This document shows, piece after piece, positions 1 to 64,000 of a stretch of DNA of 64,000 nucleotides. Position numbers and translations under genes: made by a program. Origin of the DNA: Elusimicrobia bacterium CG1_02_56_21 (GTDB taxonomy: Bacteria; Elusimicrobiota; Elusimicrobia; Elusimicrobiales; UBA9959); assembly GCA_001871115.1 (NCBI GenBank), contig MNUR01000129.1, positions 3,869 through 67,868 of the forward strand, written 5' to 3'. Position 1 is the stretch's first letter. Every line of letters starts with the position of its first letter. A model generated the notes under the pieces. That model saw nothing but the letters and a program-made list of their open reading frames with translations. It did not search any database and was not told the DNA's origin.

Positions 1-23
1 CAGATTCCGTATTTCCCGGGTCC

Positions 24-587
24 TTATATCGTCAGGTTTACTTTTACATTTTCCCTGTCGGGCGAATCAGCCGGGAGCTCCCACAGTTCGGAAGGAGTAA
101 AGCCCAGCAGCGAGGCGAAGAGGTTTGTGGGGAACACCTGCTGCCCGGTGTTAAATTTGGTCACCACATCGTTATAGAACTGACGGGAGAAGCTGATCTG
201 GTTCTCGGTATGGGTGAGTTCTTCCATCAGCGTCCTTACGGCTTCGTTAGCCTTCAGGTTGGGATAATTCTCGGAGATAGCCATCAGTTTGCCGAGGGCC
301 TGGGTAAGCATGCCTTCCTTGGCCAGAACTTCGTGCATATTCCCGCTCTGTCCGGCGTTAACCGCGGCGGCCCGGGCCAGGATGACGCGCTCGAGGGTTT
401 CTTTCTCGAACTTCATCTCTCCCTTTACCGATTCCACCAGGTTAGGGATCAGGTCATGGCGCCTTTTGAGCTGCACGTCTATCTGGCGGAAAGCGTTCGC
501 GACCTGGTTGCGAAGGCCTATCAGCCCGTTGAAAGTAATTACCAGCCACCCGCCGAGAACCAGCAGTACAATCGCTAATACAATCAT
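24..587 (-). CDS. lemA: LemA family protein (N-terminal TM anchor)
   Basis: ORF 24..635 trimmed to the internal ATG at 587, which has GGAGG 4 nt upstream. TM helix IVLAIVLLVLGGWLVI is followed by LemA-type core NAFRQIDVQLKRRHDLIPNLV, ENYPNLKA, RQFYND. Confidence 0.85.
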   Translation of the reverse strand: MIVLAIVLLVLGGWLVITFNGLIGLRNQVANAFRQIDVQLKRRHDLIPNLVESVKGEMKFEKETLERVILARAAAVNAGQSGNMHEVLAKEGMLTQALGKLMAISENYPNLKANEAVRTLMEELTHTENQISFSRQFYNDVVTKFNTGQQVFPTNLFASLLGFTPSELWELPADSPDRENVKVNLTI

Positions 588-649
588 TTTTCCTCCATTT
601 TGATCAGGCCCCGGCCCTGTTATAAACAGGGCCAATCGCCTCCAGGACC

Positions 650-1696
650 CTAAGCCGTCCTGGTAAGTATCTCGCAGCCTGTCTTAGTAACAAGAACAGA
701 ATCCTCTATCCGCACCCCGAACTTGCCGTGAAGGTAGATGCCGGGCTCTACCGTGACCGCCATGCCCGCGCGCAGCACCGCTTCAAAGGTGGTATTAAGC
801 CTGGGAAATTCATGGATCTCGAGGCCTATGCCGTGCCCGGTTCCGTGTATGAAATACTGGCCATAACCCGCGTCCGAGATGTAATTGCGGCAGGCGGCGT
901 CCACGTCGCGGGCTTTTACCCCGGCGCGCACTTTGGCCACGCCGGCTTTCTGGGAAGCGGCAACGGTTGAATATACTTTCTTGTATTCTTCGGTAGCCTT
1001 CCCGTGGAAATAGGAGCGGGTCATATCCGAACAGTAGTTCCCGTAAACGCAGCCGTAATCCAGCAGCACCGCTTCGTTATTTTTCAGCTTCCTCTGCGAA
1101 GTTTCATGGTGCGGCATGGCGGAGTTGGGGCCGAAGCCCACGATAAGGTTGAAAGAGTTGCCTTTGGCCCCCATGTTCTGCATGGTATCCTCGAGCTCCC
1201 TGTAAACCGACATCTCTGTCCGGCCGGTTTTTATGCGGGGCTTCACTATGCCGAAAGCCCGGGCGGCTATGCGGCAGGATTTGCGGAGGGTTTGTATTTC
1301 CTCCCCCTCTTTAACGGCCCTCAGCGCCCCGGTCAGTCCGTCTTTTTCAACAAGCCCGGCTTTGCGCCAGGCGGTTCCCCGCTTATAGGTCTCGGCTTCA
1401 GGCTCAAAAGCCGCGCGCTTGAACTTAAGTTCCTTAACGCGCGCTGCCGCGGCGTCCTCGGGAAGCCCTTCAGAGGCGACTGCGGTCACAAAATCCACTT
1501 TGGAGCGGAAATGCTCGAGCAGCATTTTCGGCATATAGATCCAGGCCCCCGAGCGGGTAACAAGCATCGCGCAGCCGTCAAGGTGGAAACCGGTGAGGAA
1601 GCCTATCTCAAGCGTGCGGCCCATGAGCATGGCGTCGAGGCCGTGCTGCTTGAGCATATACTGCAGATCCTTGATGCGCTTGGCATGAGTGTTCAT
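650..1696 (-). CDS. M24 family Xaa-Pro aminopeptidase
   Basis: 348 aa with pita-bread metal-ligand motifs DYGCVYGNYCSDMTR, HGTGHGIGLEIHEFP, VEPGIY, RIEDSV. Confidence 0.8.
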   Translation of the reverse strand: MNTHAKRIKDLQYMLKQHGLDAMLMGRTLEIGFLTGFHLDGCAMLVTRSGAWIYMPKMLLEHFRSKVDFVTAVASEGLPEDAAAARVKELKFKRAAFEPEAETYKRGTAWRKAGLVEKDGLTGALRAVKEGEEIQTLRKSCRIAARAFGIVKPRIKTGRTEMSVYRELEDTMQNMGAKGNSFNLIVGFGPNSAMPHHETSQRKLKNNEAVLLDYGCVYGNYCSDMTRSYFHGKATEEYKKVYSTVAASQKAGVAKVRAGVKARDVDAACRNYISDAGYGQYFIHGTGHGIGLEIHEFPRLNTTFEAVLRAGMAVTVEPGIYLHGKFGVRIEDSVLVTKTGCEILTRTA

Positions 1697-1771
1697 ATCT
1701 TTTATACCCCGTCAAAATGGAATAGCCGCCGGACCCGCCGGAAGCTCTTTCATTATACAACTTTATATTAT

Positions 1772-2500
1772 TCAGCGGTAGCGGGCCGTGCGGGCCAGGC
1801 CGGACCGGTTCAGCAGGAATTCGGCCGCGGCCAGCAGGGTCCGCAGCCCGTAGAGCACCCCTCCGGAGAAAGAGATGGAGGAGGCTTCCCTGAAATATTT
1901 TGAAGGCACGGGGATATCACCCAGCCGGAGCCCCTTGAAAGCCGCCTGGAAAAGATACTGGGAGTCGAAAGCGAACCCTTCGGAATTATCGGCCCAGTTT
2001 ACTTTTTCAAGCGCGCCCCGTGAATAGGCGCGCAGCCCGCTGTGCCACTCGCCTAGGTTCTGCCCGGCCGCGAGGTTCTCTATTACCGTGAGGAACCTGT
2101 TTGCCAGGTATTTGTATACCGGCATACCCCCGGAAAGAGCCTCGGCCCGGGTGCGGATACGGTTGCCGAGCACGACATCGCAGATCCCGCCTTCAATAAT
2201 GCCGGTCATAAAGGGGATCACCCGGGGGTCGTACTGATAATCCGGGTGGAGCATTACTACGATATCGGCCCCGTGTTCCAGCGCAAGGGCGTAGCAGGTT
2301 TTCTGGTTGCCCCCGTAACCCCTGTTGCGGGGATGTTTTACGGCATGAAGCCCCAGCTCAAGCGCCAGCTCGTAAGTCCCGTCCGACGAGCAATCGTCCA
2401 CCAGCAGGATCTCGTCAAAAGCCCCGGCCGGCAGGGAACCCACGGTTTCCTTCAGCGTCTTGGCCGCGTTATAGGCCGGCAGGACTATTATCTTTTTCAT
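1772..2500 (-). CDS. family 2 glycosyltransferase (Dpm1/GtrB-like)
   Basis: GT-A N-terminus KIIVLPAYNAAKTL...ILLVDDCSSDGT. ATGA overlap with the rsmA stop. Confidence 0.75.
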   Translation of the reverse strand: MKKIIVLPAYNAAKTLKETVGSLPAGAFDEILLVDDCSSDGTYELALELGLHAVKHPRNRGYGGNQKTCYALALEHGADIVVMLHPDYQYDPRVIPFMTGIIEGGICDVVLGNRIRTRAEALSGGMPVYKYLANRFLTVIENLAAGQNLGEWHSGLRAYSRGALEKVNWADNSEGFAFDSQYLFQAAFKGLRLGDIPVPSKYFREASSISFSGGVLYGLRTLLAAAEFLLNRSGLARTARYR

Positions 2501-3264
2501 TTCACGGTCAGTTCTGAAGCGAGCGCGGCGAAGCCCTCCAGAGAAATTTCCTGCGCCCTGACGGTCTGCTTGAACCCGCCCTTTTCCATGGCGGCGGCGG
2601 CAGCGGCTTTATCCACCCCGCAAAGGCCCAGAGAGTTTATAAGCGTCTTGCGGCGGTGCGAGAAAGCTTTTTTCACCAGGGCGCGGAAAGCCGCCTCCTC
2701 GGCGGGAACTCTAAAAAACACTTCGGGCCGGAAGATAAGCACGGAAGAATCCACGGCCGGCACCGGCTTGAAGCTTGCGGCTTTGATGTCCATAAGAAGC
2801 TTCGAGGAAGCCCTGGAGGCGGTCAGCAGCGAGAGCGCGCCGTAATCGCTGTCTCCCGGCGAGGCAGCGATCCTGCGGGCGACTTCTTTTTGGAACATAA
2901 AAACCGAAATCTCGAGGCGGGGAAAAAACAGGGTTTTCTCCAGGATAGCCGTGGCGCATTCGTAAGGCAGGTTTCCTATGAAGGCCGTCCGTCCCCGCCC
3001 GGACAGAGCCTCCAGGTCAGTACGCAGAAAGTCCTCGTTTACTATCTCCAGCCCTTCGAACTTTCTGCGCAGGGCGGGCAACAGGCCGGAATCTATTTCT
3101 ACCGCTTTCATGATGCCCGCGTACTTGGGAAAAAGAAAAGAGGTAATAGCGCCGCCCCCGGGCCCGATCTCTATAAGGCGGTCAAAAGAGGCGCTGTCCA
3201 GCGCCCCGGCTATCCCCGCGCAGATATTCACATCGGCCAAAAAAACCTGGCTGAATTTAGGCAT
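2497..3264 (-). CDS. rsmA: 16S rRNA (adenine1518/1519-N6)-dimethyltransferase
   Basis: ORF 2497..3312 trimmed to MPKFSQVFLAD (ATG at 3264, overlapping the murC stop by 1 nt). SAM motif IEIGPGGGAIT and GNLPYE motif. Confidence 0.85.
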   Translation of the reverse strand: MPKFSQVFLADVNICAGIAGALDSASFDRLIEIGPGGGAITSFLFPKYAGIMKAVEIDSGLLPALRRKFEGLEIVNEDFLRTDLEALSGRGRTAFIGNLPYECATAILEKTLFFPRLEISVFMFQKEVARRIAASPGDSDYGALSLLTASRASSKLLMDIKAASFKPVPAVDSSVLIFRPEVFFRVPAEEAAFRALVKKAFSHRRKTLINSLGLCGVDKAAAAAAMEKGGFKQTVRAQEISLEGFAALASELTVK

Positions 3265-4649
3265 CAGGTAAGGGTCTCCATCTTCATCTTTATCTCTTCC
3301 CCCAGCTTCCACACGTCCCCGGCGCCCAGCGTTATAAAAACGTCGCCGGGCCGGAGTTCCTTCATTGTTTCAAGCACGCCGCTGAATTCCGAAGCGTTCG
3401 CTCCGTTCCGGCGCAGCTGCTGCAGCACAAGAGAAGAATCCACGCCGGGCAGGGGTTTTTCCCCCGCGGCGTAAACCGGGGCCACGTAAACCCTGGCGGC
3501 GCGGGAGAAGGACTTGCCGAAATCTTTATAGAGCAGCGAGGTGCGGCTGTAGCGGTGGGGCTGGAAGAGCACCACCAGCCTCCGGCCCGGAAAAAGCCCG
3601 CGGGCTGCGTCCAGCGTAGCCCTGATCTCGGTCGGATGGTGGCCGTAATCGTCCACAAAATCCACCCCGGCGGCTTCACCCAGCCTGTCCATCCTCCGTT
3701 TTACCCCGGAGAAGTTCCAGAGCCCCCTTGAAAGTTTCCCGAACTCAAAACCCAGGTAGGAGCCGGCAGCCAGCGCAAGCAGCGAGTTGCGGACATTGTG
3801 AGCGCCGCCGCAGCGCAGGCGCACGGGGCCTTTTGCCCTGCCCCTGAAAAAAGCTTTATAGGAGGCCCCCGCCGGAGAAAAAGAAACGTCCCGCGCGCTC
3901 CAGTCCGCGCCCTTGTCGATGCCGCAGGTCACCAGCGGAACCTTCAGCGAGGGAATGATTTCGCGCAGAACGGGGTCGTCGCTGCAGAGGGCGGCCTGCC
4001 CGTAAAAGGGCAAGCGGCCGAGGTGCCGCCTGAAAGCTTCCTTGAGGTTTTCCATGCTGCCGTAGTGGTCCAGGTGGTCGGAATCTATATTGGTGACGCA
4101 AGCTACCAGCGGCGAGAAATAAAGGAAGGAGCCGTCGGACTCGTCCGCCTCGGCTACCAGATAATGCCCGCCGCCGAATTTTACGTTAGAGCCCGCGCCT
4201 TTGATAATGCCGCCCACCACCACCGTTGCGTCGGCGCCGGCGGCCTCCAGCGCGGCAGCCGTCATCGTGGTGGTGGTTGTTTTGCCGTGCGTGCCGGCCA
4301 CGGTCACCGTCTTCTTAAGCTCGGCTAGCTTGGAAAGCATCAGAGCGCGGCGGGCTACGGGCAGACCGCGCCTGAAAGCGGCTTTCAGCTCCGGGTTGTC
4401 GGACCTGACCGCAGAGCTCACAACCACGATGTCCGGAGAACCCAGAGCACCCGCCGAATGCCCCTCGGTGAACACGGCCCCGTCCCTGGCCAGGGCGAGA
4501 GTGATCTCGGAGGGCTTTGCGTCGGAGCCGCTGACCTCGTACCCGAGCCCCAGCATAAGCCGGGCGATGCCGCTCATGCCTATGCCGCCTATACCTATAA
4601 AATGCGCTTTCTTTACTTCATTGATCGGAAAATCCTCGGTGTATTTCAT
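3264..4649 (-). CDS. murC: UDP-N-acetylmuramate--L-alanine ligase
   Basis: ORF trimmed to MKYTEDFP (ATG 4649, ATGA overlap with the upstream gene). Motifs HFIGIGGIGMSGIA, GTHGKTTTT, DDYGHHPTEI. Confidence 0.9.
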   Translation of the reverse strand: MKYTEDFPINEVKKAHFIGIGGIGMSGIARLMLGLGYEVSGSDAKPSEITLALARDGAVFTEGHSAGALGSPDIVVVSSAVRSDNPELKAAFRRGLPVARRALMLSKLAELKKTVTVAGTHGKTTTTTMTAAALEAAGADATVVVGGIIKGAGSNVKFGGGHYLVAEADESDGSFLYFSPLVACVTNIDSDHLDHYGSMENLKEAFRRHLGRLPFYGQAALCSDDPVLREIIPSLKVPLVTCGIDKGADWSARDVSFSPAGASYKAFFRGRAKGPVRLRCGGAHNVRNSLLALAAGSYLGFEFGKLSRGLWNFSGVKRRMDRLGEAAGVDFVDDYGHHPTEIRATLDAARGLFPGRRLVVLFQPHRYSRTSLLYKDFGKSFSRAARVYVAPVYAAGEKPLPGVDSSLVLQQLRRNGANASEFSGVLETMKELRPGDVFITLGAGDVWKLGEEIKMKMETLT

Positions 4650-5215
4650 TTCTTGTTTATCTCCATGCTTTCCGCCAGGCGGTCGAGCCAGGCCTCGGCG
4701 GCCGCAACTCCTTCCGCCCATTCGGCAGCCGCAAGGCCGATAATGACAGTATCGCTCATCCTTGAAAAAGCGTTCTCAAAAACGGCCGCGCCGCTGCGGT
4801 AGAATACCAGGCAGGGAGCGGGAGAAAAAAGCAGGTCCACGGCCCGGGCGCTGAACTTCTCGGACTTCATCGCCATAGGCCCGAGCTCGTCGAAAAGAAG
4901 GACTTTTCCCTCGGAGCTGGCCCGCTCCAGCGCTGTCAGGGCCGTACCTTCGAGCGCGTCCAGGTTTAAAGAATATTTGTTAAAAGAAACCGGGGAAACC
5001 ATGCTTCTGCAAGCAAGCACCGCGCGCCCCCCCCCAAGAGCCTCTATCTCAAATCCTTCGCGCTCTTTTCCGCGGCGCAGTTCAAGCGTACGGAACCCAC
5101 CCAGCCACCTCCCGTACGAGGAGCAGAGCTTGGCCGACAGCCGCTCTTTAAGCGCGCAGTCCGAAAAACTGAAGACCAGCTTCAGCGCCTTCCGGGTATC
5201 GGCAGGGATCTTCAT
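4646..5215 (-). CDS. THEP1/NTPase_1-like protein lacking the Walker A P-loop
   Basis: GFRTLELR..REGFEIEAL and LLFDELGPMAMKSEKF resemble THEP1 (GF.T.E.R...GF; IDEIGKME..S..F). The N-terminus MKIPADTRKALKLVFSF has no GxxGxGKT. The start is fixed by ATGA overlap with the upstream TPR gene. Confidence 0.5.
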   Translation of the reverse strand: MKIPADTRKALKLVFSFSDCALKERLSAKLCSSYGRWLGGFRTLELRRGKEREGFEIEALGGGRAVLACRSMVSPVSFNKYSLNLDALEGTALTALERASSEGKVLLFDELGPMAMKSEKFSARAVDLLFSPAPCLVFYRSGAAVFENAFSRMSDTVIIGLAAAEWAEGVAAAEAWLDRLAESMEINKK

Positions 5216-6843
5216 TTCCCCTCCAGCCAGACCCGGTTGGCCAGGGCCGTTTTATTCCGCGGCTCAAGCCGCAGGGCCTCCAGGCACTCGGCTAGGGCCT
5301 TCTCCTGGGAACCGGCTTCCACCCAGGCCGCGGAGCGCCCCAGAGCGGCCTCGGCGCCTCCGCCTGAAAATTCTTCCAGGGCCGTGGAAGACTCGCCCAG
5401 CAGCAGGTACCCGAGGCCTTTTATCAGCCTGAAACCGGGGTCGGAAGACTCGCCCGCCGCTTCCATTTCATCAAGGGCTTCAGCAGCGTTGTCCAGCCAG
5501 TTATCGCCCATTACCCACAGCCCCATGTCGTTTCCCACGTCGCGGGGCTTAAAGAGGGCCTTGTTTCCGGCGTCCTTGCGGGAAGCGGGGGGAGCGGAAG
5601 TTTCTATATTGAAATTAAGGCGCGCGTCGCTGCCTGAGGAGACTCCTTTTAAAAGCTTTTCCGTTTCAGCGGCTATCCCGCCGGCTTTTTTCTGCCTCTC
5701 CTCCGGCGAAGAAACCGGCAGGAAATATTCGCGCTTTGTATAACCTACGCCGGGCAGCTTAAAAGCTGATTGCAGCCTCCCCGCGAGTTTTTCCCCCCGC
5801 GGCGCGTCGGAGATTACGGCTTTTGGGGTTTCAAGCAGTTCAACTACCACCCTGGCTTCCTGCTCCGGGGGTATTTTGGAGAGCGCTGAAAACAGCGGGC
5901 TCTCGGGCTGTCCGCCGGCCTCCTGCTGCCGGGTTCCCGCGTAAGCCAGAGCCATTGAGATGCCGCCCTTTTCATTTGCCGGCGCCAGCAGAAAAGCGCC
6001 CTCCAGCGCTTTCTCGGACTCGCGGAGGCGCCCGGCCTTGCGAAGCGCCCAGGCCAGCCTGAACCTGGCCACGGAATCACGCGGCTTTATTGAAAGGGCC
6101 CTGCGGTAAAGTTTCACCGCTTCGTTAAGCCCGCCCTCCCGCTCTCTGAGCACTGCCAGCTCCAGGAGAGCGTCCTCGTAGCCCGGGAAAAGCGAAACCG
6201 CTTTTTCAAACTGCGCGGCGGCGAGTTCAAAGCGGCCGGACCGGGAATAAAACATCCCCAGCTGAAAGCGGTAAAGAGGATTGGAAGGCTCGGCCGCCAC
6301 GGCGCCCCTGAAATAATCAAGCGCCCTGGCGTGATTGCCCAGGGCCTGGTAAACAGAACCGGCGTTCATTTTAACGTCGGACCGTCCCGGCTCAAAACGC
6401 TCCGCTTTAAGAAAATCCGCCAGGGCTTCCTGGTAAAGCCCCGAACGGGCCCGGACTATCCCGCGCAGCTGGAAAGCCATTGAATTGGCGGGATCGAGGC
6501 GCATTGCCTCCTCAAATTCATCCAGGGCCTTCTGAGGTTCGCCCAGCCAGTAAAGCGCGGAGCCGTAAAGAAGGCGCGGCCAGGGGCTTTCAGGGTTTTT
6601 CTGGGCCGCTTTGAAAAACTCGTCGGCGGCGGAAGGATAATTCTCCTCGCCCATCATTGCATACCCGCGCCTCAGGTTCAGCGCGCTCTGGTCGTGCATA
6701 ATGCGGTCCCACACCGTTCTGTGCACCGCTGGCTCCGTTACGCAGCCGGCGGGGCCGCAGAGACCCGCGAGGAAGCAGTAGCCCAGAAGCAGCGCTGCGG
6801 CTGCTTTTCCCGTCCGTAATTCAGATTTGGGACCTGTTTTCAT
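5212..6843 (-). CDS. TPR repeat protein with N-terminal signal/anchor
   Basis: 543 aa. Repeated 34-aa A/Y/L-rich TPR units (e.g. ALDEFEEAMRLDPANSMAFQLRG, ALDYFRGAVAAEPSNPLYRFQLG). Hydrophobic N-terminus. Confidence 0.75.
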   Translation of the reverse strand: MKTGPKSELRTGKAAAALLLGYCFLAGLCGPAGCVTEPAVHRTVWDRIMHDQSALNLRRGYAMMGEENYPSAADEFFKAAQKNPESPWPRLLYGSALYWLGEPQKALDEFEEAMRLDPANSMAFQLRGIVRARSGLYQEALADFLKAERFEPGRSDVKMNAGSVYQALGNHARALDYFRGAVAAEPSNPLYRFQLGMFYSRSGRFELAAAQFEKAVSLFPGYEDALLELAVLREREGGLNEAVKLYRRALSIKPRDSVARFRLAWALRKAGRLRESEKALEGAFLLAPANEKGGISMALAYAGTRQQEAGGQPESPLFSALSKIPPEQEARVVVELLETPKAVISDAPRGEKLAGRLQSAFKLPGVGYTKREYFLPVSSPEERQKKAGGIAAETEKLLKGVSSGSDARLNFNIETSAPPASRKDAGNKALFKPRDVGNDMGLWVMGDNWLDNAAEALDEMEAAGESSDPGFRLIKGLGYLLLGESSTALEEFSGGGAEAALGRSAAWVEAGSQEKALAECLEALRLEPRNKTALANRVWLEGK

Positions 6844-6922
6844 TATAGGACTGCCCGCAAACGGGAATATTTCACAGGGACCGGCCCGGAACCCCGGGCG
6901 AGAGCGCTTTAGCCGAAGAAAC

Positions 6923-8080
6923 TTATCTGACGCCGGTCAGCTTAATAGAGCGCGGTGCGCTGAATTTACCTTCGAAACCCAGGAGGTCGATAAGCGCCAC
7001 GCGCATGAAATAATCTCCCGGGGGCAGCAGGGTATTAAGATTTATATCTTCAAAAGCGTCATAACTCTTGTCGAGGACGGTGGTATTAAAAGTATTGGAT
7101 TTTGAAACCTGCATATGGTAGCCCTGCACAGGATTAGCCACGGTGAGCATCTTTATAATTTCGCTGGAATCTATGGCCTTGTCGTTCACGTTCCCGGCGG
7201 CCGGCATATTGGAAGTGAGGTCCTTACCCGCGGGGGAGGAGGCTCCCGCGGCGGTATTCTTGCCCAGGGCTTTAAGGTTCAGGGAAACCTTTCCGCCCGC
7301 GGTATTGAGCCGCGGGGCGGCGGAAGCCGTCAAAGCGGTATTCGTCCGGTCAAAGTCAGGCAGCTTCGGCATTTTTACCGGCCGGGAAGGCGCCATATCC
7401 ATCTTGACCTCGGCGCTGAAGCCGGCGGCGACTTCTACGGTCTTGCCCTGCGCCTCTACGTCGGCCTTTCCCTTATAGACCTGGACCATGGTGGTAAGGT
7501 CCTCGTTAAGCTTGGCCCCGAACTCCGTGTTTTTGGTTTTCGGGGTTATCCTGGCGGAAGCCGTGATCACCCGGGACCGCAGTCCGCGCATCTCTCCGGC
7601 CAGCAGCTGAACATCCGTGTTCTTTTTGCCGGGAGGGCGCAGAATTACTATGGAATTGGGATAGAGGTTCAGTATCTGCCCGGTATAAAATTTAACGTCG
7701 GCGCGCGCCGCCTCGCGGGTGCGGAGCGTATCGCTCTTGAAGAGGTCCATCTTCATGTCCACTCCCTGCCAGTCGGAAGTTCCGGTGCGCCGGAAGAGCA
7801 CTTCATTAACAAAAGATACCAGCCTGGCGGCCCTGTACTCCTCTTTCAGAAGGGTAACCGGAATACGCAGCGGCATGCCCGGCAGCGCTATCGACGGGTT
7901 TGAAGAAGGCAGCTTGTTATACTTCAGGATCACGTTCCACTTTTTAGGGTCTTTGAGATAGGTATTTGAAATGCTCCACAGAGTGTCGCCGGGCTTGACC
8001 ACCACCGTCTGCAGCTCCTCAGCGGCCAGGGCGCAGCCCGGGCGCATAAGCATCAACAAGCCGAGCAAAAGATATTTCAC
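6923..8080 (-). CDS. secreted LysM domain protein with FecR-like beta-sandwich region
   Basis: GTG start overlapping the kinase stop (GTGA). Signal peptide, LysM VVVKPGDTLWSISNTYLKDPKKWNVILKYNKL, then a FecR-like segment (ARLVSFVNEVLFRR...WQGV). Confidence 0.65.
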   Translation of the reverse strand: MKYLLLGLLMLMRPGCALAAEELQTVVVKPGDTLWSISNTYLKDPKKWNVILKYNKLPSSNPSIALPGMPLRIPVTLLKEEYRAARLVSFVNEVLFRRTGTSDWQGVDMKMDLFKSDTLRTREAARADVKFYTGQILNLYPNSIVILRPPGKKNTDVQLLAGEMRGLRSRVITASARITPKTKNTEFGAKLNEDLTTMVQVYKGKADVEAQGKTVEVAAGFSAEVKMDMAPSRPVKMPKLPDFDRTNTALTASAAPRLNTAGGKVSLNLKALGKNTAAGASSPAGKDLTSNMPAAGNVNDKAIDSSEIIKMLTVANPVQGYHMQVSKSNTFNTTVLDKSYDAFEDINLNTLLPPGDYFMRVALIDLLGFEGKFSAPRSIKLTGVR

Positions 8081-10209
8081 GCGCCCTCCTTTACCGTCAC
8101 CGCTCCGCCCTCGTCTTTAGCCAGGTTTTTAGGCACGGTAAACAGGAACTTGGCGCCCTGCCCCGGCTCCGATTCGGCCCAGATCTTTCCCAGGTGGGCG
8201 GCGGCGACGAATTTACAGATCGTCAGTCCCAGGCCTGTCCCGCCCGCTTTCTGCCCCTTCACCTGCTCGAATTTCTCAAAGACCTTGCTGAGGTATTCCG
8301 GGGGTATGCCGTCGCCGGTATCGCGAACCCAGGCCGTTACATGATCCCCGTCGTCGGAGATGCCCGTTGTAATAACGCCGTTCTCGGGGGTGAATTTAAT
8401 GGCGTTGCCGATAAGGTTGGTGAACATCCGCTCCATAAGTCCGGTATCGGCGTTTACCAGGGTGCTCTCGGCGCCTTCCACTTCAAAGCGGATATGCTTG
8501 CGCTGGCCGAGGGACTCCATCAGGGAATTGACCCTCAGGGCGACATCCCTCAGGTTCACAGGGGAAAGTCCTATCTCCATCTTCCCCGCCTGCATTTTTG
8601 CGGAGTCCAGGATATTGTTTATCATGCCGAGCAGCCGGAAAGAAGCCCGGTCGATGGAAACCAGCATTTTTTTCTGGGCCTCAGTGATAGGGCCCGGGAT
8701 CTCCTTGAGCATGAATTCCACAAAGCCTTTTATTGCGCCCATCGGGTTGCGCAGGTCGTGGGTTATGGAGTGGAGGAACTCATCCTTAATGCGGGCGAGT
8801 TCCTTGTCGAGAGTAATATCGTAGAAGCCGATAAGCCTGCCCAGGGGCGCGGAATGCCCGGGAGCCACGATCGGCATGGCAAAGCACTTAAAGAAACGGA
8901 CCGACTGGGCCTGGGCTATCTCTATTTCCCTGAAATAATTTTCCTTGCTGCTCCCGAACACGTCCATAACGGGGTCTTTAATGGTTTCAGAGGCGATCTT
9001 GTCCGACAGCGGCTTTCCTTCCAAAGGCTCGGTCTGGCCTATGCCCAGCACGGACCTGGCTTTACGGTTAGCCACCTGGATCTTGCCGTCCATGTCCGTC
9101 ATTATTATTCCGTCCTCGGTGGAGAAAAGGATGGCTTCGGTGTTCTTCTGCTCGCGGATTATGCGGTCCACCTGCATGTCGGAATAAGTCTGAAGCTGGG
9201 AAACCATTGTATTGAAGGTTTCGGCAAGGTCTTTGAGCTCGTCCGAGGCATTCACTTCCGCTTTGCGGGAGAAGTCTCCGGCGGCCACAAATTCCGCGGC
9301 TCGGGTAAGGGCCATTATAGGCTTGGTGAGGCTGCGGCTGAATATCCACCCTGCTGCGATCGCAAGCGCGAGAAAAACGAGAACGGCATAAACCGCCTGC
9401 CTGCGCATGAACATGGCGTAGCGGTAAGCTCCCTCCAAAGGCTGGGTCACCAGCACGGCGCCGCCCAGCTCCAGGACAGGAGAATAGGCCCCGAGCATTT
9501 TCCGGCCTGCCGCGTCGGAAAATTCGGCTGAACCTGAGGAAAGGGATTTTATCGCGTTCTTTGAAATCTCCCAGTCTGCCGCTTCAGCGGCTTCCTCCGC
9601 TGACAGGCCGGCGGGCCAGGCTATCGGGGCCCCGTCCGCGCCGAGGATCAAAGGGAACCCTTCCGAGCCTACGCCTTTTAATTCCAGACCGTCTATAAAA
9701 GAAACCAGGTCCAGCTCGGAGCGCAGCACCATGTCTTTGCCGAAGGGATAATAAAAAACCGCGAGGTGCGATTTATTGTCCACTGAAAGGTAGCGGCTGC
9801 CCGCCTTGGCCGCCTTGAACCCGTCGGTCCCCGGGTACTTCTTCAGCGTCCCGCTGTCGTCCCCGTAGGGAGAGATGATTTTCACTATTTCGGAGCCGTC
9901 CTTGAGAAGCACGGAAATTTGTTTAATTTCCGTGCGGGCCTCCAGCAGGGCGGCTAGCATTATCTGCTTGTTCTCCCAGTCCATCTTCGCCATTGCGTTC
10001 ATAGAGGAACGCAGGCCCGCGTCTGCGCTCTTTACAAAGGAGTTAAGCTCGGAAGCTATCTTATCCGCTTTGTTCAGATTAAGTTCCATGATGGCGGTGC
10101 GTACGCCCAGCTGCCCCAGGCTTATAAGCCTCAGGCCTAGCAGGATCAGCGGCAGCACGGAAACCAGGACCAGGACGGCCACGAATTTATGCAGGAGCCT
10201 TATTTTCAT
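8077..10209 (-). CDS. membrane sensor histidine kinase (HAMP-PAS-HisKA-HATPase); no cognate response regulator adjacent
   Basis: ORF trimmed to MKIRLLHKF (ATG 10209). H-box HSITHDLRNPMGAI, N-box NLIGNAIKFTP, G-boxes DTGDGIP and GGTGLGL. Two TM segments flank a large periplasmic domain. Confidence 0.85.
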   Translation of the reverse strand: MKIRLLHKFVAVLVLVSVLPLILLGLRLISLGQLGVRTAIMELNLNKADKIASELNSFVKSADAGLRSSMNAMAKMDWENKQIMLAALLEARTEIKQISVLLKDGSEIVKIISPYGDDSGTLKKYPGTDGFKAAKAGSRYLSVDNKSHLAVFYYPFGKDMVLRSELDLVSFIDGLELKGVGSEGFPLILGADGAPIAWPAGLSAEEAAEAADWEISKNAIKSLSSGSAEFSDAAGRKMLGAYSPVLELGGAVLVTQPLEGAYRYAMFMRRQAVYAVLVFLALAIAAGWIFSRSLTKPIMALTRAAEFVAAGDFSRKAEVNASDELKDLAETFNTMVSQLQTYSDMQVDRIIREQKNTEAILFSTEDGIIMTDMDGKIQVANRKARSVLGIGQTEPLEGKPLSDKIASETIKDPVMDVFGSSKENYFREIEIAQAQSVRFFKCFAMPIVAPGHSAPLGRLIGFYDITLDKELARIKDEFLHSITHDLRNPMGAIKGFVEFMLKEIPGPITEAQKKMLVSIDRASFRLLGMINNILDSAKMQAGKMEIGLSPVNLRDVALRVNSLMESLGQRKHIRFEVEGAESTLVNADTGLMERMFTNLIGNAIKFTPENGVITTGISDDGDHVTAWVRDTGDGIPPEYLSKVFEKFEQVKGQKAGGTGLGLTICKFVAAAHLGKIWAESEPGQGAKFLFTVPKNLAKDEGGAVTVKEGA

Positions 10210-10219
10210 AGTTGTTCTA

Positions 10220-10230
10220 ATTATATTATA
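10220..10230 (-). promoter_or_regulatory. candidate -10 element (overlapping TATAATATAAT) 10-15 nt upstream of the kinase ATG
   Basis: The minus strand reads gcTATAATATAATtagaacaactATG. No SD-like purine run lies before the ATG. Confidence 0.3.
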
Positions 10231-10273
10231 GCATGCCTGAGCCAAATGACCAGCCCCCCGGCCATGAACCCGT

Positions 10274-10879
10274 TCAGGGGGCGGAGAACAGGCGCATAAG
10301 TTCGGGGAGCAGAGCTTTAAGCGCGGCCGCGCGGTGGCTGACCGAGTTCTTTTCCTCGTCCGTGTACTCGGCCAGCGTTCTCGGTCCGGCGCCTACCTGA
10401 AAAATCGAATCGTAGCCGAAGCCGTTAACTCCGCGCGTGCCGGTTATTATCCTGCCCTCGAGCGACCCTTTCGAAATTTTGATTTCGCCGGACGGGGAAA
10501 CAAGCGCGATCACGGTGACGAAACGCGCAAGCCGCTTTTCGGGCGGCAAGTCTCCGAGTTCGGAAAGCAGCCTGGCGTTGTTCTCTCCAGCCGAGGCTTC
10601 CTTGCCTGCGTAGCGCGCCGAGTTCACCCCCGGCCTTCCGCCCAGGGCGTCAACCTCAAGCCCGGTGTCGTCGGCCAGGGCCCAAAGCCCGGTAAAGCGG
10701 GCGGCGGCGCCCGCCTTTTTAACGGCGTTCTGCTCAAGCGTGGCTCCGTCTTCTTCAGCCGGGCCGGCCCCCGGGAAGCGGGATAAAGGCTTGATCGTGA
10801 ACGGCAGCTGAGGAAGGATAAAGAGTATCTCCCTGATTTTATGCGGATTAAAAGTGGCTGCTACCAGTATGTTTGCCAT
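10274..10879 (-). CDS. rdgB: dITP/XTP pyrophosphatase (Ham1/RdgB family)
   Basis: Motifs ATFNPHKIREI, FGYDSIF, SHRAAALKAL. Confidence 0.85.
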   Translation of the reverse strand: MANILVAATFNPHKIREILFILPQLPFTIKPLSRFPGAGPAEEDGATLEQNAVKKAGAAARFTGLWALADDTGLEVDALGGRPGVNSARYAGKEASAGENNARLLSELGDLPPEKRLARFVTVIALVSPSGEIKISKGSLEGRIITGTRGVNGFGYDSIFQVGAGPRTLAEYTDEEKNSVSHRAAALKALLPELMRLFSAP

Positions 10880-10886
10880 GTAAAAT

Positions 10887-10892
10887 ATAATA
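10887..10892 (-). promoter_or_regulatory. candidate -10 box TATTAT, 7 nt upstream of the rdgB ATG
   Basis: The minus strand reads TATTATattttacATG with no SD. The -35 is poor (TCTGAC region). Confidence 0.3.
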
Positions 10893-10946
10893 GAATATCC
10901 CAGCGGGCGTCAGACAGCCGAAGCCCTTTTAGCCGCCCGCAAAGCA

Positions 10947-13331
10947 ATGACTGAGAACCCGGGAAATATTAACATTTTTGAAGGCGCGACCGGCTCCTTC
11001 CAGGACGCATTGCCGCTTTTTACGGGGGTCTCCGGCACCGTGCTGCCTGTGCGGACCGAAACTTCAGGCCCCGCGCAGCTATGCACCATCACCCAGATTT
11101 CCGAAGCCGGCCGGCCCGCGCTCCCTTCTTTCACTAACGAAGACCTGCTTGATCCGCCCCTTATCCGCAAAACCCTGGCCGAAACGGCATTGCTTTTTTT
11201 CCACGCTCCCTTGCACGAAGTTTTTGTCTTTAATCCGCGCCACCCGAAAGCCCGGCTAAGTGCGGCCCAGCTGAAGGCTTCCAGGCGCGAGATTTCCCTG
11301 CTTGCCGGCTTTCTCAAGTCGGGGGATAAAAAAACACAGCAGGACCCTTCCCGTCTTGCCGCCGGGGAATTTTCGCTCGGGAACCTGCACTCGGCCCACT
11401 ACCTCTACCACATGGCGGCCTTCCGCAACCCAGCCTCCCGGGCCCGGTTCCAGCTGGGCGCCGTACTTATAGAACTGGGCCTTCTCCAGGAGGCTTACGA
11501 CCTGCTCAAGGCAGATACCGATCCCGAAGCTTTGATCTGCCTGGCGGCGATACACCGAAAAACGGGAAATATCGAACTGGCCAGAAAAGCCCTGTCCGAA
11601 CTGGGCCAGGGCAACCAGCTGGAAGAGCGCCGGAATACAGAGTCCGCTTGGCTGGACATCGAGGAAGGGAAAGAGGCAGAAGCGGAAAAGAATTTTCAGC
11701 GCCTCTCTTCTTCGGCCTTTGAAAAAGCCGAGGCCCTGTCCGGGCTCGGAGCGGCGATGGCGAGAGCAGCTTTTAAAACCAAGGATAGAAACCGCCTGGC
11801 GGCAGCGGTGTCCGCCCTCAGGTCGGCGCTGGCTACGCCCTCTTCCGGTTCGGGCAGGATTTTTTTCCAGCTGGGAAATCTTTATTTCCGCTCGGGCGAC
11901 CTCCCGCAGGCTGAAGCGTGCTACAGGCGCTCCGCGGCCCAGGCCCCGGCTGTGCAGGCCCTGGCCAACCTTGCCCTTACCCTTATAAAGACCGGGAAAC
12001 TGGAGGAGGCAGCCGCTATCACCCTGCAGGTAGCCCTTACCGACCTGACTTCCGCAAAACGCCTTACCGCGGAATTTCCGAAAGACAGACTGGCCGCTCT
12101 GTTCCGGGTGCAGGAAGCGGGCCCCGCGCCGCAGCCCTTAGCGGCCGCCAAGCCCGAGCCCGCTCCGGGCCCTGAACGGCAGCCCGCTCCTGAATTTACC
12201 CCGGCGCCGCAGCCCGCCCCTCAAAAAGCTCCGGGCCTGCAGACCGCTGCGGAAGGCTTCCGGTTTATAAATCCCGCGGCGCCGGCGCCTGCCAAGGCAG
12301 CAAAACCCGTGCAGCTTTCCCCGGCGCAGCCTCTCACCCCCGCTATCACCGGCAGGCAGCCGGCAACTGCTCCCGCTGAGCCTGCCCCCGCACCGCAGAT
12401 CGAGATAGAAACATTCCGCGACGTAATGCATTCGTCCTCTCAGCCTACGGAAGAGGAAAGCCGCAAGGATGAGTTCATCTCGCGCGCATTCAAACTGGCG
12501 TCCGAACTTGAGGATGAGCTCGGGCACAAGATCTACTTCAATCTCGACGGTTTAAACGAGGCGGAACGCAGGCTGCGCCTGAAATTTATAAAGAGCGGGG
12601 CCGGCACCGCCGGCAAACTTGACGCGGTAAGGGACAGCGCCGCGTTCTTATGCTATTTCCTTCAGGAGAGACATAAAGGACGCCTGATCAAGCTGGCTGA
12701 TTTCGATCCCTGGGGCTGGCCTATGCTTTTTGATCAGCCCGGGTTGAAATTGGTCACTTACCCGGTACAGCGCGCCTGGAAAATGCTCTGGCAGGAAACA
12801 GTACCTGAACCGGGCTGGCTCACCAAATACACCAACTGGCTGGCGGACAGGCTTAAACAACAGCCCTCCCCGGTCTGCGGGGCCGAAGCGGCCCGGGCTA
12901 AAGTCTGCAGCCACCCGGAAAAAATTGCCGACGCCCAGACCGAACATAAGCGCATGATGGTCCTTATTTCCTCTCTTAACGAAACCTCGGGCATAGAGCT
13001 GGGCCGCTCCGGTCTGTTAAAGATGGAAAACGCAATAAGAATAAATTTCAGGCCGGACATCCCTCCCACAGCGGACGGGTGGAAGCTTCTTCGCTGTTAC
13101 GGCCACCTGCTCGCAGCCATCCTGGCCAAGGACTTCAAAGCGACCTGGTATAACGTCGACGGCGAAGACGGCGGCTGGTCCATGCAGCTGCCCTGGAAAA
13201 CCTTTGTCTTCCCGCTCGGCAAGATTTATAAAACAGCTTCTCTCCGCGACGACTTGAACGCTTACTACGAAGTTCTGCTTGAAGATAAACTCAGGTACCA
13301 AAGCCGGACCCAGGGCTTAATAGGCCCTTAG
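10947..13331 (+). CDS. large TPR protein with Pro/Ala-rich linker and uncharacterised C-terminal domain
   Basis: 794 aa. TPR-like units between aa ~140 and 380, a PAPQP-type low-complexity linker (nt ~12120-12420), then a W-rich C-terminal domain that I cannot assign to any family. Confidence 0.6.
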   Translation: MTENPGNINIFEGATGSFQDALPLFTGVSGTVLPVRTETSGPAQLCTITQISEAGRPALPSFTNEDLLDPPLIRKTLAETALLFFHAPLHEVFVFNPRHPKARLSAAQLKASRREISLLAGFLKSGDKKTQQDPSRLAAGEFSLGNLHSAHYLYHMAAFRNPASRARFQLGAVLIELGLLQEAYDLLKADTDPEALICLAAIHRKTGNIELARKALSELGQGNQLEERRNTESAWLDIEEGKEAEAEKNFQRLSSSAFEKAEALSGLGAAMARAAFKTKDRNRLAAAVSALRSALATPSSGSGRIFFQLGNLYFRSGDLPQAEACYRRSAAQAPAVQALANLALTLIKTGKLEEAAAITLQVALTDLTSAKRLTAEFPKDRLAALFRVQEAGPAPQPLAAAKPEPAPGPERQPAPEFTPAPQPAPQKAPGLQTAAEGFRFINPAAPAPAKAAKPVQLSPAQPLTPAITGRQPATAPAEPAPAPQIEIETFRDVMHSSSQPTEEESRKDEFISRAFKLASELEDELGHKIYFNLDGLNEAERRLRLKFIKSGAGTAGKLDAVRDSAAFLCYFLQERHKGRLIKLADFDPWGWPMLFDQPGLKLVTYPVQRAWKMLWQETVPEPGWLTKYTNWLADRLKQQPSPVCGAEAARAKVCSHPEKIADAQTEHKRMMVLISSLNETSGIELGRSGLLKMENAIRINFRPDIPPTADGWKLLRCYGHLLAAILAKDFKATWYNVDGEDGGWSMQLPWKTFVFPLGKIYKTASLRDDLNAYYEVLLEDKLRYQSRTQGLIGP

Positions 13332-13404
13332 ACCTTGATTAAAAACGCTTATTTCAGCAATAATCATTATAAGCAGTTCTTAAATTCTGATCCAGGAGCC
13401 GACA

Positions 13405-14763
13405 ATGATTCTCTCTTTTCTCTCTTTTCTTCTTCTGACTTCCGCCGGCGCCGCTCCCGCAATAGACTCCCTTTCCTCGCAGGCGGGCTATGCCGCGACA
13501 ACAGCTTCCCCCGAGCCCGCCCGGCCCGCGCTCCGTGAATGGACCGTAATGGTCTACATGAACGGGAAAAGCAATATAGAGCCGTATGCGCTGGAGGACC
13601 TTAACCGTTTTGAAACTGTCGGGTCCAGCGATAAGGTCGCGATAATAGCGGAAATAGGACGCTCGAAAGGCCTGGACAACGACACTGCGGCTGACGGCGA
13701 CTGGGACGGGGTGCGGCGCTACTTCGTCACAAAAGACCAGGACAAGGATCATATAGCTTCCACCCTCATCTCTGACCTGGGCAGCCCGGACATGGGCGAC
13801 TGGAAGCAGGCCGCGTCTTTCTTAAAGTGGGCCAGGTCGGCCTACCCGGCTAAAAAATACCTTTTCGTTATCTGGGATCACGGCTGGGGCTGGATAGATC
13901 CTAAAAAGCCGGGAGAGAAACCCGCAGACGCGGCTAAATCCATCTCCCATGATTTTGTCACCGGCAATTACATCAAAACCACCGAGATGGGTAAAATTTT
14001 CCGGGAAGCCGGCCGCGTGGACATGTACGTCTCAATGGCCTGCTTCATGCAGATGGCGGAAGTCGCCTACGAGCTGAAAGACAGCGCCGAAATAATAGTC
14101 GGTTCGGAAGAAATCATTCAGCTTCCCAGCCTGAACTGGGAAGATTTCCTGTCCCTGCTGACAAAGAACCCGGGCACCAAAGCCGAAGCCGCCGGGATTT
14201 ACATGACGGACACCTTCAGGGAAATGTACGGGCGCCCGGAATATCTGGACATGCTTGAAAAGACCAAGTACGGAGTACAGCTTTCAGCGCTCCGGGCGGC
14301 CAAGCTGCCCCAATTCGCCGGAAAAGCGAAAGCCTGGCATTCCCTTGCGATGGCCGCTGATGACAAAAAAGCGCTCATAAGGGCCAAGGCCGAAGTGCTC
14401 CGTTTCGAAGTCGGGGACGAAACCACGGACCCGGACAAAAGCATCTCTTTCTACGGCGACCTGTACAATTTTACCGAGCTGGCGGGCCGTTACGCGGACC
14501 CGGCCAGACCCGGAGCCGCCGCCGCGGAGGCGGCCGGAAAAGACCTCAGGGATTTCATAACCAAAGAACTGATAGTTAAAAATGTATGGCTGGGCAAAGA
14601 CCGCACGGGCAAAGAATATTCAAGCACGCGCGGCCTTGGCATACAGATCCCCGGAAAACCCGGCAACCTTATAGAATACTACCCCGCCTATTCGGAATTG
14701 GCTTTTGAAAAAGCCACAGGCTGGGATACGTTCGTGAAATATTTAGAAAGCCTGGGAAAGTAA
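13405..14763 (+). CDS. secreted clostripain-like cysteine peptidase (C11 family)
   Basis: Signal peptide, WTVMVYMNG, catalytic-His context FVIWDHGWGW, catalytic-Cys context YVSMACFMQMAEV. Confidence 0.65.
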   Translation: MILSFLSFLLLTSAGAAPAIDSLSSQAGYAATTASPEPARPALREWTVMVYMNGKSNIEPYALEDLNRFETVGSSDKVAIIAEIGRSKGLDNDTAADGDWDGVRRYFVTKDQDKDHIASTLISDLGSPDMGDWKQAASFLKWARSAYPAKKYLFVIWDHGWGWIDPKKPGEKPADAAKSISHDFVTGNYIKTTEMGKIFREAGRVDMYVSMACFMQMAEVAYELKDSAEIIVGSEEIIQLPSLNWEDFLSLLTKNPGTKAEAAGIYMTDTFREMYGRPEYLDMLEKTKYGVQLSALRAAKLPQFAGKAKAWHSLAMAADDKKALIRAKAEVLRFEVGDETTDPDKSISFYGDLYNFTELAGRYADPARPGAAAAEAAGKDLRDFITKELIVKNVWLGKDRTGKEYSSTRGLGIQIPGKPGNLIEYYPAYSELAFEKATGWDTFVKYLESLGK

Positions 14764-14813
14764 GAGCGCCTGAACAAGCGCCGCCCCGAAACCAATAAAG
14801 ATCCGGAGAAAAC

Positions 14814-15386
14814 ATGCTGAAATCAGACGCCTGGATAAGAGAAATGTGCCGCAAAGGTAAGATGATCGTCCCCTTTGTGGAGGGCCTCGTGGCAAAAGGG
14901 AAGGTCTCCTACGGGCTCTCCTCCTACGGCTACGACATCCGCGTAGCGGACGAGTACAAAGTTTTCACCGACGTACACAACTGCGTGGTGGACCCGAAGT
15001 CCTTCAACAACAAGTCCTTCGTGGATATAAAGGCCCCCTACTGCATAGTACCGGCGCATTCGTTCGCGCTGGCCCGTTCGGTTGAATATTTCAAAATACC
15101 CCGCAGCGTGATCGGCCTCTGCATCGGCAAAAGCACCTACGCCCGCTGCGGCATCGTCGTAAACATCACCCCCCTGGAGCCGGAGTGGGAAGGCCACCTC
15201 ACCCTTGAGATCTCCAATACCACGCCCCTGCCGGCCAAGATTTATTCCAACGAAGGGATAGCCCAGCTGGTTTTCCTGGAATCCGACCGAGAATGCGAGA
15301 CTTCCTACAAGGACAGGAAGGGCAAATACCAGGCGCAGCGGGGAGTCACCCTGCCGCGGATACTAAAGCCCAGACAGAACGGATGA
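14814..15386 (+). CDS. dcd: dCTP deaminase
   Basis: 190 aa with [33 protein letters not shown]. Confidence 0.9.
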
Positions 15387-17374
15387 AAAAATACCGCTGC
15401 TTAAAAAACCTGCCGCTGGCGGCCGGCTTGCTGGCCGCCTCGTTTTTTTGCGGCGTTCCGGCGCGGGCCGGGCAGGAGCTCGAGCGCGCCCACGAAGCGG
15501 CGGCCCGGGGCTCCGAGAGCAGGGCTTTCGACATAGCTATGGAAGGCCTTAAGACGGCCCCGGACGACAGAGAGCTTTTCCTGTATGCCGTGGAACTGCT
15601 GCCGGACAGATCCCCGGGCCGGGCGGGAGCGCTGGCCTCAGCGGCGGCTGCCAGGCTGGCCGGGAAACCAGAAGATTACGCCGGGTACCTGGGCCTCTGC
15701 AAAGCCATGCGGATTTCAGGCAAGGCCGCCGAAGCCGTTGCGAACTGCAGAAAAGCGCTGGAGACAGACCCCACCGCCTACCCTGTTTACCGCGAGCTCG
15801 GCCTGACTTACGCGGCAGCGGGAAATCCCCGCAAGGCGGCCGAAACCCTGGCCCAGGGAGTTGAGATATCCTCCTCAAGCTATCAGGCGCACTACCACCT
15901 TGCCAAAGTGCTGGAGAAGCGCGGAGACTCCACCCGGGCGGCGGCCTCCTACTCCAGCGGGCTGGCCCTCCTGAAAAACAAAACAAGCCTGGACGCCGGC
16001 TACTACCGCGCAATGATGAAAGCAGGCCTGAAGCGGACCTCGGTCAAAAAAAGAACTGCGCGCGCCAGGATCCCGAAGCCGGCCCCCCACCGAGAGAACA
16101 AAGAACTTGCGGCCGCCTGCATGATCAAATTCCGCGGCGAGTTCCTTAACGACAACCTTGGGACCGCCCTCGCCGCAAGCGATACCTGCCTCGATTACGC
16201 CCCCTCGGACCCCGACCTGGCGGCAGAACGCGCCCCGCTTATGGTGCGCCTGGGCAAATATGAGGAAGGGGTAGCGGAGTACGAGCGGGCCGCTTCTCTT
16301 TACTCGGGAAACAGGCCTGCTTCCGCTTTTTGCAGGATTAAAGCCGCCGAAACCTGGATAAAACTGGGCAAGCAGGACAATGCGCTGGCCCAGTACAGAC
16401 TGGCCCTCAAGGCCGCCCCGCAGGACATGAACGCCCTGGAGGGACTGGCCGCGGCCCTGGAAGCCCGCTCGGATCCCGCCGGCTCGCTCGAAATTTACGA
16501 GGAAATACTCAGGCTTGAGCCCGGGAATAAAAGAGCCCGCACAAGGAAAGAAGAAATAAAAGTAGCAACCCTGACCAGCGAGCAGATCCTCTCGGAGCTG
16601 AAATTACGCAATGCCCTGGAAGGAAAAAGGACAGGCCTGCTGCCGGAAGACAGGAAGCTTTACAAAGCCATAAAAGCGGCGGAAATAAGCGGGGCAGTGG
16701 ATTATTTAAAGAAGAAGGTCCGCTACTCAAGGGGGCTGATAATAGCTCATAAGACCGACGACGGAACCAGGCTGCTCCTGAGCGGGGCCGGCTACAGGGC
16801 CTACGTTTCACGCGTCTCCCGGGAGGCGGTGAAGTTTTTTGAGACAGAGGGCATCGGCCTGAGAGAGATCTTCAAGCTCCGCACTCCGGCCGGAGAACAG
16901 ATCTTCGACAAAGCGGGAAAGCTTACAGCCGAAGGAGAAGAGCTGTGGCGGAAATCAGTTCCCGGCACAAAAAACTGGCTGCTCCCGTACGAACCCGTAC
17001 CGGCCAGCCCTCTGGCCATACAGGCGGACAAGGACATTTCTGAAGCGGAAAAGATGGGGTACAAGGAAATTTCCGAGCCGGAATACCTGTGGCTGCTCCG
17101 CTACACCGACTGCCCCGAAGACTTGATGCGGACCTCTCCCCTGAATATGAAAACGGCAAACGACGGAATACGCCTTCGCTACCTGCTCTGCTCGGTCATG
17201 AACGCGCCGTGCATGAACCAGATAAATATGAGCATGCCGCTCGCTATAGATGATTACAGGAACAACAAAACCGACATCCCCGACACAAAAACCTCAACTT
17301 CCTTTTTCGGCACCGGCGGGATAAAGAAGCACAGGCTCTGCGAGGACGGCAAAGTCTGGGGCTATGAGAAATGA
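15383..17374 (+). CDS. secreted TPR protein with uncharacterised C-terminal domain
   Basis: ORF 15293..17374 trimmed to [10 protein letters not shown] (ATG 15383, ATGA overlap with the dcd stop). Signal peptide, TPR units, and a Cys-containing C-terminal ~270 aa of unknown family. Confidence 0.6.
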
Positions 17375-17826
17375 CAGTAAGCGGCCAGACTAAAAATATT
17401 TTTTACCTGCTCTGTGCTGCCGTGGCGGCGGCAATGCTGCTGGCCCTGTTCGCCGGCCTTGCCAGGAACCTGACCCCGGCTTTCAGGGCACGCCTGCAAA
17501 AGAAAGCCGCAAGCGCCCCGGTCTTTAAAAAGGCCAGGGAACTGGGACTCACTTATGAGGCCGCACTCAGCTCCCCGGTAAACGCGATCAACAAGCCGGT
17601 TCTCTGGTGCGTGCATCTATCCTCCGCCCAGGCTTACCACGGGCAGGGCACAGAGAACCCGCTGGATATATCCAATAAGGAAGAGATGCCCTGGCAGCTG
17701 TATCCCAACCGCAGAGGCCACCTCTATTGCAGGAACGCCCTAATGGAGATTACGGGGGTAAAAACATATGACTTCGCAGGAGTCAGGGTGCTGCGGCTGC
17801 AGACCCGTTTTATTGACTACCGGTAG
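17371..17826 (+). CDS. hypothetical membrane-anchored protein
   Basis: ATGA overlap with the upstream gene. One N-terminal TM helix (FYLLCAAVAAAMLLALFAGL). No recognisable motif. Confidence 0.45.
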   Translation: MTVSGQTKNIFYLLCAAVAAAMLLALFAGLARNLTPAFRARLQKKAASAPVFKKARELGLTYEAALSSPVNAINKPVLWCVHLSSAQAYHGQGTENPLDISNKEEMPWQLYPNRRGHLYCRNALMEITGVKTYDFAGVRVLRLQTRFIDYR

Positions 17827-17877
17827 CCTTTTTCCGGCAGCCCCAGACCGTAATTCAGCCGCGGCCCAGAACCTGTT

Positions 17878-17906
17878 TTGCACAAGCCCCGGAAATTTGG
17901 TATTAT
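17878..17906 (+). promoter_or_regulatory. sigma70-type promoter of rplM-rpsI: TTGCAC-N17-(TGg)TATTAT, with ATG 9 nt after the -10
   Basis: -35 at 17878..17883, -10 at 17901..17906 preceded by TGG. The ATG at 17916 has no SD in aatcgtact. Confidence 0.6.
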
Positions 17907-17915
17907 AATCGTACT

Positions 17916-18395
17916 ATGATACAGAAAACCACTTTGCCTAAAGCCGATACGGCCGAAAAAACCAGGAAATGGCATTTCCTAGACGCTTCCGACCAGGTAC
18001 TTGGCAGGCTTTCCACAAAAATAGCCGTCCTCCTGATGGGCAAGCATAAGCGCGACTTCTGCCCCAATGTGGATTGCGGCGACTTCGTTGTGGTGACCAA
18101 CACCGACAAGGTGCGGATCACCGGGAACAAACTGGAGGACAAGTTCTACTTCCGTCACTCCGGCTACGCCAACGGCGCAAAAACAATCCCCTATAAAAGA
18201 CAGATGGACAACGATTCCACCCGCGTAATGGAACTGTCGGTCAGGCGCATGCTTGACGACAACAACCTCCGCGGCAGGCGCATGAAGCGCCTGCGCATCT
18301 TCGCCGGAACGCAGACGCAATTCGCCGCAGCGAAAACCGCCAAGCCTGCCGCCGCCAAAGCTGCCGGCACCACAGAAACAGACATTAAGGAATAA
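17916..18395 (+). CDS. rplM: 50S ribosomal protein L13
   Basis: KWHFLDASDQVLGRLSTKIAVLLMGKHK, typical L13, with a short Ala/Lys-rich C-terminal extension. Confidence 0.95.
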   Translation: MIQKTTLPKADTAEKTRKWHFLDASDQVLGRLSTKIAVLLMGKHKRDFCPNVDCGDFVVVTNTDKVRITGNKLEDKFYFRHSGYANGAKTIPYKRQMDNDSTRVMELSVRRMLDDNNLRGRRMKRLRIFAGTQTQFAAAKTAKPAAAKAAGTTETDIKE

Positions 18396-18401
18396 GAGAC
18401 T

Positions 18402-18800
18402 ATGGAAAACAAGAACCTCATACTGGCCACCGGTCGCCGCAAAACTTCCGTGGCGCAGATTCGCATGTCGCAGGGCGGCGAAGGCAAGATAACCATCAAT
18501 ACCAAGACCCCCGAAGACTACTTCGGCAATACCCCCAGGCTTAAGCACGTAATAACCACCCCGTTCGACTACACCAAGGACCAGAAGTTTGACTGTGTGA
18601 TAAAGGTCAACGGCGGCGGGCTCTCCAGCCAGGCCGGCGCGATACGCCACGGCATATCCCGCGCGATAGCCAAGCTCGGCGACAGCTTCCACGCCTCCAT
18701 GAAGAAGGCCGGGTTCCTTACCCGCGACTCCCGCATGGTGGAAAGAAAGAAGCCCGGCCAGCCCAAGGCCAGGAAACGCTTCCAGTTCTCCAAGCGCTAA
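18402..18800 (+). CDS. rpsI: 30S ribosomal protein S9
   Basis: GGGLSSQAGAIRHGISRA, C-terminus KARKRFQFSKR. Confidence 0.95.
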   Translation: MENKNLILATGRRKTSVAQIRMSQGGEGKITINTKTPEDYFGNTPRLKHVITTPFDYTKDQKFDCVIKVNGGGLSSQAGAIRHGISRAIAKLGDSFHASMKKAGFLTRDSRMVERKKPGQPKARKRFQFSKR

Positions 18801-18822
18801 TCAAAGCTTGGCGTACTGCCAG

Positions 18823-18856
18823 CCGCGGGAGGCCCACAAGCCTCCCGCGGTTTTTT
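18823..18856 (+). terminator. rho-independent terminator after rpsI
   Basis: ccgcgggaggc / gcctcccgcgg 11-bp stem, 6-nt loop, then TTTTTT. Confidence 0.85.
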
Positions 18857-18879
18857 ATGCCGCGGCAGACCGCTTCCTG

Positions 18880-18908
18880 TTGCCATATCGGGAGATATTA
18901 TTTATCAT
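18880..18908 (+). promoter_or_regulatory. candidate promoter TTGCCA-N17-TATCAT
   Basis: -35 at 18880..18885, -10 at 18903..18908. An ATG lies exactly 7 nt downstream (18916). Confidence 0.45.
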
Positions 18909-18915
18909 TAACCCT

Positions 18916-18957
18916 ATGAAAGGAATACCCCGGGGCAGGGAGTACGGCATCCGATGA
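18916..18957 (+). CDS. candidate leaderless 13-codon mini-ORF (MKGIPRGREYGIR) overlapping the next ATG by ATGA
   Basis: ATG 7 nt after the -10. The stop TGA 18955..18957 overlaps ATG 18954..18956 of the 181-aa ORF. Confidence 0.2.
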   Translation: MKGIPRGREYGIR

Positions 18958-19499
18958 GCGGCCTCCGGAGATCTTGGCTCATGCTCACGGACGCGCGTAT
19001 TAAAGCCGTCCTGGGGGCCATAGGCGCCTCCGGCCCGGGCCTCGGGGAACTCTCGGCCGATCCCGGCGCCGCCCCTGCGTTCTTCAGGCCGCTCAAAGCC
19101 CGGCTGCAGGCGGCTTCCGCCGCCCCCCCCTCTTCACCCGCCTCCTCACAGGCGCTGAGCGCGGCCGGCGAGTTCACCGGCCGCCTGGAGAAATTCTTTT
19201 CCGATCTCGCCCTGCACGGGACCGCGCCTGACAAAGCGGTCGAAGAAGCCCTGCTGCGCCTGCAGGGGGCCTGCGGCGAAGCGCCCGCACTCCTTTCGCC
19301 CGGCGGCCGCGCCGGCGCCTCAGCCCGCATAAGGGGACTTGCGGCAGGGGCCCATAAAACCCTGGCGCTGGCCAGGGCGGCGGCGGAGGCGGCTCCGGAT
19401 AATTTTCCGCAAAATCTCAAATTTAGTAGTATATACACCGGGCTGGACGGAGCTTTTGACGCTTATGAAAGCTGCGCCGAGGCCCTCTTTAAGTTATAG
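18954..19499 (+). CDS. hypothetical Ala-rich protein
   Basis: 181 aa in the same orientation as, and 9 nt upstream of, the 5'-nucleotidase gene. Preferred over the antisense ORF 18914..19438, whose composition (R/A/P/S-rich) looks like a shadow frame. Confidence 0.4.
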   Translation: MSGLRRSWLMLTDARIKAVLGAIGASGPGLGELSADPGAAPAFFRPLKARLQAASAAPPSSPASSQALSAAGEFTGRLEKFFSDLALHGTAPDKAVEEALLRLQGACGEAPALLSPGGRAGASARIRGLAAGAHKTLALARAAAEAAPDNFPQNLKFSSIYTGLDGAFDAYESCAEALFKL

Positions 19500-19508
19500 G
19501 AGCTCCCG

Positions 19509-21062
19509 ATGAAAAAACTTCTAGCGGCCGCGATTCTGTTCTTCTCTATTCCCCAGGCCTGGGCGCTCACCATCTCCGTGTACCACACCAGCGACGTGCA
19601 CGGCTGGTACTCAGCCCGCCCGGCCAAGTGGGACAAAGCCAACCCGGCCCGCGAAATAGGCGGCTTCCCCGCGCTGGCCTCGCTGGTTGAAAAAGAAAAG
19701 AACCCTTACCTCCTTTTAGATTCCGGCGACATGTTCCAGGGAACTCCCGAAGGCAATTTCACCAAAGGCATGGCCACGGTGGCGCTTATGAACAAGCTGG
19801 GATATTCAGCCGCCCTGGTCGGGAACCACGACTACGATTACGGAGAGGAAAGCCTGAAAGCCATGATCTCCAGCGCCGCCTTCTCCATGCTGGGAGCGAA
19901 CGTCTACCTCAAAGAAGGCGGCGGGGCCGTCTCCTACCTGAAGCCTTACATCATCATTGAAAAAGCGGGCAGGAGAATAGCCGTGCTGGGCATAGCCGGC
20001 AGACATACGGCCACCTCCACCCTGCCGGCCAATGTGAAACATATCGATTTCCGCGACGAAAAAAAAGAAGCGTCTAAGTGGACCGCCGAAATAAAGAAAC
20101 AGAAACCCGACGCCATCATAATCCTCGCGCATCTTGGAATAGGCGGGGATACGGCAGGAAGAAAAACAGAAATTTCCACCTGGACCTTCACAGCCAGGGA
20201 CTCGGACTTCGGGACTATCGGCATAGCCAGGGCCGCTGCAGGGGCGCAGGCCGTGATGGGCGGGCACAACCACGCAGGCCTCTCCCATGGCTGGTACGAC
20301 AAAGAAAGCTCGACTCTTATTCTTGAAAGTTTCTGGGGACTGACCGACGTGACAAAACTGGACCTGGAATTTGACGACGCTACCGGTTCTTTTAAAGACG
20401 CGAAGGCGGAACTGATCCCTCTCTGGACCGACAAAACGGGAGAAGACGAGGCTGTAAAGACGCTTATAAGCGCCTTTACAGTAGAGGTAGACAAGGAAAT
20501 GGGCAAAGTGATCAGCGAAAGCTCCGTCGATCTGGAGAAATCCGGCGCGGGCCTGGACTCCGACATCGGCAACTGGTTCACCGACGCTATGCGCCGCCAG
20601 GCGGGAACCGACGTAGCTTTCCAGAACACGGCGGGGATCAGGTCGGAGCTGAGGAAAGGCCCCGTTAAAATACGGGACATCTACCAGATAATGCCTTTTG
20701 AAAACACCCTGGTGAAGCTGACCATGACCGGCGAACAGATAAAACGCCTGCTGGCCGACAACCTCCCGGGCGGCTTTTCCAAACTGCAGGTTTCAGGCCT
20801 CACCATAAGCTACAAGTCCCCCGGCAGGACCGCGAAAAACATAACGCTTGCGAAGGACGGAAAGCCGGTAAAAGATACGGACAAACTGACGGTTGCCACC
20901 AATAATTACCTGACCACCGGCGGGACCGGCGGAAAAGTTTTCAGCGAGGCTGAAAGCTCTGAAGACACCATGATGCCTATCAGGGACCTGCTTCTCAGGG
21001 ACATTAAGGCGAACCCGGTTAAATCCGCTCCGGTACGGGGCAGAATAACACAGCTGGAATAA
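19509..21062 (+). CDS. secreted bifunctional metallophosphatase / 5'-nucleotidase (UshA family)
   Basis: Signal peptide. Metallophosphatase motifs YHTSDVHGW, LDSGDMFQGT, GNHDYDYG, GGHNH, plus a C-terminal 5'-nucleotidase substrate-binding domain. Confidence 0.85.
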   Translation: MKKLLAAAILFFSIPQAWALTISVYHTSDVHGWYSARPAKWDKANPAREIGGFPALASLVEKEKNPYLLLDSGDMFQGTPEGNFTKGMATVALMNKLGYSAALVGNHDYDYGEESLKAMISSAAFSMLGANVYLKEGGGAVSYLKPYIIIEKAGRRIAVLGIAGRHTATSTLPANVKHIDFRDEKKEASKWTAEIKKQKPDAIIILAHLGIGGDTAGRKTEISTWTFTARDSDFGTIGIARAAAGAQAVMGGHNHAGLSHGWYDKESSTLILESFWGLTDVTKLDLEFDDATGSFKDAKAELIPLWTDKTGEDEAVKTLISAFTVEVDKEMGKVISESSVDLEKSGAGLDSDIGNWFTDAMRRQAGTDVAFQNTAGIRSELRKGPVKIRDIYQIMPFENTLVKLTMTGEQIKRLLADNLPGGFSKLQVSGLTISYKSPGRTAKNITLAKDGKPVKDTDKLTVATNNYLTTGGTGGKVFSEAESSEDTMMPIRDLLLRDIKANPVKSAPVRGRITQLE

Positions 21063-21063
21063 A

Positions 21064-22536
21064 ATGGGAAAACCGGCCGGTATAAACACAGCCCTGCTTT
21101 CCCTGCTTCTGCTGGGCGCGGGGGCCTGCGCAAAAAAAGAGCAGATAGTGATTTTTGCCACGGGCCGCGCCCAGGGCCGCCTCTGGCAGGAAGCCGCTCA
21201 GGGTTCGGCCCGGAACACCGGAGGCCCCGCGGTTTTTAAAAGCCTTTATGACGGCGAAAAACTCCCCAAGCTGGCGGTGGACACCGGCAACTGGTTCTCA
21301 GCTACCCGGGAGGGCCGGCTGACGCGCGGAAAATCTACCCTGGCCTGCCTTAACGCCGTACCGTACTCGGCGGCGGCGGTGGGACTGGAGGACCTTTCCC
21401 TGACCCCTGCCGAACTTCAGAAATTATCGGAATCCTCGGCGCTGCCGCTGCTGGCCTCCAACGTCTACCTTAGAACGAATACAAAACCGCCCTTCCTCCA
21501 CAGTTCCCGGATAGTGGAGGCCGGCGGGCATAAAGTCGGTTTTTTCTCTCTCGTTATTTCCTCCCCCACCGCGCCGAACAGGCGGACCTACCTCCCGAAG
21601 TACAAGCTCGAAAAAGAGACCTATGACGCGCAAAGAGCGATAAAGGCGCTGAAGAGCGAAGGCGCGGAACTAATAGTAATGCTCCTGAGCGTCAACCCCG
21701 GGGAGGAAGCCTCGCAGGACTTTTTCCGCGGACTGCTTGCCAAACTGCCCAGAATAGACCTGGTGATAACCGACGAGCCCGCGGTGAAAAAACCTTTCAA
21801 GGCCCACCGGGCCTGGATAGCCGGAGCCGGGCTTGAAATGTCCTCGGCAGCCAGGCTGGTGCTCACCCTCGACCAGGCCGGGAAGATGACCGACCTGGAC
21901 TGGAAAGAGATAGAGCTCAACCCTGAAAAATACGGCGAAGACCAGGAAATACTTAAGCTTCTGGAAGGCTACAGGAAGTCCTCGGCTTCCCATTTTTCCA
22001 GGCGCGTCGGGTTCCTGAACGCGGCCCTCCCCCTGACCGAAAACGACACCACCCCGGCGGCGGATTTCGCCGCGGACTGCATCCGGCGCTGGGCCAGGAC
22101 CAATGCCGCAATAATCTCCCGCAAAGAGGCGGCCGCCGGTTTTTCAAGCGGCACCGTCACCCTGGGCGAGCTCCATTCGGCTTTCCCCCTGGGATCCAGC
22201 ATCGTTTTTGTAAAAATACGCGGCGACGCGCTGGAGCGGGCGCTGACGGGACTGCAGGCCTCCGAAATAAGCGTCTCCGGGCTGCGTCTTTTTGTCAGGG
22301 ACGGGGCCCTGGATCGGGCTGAAACCGAAACCGGGCCTCTCCGCCAGGAACATATCTACAGGCTGGCCGTTCCAGACTCCCTTGTAACCGGCAGGGAAAA
22401 CCCGCTGCTTTCGAGCGCTATGGAATTTGCGAACTCAAGGCGCTCGCTGCGGGATGTGGTCGGGTGGTGTTTCGCAAGACAGAAGTCTTTTTCCCGGCCG
22501 GCCGGCGGCAGAATAATGCAGTCCGGTGACAAATAA
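21064..22536 (+). CDS. 5'-nucleotidase-family paralogue with degenerate metal-binding motifs
   Basis: Same two-domain layout and signal/lipobox (LLLLGAGAC). The positions of DxH / GD / GNH(D/E) read FATGRAQGRLW / VDTGNWFS / AVGLEDLS. Confidence 0.6.
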   Translation: MGKPAGINTALLSLLLLGAGACAKKEQIVIFATGRAQGRLWQEAAQGSARNTGGPAVFKSLYDGEKLPKLAVDTGNWFSATREGRLTRGKSTLACLNAVPYSAAAVGLEDLSLTPAELQKLSESSALPLLASNVYLRTNTKPPFLHSSRIVEAGGHKVGFFSLVISSPTAPNRRTYLPKYKLEKETYDAQRAIKALKSEGAELIVMLLSVNPGEEASQDFFRGLLAKLPRIDLVITDEPAVKKPFKAHRAWIAGAGLEMSSAARLVLTLDQAGKMTDLDWKEIELNPEKYGEDQEILKLLEGYRKSSASHFSRRVGFLNAALPLTENDTTPAADFAADCIRRWARTNAAIISRKEAAAGFSSGTVTLGELHSAFPLGSSIVFVKIRGDALERALTGLQASEISVSGLRLFVRDGALDRAETETGPLRQEHIYRLAVPDSLVTGRENPLLSSAMEFANSRRSLRDVVGWCFARQKSFSRPAGGRIMQSGDK

Positions 22537-23123
22537 TGCTTCACGCAATCGCCGATTTTTTCTCCACCTGGATGGGCAGACTCAAGGCTTTTTCAATGCT
22601 GGCCGGGGCCTGGGGCGTGCTCTTCAGCGTTAATTCGCTTATCGGCTTCCAGGCCGGTTTCGAATACGACGACGGGCTCGTCTACTCCACCCCGGCTTTC
22701 CAGGCGGCCGCAAAAGACAAAGCTCCCGCGGACAGCCCGGACTACTGGAATTCTGTCAACCGCTCTTTCAGCTACGAACGCCTTAAACCCGTCCCCTGGA
22801 TAACAGCCTGGACGCTGAGAGCACTCGGGATTAGAATATCTTTTTTCTGCGACCGCGGCAGCGAGGGAGCCGACAGCCTGGAGGCCTCCTGGAGAAACCT
22901 GGCTGATCGTTTCTACTTCACAAAAACCGAGGACGAGAAATACAAAATACTGGAACGCAATAAATTTATCCTTTACGCCGCGGCCTCTGACTCCGGAATT
23001 ATACAGGCGAAAAAAGCCGGAGTAATTCCTCTGCGTCTGAGGAAAAGCAGGAAATCCGTTAACCCGCTGGCGAGCACCCCCGGCAAGTTAGGCGAAGTAA
23101 CCCTGCCTCTCTCCGAGTTCTGA
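22536..23123 (+). CDS. class B acid phosphatase (AphA)-like HAD protein, catalytic Asp motifs altered
   Basis: TAATG overlap with the upstream gene. GFEYDDGLVYSTPAF, ISFFCDRGS, ILYAAASDSGIIQAKKAGVIPLRLRKS and a C-terminal LPLSEF parallel E. coli AphA (GFDIDDTVLFSSPGF ... IFYGDSDNDI ... GIRILRASNS ... NSEY, recalled from memory). Confidence 0.55.
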   Translation: MLHAIADFFSTWMGRLKAFSMLAGAWGVLFSVNSLIGFQAGFEYDDGLVYSTPAFQAAAKDKAPADSPDYWNSVNRSFSYERLKPVPWITAWTLRALGIRISFFCDRGSEGADSLEASWRNLADRFYFTKTEDEKYKILERNKFILYAAASDSGIIQAKKAGVIPLRLRKSRKSVNPLASTPGKLGEVTLPLSEF

Positions 23124-23266
23124 ATCCGCGCCCCGCCCGCCGAAATCCGGTATTGTTAAAACCCGGCCGTTCAGAAGCAGACCGCGAACGGCCTTCCTGC
23201 GCCCGATTAATGCCCGGCTTCAGAGGCGGCAATAGTGAGACCGCGCGCTTTTTTGTATCATAGCTT

Positions 23267-25015
23267 ATGCCCAGGTTTACGGCGGAACTCTTCTTTTCAT
23301 GGCGGGGGATAGCTATCCTTGCTTCGCTTTGTTTCGCGCTCCTGAATTTCGGTTCCGGGCCTTTTTTCCAGCCGGTTAAAACAAAGTGGAGCATTCAAGA
23401 AGACCTTACCGGGATGAAAATCCCTTCTTATAAAAAAGTCGCGTCAGCCGCAATCGGACCTTCTGCGGCAGGCACAATAATCGGAACGGGCGGACCTGGA
23501 TGGGGGCAGTGGAATTTCTCATCCCCCGGGCCCCTGCCGACCACCGTCCAGCCTTTCTTCCTGCCGCCCGCCGGCTCCGCTTCCGGCGTATACCTGCTGA
23601 CCGGCGAGGGCAACAGGGTTCCACTTGCGGAGAACCTGCCCCTGCGGGGCAGGGCCATTAATTTCCAGGACAAAGTAAAAGGGCTCCGTTTTTTTTCTAT
23701 CAGGTTCGAAGGGACCGGCGCGGTCCTTTCCGGAGTCAGGTTTATCCAGGCCAGCGGACCCGGCGTATCGGAGAAAGGCCTTTTCCTGGCCTTGTTCTGC
23801 CTGGCTCTGGTACTTGGAAGGGGCCTGCTCCCGGGGGAGTACCAGACCGCGGCCATAGCCCTTATAACCGCCGCCGGGCTTCTTCTCCGGTGGGCGGCCC
23901 TGACACACTACTGGGACGTGCCGCTGGAGGGCGACGCGGCCGGGTACTGGGGCCTTGCCCGGGCCTTAAAATTCTCCAGCCCGCTGGCGAACGACACGAG
24001 GGAACCGGTCTTTATCTGGCTGCTCCGGCTGGGCGAAACGCTGTTCGGAGACTCCCAAAGAAGCGCCAGGTTTATTTCACTCCTATTCTCCTGCGCCGTT
24101 ATTCCCCTGACCTGGGCCCTCGGAAAACGCCTCCGCCTGGGCGCCTGGGCTTGCCTGCTTGCGGCCGGGCTGGCCGCCTTCAACCCTTTTTCTGTTTTCA
24201 TGGCCACTCAGGGGCTTCAGCTGGAACTGTTTACTTCCCTCATCCTCGTTTTTTCCGCGCTCTGGGTGAGCGGCAGCCTCGTGCCAGCGGGCGCGGTCGG
24301 GGCGGCTTTGATACTTACCCGGATACAGTCGGCGGCAGCGGTATTCCCGCTCGCGGCGGTCTACGCGTGGAACCTCCGGGGCAGGGCTGCGAAAATTATT
24401 CCGTACCTGGCCCCGCCGGCTCTAGCGCTGGTATTGCTGCTCGCGTCCGCCAAAGCGAATACCGGCAGTTTCACGGGCAACCTGGACCACGCCGCCAGGT
24501 ACTACACCGCCGCGGAATTTAACGGGGACCCGGCCATAGGAAAAGGCGCGGAGAACATGACCCTGGGGAAATATCTGTTCGCGGGGGATGCCGTCCCGCG
24601 CCTCGCCCTTAAAACCGTCACCGGATATTTTCAGATCCTGTGCAATCCCTTCAATCCCTTCAACCGTATCTTTCTCAACTCGCACTATTCCAAAGCCTGG
24701 AACCTTTTGCTTTTCCCTTTTTTCTGGGCCGGGCTATGGGTCTTTTTAGCGGACTCCCGCCTGCGCGCCGCCCTTTGGCTCCCCCTGCTTTTTTTGAGCG
24801 CCCTGCCGGCCCTGCAGGACCAGTACAGGGAGCCGCGCCTGCTTTTCCACGCCGCGCCGTTCTTCTTTCTCCTGTGTGCCGCCGGAGTAAAAAAGGCGCT
24901 CTCAGCCGCAGGGTCCGCTGCCCGAAACCGGGCCTGGCCAGGCTCCGGCTCTTCTGAGACCCCGCCCCCTCCCGGCACGCCAGCTAAAAAGCCGCCGGCC
25001 GGCCTGGAAGTCTGA
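23267..25015 (+). CDS. polytopic membrane glycosyltransferase (GT39/ArnT-PMT-like)
   Basis: 582 aa with more than 10 TM helices. A DAAGYWGLARAL loop follows the first membrane block, as in ArnT/PMT-type enzymes. Pro-rich C-terminal tail. Confidence 0.45.
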   Translation: MPRFTAELFFSWRGIAILASLCFALLNFGSGPFFQPVKTKWSIQEDLTGMKIPSYKKVASAAIGPSAAGTIIGTGGPGWGQWNFSSPGPLPTTVQPFFLPPAGSASGVYLLTGEGNRVPLAENLPLRGRAINFQDKVKGLRFFSIRFEGTGAVLSGVRFIQASGPGVSEKGLFLALFCLALVLGRGLLPGEYQTAAIALITAAGLLLRWAALTHYWDVPLEGDAAGYWGLARALKFSSPLANDTREPVFIWLLRLGETLFGDSQRSARFISLLFSCAVIPLTWALGKRLRLGAWACLLAAGLAAFNPFSVFMATQGLQLELFTSLILVFSALWVSGSLVPAGAVGAALILTRIQSAAAVFPLAAVYAWNLRGRAAKIIPYLAPPALALVLLLASAKANTGSFTGNLDHAARYYTAAEFNGDPAIGKGAENMTLGKYLFAGDAVPRLALKTVTGYFQILCNPFNPFNRIFLNSHYSKAWNLLLFPFFWAGLWVFLADSRLRAALWLPLLFLSALPALQDQYREPRLLFHAAPFFFLLCAAGVKKALSAAGSAARNRAWPGSGSSETPPPPGTPAKKPPAGLEV

Positions 25016-25142
25016 TAAAAACGCAGAATCGGCAAAAACGGGCCTGATTTAAACGGGTTTTAGTCCTCCAGGGCCTATTCAGGAAAAAACCGGGGTTTTA
25101 AGCCCAAAAACGGCCCAAACCCGGTAAAATACTCCTACCCCA

Positions 25143-25171
25143 TTGCCCTCCCCCTATATAAAATATAAAAT
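25143..25171 (+). promoter_or_regulatory. candidate promoter TTGCCC-N17-TAAAAT, with ATG 7 nt after the -10
   Basis: -35 at 25143..25148, -10 at 25166..25171. The HIT ATG at 25179 is preceded by ataggca (no SD). Confidence 0.5.
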
Positions 25172-25178
25172 ATAGGCA

Positions 25179-25520
25179 ATGGCGGACTGTATTTTTTGCA
25201 AGATAGCCGCGGGGGAGGTAAACGCGAAGGTCGTTTACGAAGACGCGGACACCCTTGCTTTCCTGGACCTTAATCCGCAGGCCCCGGCGCATGCGCTGAT
25301 AATTCCCCGCAGGCATCTGCCGCGCCTGGCCGCCGCGGAAGATATTGACGCCGGATTGCTGGGCAAGCTTCAACTGACGGCGGTAAAGACCGCAAAACTG
25401 CTCAAGATAGAAACCGCTTTCAGGCTGGTCACAAATAACGGCAAAGCCGCAGGCCAGTCGGTGGATCACCTTCACTACCACCTCCTCGGCGGAAGAAAGC
25501 TGCTCTGGCCCCCGGGCTGA
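25179..25520 (+). CDS. HIT family (histidine triad) nucleotide hydrolase
   Basis: MADCIFCKIAAGE N-terminus and HxHxHxx motif VDHLHYHLLGG. Confidence 0.9.
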   Translation: MADCIFCKIAAGEVNAKVVYEDADTLAFLDLNPQAPAHALIIPRRHLPRLAAAEDIDAGLLGKLQLTAVKTAKLLKIETAFRLVTNNGKAAGQSVDHLHYHLLGGRKLLWPPG

Positions 25521-25572
25521 AGCCGAAAAGATTTTAAAGTTTTGACTTGCATACCAGAAGGTGGTGATTAGC

Positions 25573-25764
25573 GTGGTATATATCAAAGTAAGAGACGAAG
25601 AATCCATAGAGGAAGCCCTCAGGCGCTTTAAGCACGACTGCGAGCGCAACGGCATCCTTAAAGAAATAAAGCGCCGCGAGCATTACGTTACGCCCGCGAT
25701 GAAGCGTAAAGTAAAGTCCGCGGAAGCCCGCCGCAAAGTACGCAAAGGCAGACGGTCGTACTAA
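25573..25764 (+). CDS. rpsU: 30S ribosomal protein S21
   Basis: GTG start at 25573 with AAGGTGG 8 nt upstream. VYIKVRDEESIEEALRRFKHDCERNGILKEIKRREHY is the S21 signature. Confidence 0.9.
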   Translation: MVYIKVRDEESIEEALRRFKHDCERNGILKEIKRREHYVTPAMKRKVKSAEARRKVRKGRRSY

Positions 25765-25782
25765 GGGACTGCTACACAAAAG

Positions 25783-25810
25783 GCCGTCCGCCTTAGGCGG
25801 ACGGCTTTTT
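25783..25810 (+). terminator. rho-independent terminator between rpsU and dnaG
   Basis: gccgtccgcc / ggcggacggc 10-bp stem, 3-nt loop, TTTTT. Confidence 0.85.
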
Positions 25811-25823
25811 GCCTATTTAACCT

Positions 25824-25858
25824 GAATTCCGCAGCGGCGGAATTCCCCGCGCAGCGGG
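25824..25858 (+). other. two adjacent GC-rich hairpins in the rpsU-dnaG spacer
   Basis: gaattccgc-agcg-gcggaattc (25824..25845), followed immediately by cccgc-gca-gcggg (25846..25858). Confidence 0.5.
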
Positions 25859-25978
25859 CGGAGGGCCAGGCGCTATGCGCGACAGGCCCGACGAGGTATG
25901 CCTCCCGAAGGGCGCCCGCTATGCGGGCGGGAAACTTCAGCAGGAGTTTTCAGGCTAACCGAAGGTGCGTTACAGATA

Positions 25979-27721
25979 ATGAGTTCATCCCCAGTAATAG
26001 AACTTATCAGGGAAAAACTGGACATCGTAGATGTCGTCAGGGAGTATGTCCCGGCCCTGAAAAAGGCCGGCCGGAACCATAAGGCTCCCTGCCCGTTCCA
26101 TAACGAGAAAACGCCTTCTTTTACCGTCAGCCCCGACAAGCAGATCTTCCACTGCTTCGGCTGCAACGAGGGCGGGGATATCTTCTCTTTTGTAATGAAG
26201 ATAGAAGGCCTCACCTTCCCGGAGGCGGCCAGGAAGCTGGCCCTTAAAGCCGGGGTAGAATACGGCGACGAGCGCTCGCACGCCATGACCGAGTCGGACA
26301 AAGAGCGCCTGGAGATAAAGAAGCTCCTGACGGCAGCCGCGGCTTTTTATCATAAAACTCTTTTCACCGCCGCAGGAGAGAAGGCCCGCCTTTATCTCGG
26401 AGAGCGCCGCCTGAGCAAGGCCACAGTGGAGCGCTTTGAACTGGGCTGGGCCCCGGCCGGAGGGAAAGCCCTGATGGACGAGATGAAAGCCCGGGGCTGG
26501 AGCCGCGACCTGGCGCTCAAGGCCGGCCTGATAACCGAACGCGAGGGCGGCCTGGCAGCGGACACCTTCCGCGGCCGCATCATGTTCCCGATACGCAACC
26601 AGGCTGGAGATACAATAGCCTTCGGCGGACGCGTCCTGAACCCGGAGTCCCAGCCCAAATATCTGAACTCTCCGGAAACAATTTTGTTTTCAAAGCGGCG
26701 CACCCTTTACGGCCTGCATGAGGCCCTGCCCCAGATACGCAAGTCCGCCAAGCTGCTGCTGCTGGAAGGCTATATGGACGTGATAGGCGCCCATCAGCAC
26801 GGAGTAGACTGGGCGGTAGCCCCTCTGGGAACCGCTCTTACCGCGGAGCATGCCGGGCTTATAGGCCGCTACGCCAAAGATACCGTAGTTATGTTTGACG
26901 GCGACCGGGCCGGGATAAACGCTTCGGTGCGGGCCGCCGAGATCTTCATGGAGGCCGGGCTCTATGTGCGCCTGGCGGACCTGGGCTGCCCCCTGGATCC
27001 CGACGAATTTTTAAACGAGTACGGCCGCGAAGAGTTTGAAGCGAAGATGGCCGAGGCCTCGGACGCCCTGGAGTTCCGCATGAACCTGTTTTTCAAAGAC
27101 AGGAAGGCGCCCCCCACCTCGCAGGAGAAGGCCCAGGCCATAGCGGTGCTCCTGGAAACAGTGGCAAAGCAGCCCGACGAGATCTTAAAGAGCGAATGGG
27201 TGAAGTCCCTGGCCACCCGCTTCGGGGTGGAGGAAGCCTCGGTACATAAGCAGCTGCGAAAGGTCCCGGCCGCCGCCCCGAAGGAAGTAAAGCGCGGCGG
27301 AGCGCAGGAGGCTGAAGCCGTCCCCCCGATAGAGCGAGGCTTCCTGCAGCTGCTCCTCAGGGATCCCTCGCTTATTGAAGGAGCGGCCATGCTTGAGCCT
27401 GAAGATTTTTCAAGCCGGCTCGCGCGGAAGATTTTTAACGCGATACGCGCCCTCGCGCCCGGAGAAAGGGCCAAGGCCGCCACTACCCTGGCCGCACAGT
27501 TCCCGGAAAACTCCGCCCTTATAATGGGGCTTGCCGTGACGGACCTGGGGGCAGAAACCTCGGCGGCGCAGAACTCGGCCGGGGCAATAAAGATGCTCAA
27601 GCGGTTTTCACTTAAAAGGCGGATCAAGGAACTGAAGGACGCCGAACCCATGACACCCCGGCAGTTCCAAGAGTACAGCAGACTTATGTCCGAGCTTAAA
27701 TCCTCGGTTAAAGAAAAATAG
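25979..27721 (+). CDS. dnaG: DNA primase
   Basis: ORF trimmed to MSSSPVIELIREKL (ATG 25979). Zn finger CPFHNEKTPSFTVSPDKQIFHCFGCNEGGD. TOPRIM LLEGYMDV and FDGDRAG. Confidence 0.9.
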   Translation: MSSSPVIELIREKLDIVDVVREYVPALKKAGRNHKAPCPFHNEKTPSFTVSPDKQIFHCFGCNEGGDIFSFVMKIEGLTFPEAARKLALKAGVEYGDERSHAMTESDKERLEIKKLLTAAAAFYHKTLFTAAGEKARLYLGERRLSKATVERFELGWAPAGGKALMDEMKARGWSRDLALKAGLITEREGGLAADTFRGRIMFPIRNQAGDTIAFGGRVLNPESQPKYLNSPETILFSKRRTLYGLHEALPQIRKSAKLLLLEGYMDVIGAHQHGVDWAVAPLGTALTAEHAGLIGRYAKDTVVMFDGDRAGINASVRAAEIFMEAGLYVRLADLGCPLDPDEFLNEYGREEFEAKMAEASDALEFRMNLFFKDRKAPPTSQEKAQAIAVLLETVAKQPDEILKSEWVKSLATRFGVEEASVHKQLRKVPAAAPKEVKRGGAQEAEAVPPIERGFLQLLLRDPSLIEGAAMLEPEDFSSRLARKIFNAIRALAPGERAKAATTLAAQFPENSALIMGLAVTDLGAETSAAQNSAGAIKMLKRFSLKRRIKELKDAEPMTPRQFQEYSRLMSELKSSVKEK

Positions 27722-27743
27722 CAGCGGGAATTAGGAGACCATT

Positions 27744-29453
27744 ATGGCGCAGCCAAAAAAAGCTTTACGTGACCTTGTAGAACTGGGCAAGGAGCACGGC
27801 TACATTACCCTCGAGGAAATGAACCGCTCGCTCACCAACGCCTCCATGTCCAGCGAGGAAATAGACACGCTGATGGGCACGCTGGAAGACCTCGGCATAG
27901 AGGTAGTAGACCGCAAAAAGTTCAAGATGGTGGCCGCTTCAGAACGCGAAGCCTACACCGAAGAATGGAGCGCGACTCCCGACGTTTCCAACTCGATACG
28001 CATGTACCTGTCCGAAATGGGCAAGGTCCCCCTGCTTACCCGCGACGAAGAAGTAACGCTGGCCCGCAATATCCGCGAGCGCGAGCGCGAGCTGCGCATG
28101 ATGGTGCTTGAATCCCCCATAACGATGCGCGAGATCCGCAACTGGGAAAACCTGATAGAGCAGGACGAGATGACGACCAAGGAGCTGATGCCCCGCGGCC
28201 GCAAGTCCAACCAGGAACTTTCCGCGATGAAGCGCAAAATGAAGAATATCGCGCAGCTCATCACCCGCACCGAGAAAGAGATAGCCAAGCTCTCCGAGCG
28301 CGCAAAGAGGCCCTCCCTTTCAAACGAGATGCGCAAGAAAACGGAAGCCATTATCGACAAAAAGCGCAAAGACATCGTAAAGAACATCATCAACCTGGAC
28401 CTCAACCAGGAGAAGATAAAGCGCCTGACCAACAAGATAAAGAACCTGGCGCACAAGATACACGAGTACCGCCTCGAACTGGAAAAGTACCAGAAGATCT
28501 ACGGAGACCTGGTCAAGCTGCAGCACGACCACGAGATGGTGGGCCGCGGAAAACTCAGACCCGGAGCTTTCAAGTCCAAATGGGGCTACAACCCGCAGGA
28601 AGTTGAGGCCGCCCTTGAGAATATCAAAGCGGTAAAGGACCGCGAGCATCACCTTATCCGCACCCTCCCGATAAACCCCGACGACTTCCTGTCCCTGAAC
28701 GAGAAGATCACCTTCCTGGAGGACCAGATACTGCAGGACAAACTCAAGCTCATCAGGGCCAACCTCCGCCTGGTGGTATCAATAGCCAAGAAACACGTTA
28801 ACTCCAACCTCGAGCTTTCCGACCTGATACAGGAAGGCGGCCTGGGCCTGATGAAGGCCGTGGAGAAGTTCGAGTACAAGCGCGGCTTCAAATTCTCGAC
28901 CTACGCCACCTGGTGGATACGCCAGTCCATCAACCGCGCCATAGCCGACCAGGCCCGCACCATCCGTATCCCGGTGCATATGAAGGAACTGGTCTCGAAG
29001 CTGATGAAGGTGACGCGCAAATACCGCCAGGAATTCGGCCGTGATCCGCATATTGAAGAATACTCCAGGCACATGCACATCTCCATGGACAAGGTGAAGA
29101 ACGCCATGAAGATAATGCAGGACCCGATCTCTCTTTCGACGCCCATAGGAGAGGACGAGGACTCCCACCTTGAGGACTTTATTGAGGACAAGACCGGGTT
29201 ACCCCCCTCCCACTCCGCCCTGGACCTGCTCCGGCGGCGCGAGGTCACGAAGATCCTCGACACCCTTACTGACCGGGAAGCAAAGATAATAAAGCTGCGC
29301 TTCGGCATAGAGACCGGCTACCCGAGGACCCTGGAAGAAGTAGGCAAGATCTTCCGTGTAACCCGTGAGCGCGTGCGCCAGATAGAAGCGAAGGCCATCC
29401 GCAAACTCCGCCACCCTTCCCGCAGCAAGATGCTGCGTGACTACTTAGACTAA
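27744..29453 (+). CDS. rpoD: RNA polymerase primary sigma factor
   Basis: AGGAG 6 nt upstream. Region 2 [14 protein letters not shown], region 4.2 [30 protein letters not shown]. Confidence 0.95.
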
Positions 29454-29454
29454 A

Positions 29455-29482
29455 AGAAATCGAAGATCGAAAATCAGAAGAC
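29455..29482 (+). repeat. short GRRRRTC heptad array (agaaatc gaagatc gaaaatc agaagac) in the rpoD 3' UTR
   Basis: Read directly. It is in the same sense-strand phase, and shares units (agaaatc, gaaaatc), with the array at 56401..56477. Confidence 0.5.
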
Positions 29483-29518
29483 AAAGAAAGACCCCGGGGA
29501 AGCCCGGGGTTTCTTTTT
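29483..29518. terminator. bidirectional rho-independent terminator (rpoD / convergent membrane gene)
   Basis: accccggg-gaag-cccggggt 8-bp stem, flanked by an A-rich run upstream and ttcttttt downstream. Confidence 0.85.
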
Positions 29519-29535
29519 ATCCGAAGCGCGGCGGT

Positions 29536-30219
29536 TTATTTTTCTTCTTTGTTTTCGGTGAAAAGGTTCATGAGGACGTCATGCGCTATCTCCCTGGCGC
29601 CGAGGCCCACCGCGATGGCGAAAGCCAGGCCCAGCGAGGCCAGTATTATATTAATACCGCCGATGATCATCTTCATCTTTATGCCGAGCTGTTCAATAGC
29701 GGCGATCAGGGTGAATACCACTATAACGAAGTGCACTATCTTCGAGAGCGAGCGGCCGCCCCGCAGATTATTGGAAACGGCGGAGCTAAAAACTATCTCT
29801 GCCATAAAGCGCGCGAACAGCAGACCGCCGAAGCCTATGAAGATAGCCGCCATCAGGTTGGGCAGGAAGTCCACGAAGCGCCTGAGGATCTCGGAAATCA
29901 CGGTCAGGTTGAGTATGTTTGCCGCGGTAACCAGGAAAACAAGCAGCAGGGCCCAGTAGATCACGAATGAAACGACCCTGGTGGGAGACTTGCCCAGGCC
30001 GAAACGGATAAGAATCTCGTTCACTCCGACCCGGCTGGTATAGGAATCAAGCTTTATCCTGCGAAGGAACTGCTCAAGGATGGAGCTGACCACGCGCGCG
30101 ATAAAAAGACCGAAAAGAACAAAAGTAAAAGCGGCCACAAGCTTGGGGACATAAGTGGAAAGCCTGGCCCAGACTTCAAGCATAGGCTGCAAAAAGGGTT
30201 CCGTTATTTCATTAAACAT
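29536..30219 (-). CDS. membrane protein of the TM-helix-repeat / small mechanosensitive-channel-related type
   Basis: 227 aa with 4-5 TM helices and a repeated helix pattern (V..F...L.F...A). GGAGG 6 nt upstream of the ATG. Confidence 0.4.
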   Translation of the reverse strand: MFNEITEPFLQPMLEVWARLSTYVPKLVAAFTFVLFGLFIARVVSSILEQFLRRIKLDSYTSRVGVNEILIRFGLGKSPTRVVSFVIYWALLLVFLVTAANILNLTVISEILRRFVDFLPNLMAAIFIGFGGLLFARFMAEIVFSSAVSNNLRGGRSLSKIVHFVIVVFTLIAAIEQLGIKMKMIIGGINIILASLGLAFAIAVGLGAREIAHDVLMNLFTENKEEK

Positions 30220-30268
30220 TAGCTGCCTCCGTCTAATCCTATTCTATTATTTATACTCCCGGGAATGC

Positions 30269-30293
30269 AAAAAAACCCGCCGGCAAGGCGGGT
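30269..30293 (-). terminator. rho-independent terminator after the 30318..30830 gene
   Basis: acccgcc / ggcgggt stem. On the minus strand it is followed by TTTTTTT (plus-strand A-run 30269..30275). Confidence 0.8.
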
Positions 30294-30317
30294 TTTTCAG
30301 GATAAAGCGCGCTGCGC

Positions 30318-30830
30318 TTAAAACGTATTCTTTACTTTTACAGGGTCTGAATGCAGCGGCTTAGCGGACCGGGTCTTCTTAAAGGAAGGACGCCCCTTGA
30401 CGCGCACCGCCGGGCTTTTTGAGACGGGGGCATCGCGCAAGGTTTCAGGGGCCGCGTTTTTTTTAAGCTTGTCGGCGCGGATAACCTCTTTAAGCAGCTC
30501 TCTTGAACCCTCGCGGTAAAGAGGGTCATTAACGGAACTAAGGGCGTCGAAATCAGTGTAGCCCGGGATACCGGCTTTTAACTGCTCGGTTGCGGAAGCC
30601 TGAAGCCCCGTTAAAACAGGCAGTTGGGAATCTGAAAGAACGCCCGGCTGCTCATTTGCTGAAAGTATGCGGGGAATATCGCGGGCCACGGAGCCCGGGC
30701 AGGCGCCTGAATCAACGCAGGATTCTGAAGGAGTGTTCAGAGCCAGCAGGACATTATTTTCCGCCCCGGCCGGCCCGGATAAAACAATAATAACAGCTGC
30801 CGCCGCTACAAAGCCAGATACCTTTAACAT
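30318..30830 (-). CDS. hypothetical secreted protein
   Basis: ORF trimmed to MLKVSGFVAAAAVIIVL (ATG 30830, GGAGG 5 nt upstream). Signal peptide, no recognisable domain. Confidence 0.45.
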   Translation of the reverse strand: MLKVSGFVAAAAVIIVLSGPAGAENNVLLALNTPSESCVDSGACPGSVARDIPRILSANEQPGVLSDSQLPVLTGLQASATEQLKAGIPGYTDFDALSSVNDPLYREGSRELLKEVIRADKLKKNAAPETLRDAPVSKSPAVRVKGRPSFKKTRSAKPLHSDPVKVKNTF

Positions 30831-31033
30831 TAAAACCTCCGGTGCGATTGCGATGATCATGTTTATATTATGGGATAATAATCACCGTAGCGGAAGTGGC
30901 TGAAGACCTATACCTTTATGGGCCTGATGGGCCCAGTGCCCGCAAAGACCGGAAGGGGTTCATCGTAAGGGAGACCATATTAATCGTATAATAAATTACC
31001 CCCCTGCCGAACCGCGTAAAAGCCTTTTATTAT

Positions 31034-31062
31034 TTGCCTGTTTCGATTTTTTTTGGTAGTAT
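31034..31062 (+). promoter_or_regulatory. sigma70-type promoter of rplU-rpmA: TTGCCT-N17-(TGg)TAGTAT, with ATG 9 nt after the -10
   Basis: -35 at 31034..31039, -10 at 31057..31062 preceded by TGG. The ATG at 31072 is preceded by atacatact (no SD). Geometry is identical to the rplM promoter. Confidence 0.6.
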
Positions 31063-31071
31063 ATACATACT

Positions 31072-31383
31072 ATGTACGCAATAATTGAAACAGGCGGCAA
31101 GCAGTACTGGGTAGTCCCCGGCGAAATTCTTCAGGTTGAGAAACTCACGGACCAGGAAGGCGCGGAAGTGACCTTCAAGGCTCTGTGGTCAGCCTCGCAG
31201 GATGCAAAAACCGTCGCGGCCTCAAAGTCTCCCGCCGCCAAAGTAACCGCCCGGATAGTCCGGCATCTTAAGGGCCCGAAAATAATTGTTTTCCGCAAGA
31301 AAAGCAAGAAAGCCTACGAAAAAGGCTCGGGTCACCGCCAGGAACTGACTGAGATAGAAGTTAAAGATATCCAGTTGGCATAG
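31072..31383 (+). CDS. rplU: 50S ribosomal protein L21
   Basis: MYAIIETGGKQYWV canonical L21 N-terminus. Confidence 0.95.
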   Translation: MYAIIETGGKQYWVVPGEILQVEKLTDQEGAEVTFKALWSASQDAKTVAASKSPAAKVTARIVRHLKGPKIIVFRKKSKKAYEKGSGHRQELTEIEVKDIQLA

Positions 31384-31452
31384 TTTTTGGCCGTTTGTTG
31401 GCAGGCGCCTCCGCAAGGACCGTCACCAGCTTTTTACAATAGAGGTTCATAT

Positions 31453-31713
31453 ATGGCGCATACTAAAGGACAAGGTTCTAGTAGTAACGGACGCGACAGC
31501 AAGGGCCAACGCCTTGGTGTCAAGCGCTACGGCATGCAGGCCGTAAAAGCAGGAGAAGTGCTGGTTCGCCAGCGCGGAACCAAATTCCTGCCCGGAGAAA
31601 ACGTCAGGCGGGCTTCGGACGATACCCTTTTCACACTGGTAACGGGCGTCGTTAAGTTCGAGTGGGCCAAACGCGGCAAGAAGCAGATCAGCGTCTATCC
31701 CTCCGCGCAGTAA
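31453..31713 (+). CDS. rpmA: 50S ribosomal protein L27
   Basis: ORF trimmed to [27 protein letters not shown] (ATG 31453), the L27 signature. Confidence 0.95.
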
Positions 31714-31776
31714 CCTTTTCACTACCTAAAAGCAGGTGCCGTACCAGGAGCAACGCTCACCAGACGGCAAAAAGGT

Positions 31777-33189
<1,413 letters not shown>

Positions 33190-33210
33190 ACAAACCGCTG
33201 AGCGGAATAA

Positions 33211-33241
33211 AAAAAGGCCCGGATCACCGGGTCTTTTTTTA
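33211..33241. terminator. bidirectional rho-independent terminator (obg / ompA-like)
   Basis: A6-ggcccgg-atca-ccgggtc-T7. Confidence 0.8.
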
Positions 33242-33270
33242 TCTGAAAATACGGGGCCGCGCGGGAGTAC

Positions 33271-33759
33271 TCAATAAACCGTACCCCATTCACGGGTCGT
33301 TATCCTGAATTCTACCCTGCGGTTAAGGGCGCGGGCCTGCTCGGTAGTATCCTTAACTACCGGGATTTTCTCGCCGTAGCCGTAGACCCGCACCGAATCA
33401 GGGTAGACTCCCTTGGTAGCCAGGTACATTTTTACGGAGCCCGCCCTCCTGAGGGACAGGTCCTGGTTATATTCGTCCGAACCTACGTCATCAGTATGAC
33501 CGGAGACTATCAGCTTCAACTTATTATACTTAAGAAGAACCTCGGCGACCCGGTCCAGGAGCGGGCGGGAGGATTCCAGAAGCCGGTCCGAGCCGGATTC
33601 GAACTCTACAGGCGGGACCTGCTTGGAAGAGACCATGTCCAGAACAGAATTAAGCTCCAGCTCCGCCCTGCGCGCCTCCTCCTTTTCTGCCGGAGACAGC
33701 TGCTTGGCGCAGCCGCAGCAGATCAGTATACCCGCAAGACCGATAAGTATTTTTCTCAT
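33271..33759 (-). CDS. OmpA/Pal-like peptidoglycan-binding lipoprotein
   Basis: Lipoprotein-type signal (LAGILICCGC). OmpA C-like motif GHTDDVGSDEYNQDLSLRRA ... NRRVEF. Confidence 0.85.
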   Translation of the reverse strand: MRKILIGLAGILICCGCAKQLSPAEKEEARRAELELNSVLDMVSSKQVPPVEFESGSDRLLESSRPLLDRVAEVLLKYNKLKLIVSGHTDDVGSDEYNQDLSLRRAGSVKMYLATKGVYPDSVRVYGYGEKIPVVKDTTEQARALNRRVEFRITTREWGTVY

Positions 33760-34826
33760 ATAGCCCTCCCCTCGTAATTGCCGCCGGTTATAGAACCGAT
33801 CAGGGTCTCTCTACGGAACCTGTAGCCGCGGGAGAAAGCCGTGTTGCTGAGCAGCAGCGGCGGCGTTGCCGCGATCGTTGAATAAATGCGGTTGCGCTTG
33901 ACGCGCGGAATATTTTCCGGATCCAGCAGGTTGGAATGAGCGACTTGTTCAAGCGTATCCATAGCCCAGTAAACCGGCCAGATCGCCGCCGCCCGCAGCG
34001 ACATCTCGGTTTTAGGAATGGCGGAAACAAAGGCCTCGCACTGATCCAGCCTGTCCAGTACCCAGTACATCCACTTTACGGTTATATCCCGCAGTCTGCC
34101 CATATTGGAGGCCAGCAGCAGGTCTGACGGCTTTAAATTCCTGGCAGCCAGGTCTTCCTGCGGTATATAGCAGCGCCCCAGTCTCAGATCTGCGGCAAGA
34201 TCTTTAAGGATATTGGTCATCTGCAGGGCTGAGCCTAACATTTCAGCATCCCTCGCGGAAGGAAAGTGCGAGTAAGCGCCGCCAGAGCTCCGGATAGCCT
34301 CCCGGTACAGGCTTGCCCAGAACACGCCCTGAGAGCCGCCGATATTTGCGCAGTAACTCTCGAGGTCCCGCACTGTTCTGAAAGCCGCCGGCTCCCCCCC
34401 GGGAAAGGTTCGGACTTCGGTCTCCATACCGGCGGCGACTCCGCGGAGCAGTTCCGCTATAAGTTGCTTGTTTCCGGGAGGAAAAGAAGAATAAACCGAA
34501 AGAACCTTGCCGAATTTAAGAAGCAGCTCTCTCTCCCCCTGCTCTATGGGCAGCGCAGCAAATCCGCGTATATCGGCCAGGAGAGCAGCGGCGCTTTCAG
34601 TGTTGTCCAGCTCACGGGCAAGGGCAAGCACCTTGAGTTTTTCTCCCTGCTGGCCCCGGGGGGCTGAAACGACGGTATCCAGGGCCCTGCAAAGCAGGTA
34701 ACCCATGCTCATGGAGGTCCGCACCGGCTCAGGAAGTATGTTCAGGCTGAGGTAGAGCGTGCGCGAGACCTTTTTAAGGATAACCTTGATTTCGCCGGAG
34801 ATATTGGGTCTGTCGCTTTTTTCCAT
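33756..34826 (-). CDS. squalene/phytoene synthase family protein with atypical first Asp-rich motif
   Basis: YLLCRALDTVVS (family expectation RALDT.ED/D..D), YCANIGGSQG, LQMTNILKDLAADLRLGRCYIP. ATGA overlap with the downstream ompA-like gene. Confidence 0.6.
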   Translation of the reverse strand: MEKSDRPNISGEIKVILKKVSRTLYLSLNILPEPVRTSMSMGYLLCRALDTVVSAPRGQQGEKLKVLALARELDNTESAAALLADIRGFAALPIEQGERELLLKFGKVLSVYSSFPPGNKQLIAELLRGVAAGMETEVRTFPGGEPAAFRTVRDLESYCANIGGSQGVFWASLYREAIRSSGGAYSHFPSARDAEMLGSALQMTNILKDLAADLRLGRCYIPQEDLAARNLKPSDLLLASNMGRLRDITVKWMYWVLDRLDQCEAFVSAIPKTEMSLRAAAIWPVYWAMDTLEQVAHSNLLDPENIPRVKRNRIYSTIAATPPLLLSNTAFSRGYRFRRETLIGSITGGNYEGRAI

Positions 34827-34978
34827 ACACCTGAATTTTACAAAACTTGCGTTCGCCGACTACACTTTCATTTTTGCTACGGACACTTTCTTGTGCCGTA
34901 ACAGCACTATGTGCATTAGACCTATGGTCATGCCGTATCAGGCGCTATGCGCTTCAGACGGCCGATAGCTATGAAGGT

Positions 34979-36301
34979 CTAGACAGGCCTTCCTACCCTC
35001 TCAGCTTGGCGCAGGCCCCCGACAGCTATCCCTTCAAGTCCGAGGCGGCTGTAGACTGGGGCGGCATGAGCGGAGATCTCGTTAAGCTTAGAAGCAAATC
35101 CTGCCGTGGCTATCAGCACAAAAACACCGCTGAGACTCATAGTATGCGCCACGCCTATCCTGCTTGCGGCCCAGCCGGCCAGAAGGCTGCCGAAAGGGGC
35201 CATACCCATGAAGGCGACGGAATATAGCGCCATAACCCTGCCGCGCTTATCATCCTCTACCAGGGTCTGCACTACCGTATTCCCGGAGGCCATAAAACTT
35301 ATCATCCCGAAGCTCGAGGCCGCTATAAAGAGCGCTGAAAGAAAAATATTGGAGGAGAAGGAAAAAGCCAGCAGGCCCAGGCCGAAAATCCCGGTGAACA
35401 GCGGTATGCCGCGTTCCAGGCCGGCAGGGTGCCTGCGTCCGGCCAGCCGGAGAGCTCCGGCAAGAGCACCGAATCCGGAACAGCCCATTACAAAGCCAAG
35501 CGTCCCGGGCCCGCCGTGCAGGATGTCCCTGACATAGGCCGGCATCAGAACTATATAAGGAATCCCCAGCAAGCTGCCAACCGCCAGCATCAGTATCACG
35601 TATTTTACCGGAGGAAAGCCGAATGCGTAGCGGAAGCCTTCCGAAAAACCGCCGCGCGCACTCCCCCCGGCTACTCCGCTGCGGCGCGGCGGAAGGCGCA
35701 TAGCCAGTAAAGCCGCGATGACGGCGGCGTAGGAAAGTGAATTTATCAAAAAGCAGACGCCTTCGCCGAAAGCGGCGATGCAGACCCCGGCGATAGCGGG
35801 CCCGACGAGCCTGGCGGCATTGAACATGGAGGAATTCAGCGCTATGGCATTGGCCAGGTCCTCACGCCTACCCACCATTTCTACCACAAAGGACTGCCGC
35901 GCCGGGATGTCGAAAGCGTTTATAAAACCGAGGACGGAAGCCAGAGCTATTATCTGCCAGACCTGCGGCGTGCCGAACAGCACGAGCAGCGCCAGTGTCA
36001 TAGCCTGCAGCATAGAAAGAACCTGCGTAAGGATCAGGATCTTTCTCCGGTCAAACCGGTCCGCGGCCGGCCCGCTAAAAGGGACCAGGAGCAGGCTGGG
36101 CGCCTGGGAAGCAAAGCCCGTTATCCCGAGCAGCAGGGTGGAACCCGTAAGCCGGTAAACCAGCCAGCTCAGCGCAACGCTCTGCATCCAGGTTCCGATA
36201 AGGGAAATGATCTGGCCGCCGAAAAAAAGCCTGTAATTGCGGTATTTAAAAGCCCTGAGCATGAGGGCGGATTTTGAGAGAGGCCCGGATATATGGGGCA
36301 T
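34979..36301 (-). CDS. MFS transporter (EntS/MFS_3-like)
   Basis: 440 aa, about 12 TM helices, N-terminal FKYRNYRLFFGGQIISLIGTWMQ typical of this MFS subgroup. Confidence 0.7.
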   Translation of the reverse strand: MPHISGPLSKSALMLRAFKYRNYRLFFGGQIISLIGTWMQSVALSWLVYRLTGSTLLLGITGFASQAPSLLLVPFSGPAADRFDRRKILILTQVLSMLQAMTLALLVLFGTPQVWQIIALASVLGFINAFDIPARQSFVVEMVGRREDLANAIALNSSMFNAARLVGPAIAGVCIAAFGEGVCFLINSLSYAAVIAALLAMRLPPRRSGVAGGSARGGFSEGFRYAFGFPPVKYVILMLAVGSLLGIPYIVLMPAYVRDILHGGPGTLGFVMGCSGFGALAGALRLAGRRHPAGLERGIPLFTGIFGLGLLAFSFSSNIFLSALFIAASSFGMISFMASGNTVVQTLVEDDKRGRVMALYSVAFMGMAPFGSLLAGWAASRIGVAHTMSLSGVFVLIATAGFASKLNEISAHAAPVYSRLGLEGIAVGGLRQAERVGRPV

Positions 36302-37405
36302 TCAGCGGCCCAGAAGTTTGCCCAGTATGCGCGGACCGCGCGCGCCTGTAGCGGACGGGCAGTGGTTGGGCCGTCCTTTCAGGGCCAGCCAGGCCAGCAG
36401 GGCGAAGCAGGCCGGCTCCTTGGCCAGCGGGTGCAGGCCCAGCTCGGCGCAGGAGCGCACGCGAACGCCGGAAGGCAGCAGCAGCGCCGCTATATTATCC
36501 ATGAGCGCGGGGTTCAGGGCCCCTCCGCCGCTTACAATAAGGTCTTTTGTGCCGCGCGGCGAAAACTTTTTAAAAGCCTGGGCGATAGACGCCGCCGTGA
36601 ATGCGTTAAGGGTGGCGAGCAGGTCGCGGGAGTTAAAAACGGCCTTAAAGTGTTTATCGAGAAAAGACGCCGAGAATTCGCTCCGGTCCAGGGACTTGGG
36701 CGGGCGGCGCTTAAAAAAAGGCTCTTCGAGAAGCCGGTAAACTTTCTCCAGGTCCGGGCTGCCCTCGGAGGCCCAGGCGCCGTTCTTATCGTAGGAAAGC
36801 CTGCCGCGGGAAAGCCTGCAGACAGCGGTATCCATCAAAGAATTGCCAGGCCCGGTATCAAAGCCGAAAGTCCTGACGCCTTTCCCCGCAAAAGCTATAT
36901 TACCCACCCCGCCTATATTCTGCAGCGCAACCGGAGCGCCGGCGCCGTAAAGATATTCGTCGAGGAAAGGGATCAGCGGGGCGCCCTCGCCGCCGGCGGC
37001 CATGTCGGCCGGACGGAAATCGCAGACTACCGGGCGGCCGGTCTCTTCCGCGATAAAAGAGGCCTCGCCCAACTGCAAAGTATGGCCGGAGCGGCCCGGG
37101 GAATGCCAGACGGTCTGGCCGTGGGAGCCGATGACCGCTATTTCTTTATAAGCTGTTTTATGAGCCCGGCAGAAACGCTTGACCATCCCGGCCCAGAGCC
37201 GGCCAAGCTCGAAATTAAGCGAAGAAAGCCCGGGCGCGCTCAGGTCTTTAGCCGCTATGATCCTGGCCTGAAGGGCGGAGGAATAAGGGTAATTGCCGAA
37301 AGCCTTCACTTTAAAAGAGCGTCCCGCCGCTTCGCACAGGGCTATCGAAAGACCGTCGGCGGAAGTCCCGCTCATCAGTCCCAGCAACTTCACAGGTTTT
37401 GTCAT
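36302..37405 (-). CDS. anmK: anhydro-N-acetylmuramic acid kinase
   Basis: GLMSGTSADGLSIAL N-terminus, 367 aa, ASKHA-fold motifs (IGGVGN, SGGGALN). Confidence 0.85.
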   Translation of the reverse strand: MTKPVKLLGLMSGTSADGLSIALCEAAGRSFKVKAFGNYPYSSALQARIIAAKDLSAPGLSSLNFELGRLWAGMVKRFCRAHKTAYKEIAVIGSHGQTVWHSPGRSGHTLQLGEASFIAEETGRPVVCDFRPADMAAGGEGAPLIPFLDEYLYGAGAPVALQNIGGVGNIAFAGKGVRTFGFDTGPGNSLMDTAVCRLSRGRLSYDKNGAWASEGSPDLEKVYRLLEEPFFKRRPPKSLDRSEFSASFLDKHFKAVFNSRDLLATLNAFTAASIAQAFKKFSPRGTKDLIVSGGGALNPALMDNIAALLLPSGVRVRSCAELGLHPLAKEPACFALLAWLALKGRPNHCPSATGARGPRILGKLLGR

Positions 37406-37446
37406 AAAATCAGAATCTTGCAGCGGCGGCTGTCTGCCGCCAACTC

Positions 37447-37905
37447 TTAATATTTTTCAACGCTGTACTTAGCCAGCCGGCCGTTTTTGTACCGGAACTT
37501 TCCGGAGAAATGCCCGCGGCGCCGGAGCAGCGGCAAAAATACCCTGTCCCCCTCCCACAGGTTCAGGCCCAGGATATCCTTGTCTTTTATCCAGACCAGG
37601 TTCCCCTCGGCCGAATCTATAATACGGCCGGAAAATTCGGAAGCGGTAAAAACAAAAACATACCAATCCTCTTTTTTGGCGAAAGCGGGAAAAGTCAGGA
37701 TGCCTTTGAGGCGCGGGGACTTGATCTTAAAGCCGGACTCCTCAAATATCTCGCGTTTTACGCAGTCCTCGGGAGACTCACCCGGCTCGAACTTGCCGCC
37801 CAGTCCGTTCCATTTCCCTTCATGAACATCGTCTTTTTTCTTGACGCGGTGCAGCATCAGGGTCCGGCCGTTCTTTTTCAGATAGCAGAGAGTAGCTAGT
37901 TTCAT
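37447..37905 (-). CDS. Nudix hydrolase (MutT-like)
   Basis: Nudix box GKWNGLGGKFEPGESPEDCVKREIFEESG. Confidence 0.8.
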   Translation of the reverse strand: MKLATLCYLKKNGRTLMLHRVKKKDDVHEGKWNGLGGKFEPGESPEDCVKREIFEESGFKIKSPRLKGILTFPAFAKKEDWYVFVFTASEFSGRIIDSAEGNLVWIKDKDILGLNLWEGDRVFLPLLRRRGHFSGKFRYKNGRLAKYSVEKY

Positions 37906-37907
37906 TA

Positions 37908-38858
37908 TCAGGTTTCTGACTTTCCCTGCGGCGGGATGGGTGCGAACAGCCAGGTGCTCAAATAGCGCTCCCCCGTATCGGGGAGCAGCGCCACAATTTT
38001 CTTTCCGCTGAAGACAGGCGCTTTCGCGGCTTGGACCGCCGCATGCATAGCGGCTCCGGAGGAGATCCCGCAGAGTATCCCCTCTTCTTTCATAAGCCGC
38101 CTGGCCATAAGCCCGGCCTCCTCGTCCCCGACCGGAACTACCGCGTCCAGAAGGCTGCGGTCCAGATTATCAGGAACGAAATTAGCGCCTATCCCCTGTA
38201 TCCTGTGGGGCCCCGCCTGCCCGCCGCCGAGCACGGGGGAAGCCGCCGGCTCTACGCCTATTATCTTAATTCCGGGACGGCGCTTTTTAAGGGCGCGGGC
38301 TACGCCTGTTATGGTTCCGCCCGTTCCGATACCGGCCACAAAAACGTCTATTTCCCCGTCAGTATCGCTCCAGATCTCTTCGGCCGTGGTAGTTTCGTGT
38401 ATTCCCGGGTTGGCCGGGTTTGAAAACTGGCGCGGCATAAAAGCGCCGGGAGTGGCGGCGCAGATTTCCTCGGCCTTGGCCACGGCGCCTGCCATGCCGG
38501 CCGGCCCCGGTGTAAGAACTATCTGTGCGCCGAAGGCTTCCAGGATCTTCCGGCGCTCCACGCTCATGGTTTCAGGCATAGAGAGCACAAGCCGGTATCC
38601 CCTTATAGCGCAAAGCCAGGCCAGGCCTATCCCGGTATTTCCGCTGGTAGGCTCCACTACCAGCGCGCCGGGCTTTAGCAGCCCCTTGTCTTCGGCGTCC
38701 TTTATCATTCCATAGGCCGCCCGGTCCTTAACGCTTGAAGACGGGTTAAAGAACTCCAGCTTGGCCAGGAGCAGGGCGGAACCGGGCTCTGCCAGGCGGT
38801 TTATCTTAACCAGCGGCGTCCGTCCTATAAGTCCGGTCATATCCTGGGCGTATTTCAT
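37908..38858 (-). CDS. cysK: cysteine synthase A (O-acetylserine sulfhydrylase)
   Basis: PLP-Lys motif [24 protein letters not shown]. Confidence 0.9.
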
Positions 38859-39475
38859 TTTTTTACCAGTTCCTTTTTAAGCGCGTCTATCTCGGCCTGG
38901 ACGCGGCGCATTTCTTCGCTGCAATAGTCGGGAAGCTTATTATGGTCCAACTGGGCCCTGGCGGCCGCGCCCCCGCGGGCGCCGTGAGCCGGAACCCCGA
39001 AAACGGTATTATCCGGCGGAACTTCCTGCAGCACCACCGACCCGGCGCCGATGCGGGAACGATCGCCTATTTTAATAGAGCCGAGGATAATGGCGCCGGA
39101 ACCCACTACTACGCCGTTACCCAGGGTAGGGTGGCGCTTTTTATGTTCCAGCGAAGTCCCGCCCAGGACGACGCCCTGGTAAAGCAGAACATCGTCGCCT
39201 ATCTCCGCGGTCTCGCCCACAACTACGCCCATTCCGTGGTCTATAAAAAAACGCCTGCCGATCTTGGCGCCCGGGTGTATTTCTATCCCGGTCAGAAAGC
39301 GGGCGACATGGGATATCAGGCGGGCCGGAAAATACAGCCCCTTCTCCCAGAGCCAGTGGGCGGGACGGTAAAGCCAGACGGCGTGCAGACCGGGATAGCA
39401 GAAAAGAACCTCAGCCATGCCCCGAGCGGCCGGATCTTTTTCAAAAACTGTCCTTATATCTTCAGCAATGTTCAT
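38855..39475 (-). CDS. cysE: serine O-acetyltransferase
   Basis: ORF 38855..39739 trimmed to [17 protein letters not shown] (ATG 39475, ATGA overlap with the upstream stop). Hexapeptide repeats [34 protein letters not shown]. Confidence 0.85.
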
Positions 39476-40008
39476 TTTTTCCTTTGATACAGCCCGGTCA
39501 GGACCGCCTTGCCCAAGGATCGTGAATCCAGGTAATCTTCCAGCCTGGCCTGCCCGCCTGTATAACCTGCCGCGCCCAGAGCGTACAGAGAGAATACATA
39601 GCGGTGCCTGCCCGAAGGCGGACAGGGGCCGGTGTAGCCGCGCAAACCTGCGTCGTTTAAAAGCTCTCTGGCGGGCACCGGCAGCCTCGCGCCGGGCTCT
39701 AACCCGGTCACTCCGGCCGGTATGTCCACCACGGCCCAATGCAGGAACTCACCGGAGGGCGCGTCAGGGTCCCTGACTACCAGGGCAAGACTTTTGGTAC
39801 CGGCCGGCAGATTGATCCAGCGCAGGGCCGGAGGGGTATTCTTCCCCTCGCAGGTGAACCCGGACGGGATAGAGGAATTGGCGGAAAAAGAATCGGAAAA
39901 CAGGGTGAAGGCTCCTGGGAGCGGGGGCGACCCCCGGGTCCCGCGCGAACAAGCGCCTGAGGCCGCGGCGGCAATGGCGAAAAAGACGGCGAATATTTTA
40001 TTTGTCAT
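39472..40008 (-). CDS. YbhB/YbcL-type PEBP (Raf kinase inhibitor-like) lipoprotein
   Basis: Trimmed to [20 protein letters not shown] (lipobox). [13 protein letters not shown] and [18 protein letters not shown]. Confidence 0.8.
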
Positions 40009-40120
40009 GAATGCTCGGGCTCCCTCGTCCCCCGTAAACACAAAAGTATTATATAATTTTTATATCAGGCGACCGAGCCAGTTTTCCCTGGCACTATAAC
40101 GCGCGGCAAGGAGACCCGGA

Positions 40121-41125
40121 ATGGCATTCAATCTTAAAAACAAGAACTTCCTCAAAGAGCTGGATTTTACAAAACAGGAGCTGGTTTTCCTTCTGAAATT
40201 AGCCGGAGACCTGAAAGAAGCCAAGCAAGCCGGAACCGAACGGCCCAGGCTGACAGGCAAGAACATAGCCCTGATATTTGAAAAGACCTCTACCCGCACG
40301 CGCTGCGCTTTCGAGGTGGCCGCGCATGACCAGGGCGCCCATGTAACCTATCTCGAACCGTCAGGCAGCCAGATGGGACACAAAGAGACCGTTAAGGATA
40401 CCGCCCGCGTGCTCGGCAGAATGTACGACGGCATAGAATACCGCGGTTTCGGGCAGGAAATAGTGGAGGAACTTGCCAAGTATGCAGGCGTACCCGTCTG
40501 GAACGGCCTGACCAATGAATGGCATCCGACCCAGATGCTGGCGGACGTGCTTACGATGACCGAGCACTGTTCAAAACCCCTGGAGCGGATCTCCTACGCC
40601 TATCTCGGGGACGCGCGGTTCAATATGGGCCGCTCACTTTTAGTAATAGGCAGCATCCTGGGCATGGACGTGCGCATTGGCGCCCCGAAGGGCCTGCAGC
40701 CGGATGCGGAACTTATAAAAACCTGTAAAAAAATAGCCCAGGACTCCGGCGCGCGGATTACTATCACCGACAGCGTATCGGAAGCGGTCAAAGGAGCGGA
40801 CTATATACATACCGACGTCTGGGTTTCCATGGGCGAAGCCAAGGAAGTCTGGGCCGAAAGGATCAAGCTCCTGAAGCCTTACCAGGTGAACCCGGCCGTT
40901 ATGAAAGAGTCCGGAAACCCCGCCGTTAAGTTCATGCACTGCCTGCCGGCTTTCCACAACGCCGACACCAAGGTCGGCAAGCAGGTTTCCGAGCAGTTCG
41001 GACTGCCCGACGGCGTAGAAGTAACGGAGGAAGTCTTCGAGTCTAAAGCCTGCATCGCTTTCGACCAGGCCGAAAACCGCATGCACACCATCAAAGCGGT
41101 GATGGTAGCGACCCTCGGCAGCTGA
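40121..41125 (+). CDS. argF: ornithine carbamoyltransferase
   Basis: [30 protein letters not shown] 7 nt upstream. Confidence 0.9.
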
Positions 41126-41163
41126 GGCACTTAGCCGGCCGGGGTTTTTCTGCCGCGGGAAAG

Positions 41164-41198
41164 CAAAAAAAAGACCGGGAACTCCCGGTCTTTTTCTT
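41164..41198. terminator. bidirectional rho-independent terminator (argF / convergent gene)
   Basis: A8-gaccggga-ac-tcccggtc-T5. Confidence 0.85.
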
Positions 41199-41225
41199 AT
41201 ATCCGAAGCACTCACGCCGCGCTGC

Positions 41226-42125
41226 CTAGATCTTATAGATCTCCAGGGTTTCCGCGACTATCCTGAAACCCAGATTCTTCTCCACTCCGGGAAGAAGCAC
41301 TCCGGAAGCGCCTATCTGAGAGGCCCGGATGATCTGATTGGGATCTTTGCCGCGCGGCGAGAATATCAGGACTTTCTCTTTTGAGAAACGTCCGTTCCCG
41401 GAAGGGTCCTGGACTATCCCCGTATTGTAGAACAGATTGTGCCGGGCCCCCGACTTAAGCGGATATCCCTTCTTAACAAGGGCCGAAGTAAGGTCATCCA
41501 GGGAGAAAACTATAGCTCTCCTGCCGGTTCCTTCTATCCTCAGCTTGCTGGCACCGGGATTGGTAAGTGTTACATCCAGCTTAACCGTGTAGGTTTCGCT
41601 ATCCCCGGGGAAGGCAAGTTTTTTACTGCCGCTCATAAAAAGTGCGTTGGCAATGTCCTTGGCCCGGACAAAGAGAGTCTGCCCTTTTTCAGTGGTAAAG
41701 ACCAGGAAATATTTATCGTTCGATGAACAGCTGCCGTTATCCTGGCAGTTCAAGGCTTCCGCCCCGCTGATATGAACTGTATTCCCGGAGGTCCTGAAGG
41801 TCAGACCGGATTTAAAACTCGAATTCAGTATGCGCCCCAGGTCTACGGACTCTACAGCCGCTGCGGAGATTCCCTTTTCGGCCCGGAACTCCTCTCTGGC
41901 GGCACCGCCTCCGAAGTTGCGGGAAAGATATTCGTTCCAAAGAAACAGATCGCCCTGAGCTTCGCCGGACTGGGCGGCCTGCGGGGCCGGCGGAACCGGG
42001 GCGGAGATGTTCATGTCGCCGGCTGAGCCCAGCGCAGAGAGCGCGCTCGCGCTCTCTGCGGCGCCGGGCTGGGCGCAAATAAAAGACAGGCTCATTAAGG
42101 CTAAAGCGGAAAATACAAAGTTCAT
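41226..42125 (-). CDS. hypothetical secreted protein
   Basis: Trimmed to MNFVFSALALMSLSFICA (signal peptide). No recognisable family. Confidence 0.45.
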   Translation of the reverse strand: MNFVFSALALMSLSFICAQPGAAESASALSALGSAGDMNISAPVPPAPQAAQSGEAQGDLFLWNEYLSRNFGGGAAREEFRAEKGISAAAVESVDLGRILNSSFKSGLTFRTSGNTVHISGAEALNCQDNGSCSSNDKYFLVFTTEKGQTLFVRAKDIANALFMSGSKKLAFPGDSETYTVKLDVTLTNPGASKLRIEGTGRRAIVFSLDDLTSALVKKGYPLKSGARHNLFYNTGIVQDPSGNGRFSKEKVLIFSPRGKDPNQIIRASQIGASGVLLPGVEKNLGFRIVAETLEIYKI

Positions 42126-42339
42126 AGTAGTCCTCTTCCTGGACGTATCGCTGTTGGGGATTGACATTACTCTTGCCATGTCAATAGTATAGCCCTGGAG
42201 ATAAAATATGGCAAGGCCCCGCGGGCCTATTCGCAGATAGGACTAAAGGGAAAGGTGTTCTATATTAAGGAAAAACTAAAGCGTGCGTTCTCGGCTACGG
42301 CCTGAGAACAGGGAATACGGGCGGCAGGAATACGGAGAA

Positions 42340-43629
42340 CTACCTGATAAGCGGCCTGAACCGGGAAACAAAGAGCAGCAGTTGCACCGGCCCGGCTACT
42401 TTTACTTTGCGCACCTCGAGCACGAGCATAAACAAGGGGATTACGGCCAGAGCGCGCAGAAAAGAGGAAAAGAGAAGCAGAGAAACAAATGAACTTCCCC
42501 CCAGGGCGGGCAGCTTGACATAAAGCCAGCCGCCTATAAGCGCGCCCGCGAACTGGGCGATGCCGTTAGTAAAGTTAAAAAAAGCGTTATAGCCGGCGCG
42601 GGAATGGGCAGGAATAGTCTCGTAAATAAAGTTACTCATCCCTATCAGATAAGCTCCCCAGACTATGCCCGCGTAAAACTCCACCGCCGCTAAATAATAA
42701 AAATTCCGGCTTAAGGACCAGAACAGAGGAATGGTCGGAATAAGCAGAAAAGCCGCCCTGAGTATCTTTACGCTGCCGTAAGCGTCTGCCGCCTGACCCC
42801 AGCGCTTCATGAACAGGTAAGTCATAAGGGGGCCGATAGTAACCAGAACCATAAAATGCGGATAGTCGCAGCCCAGGTCCTTAAGCGCATAGACGCTGAA
42901 ATACGGCGCCGCCAGGTAGGTGGAGAACAGCAGCATCAGCACGGAAAAGAACAAAGCCGGAACGCGCCCCTTTCTGAAATCGAATGAAGCCAGGAAGCTG
43001 ATCCCGCCGCCCCGGGGCATATGAAAATGCGTCCGCGGCTCATACATTATTGTGAGCAGGGAATATGAAATAACCCGGAAGACCCCGGCAGCGGCAAAAA
43101 CGCAGGCGAAGCCCCAGAGCGCGCCGGGGCCGGCGAAACCCAGTATCCGCGAAGCGATAAAACTGGCCGCGAGAAAGGAAAGACCGAGGACCTGGAACCT
43201 GTACCCGAAAAAGTTGCCGCGCTTTGAGGGAGGAATATACTCCCCCATCAGGACGGCCCAGGGAGGGATGGCCATATTTCCGGCTACCGTGTACGCCACC
43301 AGGGCCGCGAGGAGCGCGGGATAGGCGGACGCTGCCGGCAGGAAAACGGCGCCGGCGGCGGCGAACAGCGAGGCTGCCTGTATCCCCACTGCAAGCAGCA
43401 TAGCCTTCTTACAGCTTCCGAGGCGCTGGACCAGCCTTTCATTAAAGAGCTGAAAAATAGAGGAGAACAATGCAGGCAGCGAACGCAGCAGGCCCACGCC
43501 GATAGCGGAAGCCCCCAGAGCCATGGCGAAAGGAATAGCGTAAGGATCGGCAAAACCGCTCATCCCGGCCGCGGCCACCCCGTCTTTCAGCGAGGCTTTT
43601 ACGCTGTTTTTTACCGCATTTTTTTGCAT
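42340..43629 (-). CDS. MFS transporter
   Basis: 429 aa, 12 predicted TM helices, loop motif ERLVQRLGSCKK between TM2 and TM3. Confidence 0.65.
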   Translation of the reverse strand: MQKNAVKNSVKASLKDGVAAAGMSGFADPYAIPFAMALGASAIGVGLLRSLPALFSSIFQLFNERLVQRLGSCKKAMLLAVGIQAASLFAAAGAVFLPAASAYPALLAALVAYTVAGNMAIPPWAVLMGEYIPPSKRGNFFGYRFQVLGLSFLAASFIASRILGFAGPGALWGFACVFAAAGVFRVISYSLLTIMYEPRTHFHMPRGGGISFLASFDFRKGRVPALFFSVLMLLFSTYLAAPYFSVYALKDLGCDYPHFMVLVTIGPLMTYLFMKRWGQAADAYGSVKILRAAFLLIPTIPLFWSLSRNFYYLAAVEFYAGIVWGAYLIGMSNFIYETIPAHSRAGYNAFFNFTNGIAQFAGALIGGWLYVKLPALGGSSFVSLLLFSSFLRALAVIPLFMLVLEVRKVKVAGPVQLLLFVSRFRPLIR

Positions 43630-43721
43630 TAAGCTCTTTAATTATATAAATTATGCTCAGTTCTATTTTACACTAACAAACAGCCGCCGCATAGAGTTCT
43701 CCGGGGCGGCAAGGGACAGTT

Positions 43722-44591
43722 ATGAACGAAACGGCTTTATTAAAAACTCTTGAGGGACATTCCGACGGAGTTCTGACACTGGCTTTTTCACCGTGCGGGA
43801 AATTCCTGGCTACCGGCGGCGAAGACAATATGATAAGGCTCTGGGACAACCCCGACGGCATAGAGATACAGGTCATAGAGGCCCACAAAGGCGATATCCG
43901 CTGCCTGGCTTTCTCCCCGGACGGGGACGTGTTCGCTTCCGGGTCCTGGGACAAGTCCGTAAAGACCTGGAAAACTTCCGACTGCGCTACCCTGGCGGAG
44001 TCTTCAAAACACGACGGCGCCGTGAACTGCCTTGTTTTTTCCAGGGACGGGAAACTGATATTTTCCGGTTCTGACGACGGAACCATCAAAATATTCTCCT
44101 CCCCCGGACTTTCGCTTAAAGAGACCATCCAGCCGGGAATAGGCGACATAAAGGCGCTAGCGGTCTCTCCCTCAGGAATAATCGCGGCGGGCGGCTCGGA
44201 GCTTCAGTTCCTCGATCCCTCGGGAAGGCTGCTTAAAGATAATGACAGCTACCTCTACGGGATCAGGCAGCTGGCCTTCTCACCGGACGGGAAGCTCCTG
44301 GCCGCGGCCACAGGGATGGAGAAGCGCTTTGAGACCTGGAACGCGGAAACCCTGGAGCAGGCAGGCTCGGTGAAAGATTCGGACTGGGTAAATTGCGTAG
44401 CTTTCACCCCGGACGGGAAATACCTGGTTACAGGCGGAACGGCCGTAAAGATCTGGGACCCGGCCACCGGCGCCTGCCTGAAAACCCTTGAGGGCCACTC
44501 GGACGAGATCTACGCCGTAGACGTCTCCCCGGACGGTAAATACATAGCTTCGGCTTCGAATGACAAAACGGTTAAACTCTGGGCCATGTAG
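43722..44591 (+). CDS. WD40 repeat (7-blade beta-propeller) protein
   Basis: Seven repeats of [13 protein letters not shown](S/T)GS.D.T(I/V)KLW type, e.g. [33 protein letters not shown]. Confidence 0.85.
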
Positions 44592-44853
44592 CAAACCGCC
44601 CGCCAGCAGAAACCCGCTGCGCCGCATGCGGTTTTTTGCCTCGAGCGGCTCGGCAAAACTTCCCCGCCCTTTCTTTCTCTCTCCATCCCGGGCCTTTTAC
44701 AGCGATAGCCTGCATAGCCACAAGCTTGTCTGCCGCCAGTAACCGGGCCGCAGGCTTTACCTTGATTTTACACAGGATTTAAATTCCGGGCCGCGCAAAT
44801 TTATATAATTTATTATAACTTCCAGTACAACTCTGGCATACAGGAGCAAAAAA

Positions 44854-46200
44854 ATGTCCGAAGCACCCCAGCATAACACAGCCTACCGCCGCCGCCGTTT
44901 CCTCAACTGGTTCCCGCTCGGCCTCACCTACGCCACCTTTTATATGGGCCGCTACAACCTTAATGTAGCCTCGAAGAGCATGATGGACATGTTCCACCTT
45001 ACCAAGGGCGAGTTCGGCATCATAGCCACCGCCGGCTTCTGGACCTACGCGCTGTCCGTCATGTTCAACGGGCCGCTGGCCGACCGGATAGGCGGCAAAA
45101 AGGCCATCCTGATCGGCGCTCTCGGCGCTTCGGTGATGAACCTGATAATAGGCCTGATGTTCCTGAACGGCTGGCAGACCAAGCTGATAATCGGAATGTC
45201 CTTCCTGTACGCCGTTAACCAGTACTTCCAGTCCTTCGGCGCCCTGTCCGTAGTTAAGGTCAACGCTCCCTGGTTCCACGTTAAGGAGCGCGGAGTATTC
45301 GGCGGGATCTTCGGCATCATGATCTCCGGCGGCTATTTCCTGGCTATGACCGTAGGCGGCTGGATACTCTCGTCAATGAGCTGGTACATGGTGTTCCTGA
45401 TACCGTCCGGCGCGATCTTCACGATGTTCCTGGTGGACCTGTTCCTGGTAAAGGATACCCCGAAAGCCGCCGGCTTCGAGAATTTTAATACCGGCGACGC
45501 CTCCTCCCACGAGGCCGACAACGAAAAGCCCCTGCCCTTCAAAGAACTGATGCACCGGGTTTTCTCCAACCGTGTTATAATCACGCTGGCTTTCTCGGAA
45601 TTCTGCACCGGCTTCGTTCGGCAGGGCCTGCTGCTCTGGTTCGTACCCTTCCTGATGGAAGTGCATCATATACAGCACGGGACCAGGATGTTCTCCATGG
45701 CCACCGCGGGCATCACGATAGGCGGAATAGTGGGAGGCATACTCTGCGGCTTTATCTCGGACAGGCTCTTCCGGTCCCGCCGCCCGCCCGTAGCCTTCAT
45801 CTTCTACCTGGGCCAGATAGTTTCCCTGTTCATCCTTGGCAAAACGGGCAGCCCTTTATTAGCCTCGTTCATGATCGGCTTCTCCTGCATGTGGATCTTC
45901 GGCGTACACGGGATGCTGACCGGAACCGCTTCTATGGACTTCGGCGGAACCCGCGCGGCCTCCACGGTGGCGGGACTGCTCGACGGCGTGCAGTACCTGG
46001 CCTCCGGCCTCACAGGCTTCCTGATGGGCCACTTCCTCGACAAATGGGGCTGGGGTTCCTGGACCTATATGATAATGCCGTTCTCCCTGATGGGAGCGCT
46101 GCTTATGACACGGCTCTGGAACGAAACTCCTCTCAGGAAACCGGCCCCCGCGAAAGGAACTCTCGAAGAGCACCGCCCTCTGGTGGAGGACGAAGTTTAA
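44854..46200 (+). CDS. MFS transporter, organophosphate:Pi antiporter (GlpT/UhpC)-like
   Basis: N-terminus YRRRRFLNWFPLGLTYATFYMGRYNLNVA parallels GlpT YRRLRWQIF..Y..YYLVRKNF (from memory). 12 TM helices. AGGAG 8 nt upstream. Confidence 0.45.
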   Translation: MSEAPQHNTAYRRRRFLNWFPLGLTYATFYMGRYNLNVASKSMMDMFHLTKGEFGIIATAGFWTYALSVMFNGPLADRIGGKKAILIGALGASVMNLIIGLMFLNGWQTKLIIGMSFLYAVNQYFQSFGALSVVKVNAPWFHVKERGVFGGIFGIMISGGYFLAMTVGGWILSSMSWYMVFLIPSGAIFTMFLVDLFLVKDTPKAAGFENFNTGDASSHEADNEKPLPFKELMHRVFSNRVIITLAFSEFCTGFVRQGLLLWFVPFLMEVHHIQHGTRMFSMATAGITIGGIVGGILCGFISDRLFRSRRPPVAFIFYLGQIVSLFILGKTGSPLLASFMIGFSCMWIFGVHGMLTGTASMDFGGTRAASTVAGLLDGVQYLASGLTGFLMGHFLDKWGWGSWTYMIMPFSLMGALLMTRLWNETPLRKPAPAKGTLEEHRPLVEDEV

Positions 46201-46212
46201 GGGGGCAGGGCC

Positions 46213-47130
46213 TTAGCGCTCCAGCATATACGGCTGGTTCAGTCTGTAGATTTCCCAGCCGTCCGGGATCAGATCGTAGACGGCCTTATCCTCTGAACGG
46301 ATAAGGTCGTGCAGCGGCCGGTACAAAGCCTCGTCCGCGGGCCGAAAGCCCGTAATATCGGCCACCAGGCCTAAAGCGCGGCGCCCCTCTTTCGTCCTGC
46401 CGATACTCATAAACGCAGATTCCAGCGCCTTCCTTTTTTCGGCCGCAAGGCCGCTCCTCACCACTACGGGCTCATTCGGCGCCTTGCCGGTAAAAGCGAG
46501 TATTTTCAGATCCGGCGAACGCAGGGCCTGCCGCGCGTAAGTGGCCGCGGCGTAAACCTCGCCCCCAACGAGGTTTTTAATATTTTCCTGGTGCCCTGAA
46601 GAGAAATAAGGAACGACATCGACCTTGGCCCTGTGAAGATAAATAGAAGGCAGGGTAAAGCCGCTTACGGAATACGGCCCGACAAAGCCCACTTTCTTCC
46701 CGGCCAGGTCGGACACCCTGCGCGCCCCGTCGGCTGCGCGAGTCAGTATAACCCCCTCGTATTCTGCAAGTTTGTCCCCCCGCAGAACCTGCAGGGCCGC
46801 CCGAACCCCGTATTCCTCCCTGGCCACAAGGTATTCCTCCAGCGTCAGGAGGCCTGCGTCGGCCTTGCCGGTATCGAATTTTTTTATAGCGGCGCCCGGA
46901 GACCCGGCCACCTGCAGTTCTACGGACATGGCCGTTTCTGTTTCAAGATGTTTTTTAAGGAAGTCCAGCGCGCCAGAGGAGACTGGCGGATTATGCGCCG
47001 GGGAGATAACGACTACGAGCGGATTTTCGGGGCTTCCGACCGTCGCCTCGTCCCTTTTAGAGCAACCCGCGAGCAAAACCGCCGATAAAGAACCCGCCGC
47101 CAGAAGGCGGCTTATAGACCTGATTTTCAT
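46213..47130 (-). CDS. PhnD-family periplasmic substrate-binding lipoprotein (no adjacent ABC permease/ATPase)
   Basis: Lipobox LLAGC. PhnD-like fold signature (VVISPAHNP ... GFVGPYSVSGFTLP ... AAATYARQ). Lies 46 nt downstream of acr3 on the same strand. Confidence 0.55.
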   Translation of the reverse strand: MKIRSISRLLAAGSLSAVLLAGCSKRDEATVGSPENPLVVVISPAHNPPVSSGALDFLKKHLETETAMSVELQVAGSPGAAIKKFDTGKADAGLLTLEEYLVAREEYGVRAALQVLRGDKLAEYEGVILTRAADGARRVSDLAGKKVGFVGPYSVSGFTLPSIYLHRAKVDVVPYFSSGHQENIKNLVGGEVYAAATYARQALRSPDLKILAFTGKAPNEPVVVRSGLAAEKRKALESAFMSIGRTKEGRRALGLVADITGFRPADEALYRPLHDLIRSEDKAVYDLIPDGWEIYRLNQPYMLER

Positions 47131-47176
47131 ATTCCCCCCTACTCCCGGTATTCCTCACCCCATTCCACAATATATT

Positions 47177-54738: not shown

Positions 54739-55661
54739 CTTTCGGCCCCCTCTACCAGCCTTATAAAGACATCTTCAAGCGACGGCATGATAAGCGCGTG
54801 CGCGGCGGAAGGCGGCAGGGCGGACAAGGCCGCGTCCATAGCCGGCTTGTCGCTGAAGGCCGCGTGCCAGCGCCTGCCCTGCGGCGAAAGCTCAAGCAGA
54901 CCGCGCGCTTTTTCCAGGCCGGAGATAAAGGAAGAAGCGTCCTCCCCTTTGAAATCCAGCTCGGCCATCGGGCCGGGGAAGGCGGACTTTTTTAATTCCG
55001 CCGGAGAGCCCAGGGCTATCAGCTTGCCGGCGCGCATCAGCGCTATCCGGCCGCACTGCTCGGCCTCGTCCATATAATGCGTGGTCACTATCACCGTCTT
55101 GCCCAGGCCGGTGAGCCGGCGTATCAGCGCCCAGAACCGCGCGCGGGAGGCGGGCGCCACTCCGGAGGTGGGCTCGTCGAGGAAAACTATCTCCGGGTCG
55201 TGCAGCATGGCGGCGGCCAGGGCCAGTTCCTGTTTTATCCCTCCGGGAAGCGAGGCCACCATGGAAGTCAGCGGCTTATCGAAAGCGATAAGCTCGAAAA
55301 GTTCTTTCCGGCGCTTTTTAGCGTAGGCCGGTTCCAGCTTGCGCAGCCCGGCCGCGAAATCCAGGTTCTCCCCTACGGTCAGGTCATTGTAAAGGGTGAA
55401 CTTCTGGGACATATAGCCCACTATCTTCTTTATGCCCTGCCCGCCGTCCCCGAAGCCAAGGCCGCCCACCAGCGCGGAGCCGGAAGTGGGAACGAGCAGG
55501 CCGCAAAGCATGCGTATGGTGGTGGTCTTCCCGGCGCCATTGGCGCCGAGGAAACCGAAGATCTCCCCCCGGTTCACGGAAAAAGAGACATTATCCACGG
55601 CGGTAAAGTCGCCGAACTTTATGGAGAGGCCTTTCACTTCGAGGGCGGAGGAGGCTTTCAT
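54735..55661 (-). CDS. ABC transporter ATP-binding protein
   Basis: Walker A GANGAGKTT, signature LPGGIKQE, Walker B IVFLDEPT. Confidence 0.9.
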   Translation of the reverse strand: MKASSALEVKGLSIKFGDFTAVDNVSFSVNRGEIFGFLGANGAGKTTTIRMLCGLLVPTSGSALVGGLGFGDGGQGIKKIVGYMSQKFTLYNDLTVGENLDFAAGLRKLEPAYAKKRRKELFELIAFDKPLTSMVASLPGGIKQELALAAAMLHDPEIVFLDEPTSGVAPASRARFWALIRRLTGLGKTVIVTTHYMDEAEQCGRIALMRAGKLIALGSPAELKKSAFPGPMAELDFKGEDASSFISGLEKARGLLELSPQGRRWHAAFSDKPAMDAALSALPPSAAHALIMPSLEDVFIRLVEGAER

Positions 55662-56386
55662 TTATGCGCCCCCTTTTTCATGAAGATCTCCTCGAAATTG
55701 GCCGCGCCGGTCTCCCTGAGTACAGCTCTCGGCTCGCCGGAGGCCAGCAGGCGCCCGGAATCGAGCAGGTGCACCCTGGAGCAGCGCTCGGCCTCGTCCA
55801 TGTAGGCCGTGGAAACTATGATAAGTATTTTGTCGGCGGCCAGGCTGTAGAGCAGCTCCCAGAATTCCCTGCGGCTTATCGGGTCCACGCCGTTGGTGGG
55901 CTCGTCGAGGAGCAGCACCGAGGGCGACTGGAGGAGCGCGCACATCAGGCCCAGCTTCTTATACATCCCGCCGGAAAGCTGGCCGGCCCGGCGGTCGCGG
56001 AATTTAGCGAGCCTGGTTATTTCCAGCAGTTCCGCCGAGCGGCTGGCGTAGACCGCGGGGTCCAGCCGGTAAAGCTCGCGGAAGAACTCCAGGTGTTCGT
56101 AGATAGAAAGGTCGGGGTAGAGGCTCGCCTGCTGCGGCATATAAGCGAGGCTCGGCCGCAGTTCGCTGAAAGCGGCGGGCTTACCGCCGCTGAAATAATG
56201 GATATTTCCCGCGGACGGCTTAAGCAGCCCGGCCAGCAGGCGCATGGTCGTGGTCTTGCCCGCCCCGTCGGAGCCGATCAGCCCGTGGAGCAGCCCGGCC
56301 GAAAAATCAAAAGAGACCTCCGCCAGGGCTTGCGTCCTGCCGAACGATTTCTTCAGCTCCTCCGTCCGTATCGAAAAATTCCCCAT
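55658..56386 (-). CDS. ABC transporter ATP-binding protein
   Basis: Walker A GSDGAGKTT, signature LSGGMYKK, Walker B VLLLDEPT. Confidence 0.9.
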   Translation of the reverse strand: MGNFSIRTEELKKSFGRTQALAEVSFDFSAGLLHGLIGSDGAGKTTTMRLLAGLLKPSAGNIHYFSGGKPAAFSELRPSLAYMPQQASLYPDLSIYEHLEFFRELYRLDPAVYASRSAELLEITRLAKFRDRRAGQLSGGMYKKLGLMCALLQSPSVLLLDEPTNGVDPISRREFWELLYSLAADKILIIVSTAYMDEAERCSRVHLLDSGRLLASGEPRAVLRETGAANFEEIFMKKGAHK

Positions 56387-56400
56387 AGTCTCTTGTTCCA

Positions 56401-56477
56401 GATTTTCGATTCCTGACTCCCGACCCTCGACCCTCGACTCCCGACTCCCGATTCTCGATTTCTTATTTTCGATTATT
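56401..56477 (-). repeat. GRRRRTC heptanucleotide tandem array (11 units) in the hlyD-ATPase intercistronic gap
   Basis: Plus strand: gattttc gattcct gactccc gaccctc gaccctc gactccc gactccc gattctc gatttct tattttc gattatt. The last unit overlaps the hlyD-like stop codon. Confidence 0.85.
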
Positions 56478-57198
56478 CCGGCAGTTTAACTTCTATCGTC
56501 ATCCCCGGCTTTAAAGTCTCTTCCGAGTTAGGGAAACTGACCTTAACGGCAAAGACAAGCCTGGTTCTTTCTTTACGCGTCTGCACGTTCTTGGGCGTGA
56601 ACTCGGCCTCGGAATAGATCACGGAGATCCTCCCGGCGAATTCTTTATCCCCCGCTTCCGGCAGGAAGCCCTTCACTTCCATTCCTTGTTTAATTTTCGC
56701 CAGCATATCGTGCGGGACGTAAATATAGGCCCAGACCTCGGAGAGATCGGCCACCGTGGCCAGCTTGGTGCCGGGACCCACCAGTTCGCCTTTTTCCCTG
56801 TAGGAATAGAGCAGGCGCCCGTTGACCGGGGACTTTACCGAGCACCAGTCCGCCTTCAGCGCCGAGTCGTCGCGCTTGTATTTAAGCCGGTCATAGTTCT
56901 CCTTCGAGAGCGAGCCGCCTTTATAAAGTTCCTCGGCGCGCTTGAAGTCTTCCGCGGCTATCCCGGCGGCCAGCCGCAGATCGCCGCAGTCGATGGAGGT
57001 CAGCACCGCGCCCAGCTTGACCGGGTCGCCTTCCCGCGCCCCGTAGGACTCTATCACGCCCGAAATACGCGCGGAGAGGTCGGTCTCGGTGGCCTCTATC
57101 GTTCCGCTGTAGCGGAAATCGCGGCCATTCTTAACTTTGAAGAAGACAACCGAGCCGACGACGATCAACAGCAACAGAGGGATTATCTTTTTTTTCAT
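56473..57198 (-). CDS. HlyD-family periplasmic adaptor (short form, YbhG-like)
   Basis: N-terminal TM anchor, lipoyl/barrel-sandwich halves (GTIEATETDLSARISGVI ... VKSPVNGRL), short coiled-coil. Confidence 0.75.
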   Translation of the reverse strand: MKKKIIPLLLLIVVGSVVFFKVKNGRDFRYSGTIEATETDLSARISGVIESYGAREGDPVKLGAVLTSIDCGDLRLAAGIAAEDFKRAEELYKGGSLSKENYDRLKYKRDDSALKADWCSVKSPVNGRLLYSYREKGELVGPGTKLATVADLSEVWAYIYVPHDMLAKIKQGMEVKGFLPEAGDKEFAGRISVIYSEAEFTPKNVQTRKERTRLVFAVKVSFPNSEETLKPGMTIEVKLPE

Positions 57199-57199
57199 A

Positions 57200-58546
57200 T
57201 TATTTAACGCTCCCGTTCAGGCTGTCCAGGACGGCCAGCCTTAAGAGTATCTCCGCATTGGCCGAGGCGGCCAGGGTTTTCGCCTGAAGCTGCTTGAGGT
57301 TGGCGCTTTCCACGTCCAGCCAGGTCCCGCCGCCGGCCTTGTAGACTTCATAAGCCAGCCTGGCGGCCTCGTCGGCGTCGTCCACCGCGTCTATATTTAT
57401 AGCCTGCTCGGCCAGCAGGGCGTTATAAGCGTCCAGGGATTTTTTATAGTCTTTATCGGAAAGGAGGACGGCTTCGGTCTTTTTCTCGGCGGCGGCCTCG
57501 GCGTTCAGCTCGCTTTCGCGCCGCTTCTCCGAGGAGCGCCCGCTTTCGAAGAGCGGCAGGTTCAGGGACAGCGAAGCCGAATTCTGGACGAAAGAATAGA
57601 GATTGGGCCCGTTAGGGTAGTCCAGAGAGCTGCGCGCGCCCAGCGTCAGGCGCGGCAGCCTTTCGGCCTTGTAGCCGGCCGCTAAAGCCCTCTGCGCCTG
57701 CGCGGTATTCTCCGCGGCCCTTACGGAAGGCAGGCCCTTCTCAAGGCCGCCCGCGGCCGCCGGCAGCAGGCGGCTCAGGATCTCGGTATACGGCTCGGCC
57801 TTTATGAACAGCTGCGCCTCCTGCCCGTCGCCGTAATCGCGCCCGGCCAGGCGCGTATCCAGCGGCAGCGAGGCCCCCTCGGGCAGGTCCAGCCCGGTGA
57901 TAAAACCGAATTCCCTCAGCTCCGCCGACAGTTCGGCCCTGGCCCGCAGGAAATCCCGGCGGCGGGACAGGGTTTCCTGCCTGGCGCGGATCTCGTCCAG
58001 GCGGCTGCGCGCGCCGGCCTTGGCGCCGAGAGAAATGTCCTTGAGCTGGCTCAGCGAAAGCTGGAGGTTCTCGCCTATCAGGTAAACCCGCTCCAGGGCC
58101 AGCTGGAGGTGGAAATAAGCCACCCGCGCCCTGAGCACGGCCTGCCTGCGTATATTTTCCGCCTCGGCTGAGCGCGCCGCGGCCGTTTTCAATACGGCGT
58201 CCCGGTTGTTCTTCAGCACTCCCCCGTCGAACAAGGTCCAGTAGGCCGACGGGCCCAGGGTATAATTCCAGTTATCTCCCAGCGGCCTGCCGCCGCCCAG
58301 GGCCTTCGGCAGGGCTATAGCGGGAACCGTCTCGTTATAGCGCAGGCCGCCCTCCAGGCTGAAGCGCGGGTAAAGAGGCGAGTCCGCCGCCCGGGCCGCC
58401 GCCCCGGCCGCCTCGGCCGAAAGCCTCGCGCCGCGGTATTGATTCGAGACCGCCAGCGCGCTCTCCTCGGCCGCGCGCAGGGTGAGGGCCAGTTCGGCCC
58501 CCCGCGCCGGCGCGGCTAAGAGAAGGAAAAGGAAAAAATATCTCAT
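57200..58546 (-). CDS. TolC family outer membrane efflux protein
   Basis: 448 aa. Signal peptide and two tandem OEP repeats with long helical segments. Confidence 0.8.
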   Translation of the reverse strand: MRYFFLFLLLAAPARGAELALTLRAAEESALAVSNQYRGARLSAEAAGAAARAADSPLYPRFSLEGGLRYNETVPAIALPKALGGGRPLGDNWNYTLGPSAYWTLFDGGVLKNNRDAVLKTAAARSAEAENIRRQAVLRARVAYFHLQLALERVYLIGENLQLSLSQLKDISLGAKAGARSRLDEIRARQETLSRRRDFLRARAELSAELREFGFITGLDLPEGASLPLDTRLAGRDYGDGQEAQLFIKAEPYTEILSRLLPAAAGGLEKGLPSVRAAENTAQAQRALAAGYKAERLPRLTLGARSSLDYPNGPNLYSFVQNSASLSLNLPLFESGRSSEKRRESELNAEAAAEKKTEAVLLSDKDYKKSLDAYNALLAEQAINIDAVDDADEAARLAYEVYKAGGGTWLDVESANLKQLQAKTLAASANAEILLRLAVLDSLNGSVK

Positions 58547-59172
58547 AGCCCTATCCCCCTGACGGCTATCTCCGCCCTCTCCATTATGCCCGACTCTGAA
58601 AACAGTTCCCCGCGAACGTCCTCTATCGGAAGACCGTGCAGGACTTTCACCCCGTTGCGCTCAAAGACGCCGCTCACCAGCATGGGAAACACCATAACCG
58701 ACACCAGTGAGGAAATGATAAAAGGTATAGAGCGGTTTTGAACGGAGCTGGCCCGGCGGCATTCAGCGGTCAGAGCGGCGATCTGCTGCACATGCTCCGT
58801 AAAATTCCCCCTGACGAAAGCGAAGGCCTCTTTTTTCCCGTGGGCCAGGTCGGCGAAGATCATCGGCGCCACGCTGCGCACGCTCCGCGCGAATTTCCCC
58901 ACCTCCACCAGCGCGTTCTTGAGCCGCTCACGGGGAGTCCCCGCCACGGCTACCCCCGCCTTGAAACTTAGCATAAATTCCGCGTACATTTCTTTCAGCA
59001 CGGCCTTAAGGAACTCTTCCTTAGACCCGAAATAATAATGGAACATCCCGGTATTGACCCCCGCCACGCGGCAAGCCTCCCGCACGGTCAAGCCCGTAAT
59101 CCCCTTCTCCTGCAAGAGCTTGCGGCCGGCGGCCTTAAGCTTCAAATCCGTTCCCGATGGTGGTCTGGCCAT
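58543..59172 (-). CDS. TetR/AcrR family transcriptional regulator (first gene of the efflux operon)
   Basis: HTH TVREACRVAGVNTGMFHYYFGSKEE. ATGA overlap with tolC. GGAGG 5 nt upstream. Confidence 0.85.
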   Translation of the reverse strand: MARPPSGTDLKLKAAGRKLLQEKGITGLTVREACRVAGVNTGMFHYYFGSKEEFLKAVLKEMYAEFMLSFKAGVAVAGTPRERLKNALVEVGKFARSVRSVAPMIFADLAHGKKEAFAFVRGNFTEHVQQIAALTAECRRASSVQNRSIPFIISSLVSVMVFPMLVSGVFERNGVKVLHGLPIEDVRGELFSESGIMERAEIAVRGIGL

Positions 59173-59199
59173 AAATCCTCCATTGTTACACTACAGTAT

Positions 59200-59229
59200 A
59201 ATTATACAACCGTATAATTAGACAGTCAA
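59200..59229 (-). promoter_or_regulatory. consensus promoter TTGACT-N17-TATAAT with an overlapping 20-bp palindromic operator AATTATAC-N4-GTATAATT
   Basis: The minus strand reads cTTGACTgtctaattatacggttgTATAAT. Palindrome at 59200..59219, -10 at 59201..59206, -35 at 59224..59229. Confidence 0.65.
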
Positions 59230-59248
59230 GCGGAAACAGCAAATTAAG

Positions 59249-59302
59249 AATTAAGGTGACACAGAACTTAATTAATGAATTAAGTTCTGTGTCACCTTAA
59301 TT
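59249..59302. repeat. AT-rich palindromic hairpin element, copy 2 (25-bp perfect arms, 4-nt loop)
   Basis: aattaaGGTGACACAgaACTTAATT-aatg-AATTAAGTtcTGTGTCACCttaatt. Confidence 0.85.
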
Positions 59303-59303
59303 T

Positions 59304-59334
59304 AAAAAAACCGCCCCCCTTTTCAGGAGGGCGG
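59304..59334 (-). terminator. rho-independent terminator after the RRM-protein gene
   Basis: Minus strand: ccgccctcc-tgaaaa-ggggggcgg followed by TTTTTTT. Confidence 0.8.
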
Positions 59335-59358
59335 TTAGTAAACCATTAAAGGTTCAGC

Positions 59359-59700
59359 TTACCACTTGTCGCCGTAGCCGCCGCGTCCGCCGCGATCGCC
59401 GCCGCGTCCGCCGTCACGACCGCCGCCGAAACCGCCGGTGCGGGGGCGGGCTTCCATGGGGCGAGCTTCGTTAACGGTCAGCTTGCGGCCGCCGAAATCG
59501 GAACCGTTCAGCTTTTCCATGGCCGCATTGGCCTCTTCGTCATTAGGCATCTCGACGAAACCGAAACCGCGGGACTGGCCGGAGTACTTATCGGTGATCA
59601 GCTTAGCGCTGGTAACCTGGCCGTAAGTCGCGAAAAGGGTGTTCATTTCCTCTTCAGTGGTTTTAAAGGGCAGACCGCCCACGTATATTCTCTTGCTCAT
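59359..59700 (-). CDS. RRM-type RNA-binding protein with Arg/Gly-rich tail
   Basis: RNP-2 IYVGGL, RNP-1 RGFGFVEM, C-terminal GGFGGGRDGGRGGDRGGRGGYG. Confidence 0.9.
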   Translation of the reverse strand: MSKRIYVGGLPFKTTEEEMNTLFATYGQVTSAKLITDKYSGQSRGFGFVEMPNDEEANAAMEKLNGSDFGGRKLTVNEARPMEARPRTGGFGGGRDGGRGGDRGGRGGYGDKW

Positions 59701-59809
59701 TATTCTATCCTCCTAGCTATCTTACCTGATCTCAACTCTTTCTGCGCTTCCCTTGCTCTACTGCCAGCAGGATAGGCTTCAAAAACTTGAGTCTCGGTTA
59801 ACTACAGAA

Positions 59810-59840
59810 ATAGTATGACATTAATCCGCGGGAAAGTCAA
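59810..59840 (-). promoter_or_regulatory. candidate promoter TTGACT-N19-TACTAT for the RRM-protein gene (about 100-nt 5' UTR)
   Basis: The minus strand reads cTTGACTttcccgcggattaatgtcaTACTAT. The spacer is long, so confidence is low. Confidence 0.3.
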
Positions 59841-59926
59841 GAAAGAAAAGCCAAAAGGGGCAAATCAGGAGATTTTATAGAGGGAAAATCGGGTTTGACG
59901 CAACAAATACCGGCTTCTGCTGCCTT

Positions 59927-60373
59927 TTACTCGCCTATATCCTCATTCCAGAGTTCAGGCCTGGCCTTAATAAAGCCTTTCATAAGCTTTTTACACTCAG
60001 GAAGGTCCAGATTCAGCAAATTAAGGAACTTTTTAGAATAAGTTTCCGGACCTTTATAGGTTTCATTCTCCCCTATGACGACAAGAGGTATCTTATAGAG
60101 CAAAATAGCCCCGGTACACATAGAGCAAGGAGAAAGTGTTGAATATATAACGCTTTTTTTATAATCCGCCGCCTTAAGCCGGCCGGCATTTTCAAGGCAA
60201 TCCATCTCCGCATGGAGTATGGCGGACTTTTTCTGTACCCTGCGGTTATGCCCCCGGCCTATAATCTTGCCGTCTTTGACCAGTACCGACCCTATGGGTA
60301 TACCCCCCTCTTTAAGGCCTTTACGGGCTTCTTTAATCGCCGCTTTGATAAACTTTAAGTGGTTTTGATCCAT
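59927..60373 (-). CDS. yeast-type (Fcy1-like) cytosine deaminase, CDA superfamily
   Basis: HAEMDCLEN and PCSMCTGAI zinc motifs. EGGIPIGSVLV and the C-terminus KGFIKARPELWNEDIGE parallel S. cerevisiae Fcy1 (EGGVPIGGCLI ... KQFIDERPQDWFEDIGE, from memory). Confidence 0.75.
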   Translation of the reverse strand: MDQNHLKFIKAAIKEARKGLKEGGIPIGSVLVKDGKIIGRGHNRRVQKKSAILHAEMDCLENAGRLKAADYKKSVIYSTLSPCSMCTGAILLYKIPLVVIGENETYKGPETYSKKFLNLLNLDLPECKKLMKGFIKARPELWNEDIGE

Positions 60374-60908
60374 CCAGGCCTCCTTCGTCCGAACCCGGCT
60401 TAGCCTTGTATTTAGGCTTTCTTTTGGAGCCGCGGCTCCCGGCCGGCCTCTTTTTAGGCAGGCGCTTCATAGTTCCGGAAGCCCCTCCCATGCCCGCGTC
60501 AACCTCCAGAAAAAAAGAAGAAGCCGGCTTGGCAAAGCGCAGTGTTCCATCAAAGATAGGACTATGGAAAGACACAAGGCCGGTGCTGTCGGTACAACCG
60601 GTCAATTTAATCTCAGGCATACCCGAAACCCCGGCCACGGCCGTAAAGCAATCCGGCTTGGCCGGAGTAAGAGTAAAGGTTCCGGGCGTCTTTTTAGGAG
60701 AGCATTTCCCGGCATAGGTGAAGGTCCCGGTTACAACTCCTTTTTTACCGCGCGCAGCGGAATTCACTACCCACAGACAGTCATCAGGAGTGGAAGTAAT
60801 GTTCCCCCTCCAGGAACCCAGCAGGAGGTACAGAGAAGTATCGCCGGCGGCGGCTGATGGGGCCGCGCAGGCTATCAGAAGGGTCAGAAAACACGACAGA
60901 ATATGCAT
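60333..60908 (-). CDS. hypothetical secreted protein with highly basic C-terminal tail
   Basis: Signal peptide MHILSCFLTLLIACAAPSAAAG. The tail is KRLPKKRPAGSRGSKRKPKYKAKPG. Overlaps both neighbours (25 nt and 41 nt). Confidence 0.4.
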   Translation of the reverse strand: MHILSCFLTLLIACAAPSAAAGDTSLYLLLGSWRGNITSTPDDCLWVVNSAARGKKGVVTGTFTYAGKCSPKKTPGTFTLTPAKPDCFTAVAGVSGMPEIKLTGCTDSTGLVSFHSPIFDGTLRFAKPASSFFLEVDAGMGGASGTMKRLPKKRPAGSRGSKRKPKYKAKPGSDEGGLDGSKPLKVYQSGD

Positions 60909-62071
60909 TTGAGGTACTCCCCTTCAGGGTAATCCGCGGCCACGGGGTGGTCGGGCCCTGCGCCTGATTTTTTAAGGATCTGCACTTTTCGCCCGGCATT
61001 TGACGCCGCGCCGCGCAGGATGAAAGAGAATTCGTCCATTGAAACCATGCCGCTGCAGGAGCAGGTCACAAAGATCCCGCCCTCTTCCACAAGCGACAGG
61101 GCGATACGGTTGAAATCCCTGTATTTAAAAATGCCCTTGTCCCGCTCTTCGCGGCTGGAAACCAGCTTATAAGGGTCCAGGACAACCATGCCGTAGCGCC
61201 TCTTAAGTTCCAGCATCTGCCGCATATAGGTAAAAGCGTCGGCGCAGACAGAGTCTATTTTTACCTTGTTTATATTGGCGTTGCGCTTGGACATCTCGCT
61301 GGCCCCGGGGTCCAGCTCCACGCTTGTCACCGAGGAAGCGCCGCCGAGTTTTGCGGCGTAGATGCCGAAGCCGCCGGTATAGGAACAGAGGTCGAGCACA
61401 TTTTTCCCCGAAGCGAGGGTTGCGGCGAAAAGCCGGTTCTCGCGCTGGTCGCAGAAAAAGCCGGTCTTGTAGCCGGACTTAAGATCGGTCTCAAAGTGCA
61501 CGCCGTTCTCGGTGATACGGGTCTTGCGCGAAGGCCCCGGCTCCGGCTTTATAGTGAACCCTTCCATATCCTGCGTGAAAGCGGTAGCGCGGTGATGGAA
61601 AGTCGCTGCCGGGAAATGTTTTTTAAAGGCGGCTTCTATATTGGGCCAGATCCTGTACATACCCAGCGAATAGAACTCGAGGGCGATCTGGTCCTTATAG
61701 ATATCCACTGTCATGCCCGGCAGGCCGTCGGCGAAGTCGTGCACCAGGCGGTAAGCGTCAGTCTTCTCCCGGAGCTTAAGGACGCCGTGCCGGAGAGCCA
61801 CTGCGCGGTCTACGCGGGCTTCCAGGAAATCGTCTATCTGAAACTCCTCCGGGTTCTGGCGGGTAAAGATGCGCAGTGTTATCTGGCTGCGAGGATTGTA
61901 AAGCGCCACGCCGTAGGGATTGCCGTTCTTATCGTAGACCGCCACAATCTCGCCGGGCTCGGCGCGGTCGCAGGAGTCTATCATCCGCTTGAACGCGTTG
62001 GGACCTGCGGGAGCGTGCGAAAGCTTTACCCTGGGCAGACCGCCAGCTTTGGAAAATATTTTTTCAGCCAT
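60884..62071 (-). CDS. class I SAM-dependent rRNA methyltransferase (RlmI/RlmK-like, PUA N-domain)
   Basis: 395 aa. SAM motif VLDLCSYTGGFG, DPYKL, C-terminal GAGPDHPV typical of the RlmI family. Confidence 0.75.
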   Translation of the reverse strand: MAEKIFSKAGGLPRVKLSHAPAGPNAFKRMIDSCDRAEPGEIVAVYDKNGNPYGVALYNPRSQITLRIFTRQNPEEFQIDDFLEARVDRAVALRHGVLKLREKTDAYRLVHDFADGLPGMTVDIYKDQIALEFYSLGMYRIWPNIEAAFKKHFPAATFHHRATAFTQDMEGFTIKPEPGPSRKTRITENGVHFETDLKSGYKTGFFCDQRENRLFAATLASGKNVLDLCSYTGGFGIYAAKLGGASSVTSVELDPGASEMSKRNANINKVKIDSVCADAFTYMRQMLELKRRYGMVVLDPYKLVSSREERDKGIFKYRDFNRIALSLVEEGGIFVTCSCSGMVSMDEFSFILRGAASNAGRKVQILKKSGAGPDHPVAADYPEGEYLKCIFCRVF

Positions 62072-62077
62072 AGTTTT

Positions 62078-62083
62078 ATTATA
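62078..62083 (-). promoter_or_regulatory. candidate -10 box TATAAT 6 nt upstream of the rlmI-like ATG
   Basis: The minus strand reads aaaggTATAATaaaactATG. No SD. No convincing -35. Confidence 0.3.
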
Positions 62084-62180
62084 CCTTTGTCTAAATGCAA
62101 ATTGTAGCCGTACCGCGCCGTAACCGTGTCGGAGATCCTACGCTTTTTTAGTCGCAGGCCACCTGCTCCAGCTTCTTGTT

Positions 62181-63569
62181 TCAGTTTTTCAGAATGTCTA
62201 TACGCCGCCACAACCCGGAACGGAAACGGAGCAGGAAAAAGAGAGAAAGCAGGAAGACATGGAAGCTGCCCCAGGCCCAGGCATGCTCCAGGTCCCCGCC
62301 GGCCCGGTGCAGGATATACCAGGCCCCCGGAACGAACAGCAGCCAGGCGGCTGCGCTGGCGCCTATCATCTGGAAACGGGTGTCCCCGGCCCCTCGCAGA
62401 GCGTCAGAGAATACTATGGAGACGGTATCGAAGAAGATGAAAACCGCCAGGATCTTCATAAGAGGCCGGCTGAGGGCCAGGATCTCGGCATATTCCGCGG
62501 TATGCCCGGAGCCGAAAATATTGATAAAGAATCCGGGCGCCGCGATAAACAAAAGACCGAAGACAAGGGCATAGATACCGGCCAGCCTCGCGGCGTTATA
62601 GGTGACCCGCATTGAGACATCCGGCTTTTTCATCCCTATGTATTTTCCCGCCAGCGTCAGCGTGGCCAGGCCCAGCCCTATTACCGGCATGAAAACCAGC
62701 ATGTTTATTGAAACGATTATATTGCTGGCCGCCAGGGAGACCTTGTCTATTCCGCCTATGATAAAAATGAAAGCCCCGAATGACGCTACGTCGAGAAAGA
62801 ACCCCGCGCCGCTGGGAGCTCCGTACTTTATAAGCCTTGCGAACATGGCTTTATGCACGCCCACCAGCCTGGAAGTGCGGTAGCGGCGGCGGTTATAAGC
62901 GGAGAAAATAAGGCGCAGGTAGATCGCAGTTATCAGCATCTGGCCGGCCGCCGACGCAAAACCGGCCCCCCTTATTCCCAGTTCGGGAAAGGGGCCTACG
63001 CCGAAGATAAGGACCCAGGACAGCAGCACGCAGAGAGCATTGCCGGCTATGGTCACCCTCATTGCTACCTTGGTTTTGCCACGGCCTATGAAAAAGGCGG
63101 CCAGGGCCGTATTCAGAACCGGGAACCCGGCGAAAGAATTGAGGATAGTGAAATAAGGACGCTCCAGCGCGCGGACCGCCGCCTCGTGCCCGGAATGGTC
63201 GATTATATACAAACCTAAAGGGCCGAGCAGCAGGAGCAGCAGGCCGGAAGCCAGCGCAACCCAGACTCCCTGCCAGACGGCCACCGAAACGCTGGCCTGC
63301 TTGCCCCTCCCGTAATACTGCGAAACAAAAGCGTTAGTATAAGTGGCCGTCCCCAGAAAAAAGCAAAGCAGTGTAAAGCTTAAAATACCGGCGGGAACGC
63401 ACGCCGCGAGAGCGGCCGGGCTGTAATGAGCCAGGAACACCCGGTTTATAAACTGCATTATGGTATGGGAAGCGGTGGAGAGAATGAGCGGATAAGCCAC
63501 GGAAAGAAGTTCTCCGTACCCGCCTTCATTTTTGTTTAAAACCGCATGGACCATATTCGAACCGGCCAC
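62181..63569 (-). CDS. MATE family efflux transporter
   Basis: 462 aa, 12 TM helices, N-terminal LLSVAYPLILSTASHTIMQFINRVFL typical of MATE. GTG start, or ATG 15 nt downstream. Confidence 0.8.
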   Translation of the reverse strand: MAGSNMVHAVLNKNEGGYGELLSVAYPLILSTASHTIMQFINRVFLAHYSPAALAACVPAGILSFTLLCFFLGTATYTNAFVSQYYGRGKQASVSVAVWQGVWVALASGLLLLLLGPLGLYIIDHSGHEAAVRALERPYFTILNSFAGFPVLNTALAAFFIGRGKTKVAMRVTIAGNALCVLLSWVLIFGVGPFPELGIRGAGFASAAGQMLITAIYLRLIFSAYNRRRYRTSRLVGVHKAMFARLIKYGAPSGAGFFLDVASFGAFIFIIGGIDKVSLAASNIIVSINMLVFMPVIGLGLATLTLAGKYIGMKKPDVSMRVTYNAARLAGIYALVFGLLFIAAPGFFINIFGSGHTAEYAEILALSRPLMKILAVFIFFDTVSIVFSDALRGAGDTRFQMIGASAAAWLLFVPGAWYILHRAGGDLEHAWAWGSFHVFLLSLFFLLRFRSGLWRRIDILKN

Positions 63570-63615
63570 TAGGGACTTTGCAGAACTCCCGCCAATCTTC
63601 TAATCCTCCAGTCCT

Positions 63616-64000
63616 CTAATCTTCTATCATATCCGCGTAAGCTCCGGAAACAAGGTCGCGCTTTTTAATATTCAGGAGAGCCATTAATTTCCCTGCCTCC
63701 AGGCGGCCTTTAGCCGGAGCTTCCCCCCTCCTGAGAACCACCTCCAGCTCTATAAAGCGGCCAAGGCCCTTTACCTCGTCAAAATGAATACGGGTCCGGC
63801 CTGTAAGACAGACTATCCTTTTTTTAACGACTTTTTTAAGTACGCCCAGCAGTTTAGAAAAACGGCGCAGCACCGGGGCAGCGGCGGTTAGGGGGACTAT
63901 TCTGTAATCTGAAATTTTAGGGCCTTTAAGCCCGGGGCGGCGGTAGAATACCAGGTAATCCCAGGCGCCGCGCTGCCGGCGCAGCTTAAGCCGGCCGTTC
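63616..64000 (-). CDS. class IV adenylate cyclase / CYTH domain protein (5' end beyond the window)
   Basis: The frame stays open past the listed GTG at 63873 to the window edge (..NGRLKLRRQRGAWDYLVFYRRPGLKGPKISDYRIVPL..). C-terminal RIHFDEVKGLGRFIELEV is the CyaB/CYTH signature. Confidence 0.65.
   Translation of the reverse strand, partial: NGRLKLRRQRGAWDYLVFYRRPGLKGPKISDYRIVPLTAAAPVLRRFSKLLGVLKKVVKKRIVCLTGRTRIHFDEVKGLGRFIELEVVLRRGEAPAKGRLEAGKLMALLNIKKRDLVSGAYADMIED

What the first reader, a model, noticed from the sequence alone, without database searches (positions are those of the whole stretch)
56401..56477. Eleven tandem GRRRRTC heptads fill the hlyD-ATPase gap of the efflux operon
On the coding (minus) strand the 87-nt gap reads aataatc gaaaata agaaatc gagaatc gggagtc gggagtc gagggtc gagggtc gggagtc aggaatc gaaaatc, then tggaacaagagactATG. 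The period is strictly 7 nt, purine-rich with a fixed TC. This does not resemble a CRISPR array, a REP element or a coding repeat. The RNA would be essentially unstructured and carries about 6 GGAG/GGGAG Shine-Dalgarno-like cores and many GGA motifs. The rest of the operon is joined by 4-nt overlaps, and the arrays occupy exactly the two places where coupling is broken. Possible roles are a ribosome standby or loading platform, a titration site for a GGA-binding protein (CsrA-like) or the neighbouring RRM protein, or a slippage-prone heptamer tract that varies expression. At the DNA level many units contain GANTC (gactc/gattc).
Basis: seen in the sequence. Interest (0 to 1): 0.6.

Follow-up and report, generated by a model that had tools for sequence, protein, structure and literature searches.

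The report
Heptamer microsatellite inside an efflux operon
This is a real 7-base tandem repeat between two genes of an efflux-pump operon, but it belongs to a known, widespread class of G-rich bacterial heptamer microsatellites that appear and disappear between close relatives, so it is most likely a tolerated slippage product and not a dedicated control element.

Summary
On the minus strand, 56401-56477 holds 11 heptads in strict register, 10 of them RRRRRTC (chance expectation 0). They fill the 86-nt hlyD-ABC gap. A second array fills the permease-permease gap. A third follows the rpoD stop codon, where there is no downstream cistron.

The source is an Elusimicrobia genome from groundwater. 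The tract matches a described class: G-rich heptameric simple-sequence repeats (GGGANTN type; Rehm et al. 2015, PMC4692102). That class lies between co-oriented ORFs, on the coding strand, just after the stop codon. It varies in length and has no known function.

Among more than 80 orthologous operons, both junctions are ancestrally compact (TAAtATG; 4-nt overlap). The closest relatives (87-92% nucleotide identity in hlyD) carry no array or arrays of 50, 59 or 63 nt. Other relatives carry unrelated heptads, inverted heptad pairs or MITE-like inserts at the same junctions. Inserts occur only at junctions whose downstream gene has a weak Shine-Dalgarno (SD) site even when the junction is compact.

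The adjacent RRM gene is also present in array-less relatives. Only array 1 has a G-quadruplex motif.

Across phyla, 32% of such arrays start at a same-strand stop codon, against 4% of random positions. This bias is unexplained.

Verdict: new member of a known kind, of modest interest.

The parts
56401..56477 (-). Array 1: 11 tandem heptads (10 RRRRRTC plus gaaaata). The first unit overlaps the hlyD stop codon TAA (56473-56475).
56387..56400 (-). Degenerate 3' tail of array 1 (tggaaca agagact), ending at the ABC1 ATG (56384-56386). It has no SD site at canonical spacing: best duplex -3.3 kcal/mol.
56424..56449 (-). The only canonical G-quadruplex motif (G3N1-7 x4) in the three arrays: GGGAGTCGGGAGTCGAGGGTCGAGGG.
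53586..53620 (-). Array 2: five heptads (ggaaatc gagaatc aggagtc gggagtc tggaatc) in the Perm1/Perm2 gap (53575-53622). It starts 2 nt after the TAG stop codon and shares 26 of 27 nt with array 1.
29455..29475 (+). Array 3: three heptads, followed by a degenerate tail (agaagac aaagaaa). It starts 1 nt after the rpoD stop codon and lies upstream of the rpoD terminator hairpin.
56473..57198 (-). HlyD-family periplasmic adaptor gene, upstream of array 1.
55658..56386 (-). ABC ATPase 1, downstream of array 1.
53623..54738 (-). ABC-2 permease 1, upstream of array 2.
52474..53574 (-). ABC-2 permease 2, downstream of array 2.
59201..59229 (-). Sigma-70-like promoter (TTGACT-17-TATAAT, 11 of 12 positions) upstream of the TetR gene. 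It is the likely start of the polycistronic transcript that contains arrays 1 and 2.
   Evidence: consensus match only
52055..52080 (-). Terminator-like hairpin after the cupin gene, the likely end of the operon transcript. No promoter-like or terminator-like site lies in either array.

Best explanation
The tract is a heptanucleotide simple-sequence repeat (microsatellite) of the G-rich GGGANTN/GRRRRTC kind already described in Xanthomonas and cyanobacteria. Here it occurs in an Elusimicrobia genome.

It arose, and changes length, by strand slippage in 7-nt steps. It grew out from the stop codon of hlyD into a junction that was originally compact (TAA-t-ATG). It is transcribed as part of the operon mRNA.

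It is evolutionarily young and dispensable. It persists because of where and how it sits. The junction's downstream gene never relied on an SD site embedded in the upstream ORF. The sense-strand RNA is purine-rich, weakly structured and free of start codons, so it does not block expression of the downstream cistron. At most it acts as a passive, length-variable spacer that somewhat loosens coupling between hlyD and the ABC genes.

Shown: the repeat itself, membership of the class by position and strand, turnover among relatives, and restriction of inserts to weak-SD junctions. Inferred: slippage as the mechanism, and neutrality or mild effect on expression.
For: 1. Real and non-random.

2. Same anatomy as the published class (PMC4692102). 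[quoted passage not shown] No function has been found for it.

3. Not specific to this operon. A third array follows rpoD, and an octamer array overlaps the stop codon of the CYTH-domain gene. Two other Elusimicrobia genomes carry similar arrays elsewhere (L009, L119).

4. Turnover.
- The hlyD/ABC1 junction is TAAtATG or similar in many relatives.
- Array-bearing relatives have 50 nt (L124), 59 nt (L178) and 63 nt (L208), against 86 nt here. L209 (92% nucleotide identity) and L204 (87%) have a unique 19-nt spacer instead.
- Array 2 is absent from L178, which has a 1-nt gap there.
- In a neighbour-joining tree, arrays sit only in derived subclades.

5. Other lineages filled the same two junctions with different heptads (GGATGAG x6, TAGTGGC, GGGGCTA, AAGGATA, CGTAAAT), with inverted heptad pairs, or with MITE-like inserts.

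6. Period 7 is the commonest non-triplet period in 621 kb of Elusimicrobia DNA: 87 arrays, against 9 for period 5, 44 for period 8 and 32 for period 10.

7. The junctions that accept inserts have weak downstream SD sites even when compact (median -5.6 and -4.2 kcal/mol). The junctions that always overlap have strong ones (-8.4 to -10.4).

8. No promoter-like site, terminator-like site or Rfam match lies in the tract.
Against: - Placement is far from random. It is sense-strand and anchored on the stop codon, both here and across phyla: 37 of 116 arrays, against 4.2% of random positions and 7 of 107 in the mirror orientation. Simple neutral slippage does not predict this.
- Arrays 1 and 2 share 26 of 27 nt. 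This hints at copying between sites, or at strong channelling of sequence change.
- Both downstream genes lack a proximal SD site while the arrays carry SD-like cores. Neither gap contains any ATG, GTG or TTG. A translational role is therefore not excluded.
- No read-level data on length polymorphism are available. The three assemblies with identical arrays all come from the same sample.
- The source genome as a whole could not be scanned.
Confidence: 0.65

Rival explanations
1. Ribosome standby or post-termination scanning track. After terminating at the hlyD (or Perm1) stop codon, ribosomes are held on the unstructured, start-codon-free purine tract by repeated weak anti-SD contacts. They are then passed to the SD-less downstream ATG, which restores coupling across the gap.
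For: - There are 5 SD-like sites in gap 1 and 3 in gap 2 (about -6 to -9 kcal/mol), lying 16-58 nt upstream of the ATG. There is no SD site at canonical spacing: ABC1's best is -3.3 kcal/mol.
- Neither gap contains ATG, GTG or TTG.
- The RNA has no excess structure.
- The arrays begin exactly at stop codons.
Against: - Array 3 follows rpoD and has no downstream cistron.
- Class-wide, the arrays hug the upstream stop codon and lie far from downstream start codons: median 125 nt, none within 10 nt.
- Relatives express the same SD-poor ABC1 behind 1-nt gaps, 19-nt unique spacers, or 100-323-nt unrelated inserts.
- Other lineages' heptads at these junctions contain start codons (GGATGAG, TAGTGGC).
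- The anti-SD sequence was assumed, not read from this genome.
Confidence: 0.12
2. G-quadruplex element. The G-tracts fold into a DNA or RNA quadruplex that modulates transcription, translation or mRNA stability, as proposed for GGGAATC repeats.
For: - Array 1 contains G3N1-7 x4 (56424-56449), plus a fifth G-tract. A quadruplex enters the ViennaRNA minimum-free-energy structure (-17.26 against -17.0 kcal/mol).
- Related repeats form quadruplexes in vitro (PMC4692102).
Against: - Arrays 2 and 3 have no quadruplex motif, not even one built from G2 tracts.
- Most heptads at the same junctions in relatives lack G3 tracts.
- The predicted energy gain is negligible.
- No regulatory effect was found for the class in the published study.
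Confidence: 0.07
3. Contingency (phase- or rheostat-variable) locus. Gain or loss of heptads tunes the ratio of adaptor and outer-membrane components to ABC components of the pump within a population.
For: - Unit number differs among close relatives.
- Heptamer SSRs that grade expression are known in Haemophilus influenzae hmw genes (papers listed; details from my own knowledge).
Against: - The tract does not lie in a promoter or an ORF.
- Gene functions next to arrays are unrelated to one another (rpoD, CYTH-domain/MatE, efflux). The published class likewise shows no enrichment for surface or adaptive genes.
- No within-sample variation was seen in three assemblies, although these are not independent.
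Confidence: 0.08
4. Binding array for a protein. On RNA this could be CsrA, the neighbouring RRM protein or a cold-shock protein with one domain per ~7 nt. On DNA it could be a protein that polymerises on contiguous heptads, like omega of pSM19035.
For: - There are five GGA motifs with regular 7-nt spacing.
- An RRM gene lies 186 nt upstream of the operon.
- Candidate heptamer-binding proteins have been discussed for TAACTGA repeats (PMC4679880).
Against: - The RRM gene is adjacent in at least 14 relatives, including array-less ones (L131, L133, L137, L139, L144, L149, L174).
- Unit sequences are heterogeneous within the array and differ between genomes.
- The GGA motifs are not in hairpin loops.
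- The arrays are dispensable in close relatives.
Confidence: 0.04
5. Cluster of GANTC methylation or restriction sites acting at the DNA level.
For: - Nine GANTC sites lie within 134 nt of arrays 1 and 2.
- GANTC is about 2-fold under-represented in the window as a whole (114 observed, 216-238 expected).
Against: - Only 5 of 11 units in array 1 contain GANTC, and array 3 contains none.
- Relatives' arrays use units without GANTC.
- No GANTC methyltransferase was identified.
Confidence: 0.02

Closest known systems
G-rich heptameric SSRs of Xanthomonas and Nostoc (GGGAATC / GGGGA(C/T)T; heterogeneous form (GGGANTN)n), Rehm et al. 2015, PMC4692102
   Same: Both are tandem 7-nt units that are G-rich on one strand. 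[quoted passage not shown] Both are transcribed, have mixed units, and vary in length between related genomes. Inverted pairs also occur (seen here in relatives). No function is known.
   Different: - The phylum is different (Elusimicrobia).
- No exact GGGAATC unit is present. The units are more A-rich and heterogeneous (GRRRRTC).
- Only one of the three arrays can form a G3 quadruplex.
- These arrays fill intercistronic junctions inside an operon that were formerly translationally coupled.
- Presence or absence is patchy at about 90% nucleotide identity, whereas 83% of repeats were shared between Xcc and Xac.
Cyanobacterial STRR heptamers (Calothrix/Anabaena; cited as ref. 39 in PMC4692102; unit sequences from my own knowledge)
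   Same: Both are dispersed tandem heptanucleotide arrays in non-coding DNA, with many copies per genome and no known function.
   Different: The unit sequences differ (CCCCAGT, TTGGTCA, CAACAGT). STRRs are restricted to filamentous cyanobacteria.
TAACTGA direct repeats of Beggiatoaceae, cyanobacteria and Bacteroidetes (MacGregor 2015, PMC4679880)
   Same: Both are intergenic heptamer direct repeats. A post-transcriptional or translational role has been suggested, with S1, Csp and CsrA discussed as possible binders.
   Different: TAACTGA repeats sit a few nucleotides upstream of start codons, with one fixed unit and 2-6 copies. The arrays here are anchored on the upstream stop codon and have variable units.
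Phase-variable heptamer SSRs of Haemophilus influenzae hmw1A/hmw2A (PMC8262952, PMC12721329)
   Same: Both are heptamer SSRs in transcribed non-coding sequence whose copy number changes by slippage.
   Different: The Haemophilus repeats lie in the promoter or 5'-UTR of surface adhesin genes and have a demonstrated, graded effect on expression. Here the repeat lies between cistrons, no effect has been shown, and the neighbouring genes are unrelated housekeeping and efflux genes.
Contiguous heptad operators / parS of plasmid pSM19035 bound by omega (PMC9499535, listed; binding mode from my own knowledge)
   Same: Both are uninterrupted arrays of 7-bp units.
   Different: The plasmid heptads are DNA-level sites for a specific repressor and partition protein, have a conserved unit, and lie in promoters. 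Nothing comparable is indicated here.

Membership tests
G-rich heptameric SSR class (Rehm et al. 2015) | Head-to-tail 7-nt units, at least 2 units (at least 14 bp) | tested here: met
   11 units in strict register. Arrays 2 and 3 have 5 and 3 units.
G-rich heptameric SSR class (Rehm et al. 2015) | Contains at least one exact GGGAATC unit (the authors' operational search rule) | tested here: not met
   No GGGAATC occurs in arrays 1-3. The closest units are GGGAGTC and AGGAATC. Relatives L156, L188 and L208 do contain GGGAATC.
G-rich heptameric SSR class (Rehm et al. 2015) | Heterogeneous unit consensus (GGGANTN)n | tested here: met
   GGGAGTC (x3 in array 1) fits GGGANTN. The flanking units are A-substituted variants of it.
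G-rich heptameric SSR class (Rehm et al. 2015) | Intergenic, mostly between co-oriented ORFs, with the G-rich strand on the coding strand 0-50 bp from (or overlapping) the upstream stop codon | tested here: met
   All three arrays start 0-2 nt after, or overlapping, a same-strand stop codon. A cross-phylum sample gives 37 of 116, against 4.2% of random positions.
G-rich heptameric SSR class (Rehm et al. 2015) | At least 4 intact G3 tracts (quadruplex potential) | tested here: inconclusive
   Met by array 1 only (56424-56449). Not met by arrays 2 and 3. Actual folding is not testable here.
G-rich heptameric SSR class (Rehm et al. 2015) | [quoted passage not shown] | tested here: met
   Gaps of 86, 63, 59 and 50 nt, or no array, at the hlyD/ABC1 junction.
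G-rich heptameric SSR class (Rehm et al. 2015) | Many copies dispersed over the genome | tested here: inconclusive
   The 64-kb window holds 3 heptad arrays and 1 octamer array, at unrelated genes. The whole genome (GCA_002322475.1) could not be scanned.
Phase-variation (contingency) SSR | Located in a promoter spacer, a 5'-UTR or the 5' part of an ORF, so that unit changes switch or grade expression, and enriched at surface or adaptive genes | tested here: not met
   The tract is intercistronic or in a 3'-UTR. The neighbouring genes are rpoD, a CYTH-domain gene, MatE and the efflux genes. No expression data exist.
CRISPR array | Repeats of 23-50 nt separated by unique spacers of similar length | tested here: not met
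   The units are contiguous 7-nt repeats with no spacers.
REP / MITE-type palindromic intergenic elements | An imperfect palindrome or terminal inverted repeats that form a stable hairpin | tested here: not met
   Folding is no better than shuffled sequence (z = +0.95 and +0.74). No inverted partner was found. Some relatives do carry inverted heptad pairs and MITE-like inserts at this site.
CsrA-binding leader | Two or more GGA motifs, typically in hairpin loops, with one overlapping the SD site; a csrA gene present | tested here: inconclusive
   Five GGA motifs are present. They are not in predicted loops and none overlaps a functional SD site. Presence of csrA was not tested.
Curated RNA families (Rfam 15) | A match at the family's gathering score | tested here: not met
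   No hits at gathering threshold in the window. The relaxed search of 53500-56550 gave only two sub-threshold matches, neither in an array.

The most novel reading that the evidence does not exclude
Stop-codon-anchored, sense-strand G/purine-rich heptad arrays may not be neutral microsatellites. They could be a cross-phylum consequence, or tool, of what happens where translation ends. One version is an RNA track that holds and passes on post-termination ribosomes. Another is repeat expansion driven by R-loops on the first ribosome-free stretch of nascent G-rich RNA. In this operon the arrays would then act as replacement coupling devices at junctions that have lost overlap coupling.
Probability: 0.1. 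Interest if true: 0.65.

Novelty: new member of a known kind. Interest (0 to 1): 0.3.

Why it matters
By itself the tract is an ordinary instance of a known repeat class, so it should not be treated as a new regulatory element of efflux operons.

Its value is as a clean natural experiment. A single conserved operon, across more than 80 Elusimicrobia genomes, shows two junctions switching between several states: a 1-nt or overlapping junction, heptad arrays of different units and lengths, inverted heptad pairs, and MITE-like inserts. The junctions with strong embedded SD sites never accept inserts.

The comparison also extends the published positional rule. Rehm et al. found arrays starting at stop codons with the G-rich strand as sense in three genomes. 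Here the same rule holds across many phyla, with an orientation asymmetry of about 5-fold (32% against 6.5%). That keeps open two questions: why bacteria favour 7-nt repeats, and why the arrays start where translation stops.

Tried and rejected
GRRRRTC x5 was used instead.
- Quadruplex formation as the common denominator: rejected, because only array 1 has the motif.
- A link to the RRM protein: rejected, because the gene is adjacent regardless of whether arrays are present.
- 5'-ward growth of the array until it meets the ORF boundary, as an explanation for stop-codon anchoring: rejected. The window and L178 share the stop-proximal units and differ in the central and 3' part.
- An internal promoter or terminator in the tract: none found.
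- A known RNA family: none found.
- A CRISPR, REP or coding repeat: excluded by the anatomy.
- Length polymorphism within the sample: three assemblies are identical, but all derive from SRR1534154, so this is uninformative.
- The first positional statistics used crude longest-ORF gene calls, which produced spurious 'intragenic' classifications. They were replaced by a test that looks directly for a long open frame ending at the array.
- The anti-SD sequence used for duplex energies is the canonical one. It was not read from this organism's 16S rRNA.

Full report
**What is there**

On the minus strand, 56477-56401 reads as 11 heptads in one unbroken 7-nt register: aataatc gaaaata agaaatc gagaatc gggagtc gggagtc gagggtc gagggtc gggagtc aggaatc gaaaatc. 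Two degenerate units (tggaaca agagact) follow before the ATG at 56386. The first unit overlaps the TAA stop codon of the upstream gene. The gap is 86 nt. TRF reports period 7. RRRRRTC x3 matches 10 times in the window, against 0.00 expected from shuffles.

All of those matches fall in three arrays:
- Array 1 is the reported tract.
- Array 2 (53620-53586, minus strand) lies in the 48-nt gap between the two permease genes.
- Array 3 (29455-29475, plus strand) starts 1 nt after a stop codon.

**Context**

Pfam confirms the operon on the minus strand: TetR (58543-59172), outer-membrane factor (57200-58546), HlyD-type adaptor (56473-57198), two ABC ATPases (55658-56386 and 54735-55661), two ABC-2 permeases (53623-54738 and 52474-53574) and a cupin (52122-52457).

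A strong sigma-70-like promoter lies at 59229-59201, and a terminator-like hairpin lies after the cupin gene at 52080-52055. Nothing promoter-like or terminator-like lies in the arrays. The arrays are therefore internal to one inferred transcript.

Junction by junction, TetR/OEP, ABC1/ABC2 and ABC2/Perm1 overlap by 4 nt. OEP/HlyD has a 1-nt gap. Perm2/cupin has a 16-nt gap with a good SD site. The two array junctions are the only long gaps.

Array 3 follows rpoD (sigma-70 domains). Behind it are a terminator hairpin and a convergent gene.

**Properties of the RNA and DNA**

The gap RNAs fold no better than shuffled sequence (z = +0.95 and +0.74).

Gap 1 holds 3 GGGAG, 2 GAGG, 1 AGGA and 5 GANTC. 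Neither gap contains ATG, GTG or TTG. Only array 1 has a canonical quadruplex motif, at 56424-56449.

I computed duplex energies against an assumed canonical anti-SD sequence. The compact junctions have strong SD sites (-8.5 to -10.8 kcal/mol, spaced 3-7 nt from the start codon). The exception is hlyD, with -6.6 kcal/mol at 10 nt. ABC1 has none (best -3.3 kcal/mol). For Perm2 the nearest SD-like site is 17 nt from the ATG. The arrays carry moderate SD-like sites 16-58 nt upstream of the start codons.

Rfam gives nothing at gathering threshold. A relaxed search gives nothing in the arrays.

**Organism**

The ABC1 protein is encoded, with the identical array, on a 153-kb contig of a groundwater metagenome (SRR1534154), in GCA_002322475.1, and in a Logan assembly of the same run. 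The closest HlyD homologues are labelled Elusimicrobia or Elusimicrobiales.

**The kind of repeat is known**

The hits span Xanthomonadales, many cyanobacteria, Verrucomicrobiota, Planctomycetota, Acidobacteriota, Bacteroidota, Gemmatimonadota, Elusimicrobiota and others. Other heptads are often adjacent to the matched array.

Rehm et al. 2015 (PMC4692102) describe exactly this class in Xanthomonas and Nostoc:
- The repeats are GGGAATC-type, with heterogeneous (GGGANTN)n forms.
- About 90% are intergenic, mostly between aligned ORFs.
- They are transcribed and vary in length between related species. Inverted pairs occur.
- They form quadruplexes in vitro. No function has been found.

Over-representation of heptamers among bacterial SSRs had been noted earlier (their ref. 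33). MacGregor 2015 (PMC4679880) describes another heptamer family, TAACTGA, located upstream of start codons.

I re-tested the positional rule on my own cross-phylum sample. 37 of 116 arrays begin within -15 to +9 nt of the stop codon of a long same-strand ORF. The figure is 4.2% for random positions and 7 of 107 for the mirror orientation. Excluding Moorena does not change the result.

**Comparative evidence at this locus**

I fetched 80 orthologous operons from metagenomes, plus six loci encoding the closest HlyD proteins.

At hlyD/ABC1, many genomes have ...CCGGAATAAtATG or a gap of 2-8 nt. The closest relatives differ from one another:

| Locus | hlyD nucleotide identity | Junction |
|---|---|---|
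| L209 | 92% | unique 19-nt spacer |
| L178 | 90% | array, 59 nt |
| L124 | 90% | array, 50 nt |
| L208 | 88% | array, 63 nt |
| L204 | 87% | unique 19-nt spacer |
| this window | - | array, 86 nt |

The window and L178 share the five stop-proximal units and differ downstream.

Other relatives carry unrelated heptads (AAGGATA, CGTAAAT, GTGACCA), octamers, inverted heptad pairs that would form long hairpins, or a MITE-like insert of about 100 nt.

At Perm1/Perm2 the ancestral state is a 4-nt ATGA overlap, seen in 19 of 45 loci. L178 has a 1-nt gap, so array 2 is missing there. Other lineages have GGATGAG x6, TAGTGGC or GGGGCTA arrays.

In a neighbour-joining tree of HlyD+ABC1, the basal lineages are compact. 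Arrays occur in two derived subclades whose sister lineages lack them.

In 621 kb of this Elusimicrobia DNA, period 7 is the commonest non-triplet tandem-repeat period. The arrays found mostly start within a few nucleotides after a same-strand stop codon.

**Why these two junctions**

Across the orthologues, the junctions that almost always overlap have strong SD sites embedded in the upstream ORF (median -8.4 to -10.4 kcal/mol). The two junctions that accept inserts have weak downstream SD sites even when compact (-5.6 and -4.2 kcal/mol). An insertion after the stop codon would separate an embedded SD site from its start codon. Inserts therefore survive only where there is no such dependence. 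The arrays create the uncoupled gaps; they do not occupy pre-existing ones.

**Interpretation**

The best-supported reading is a young, dispensable, slippage-driven heptamer microsatellite of a known class. It is tolerated at weak-SD junctions and transcribed within the operon mRNA.

- Array 3 has no downstream cistron.
- Class-wide, arrays associate with stop codons, not start codons.
- Relatives express the same genes behind very different spacers.

The RRM gene neighbours the operon whether or not arrays are present. Quadruplex potential applies to only one of the three arrays.

**What remains unexplained**

- The strong sense-strand anchoring on stop codons across phyla has no explanation.
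- Arrays 1 and 2 share 26 of 27 nt, the top direct repeat in the window, even though array 2 is absent from a close relative. This could reflect copying between the two junctions, since both upstream ORFs end in GGAATAR. It could also reflect parallel G-to-A decay from the same core unit. I could not decide between these.

**Limits**

- Gene calls in the fetched loci are crude.
- The anti-SD sequence is assumed.
- The genome scan was truncated.
- No read-level or expression data were available.

Noticed in passing
window 63594-63626 (minus strand): An octamer array (AGAAGATT AGAGGACT GGAGGATT AGAAGATT GGCGGGAG) overlaps the TAG stop codon (63618-63616) of a CYTH-domain gene, upstream of a MatE gene. 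Its placement matches that of the heptad arrays. L169 has a similar AGAGGATT array at its HlyD junction.
   Followed up: partly
window 29455-29489 (plus strand): A short heptad array lies between the rpoD (primary sigma factor) stop codon and the rpoD terminator hairpin. The next gene is convergent, so this member of the family has no downstream cistron.
   Followed up: yes
window 59249-59302 and 51021-51069: Two related near-perfect palindromes (GGTGACAC...ACTTAATTC; arms of 25 nt at 100% and 23 nt at 96%). The first lies between the terminator of the RRM gene and the -35 box of the TetR-operon promoter. They could be an operator or a small palindromic element family.
   Followed up: no
whole window: GANTC is about 2-fold under-represented (114 observed, 216-238 expected), yet 9 sites are concentrated in arrays 1 and 2. 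This could reflect a restriction-modification system or a composition effect.
   Followed up: partly
L147, L151, L152, L166 (HlyD/ABC1 junction, ~6727-6826 in L147); L195 Perm1/Perm2 junction: A hairpin-rich insert of about 100 nt (ggacccgtcgccccggcgaaagcc...ggattccggcttgcgccggaatgacgg) recurs right after the stop codon in several relatives. In L195 a related copy sits between two inverted heptad arrays. It looks like a MITE- or REP-like element that uses the same landing site.
   Followed up: no
L155, L164, L172 (HlyD/ABC1 gap); L130, L195 (Perm1/Perm2 gap); L127: These are inverted pairs of heptad (or 16-mer) arrays, for example (GAGGGTT)n ... (AACCCTY)n, which would fold into long hairpins whose arms are themselves tandem repeats. 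Rehm et al. reported the same 'convergent pair' form in Xanthomonas.
   Followed up: partly
orthologous operons L124-L203, all junctions: Inserts of any kind occur only at junctions whose downstream gene has a weak SD site even when the junction is compact. Junctions with strong SD sites embedded in the upstream ORF stay overlapped by 4 nt in nearly all genomes.
   Followed up: yes
window 56436-56462 vs 53593-53619: Arrays 1 and 2 share a 27-nt stretch at 26 of 27 identity, the top direct-repeat family in the window. Both upstream ORFs end in GGAATAR. This could reflect copying between junctions by template switching at microhomology.
   Followed up: partly
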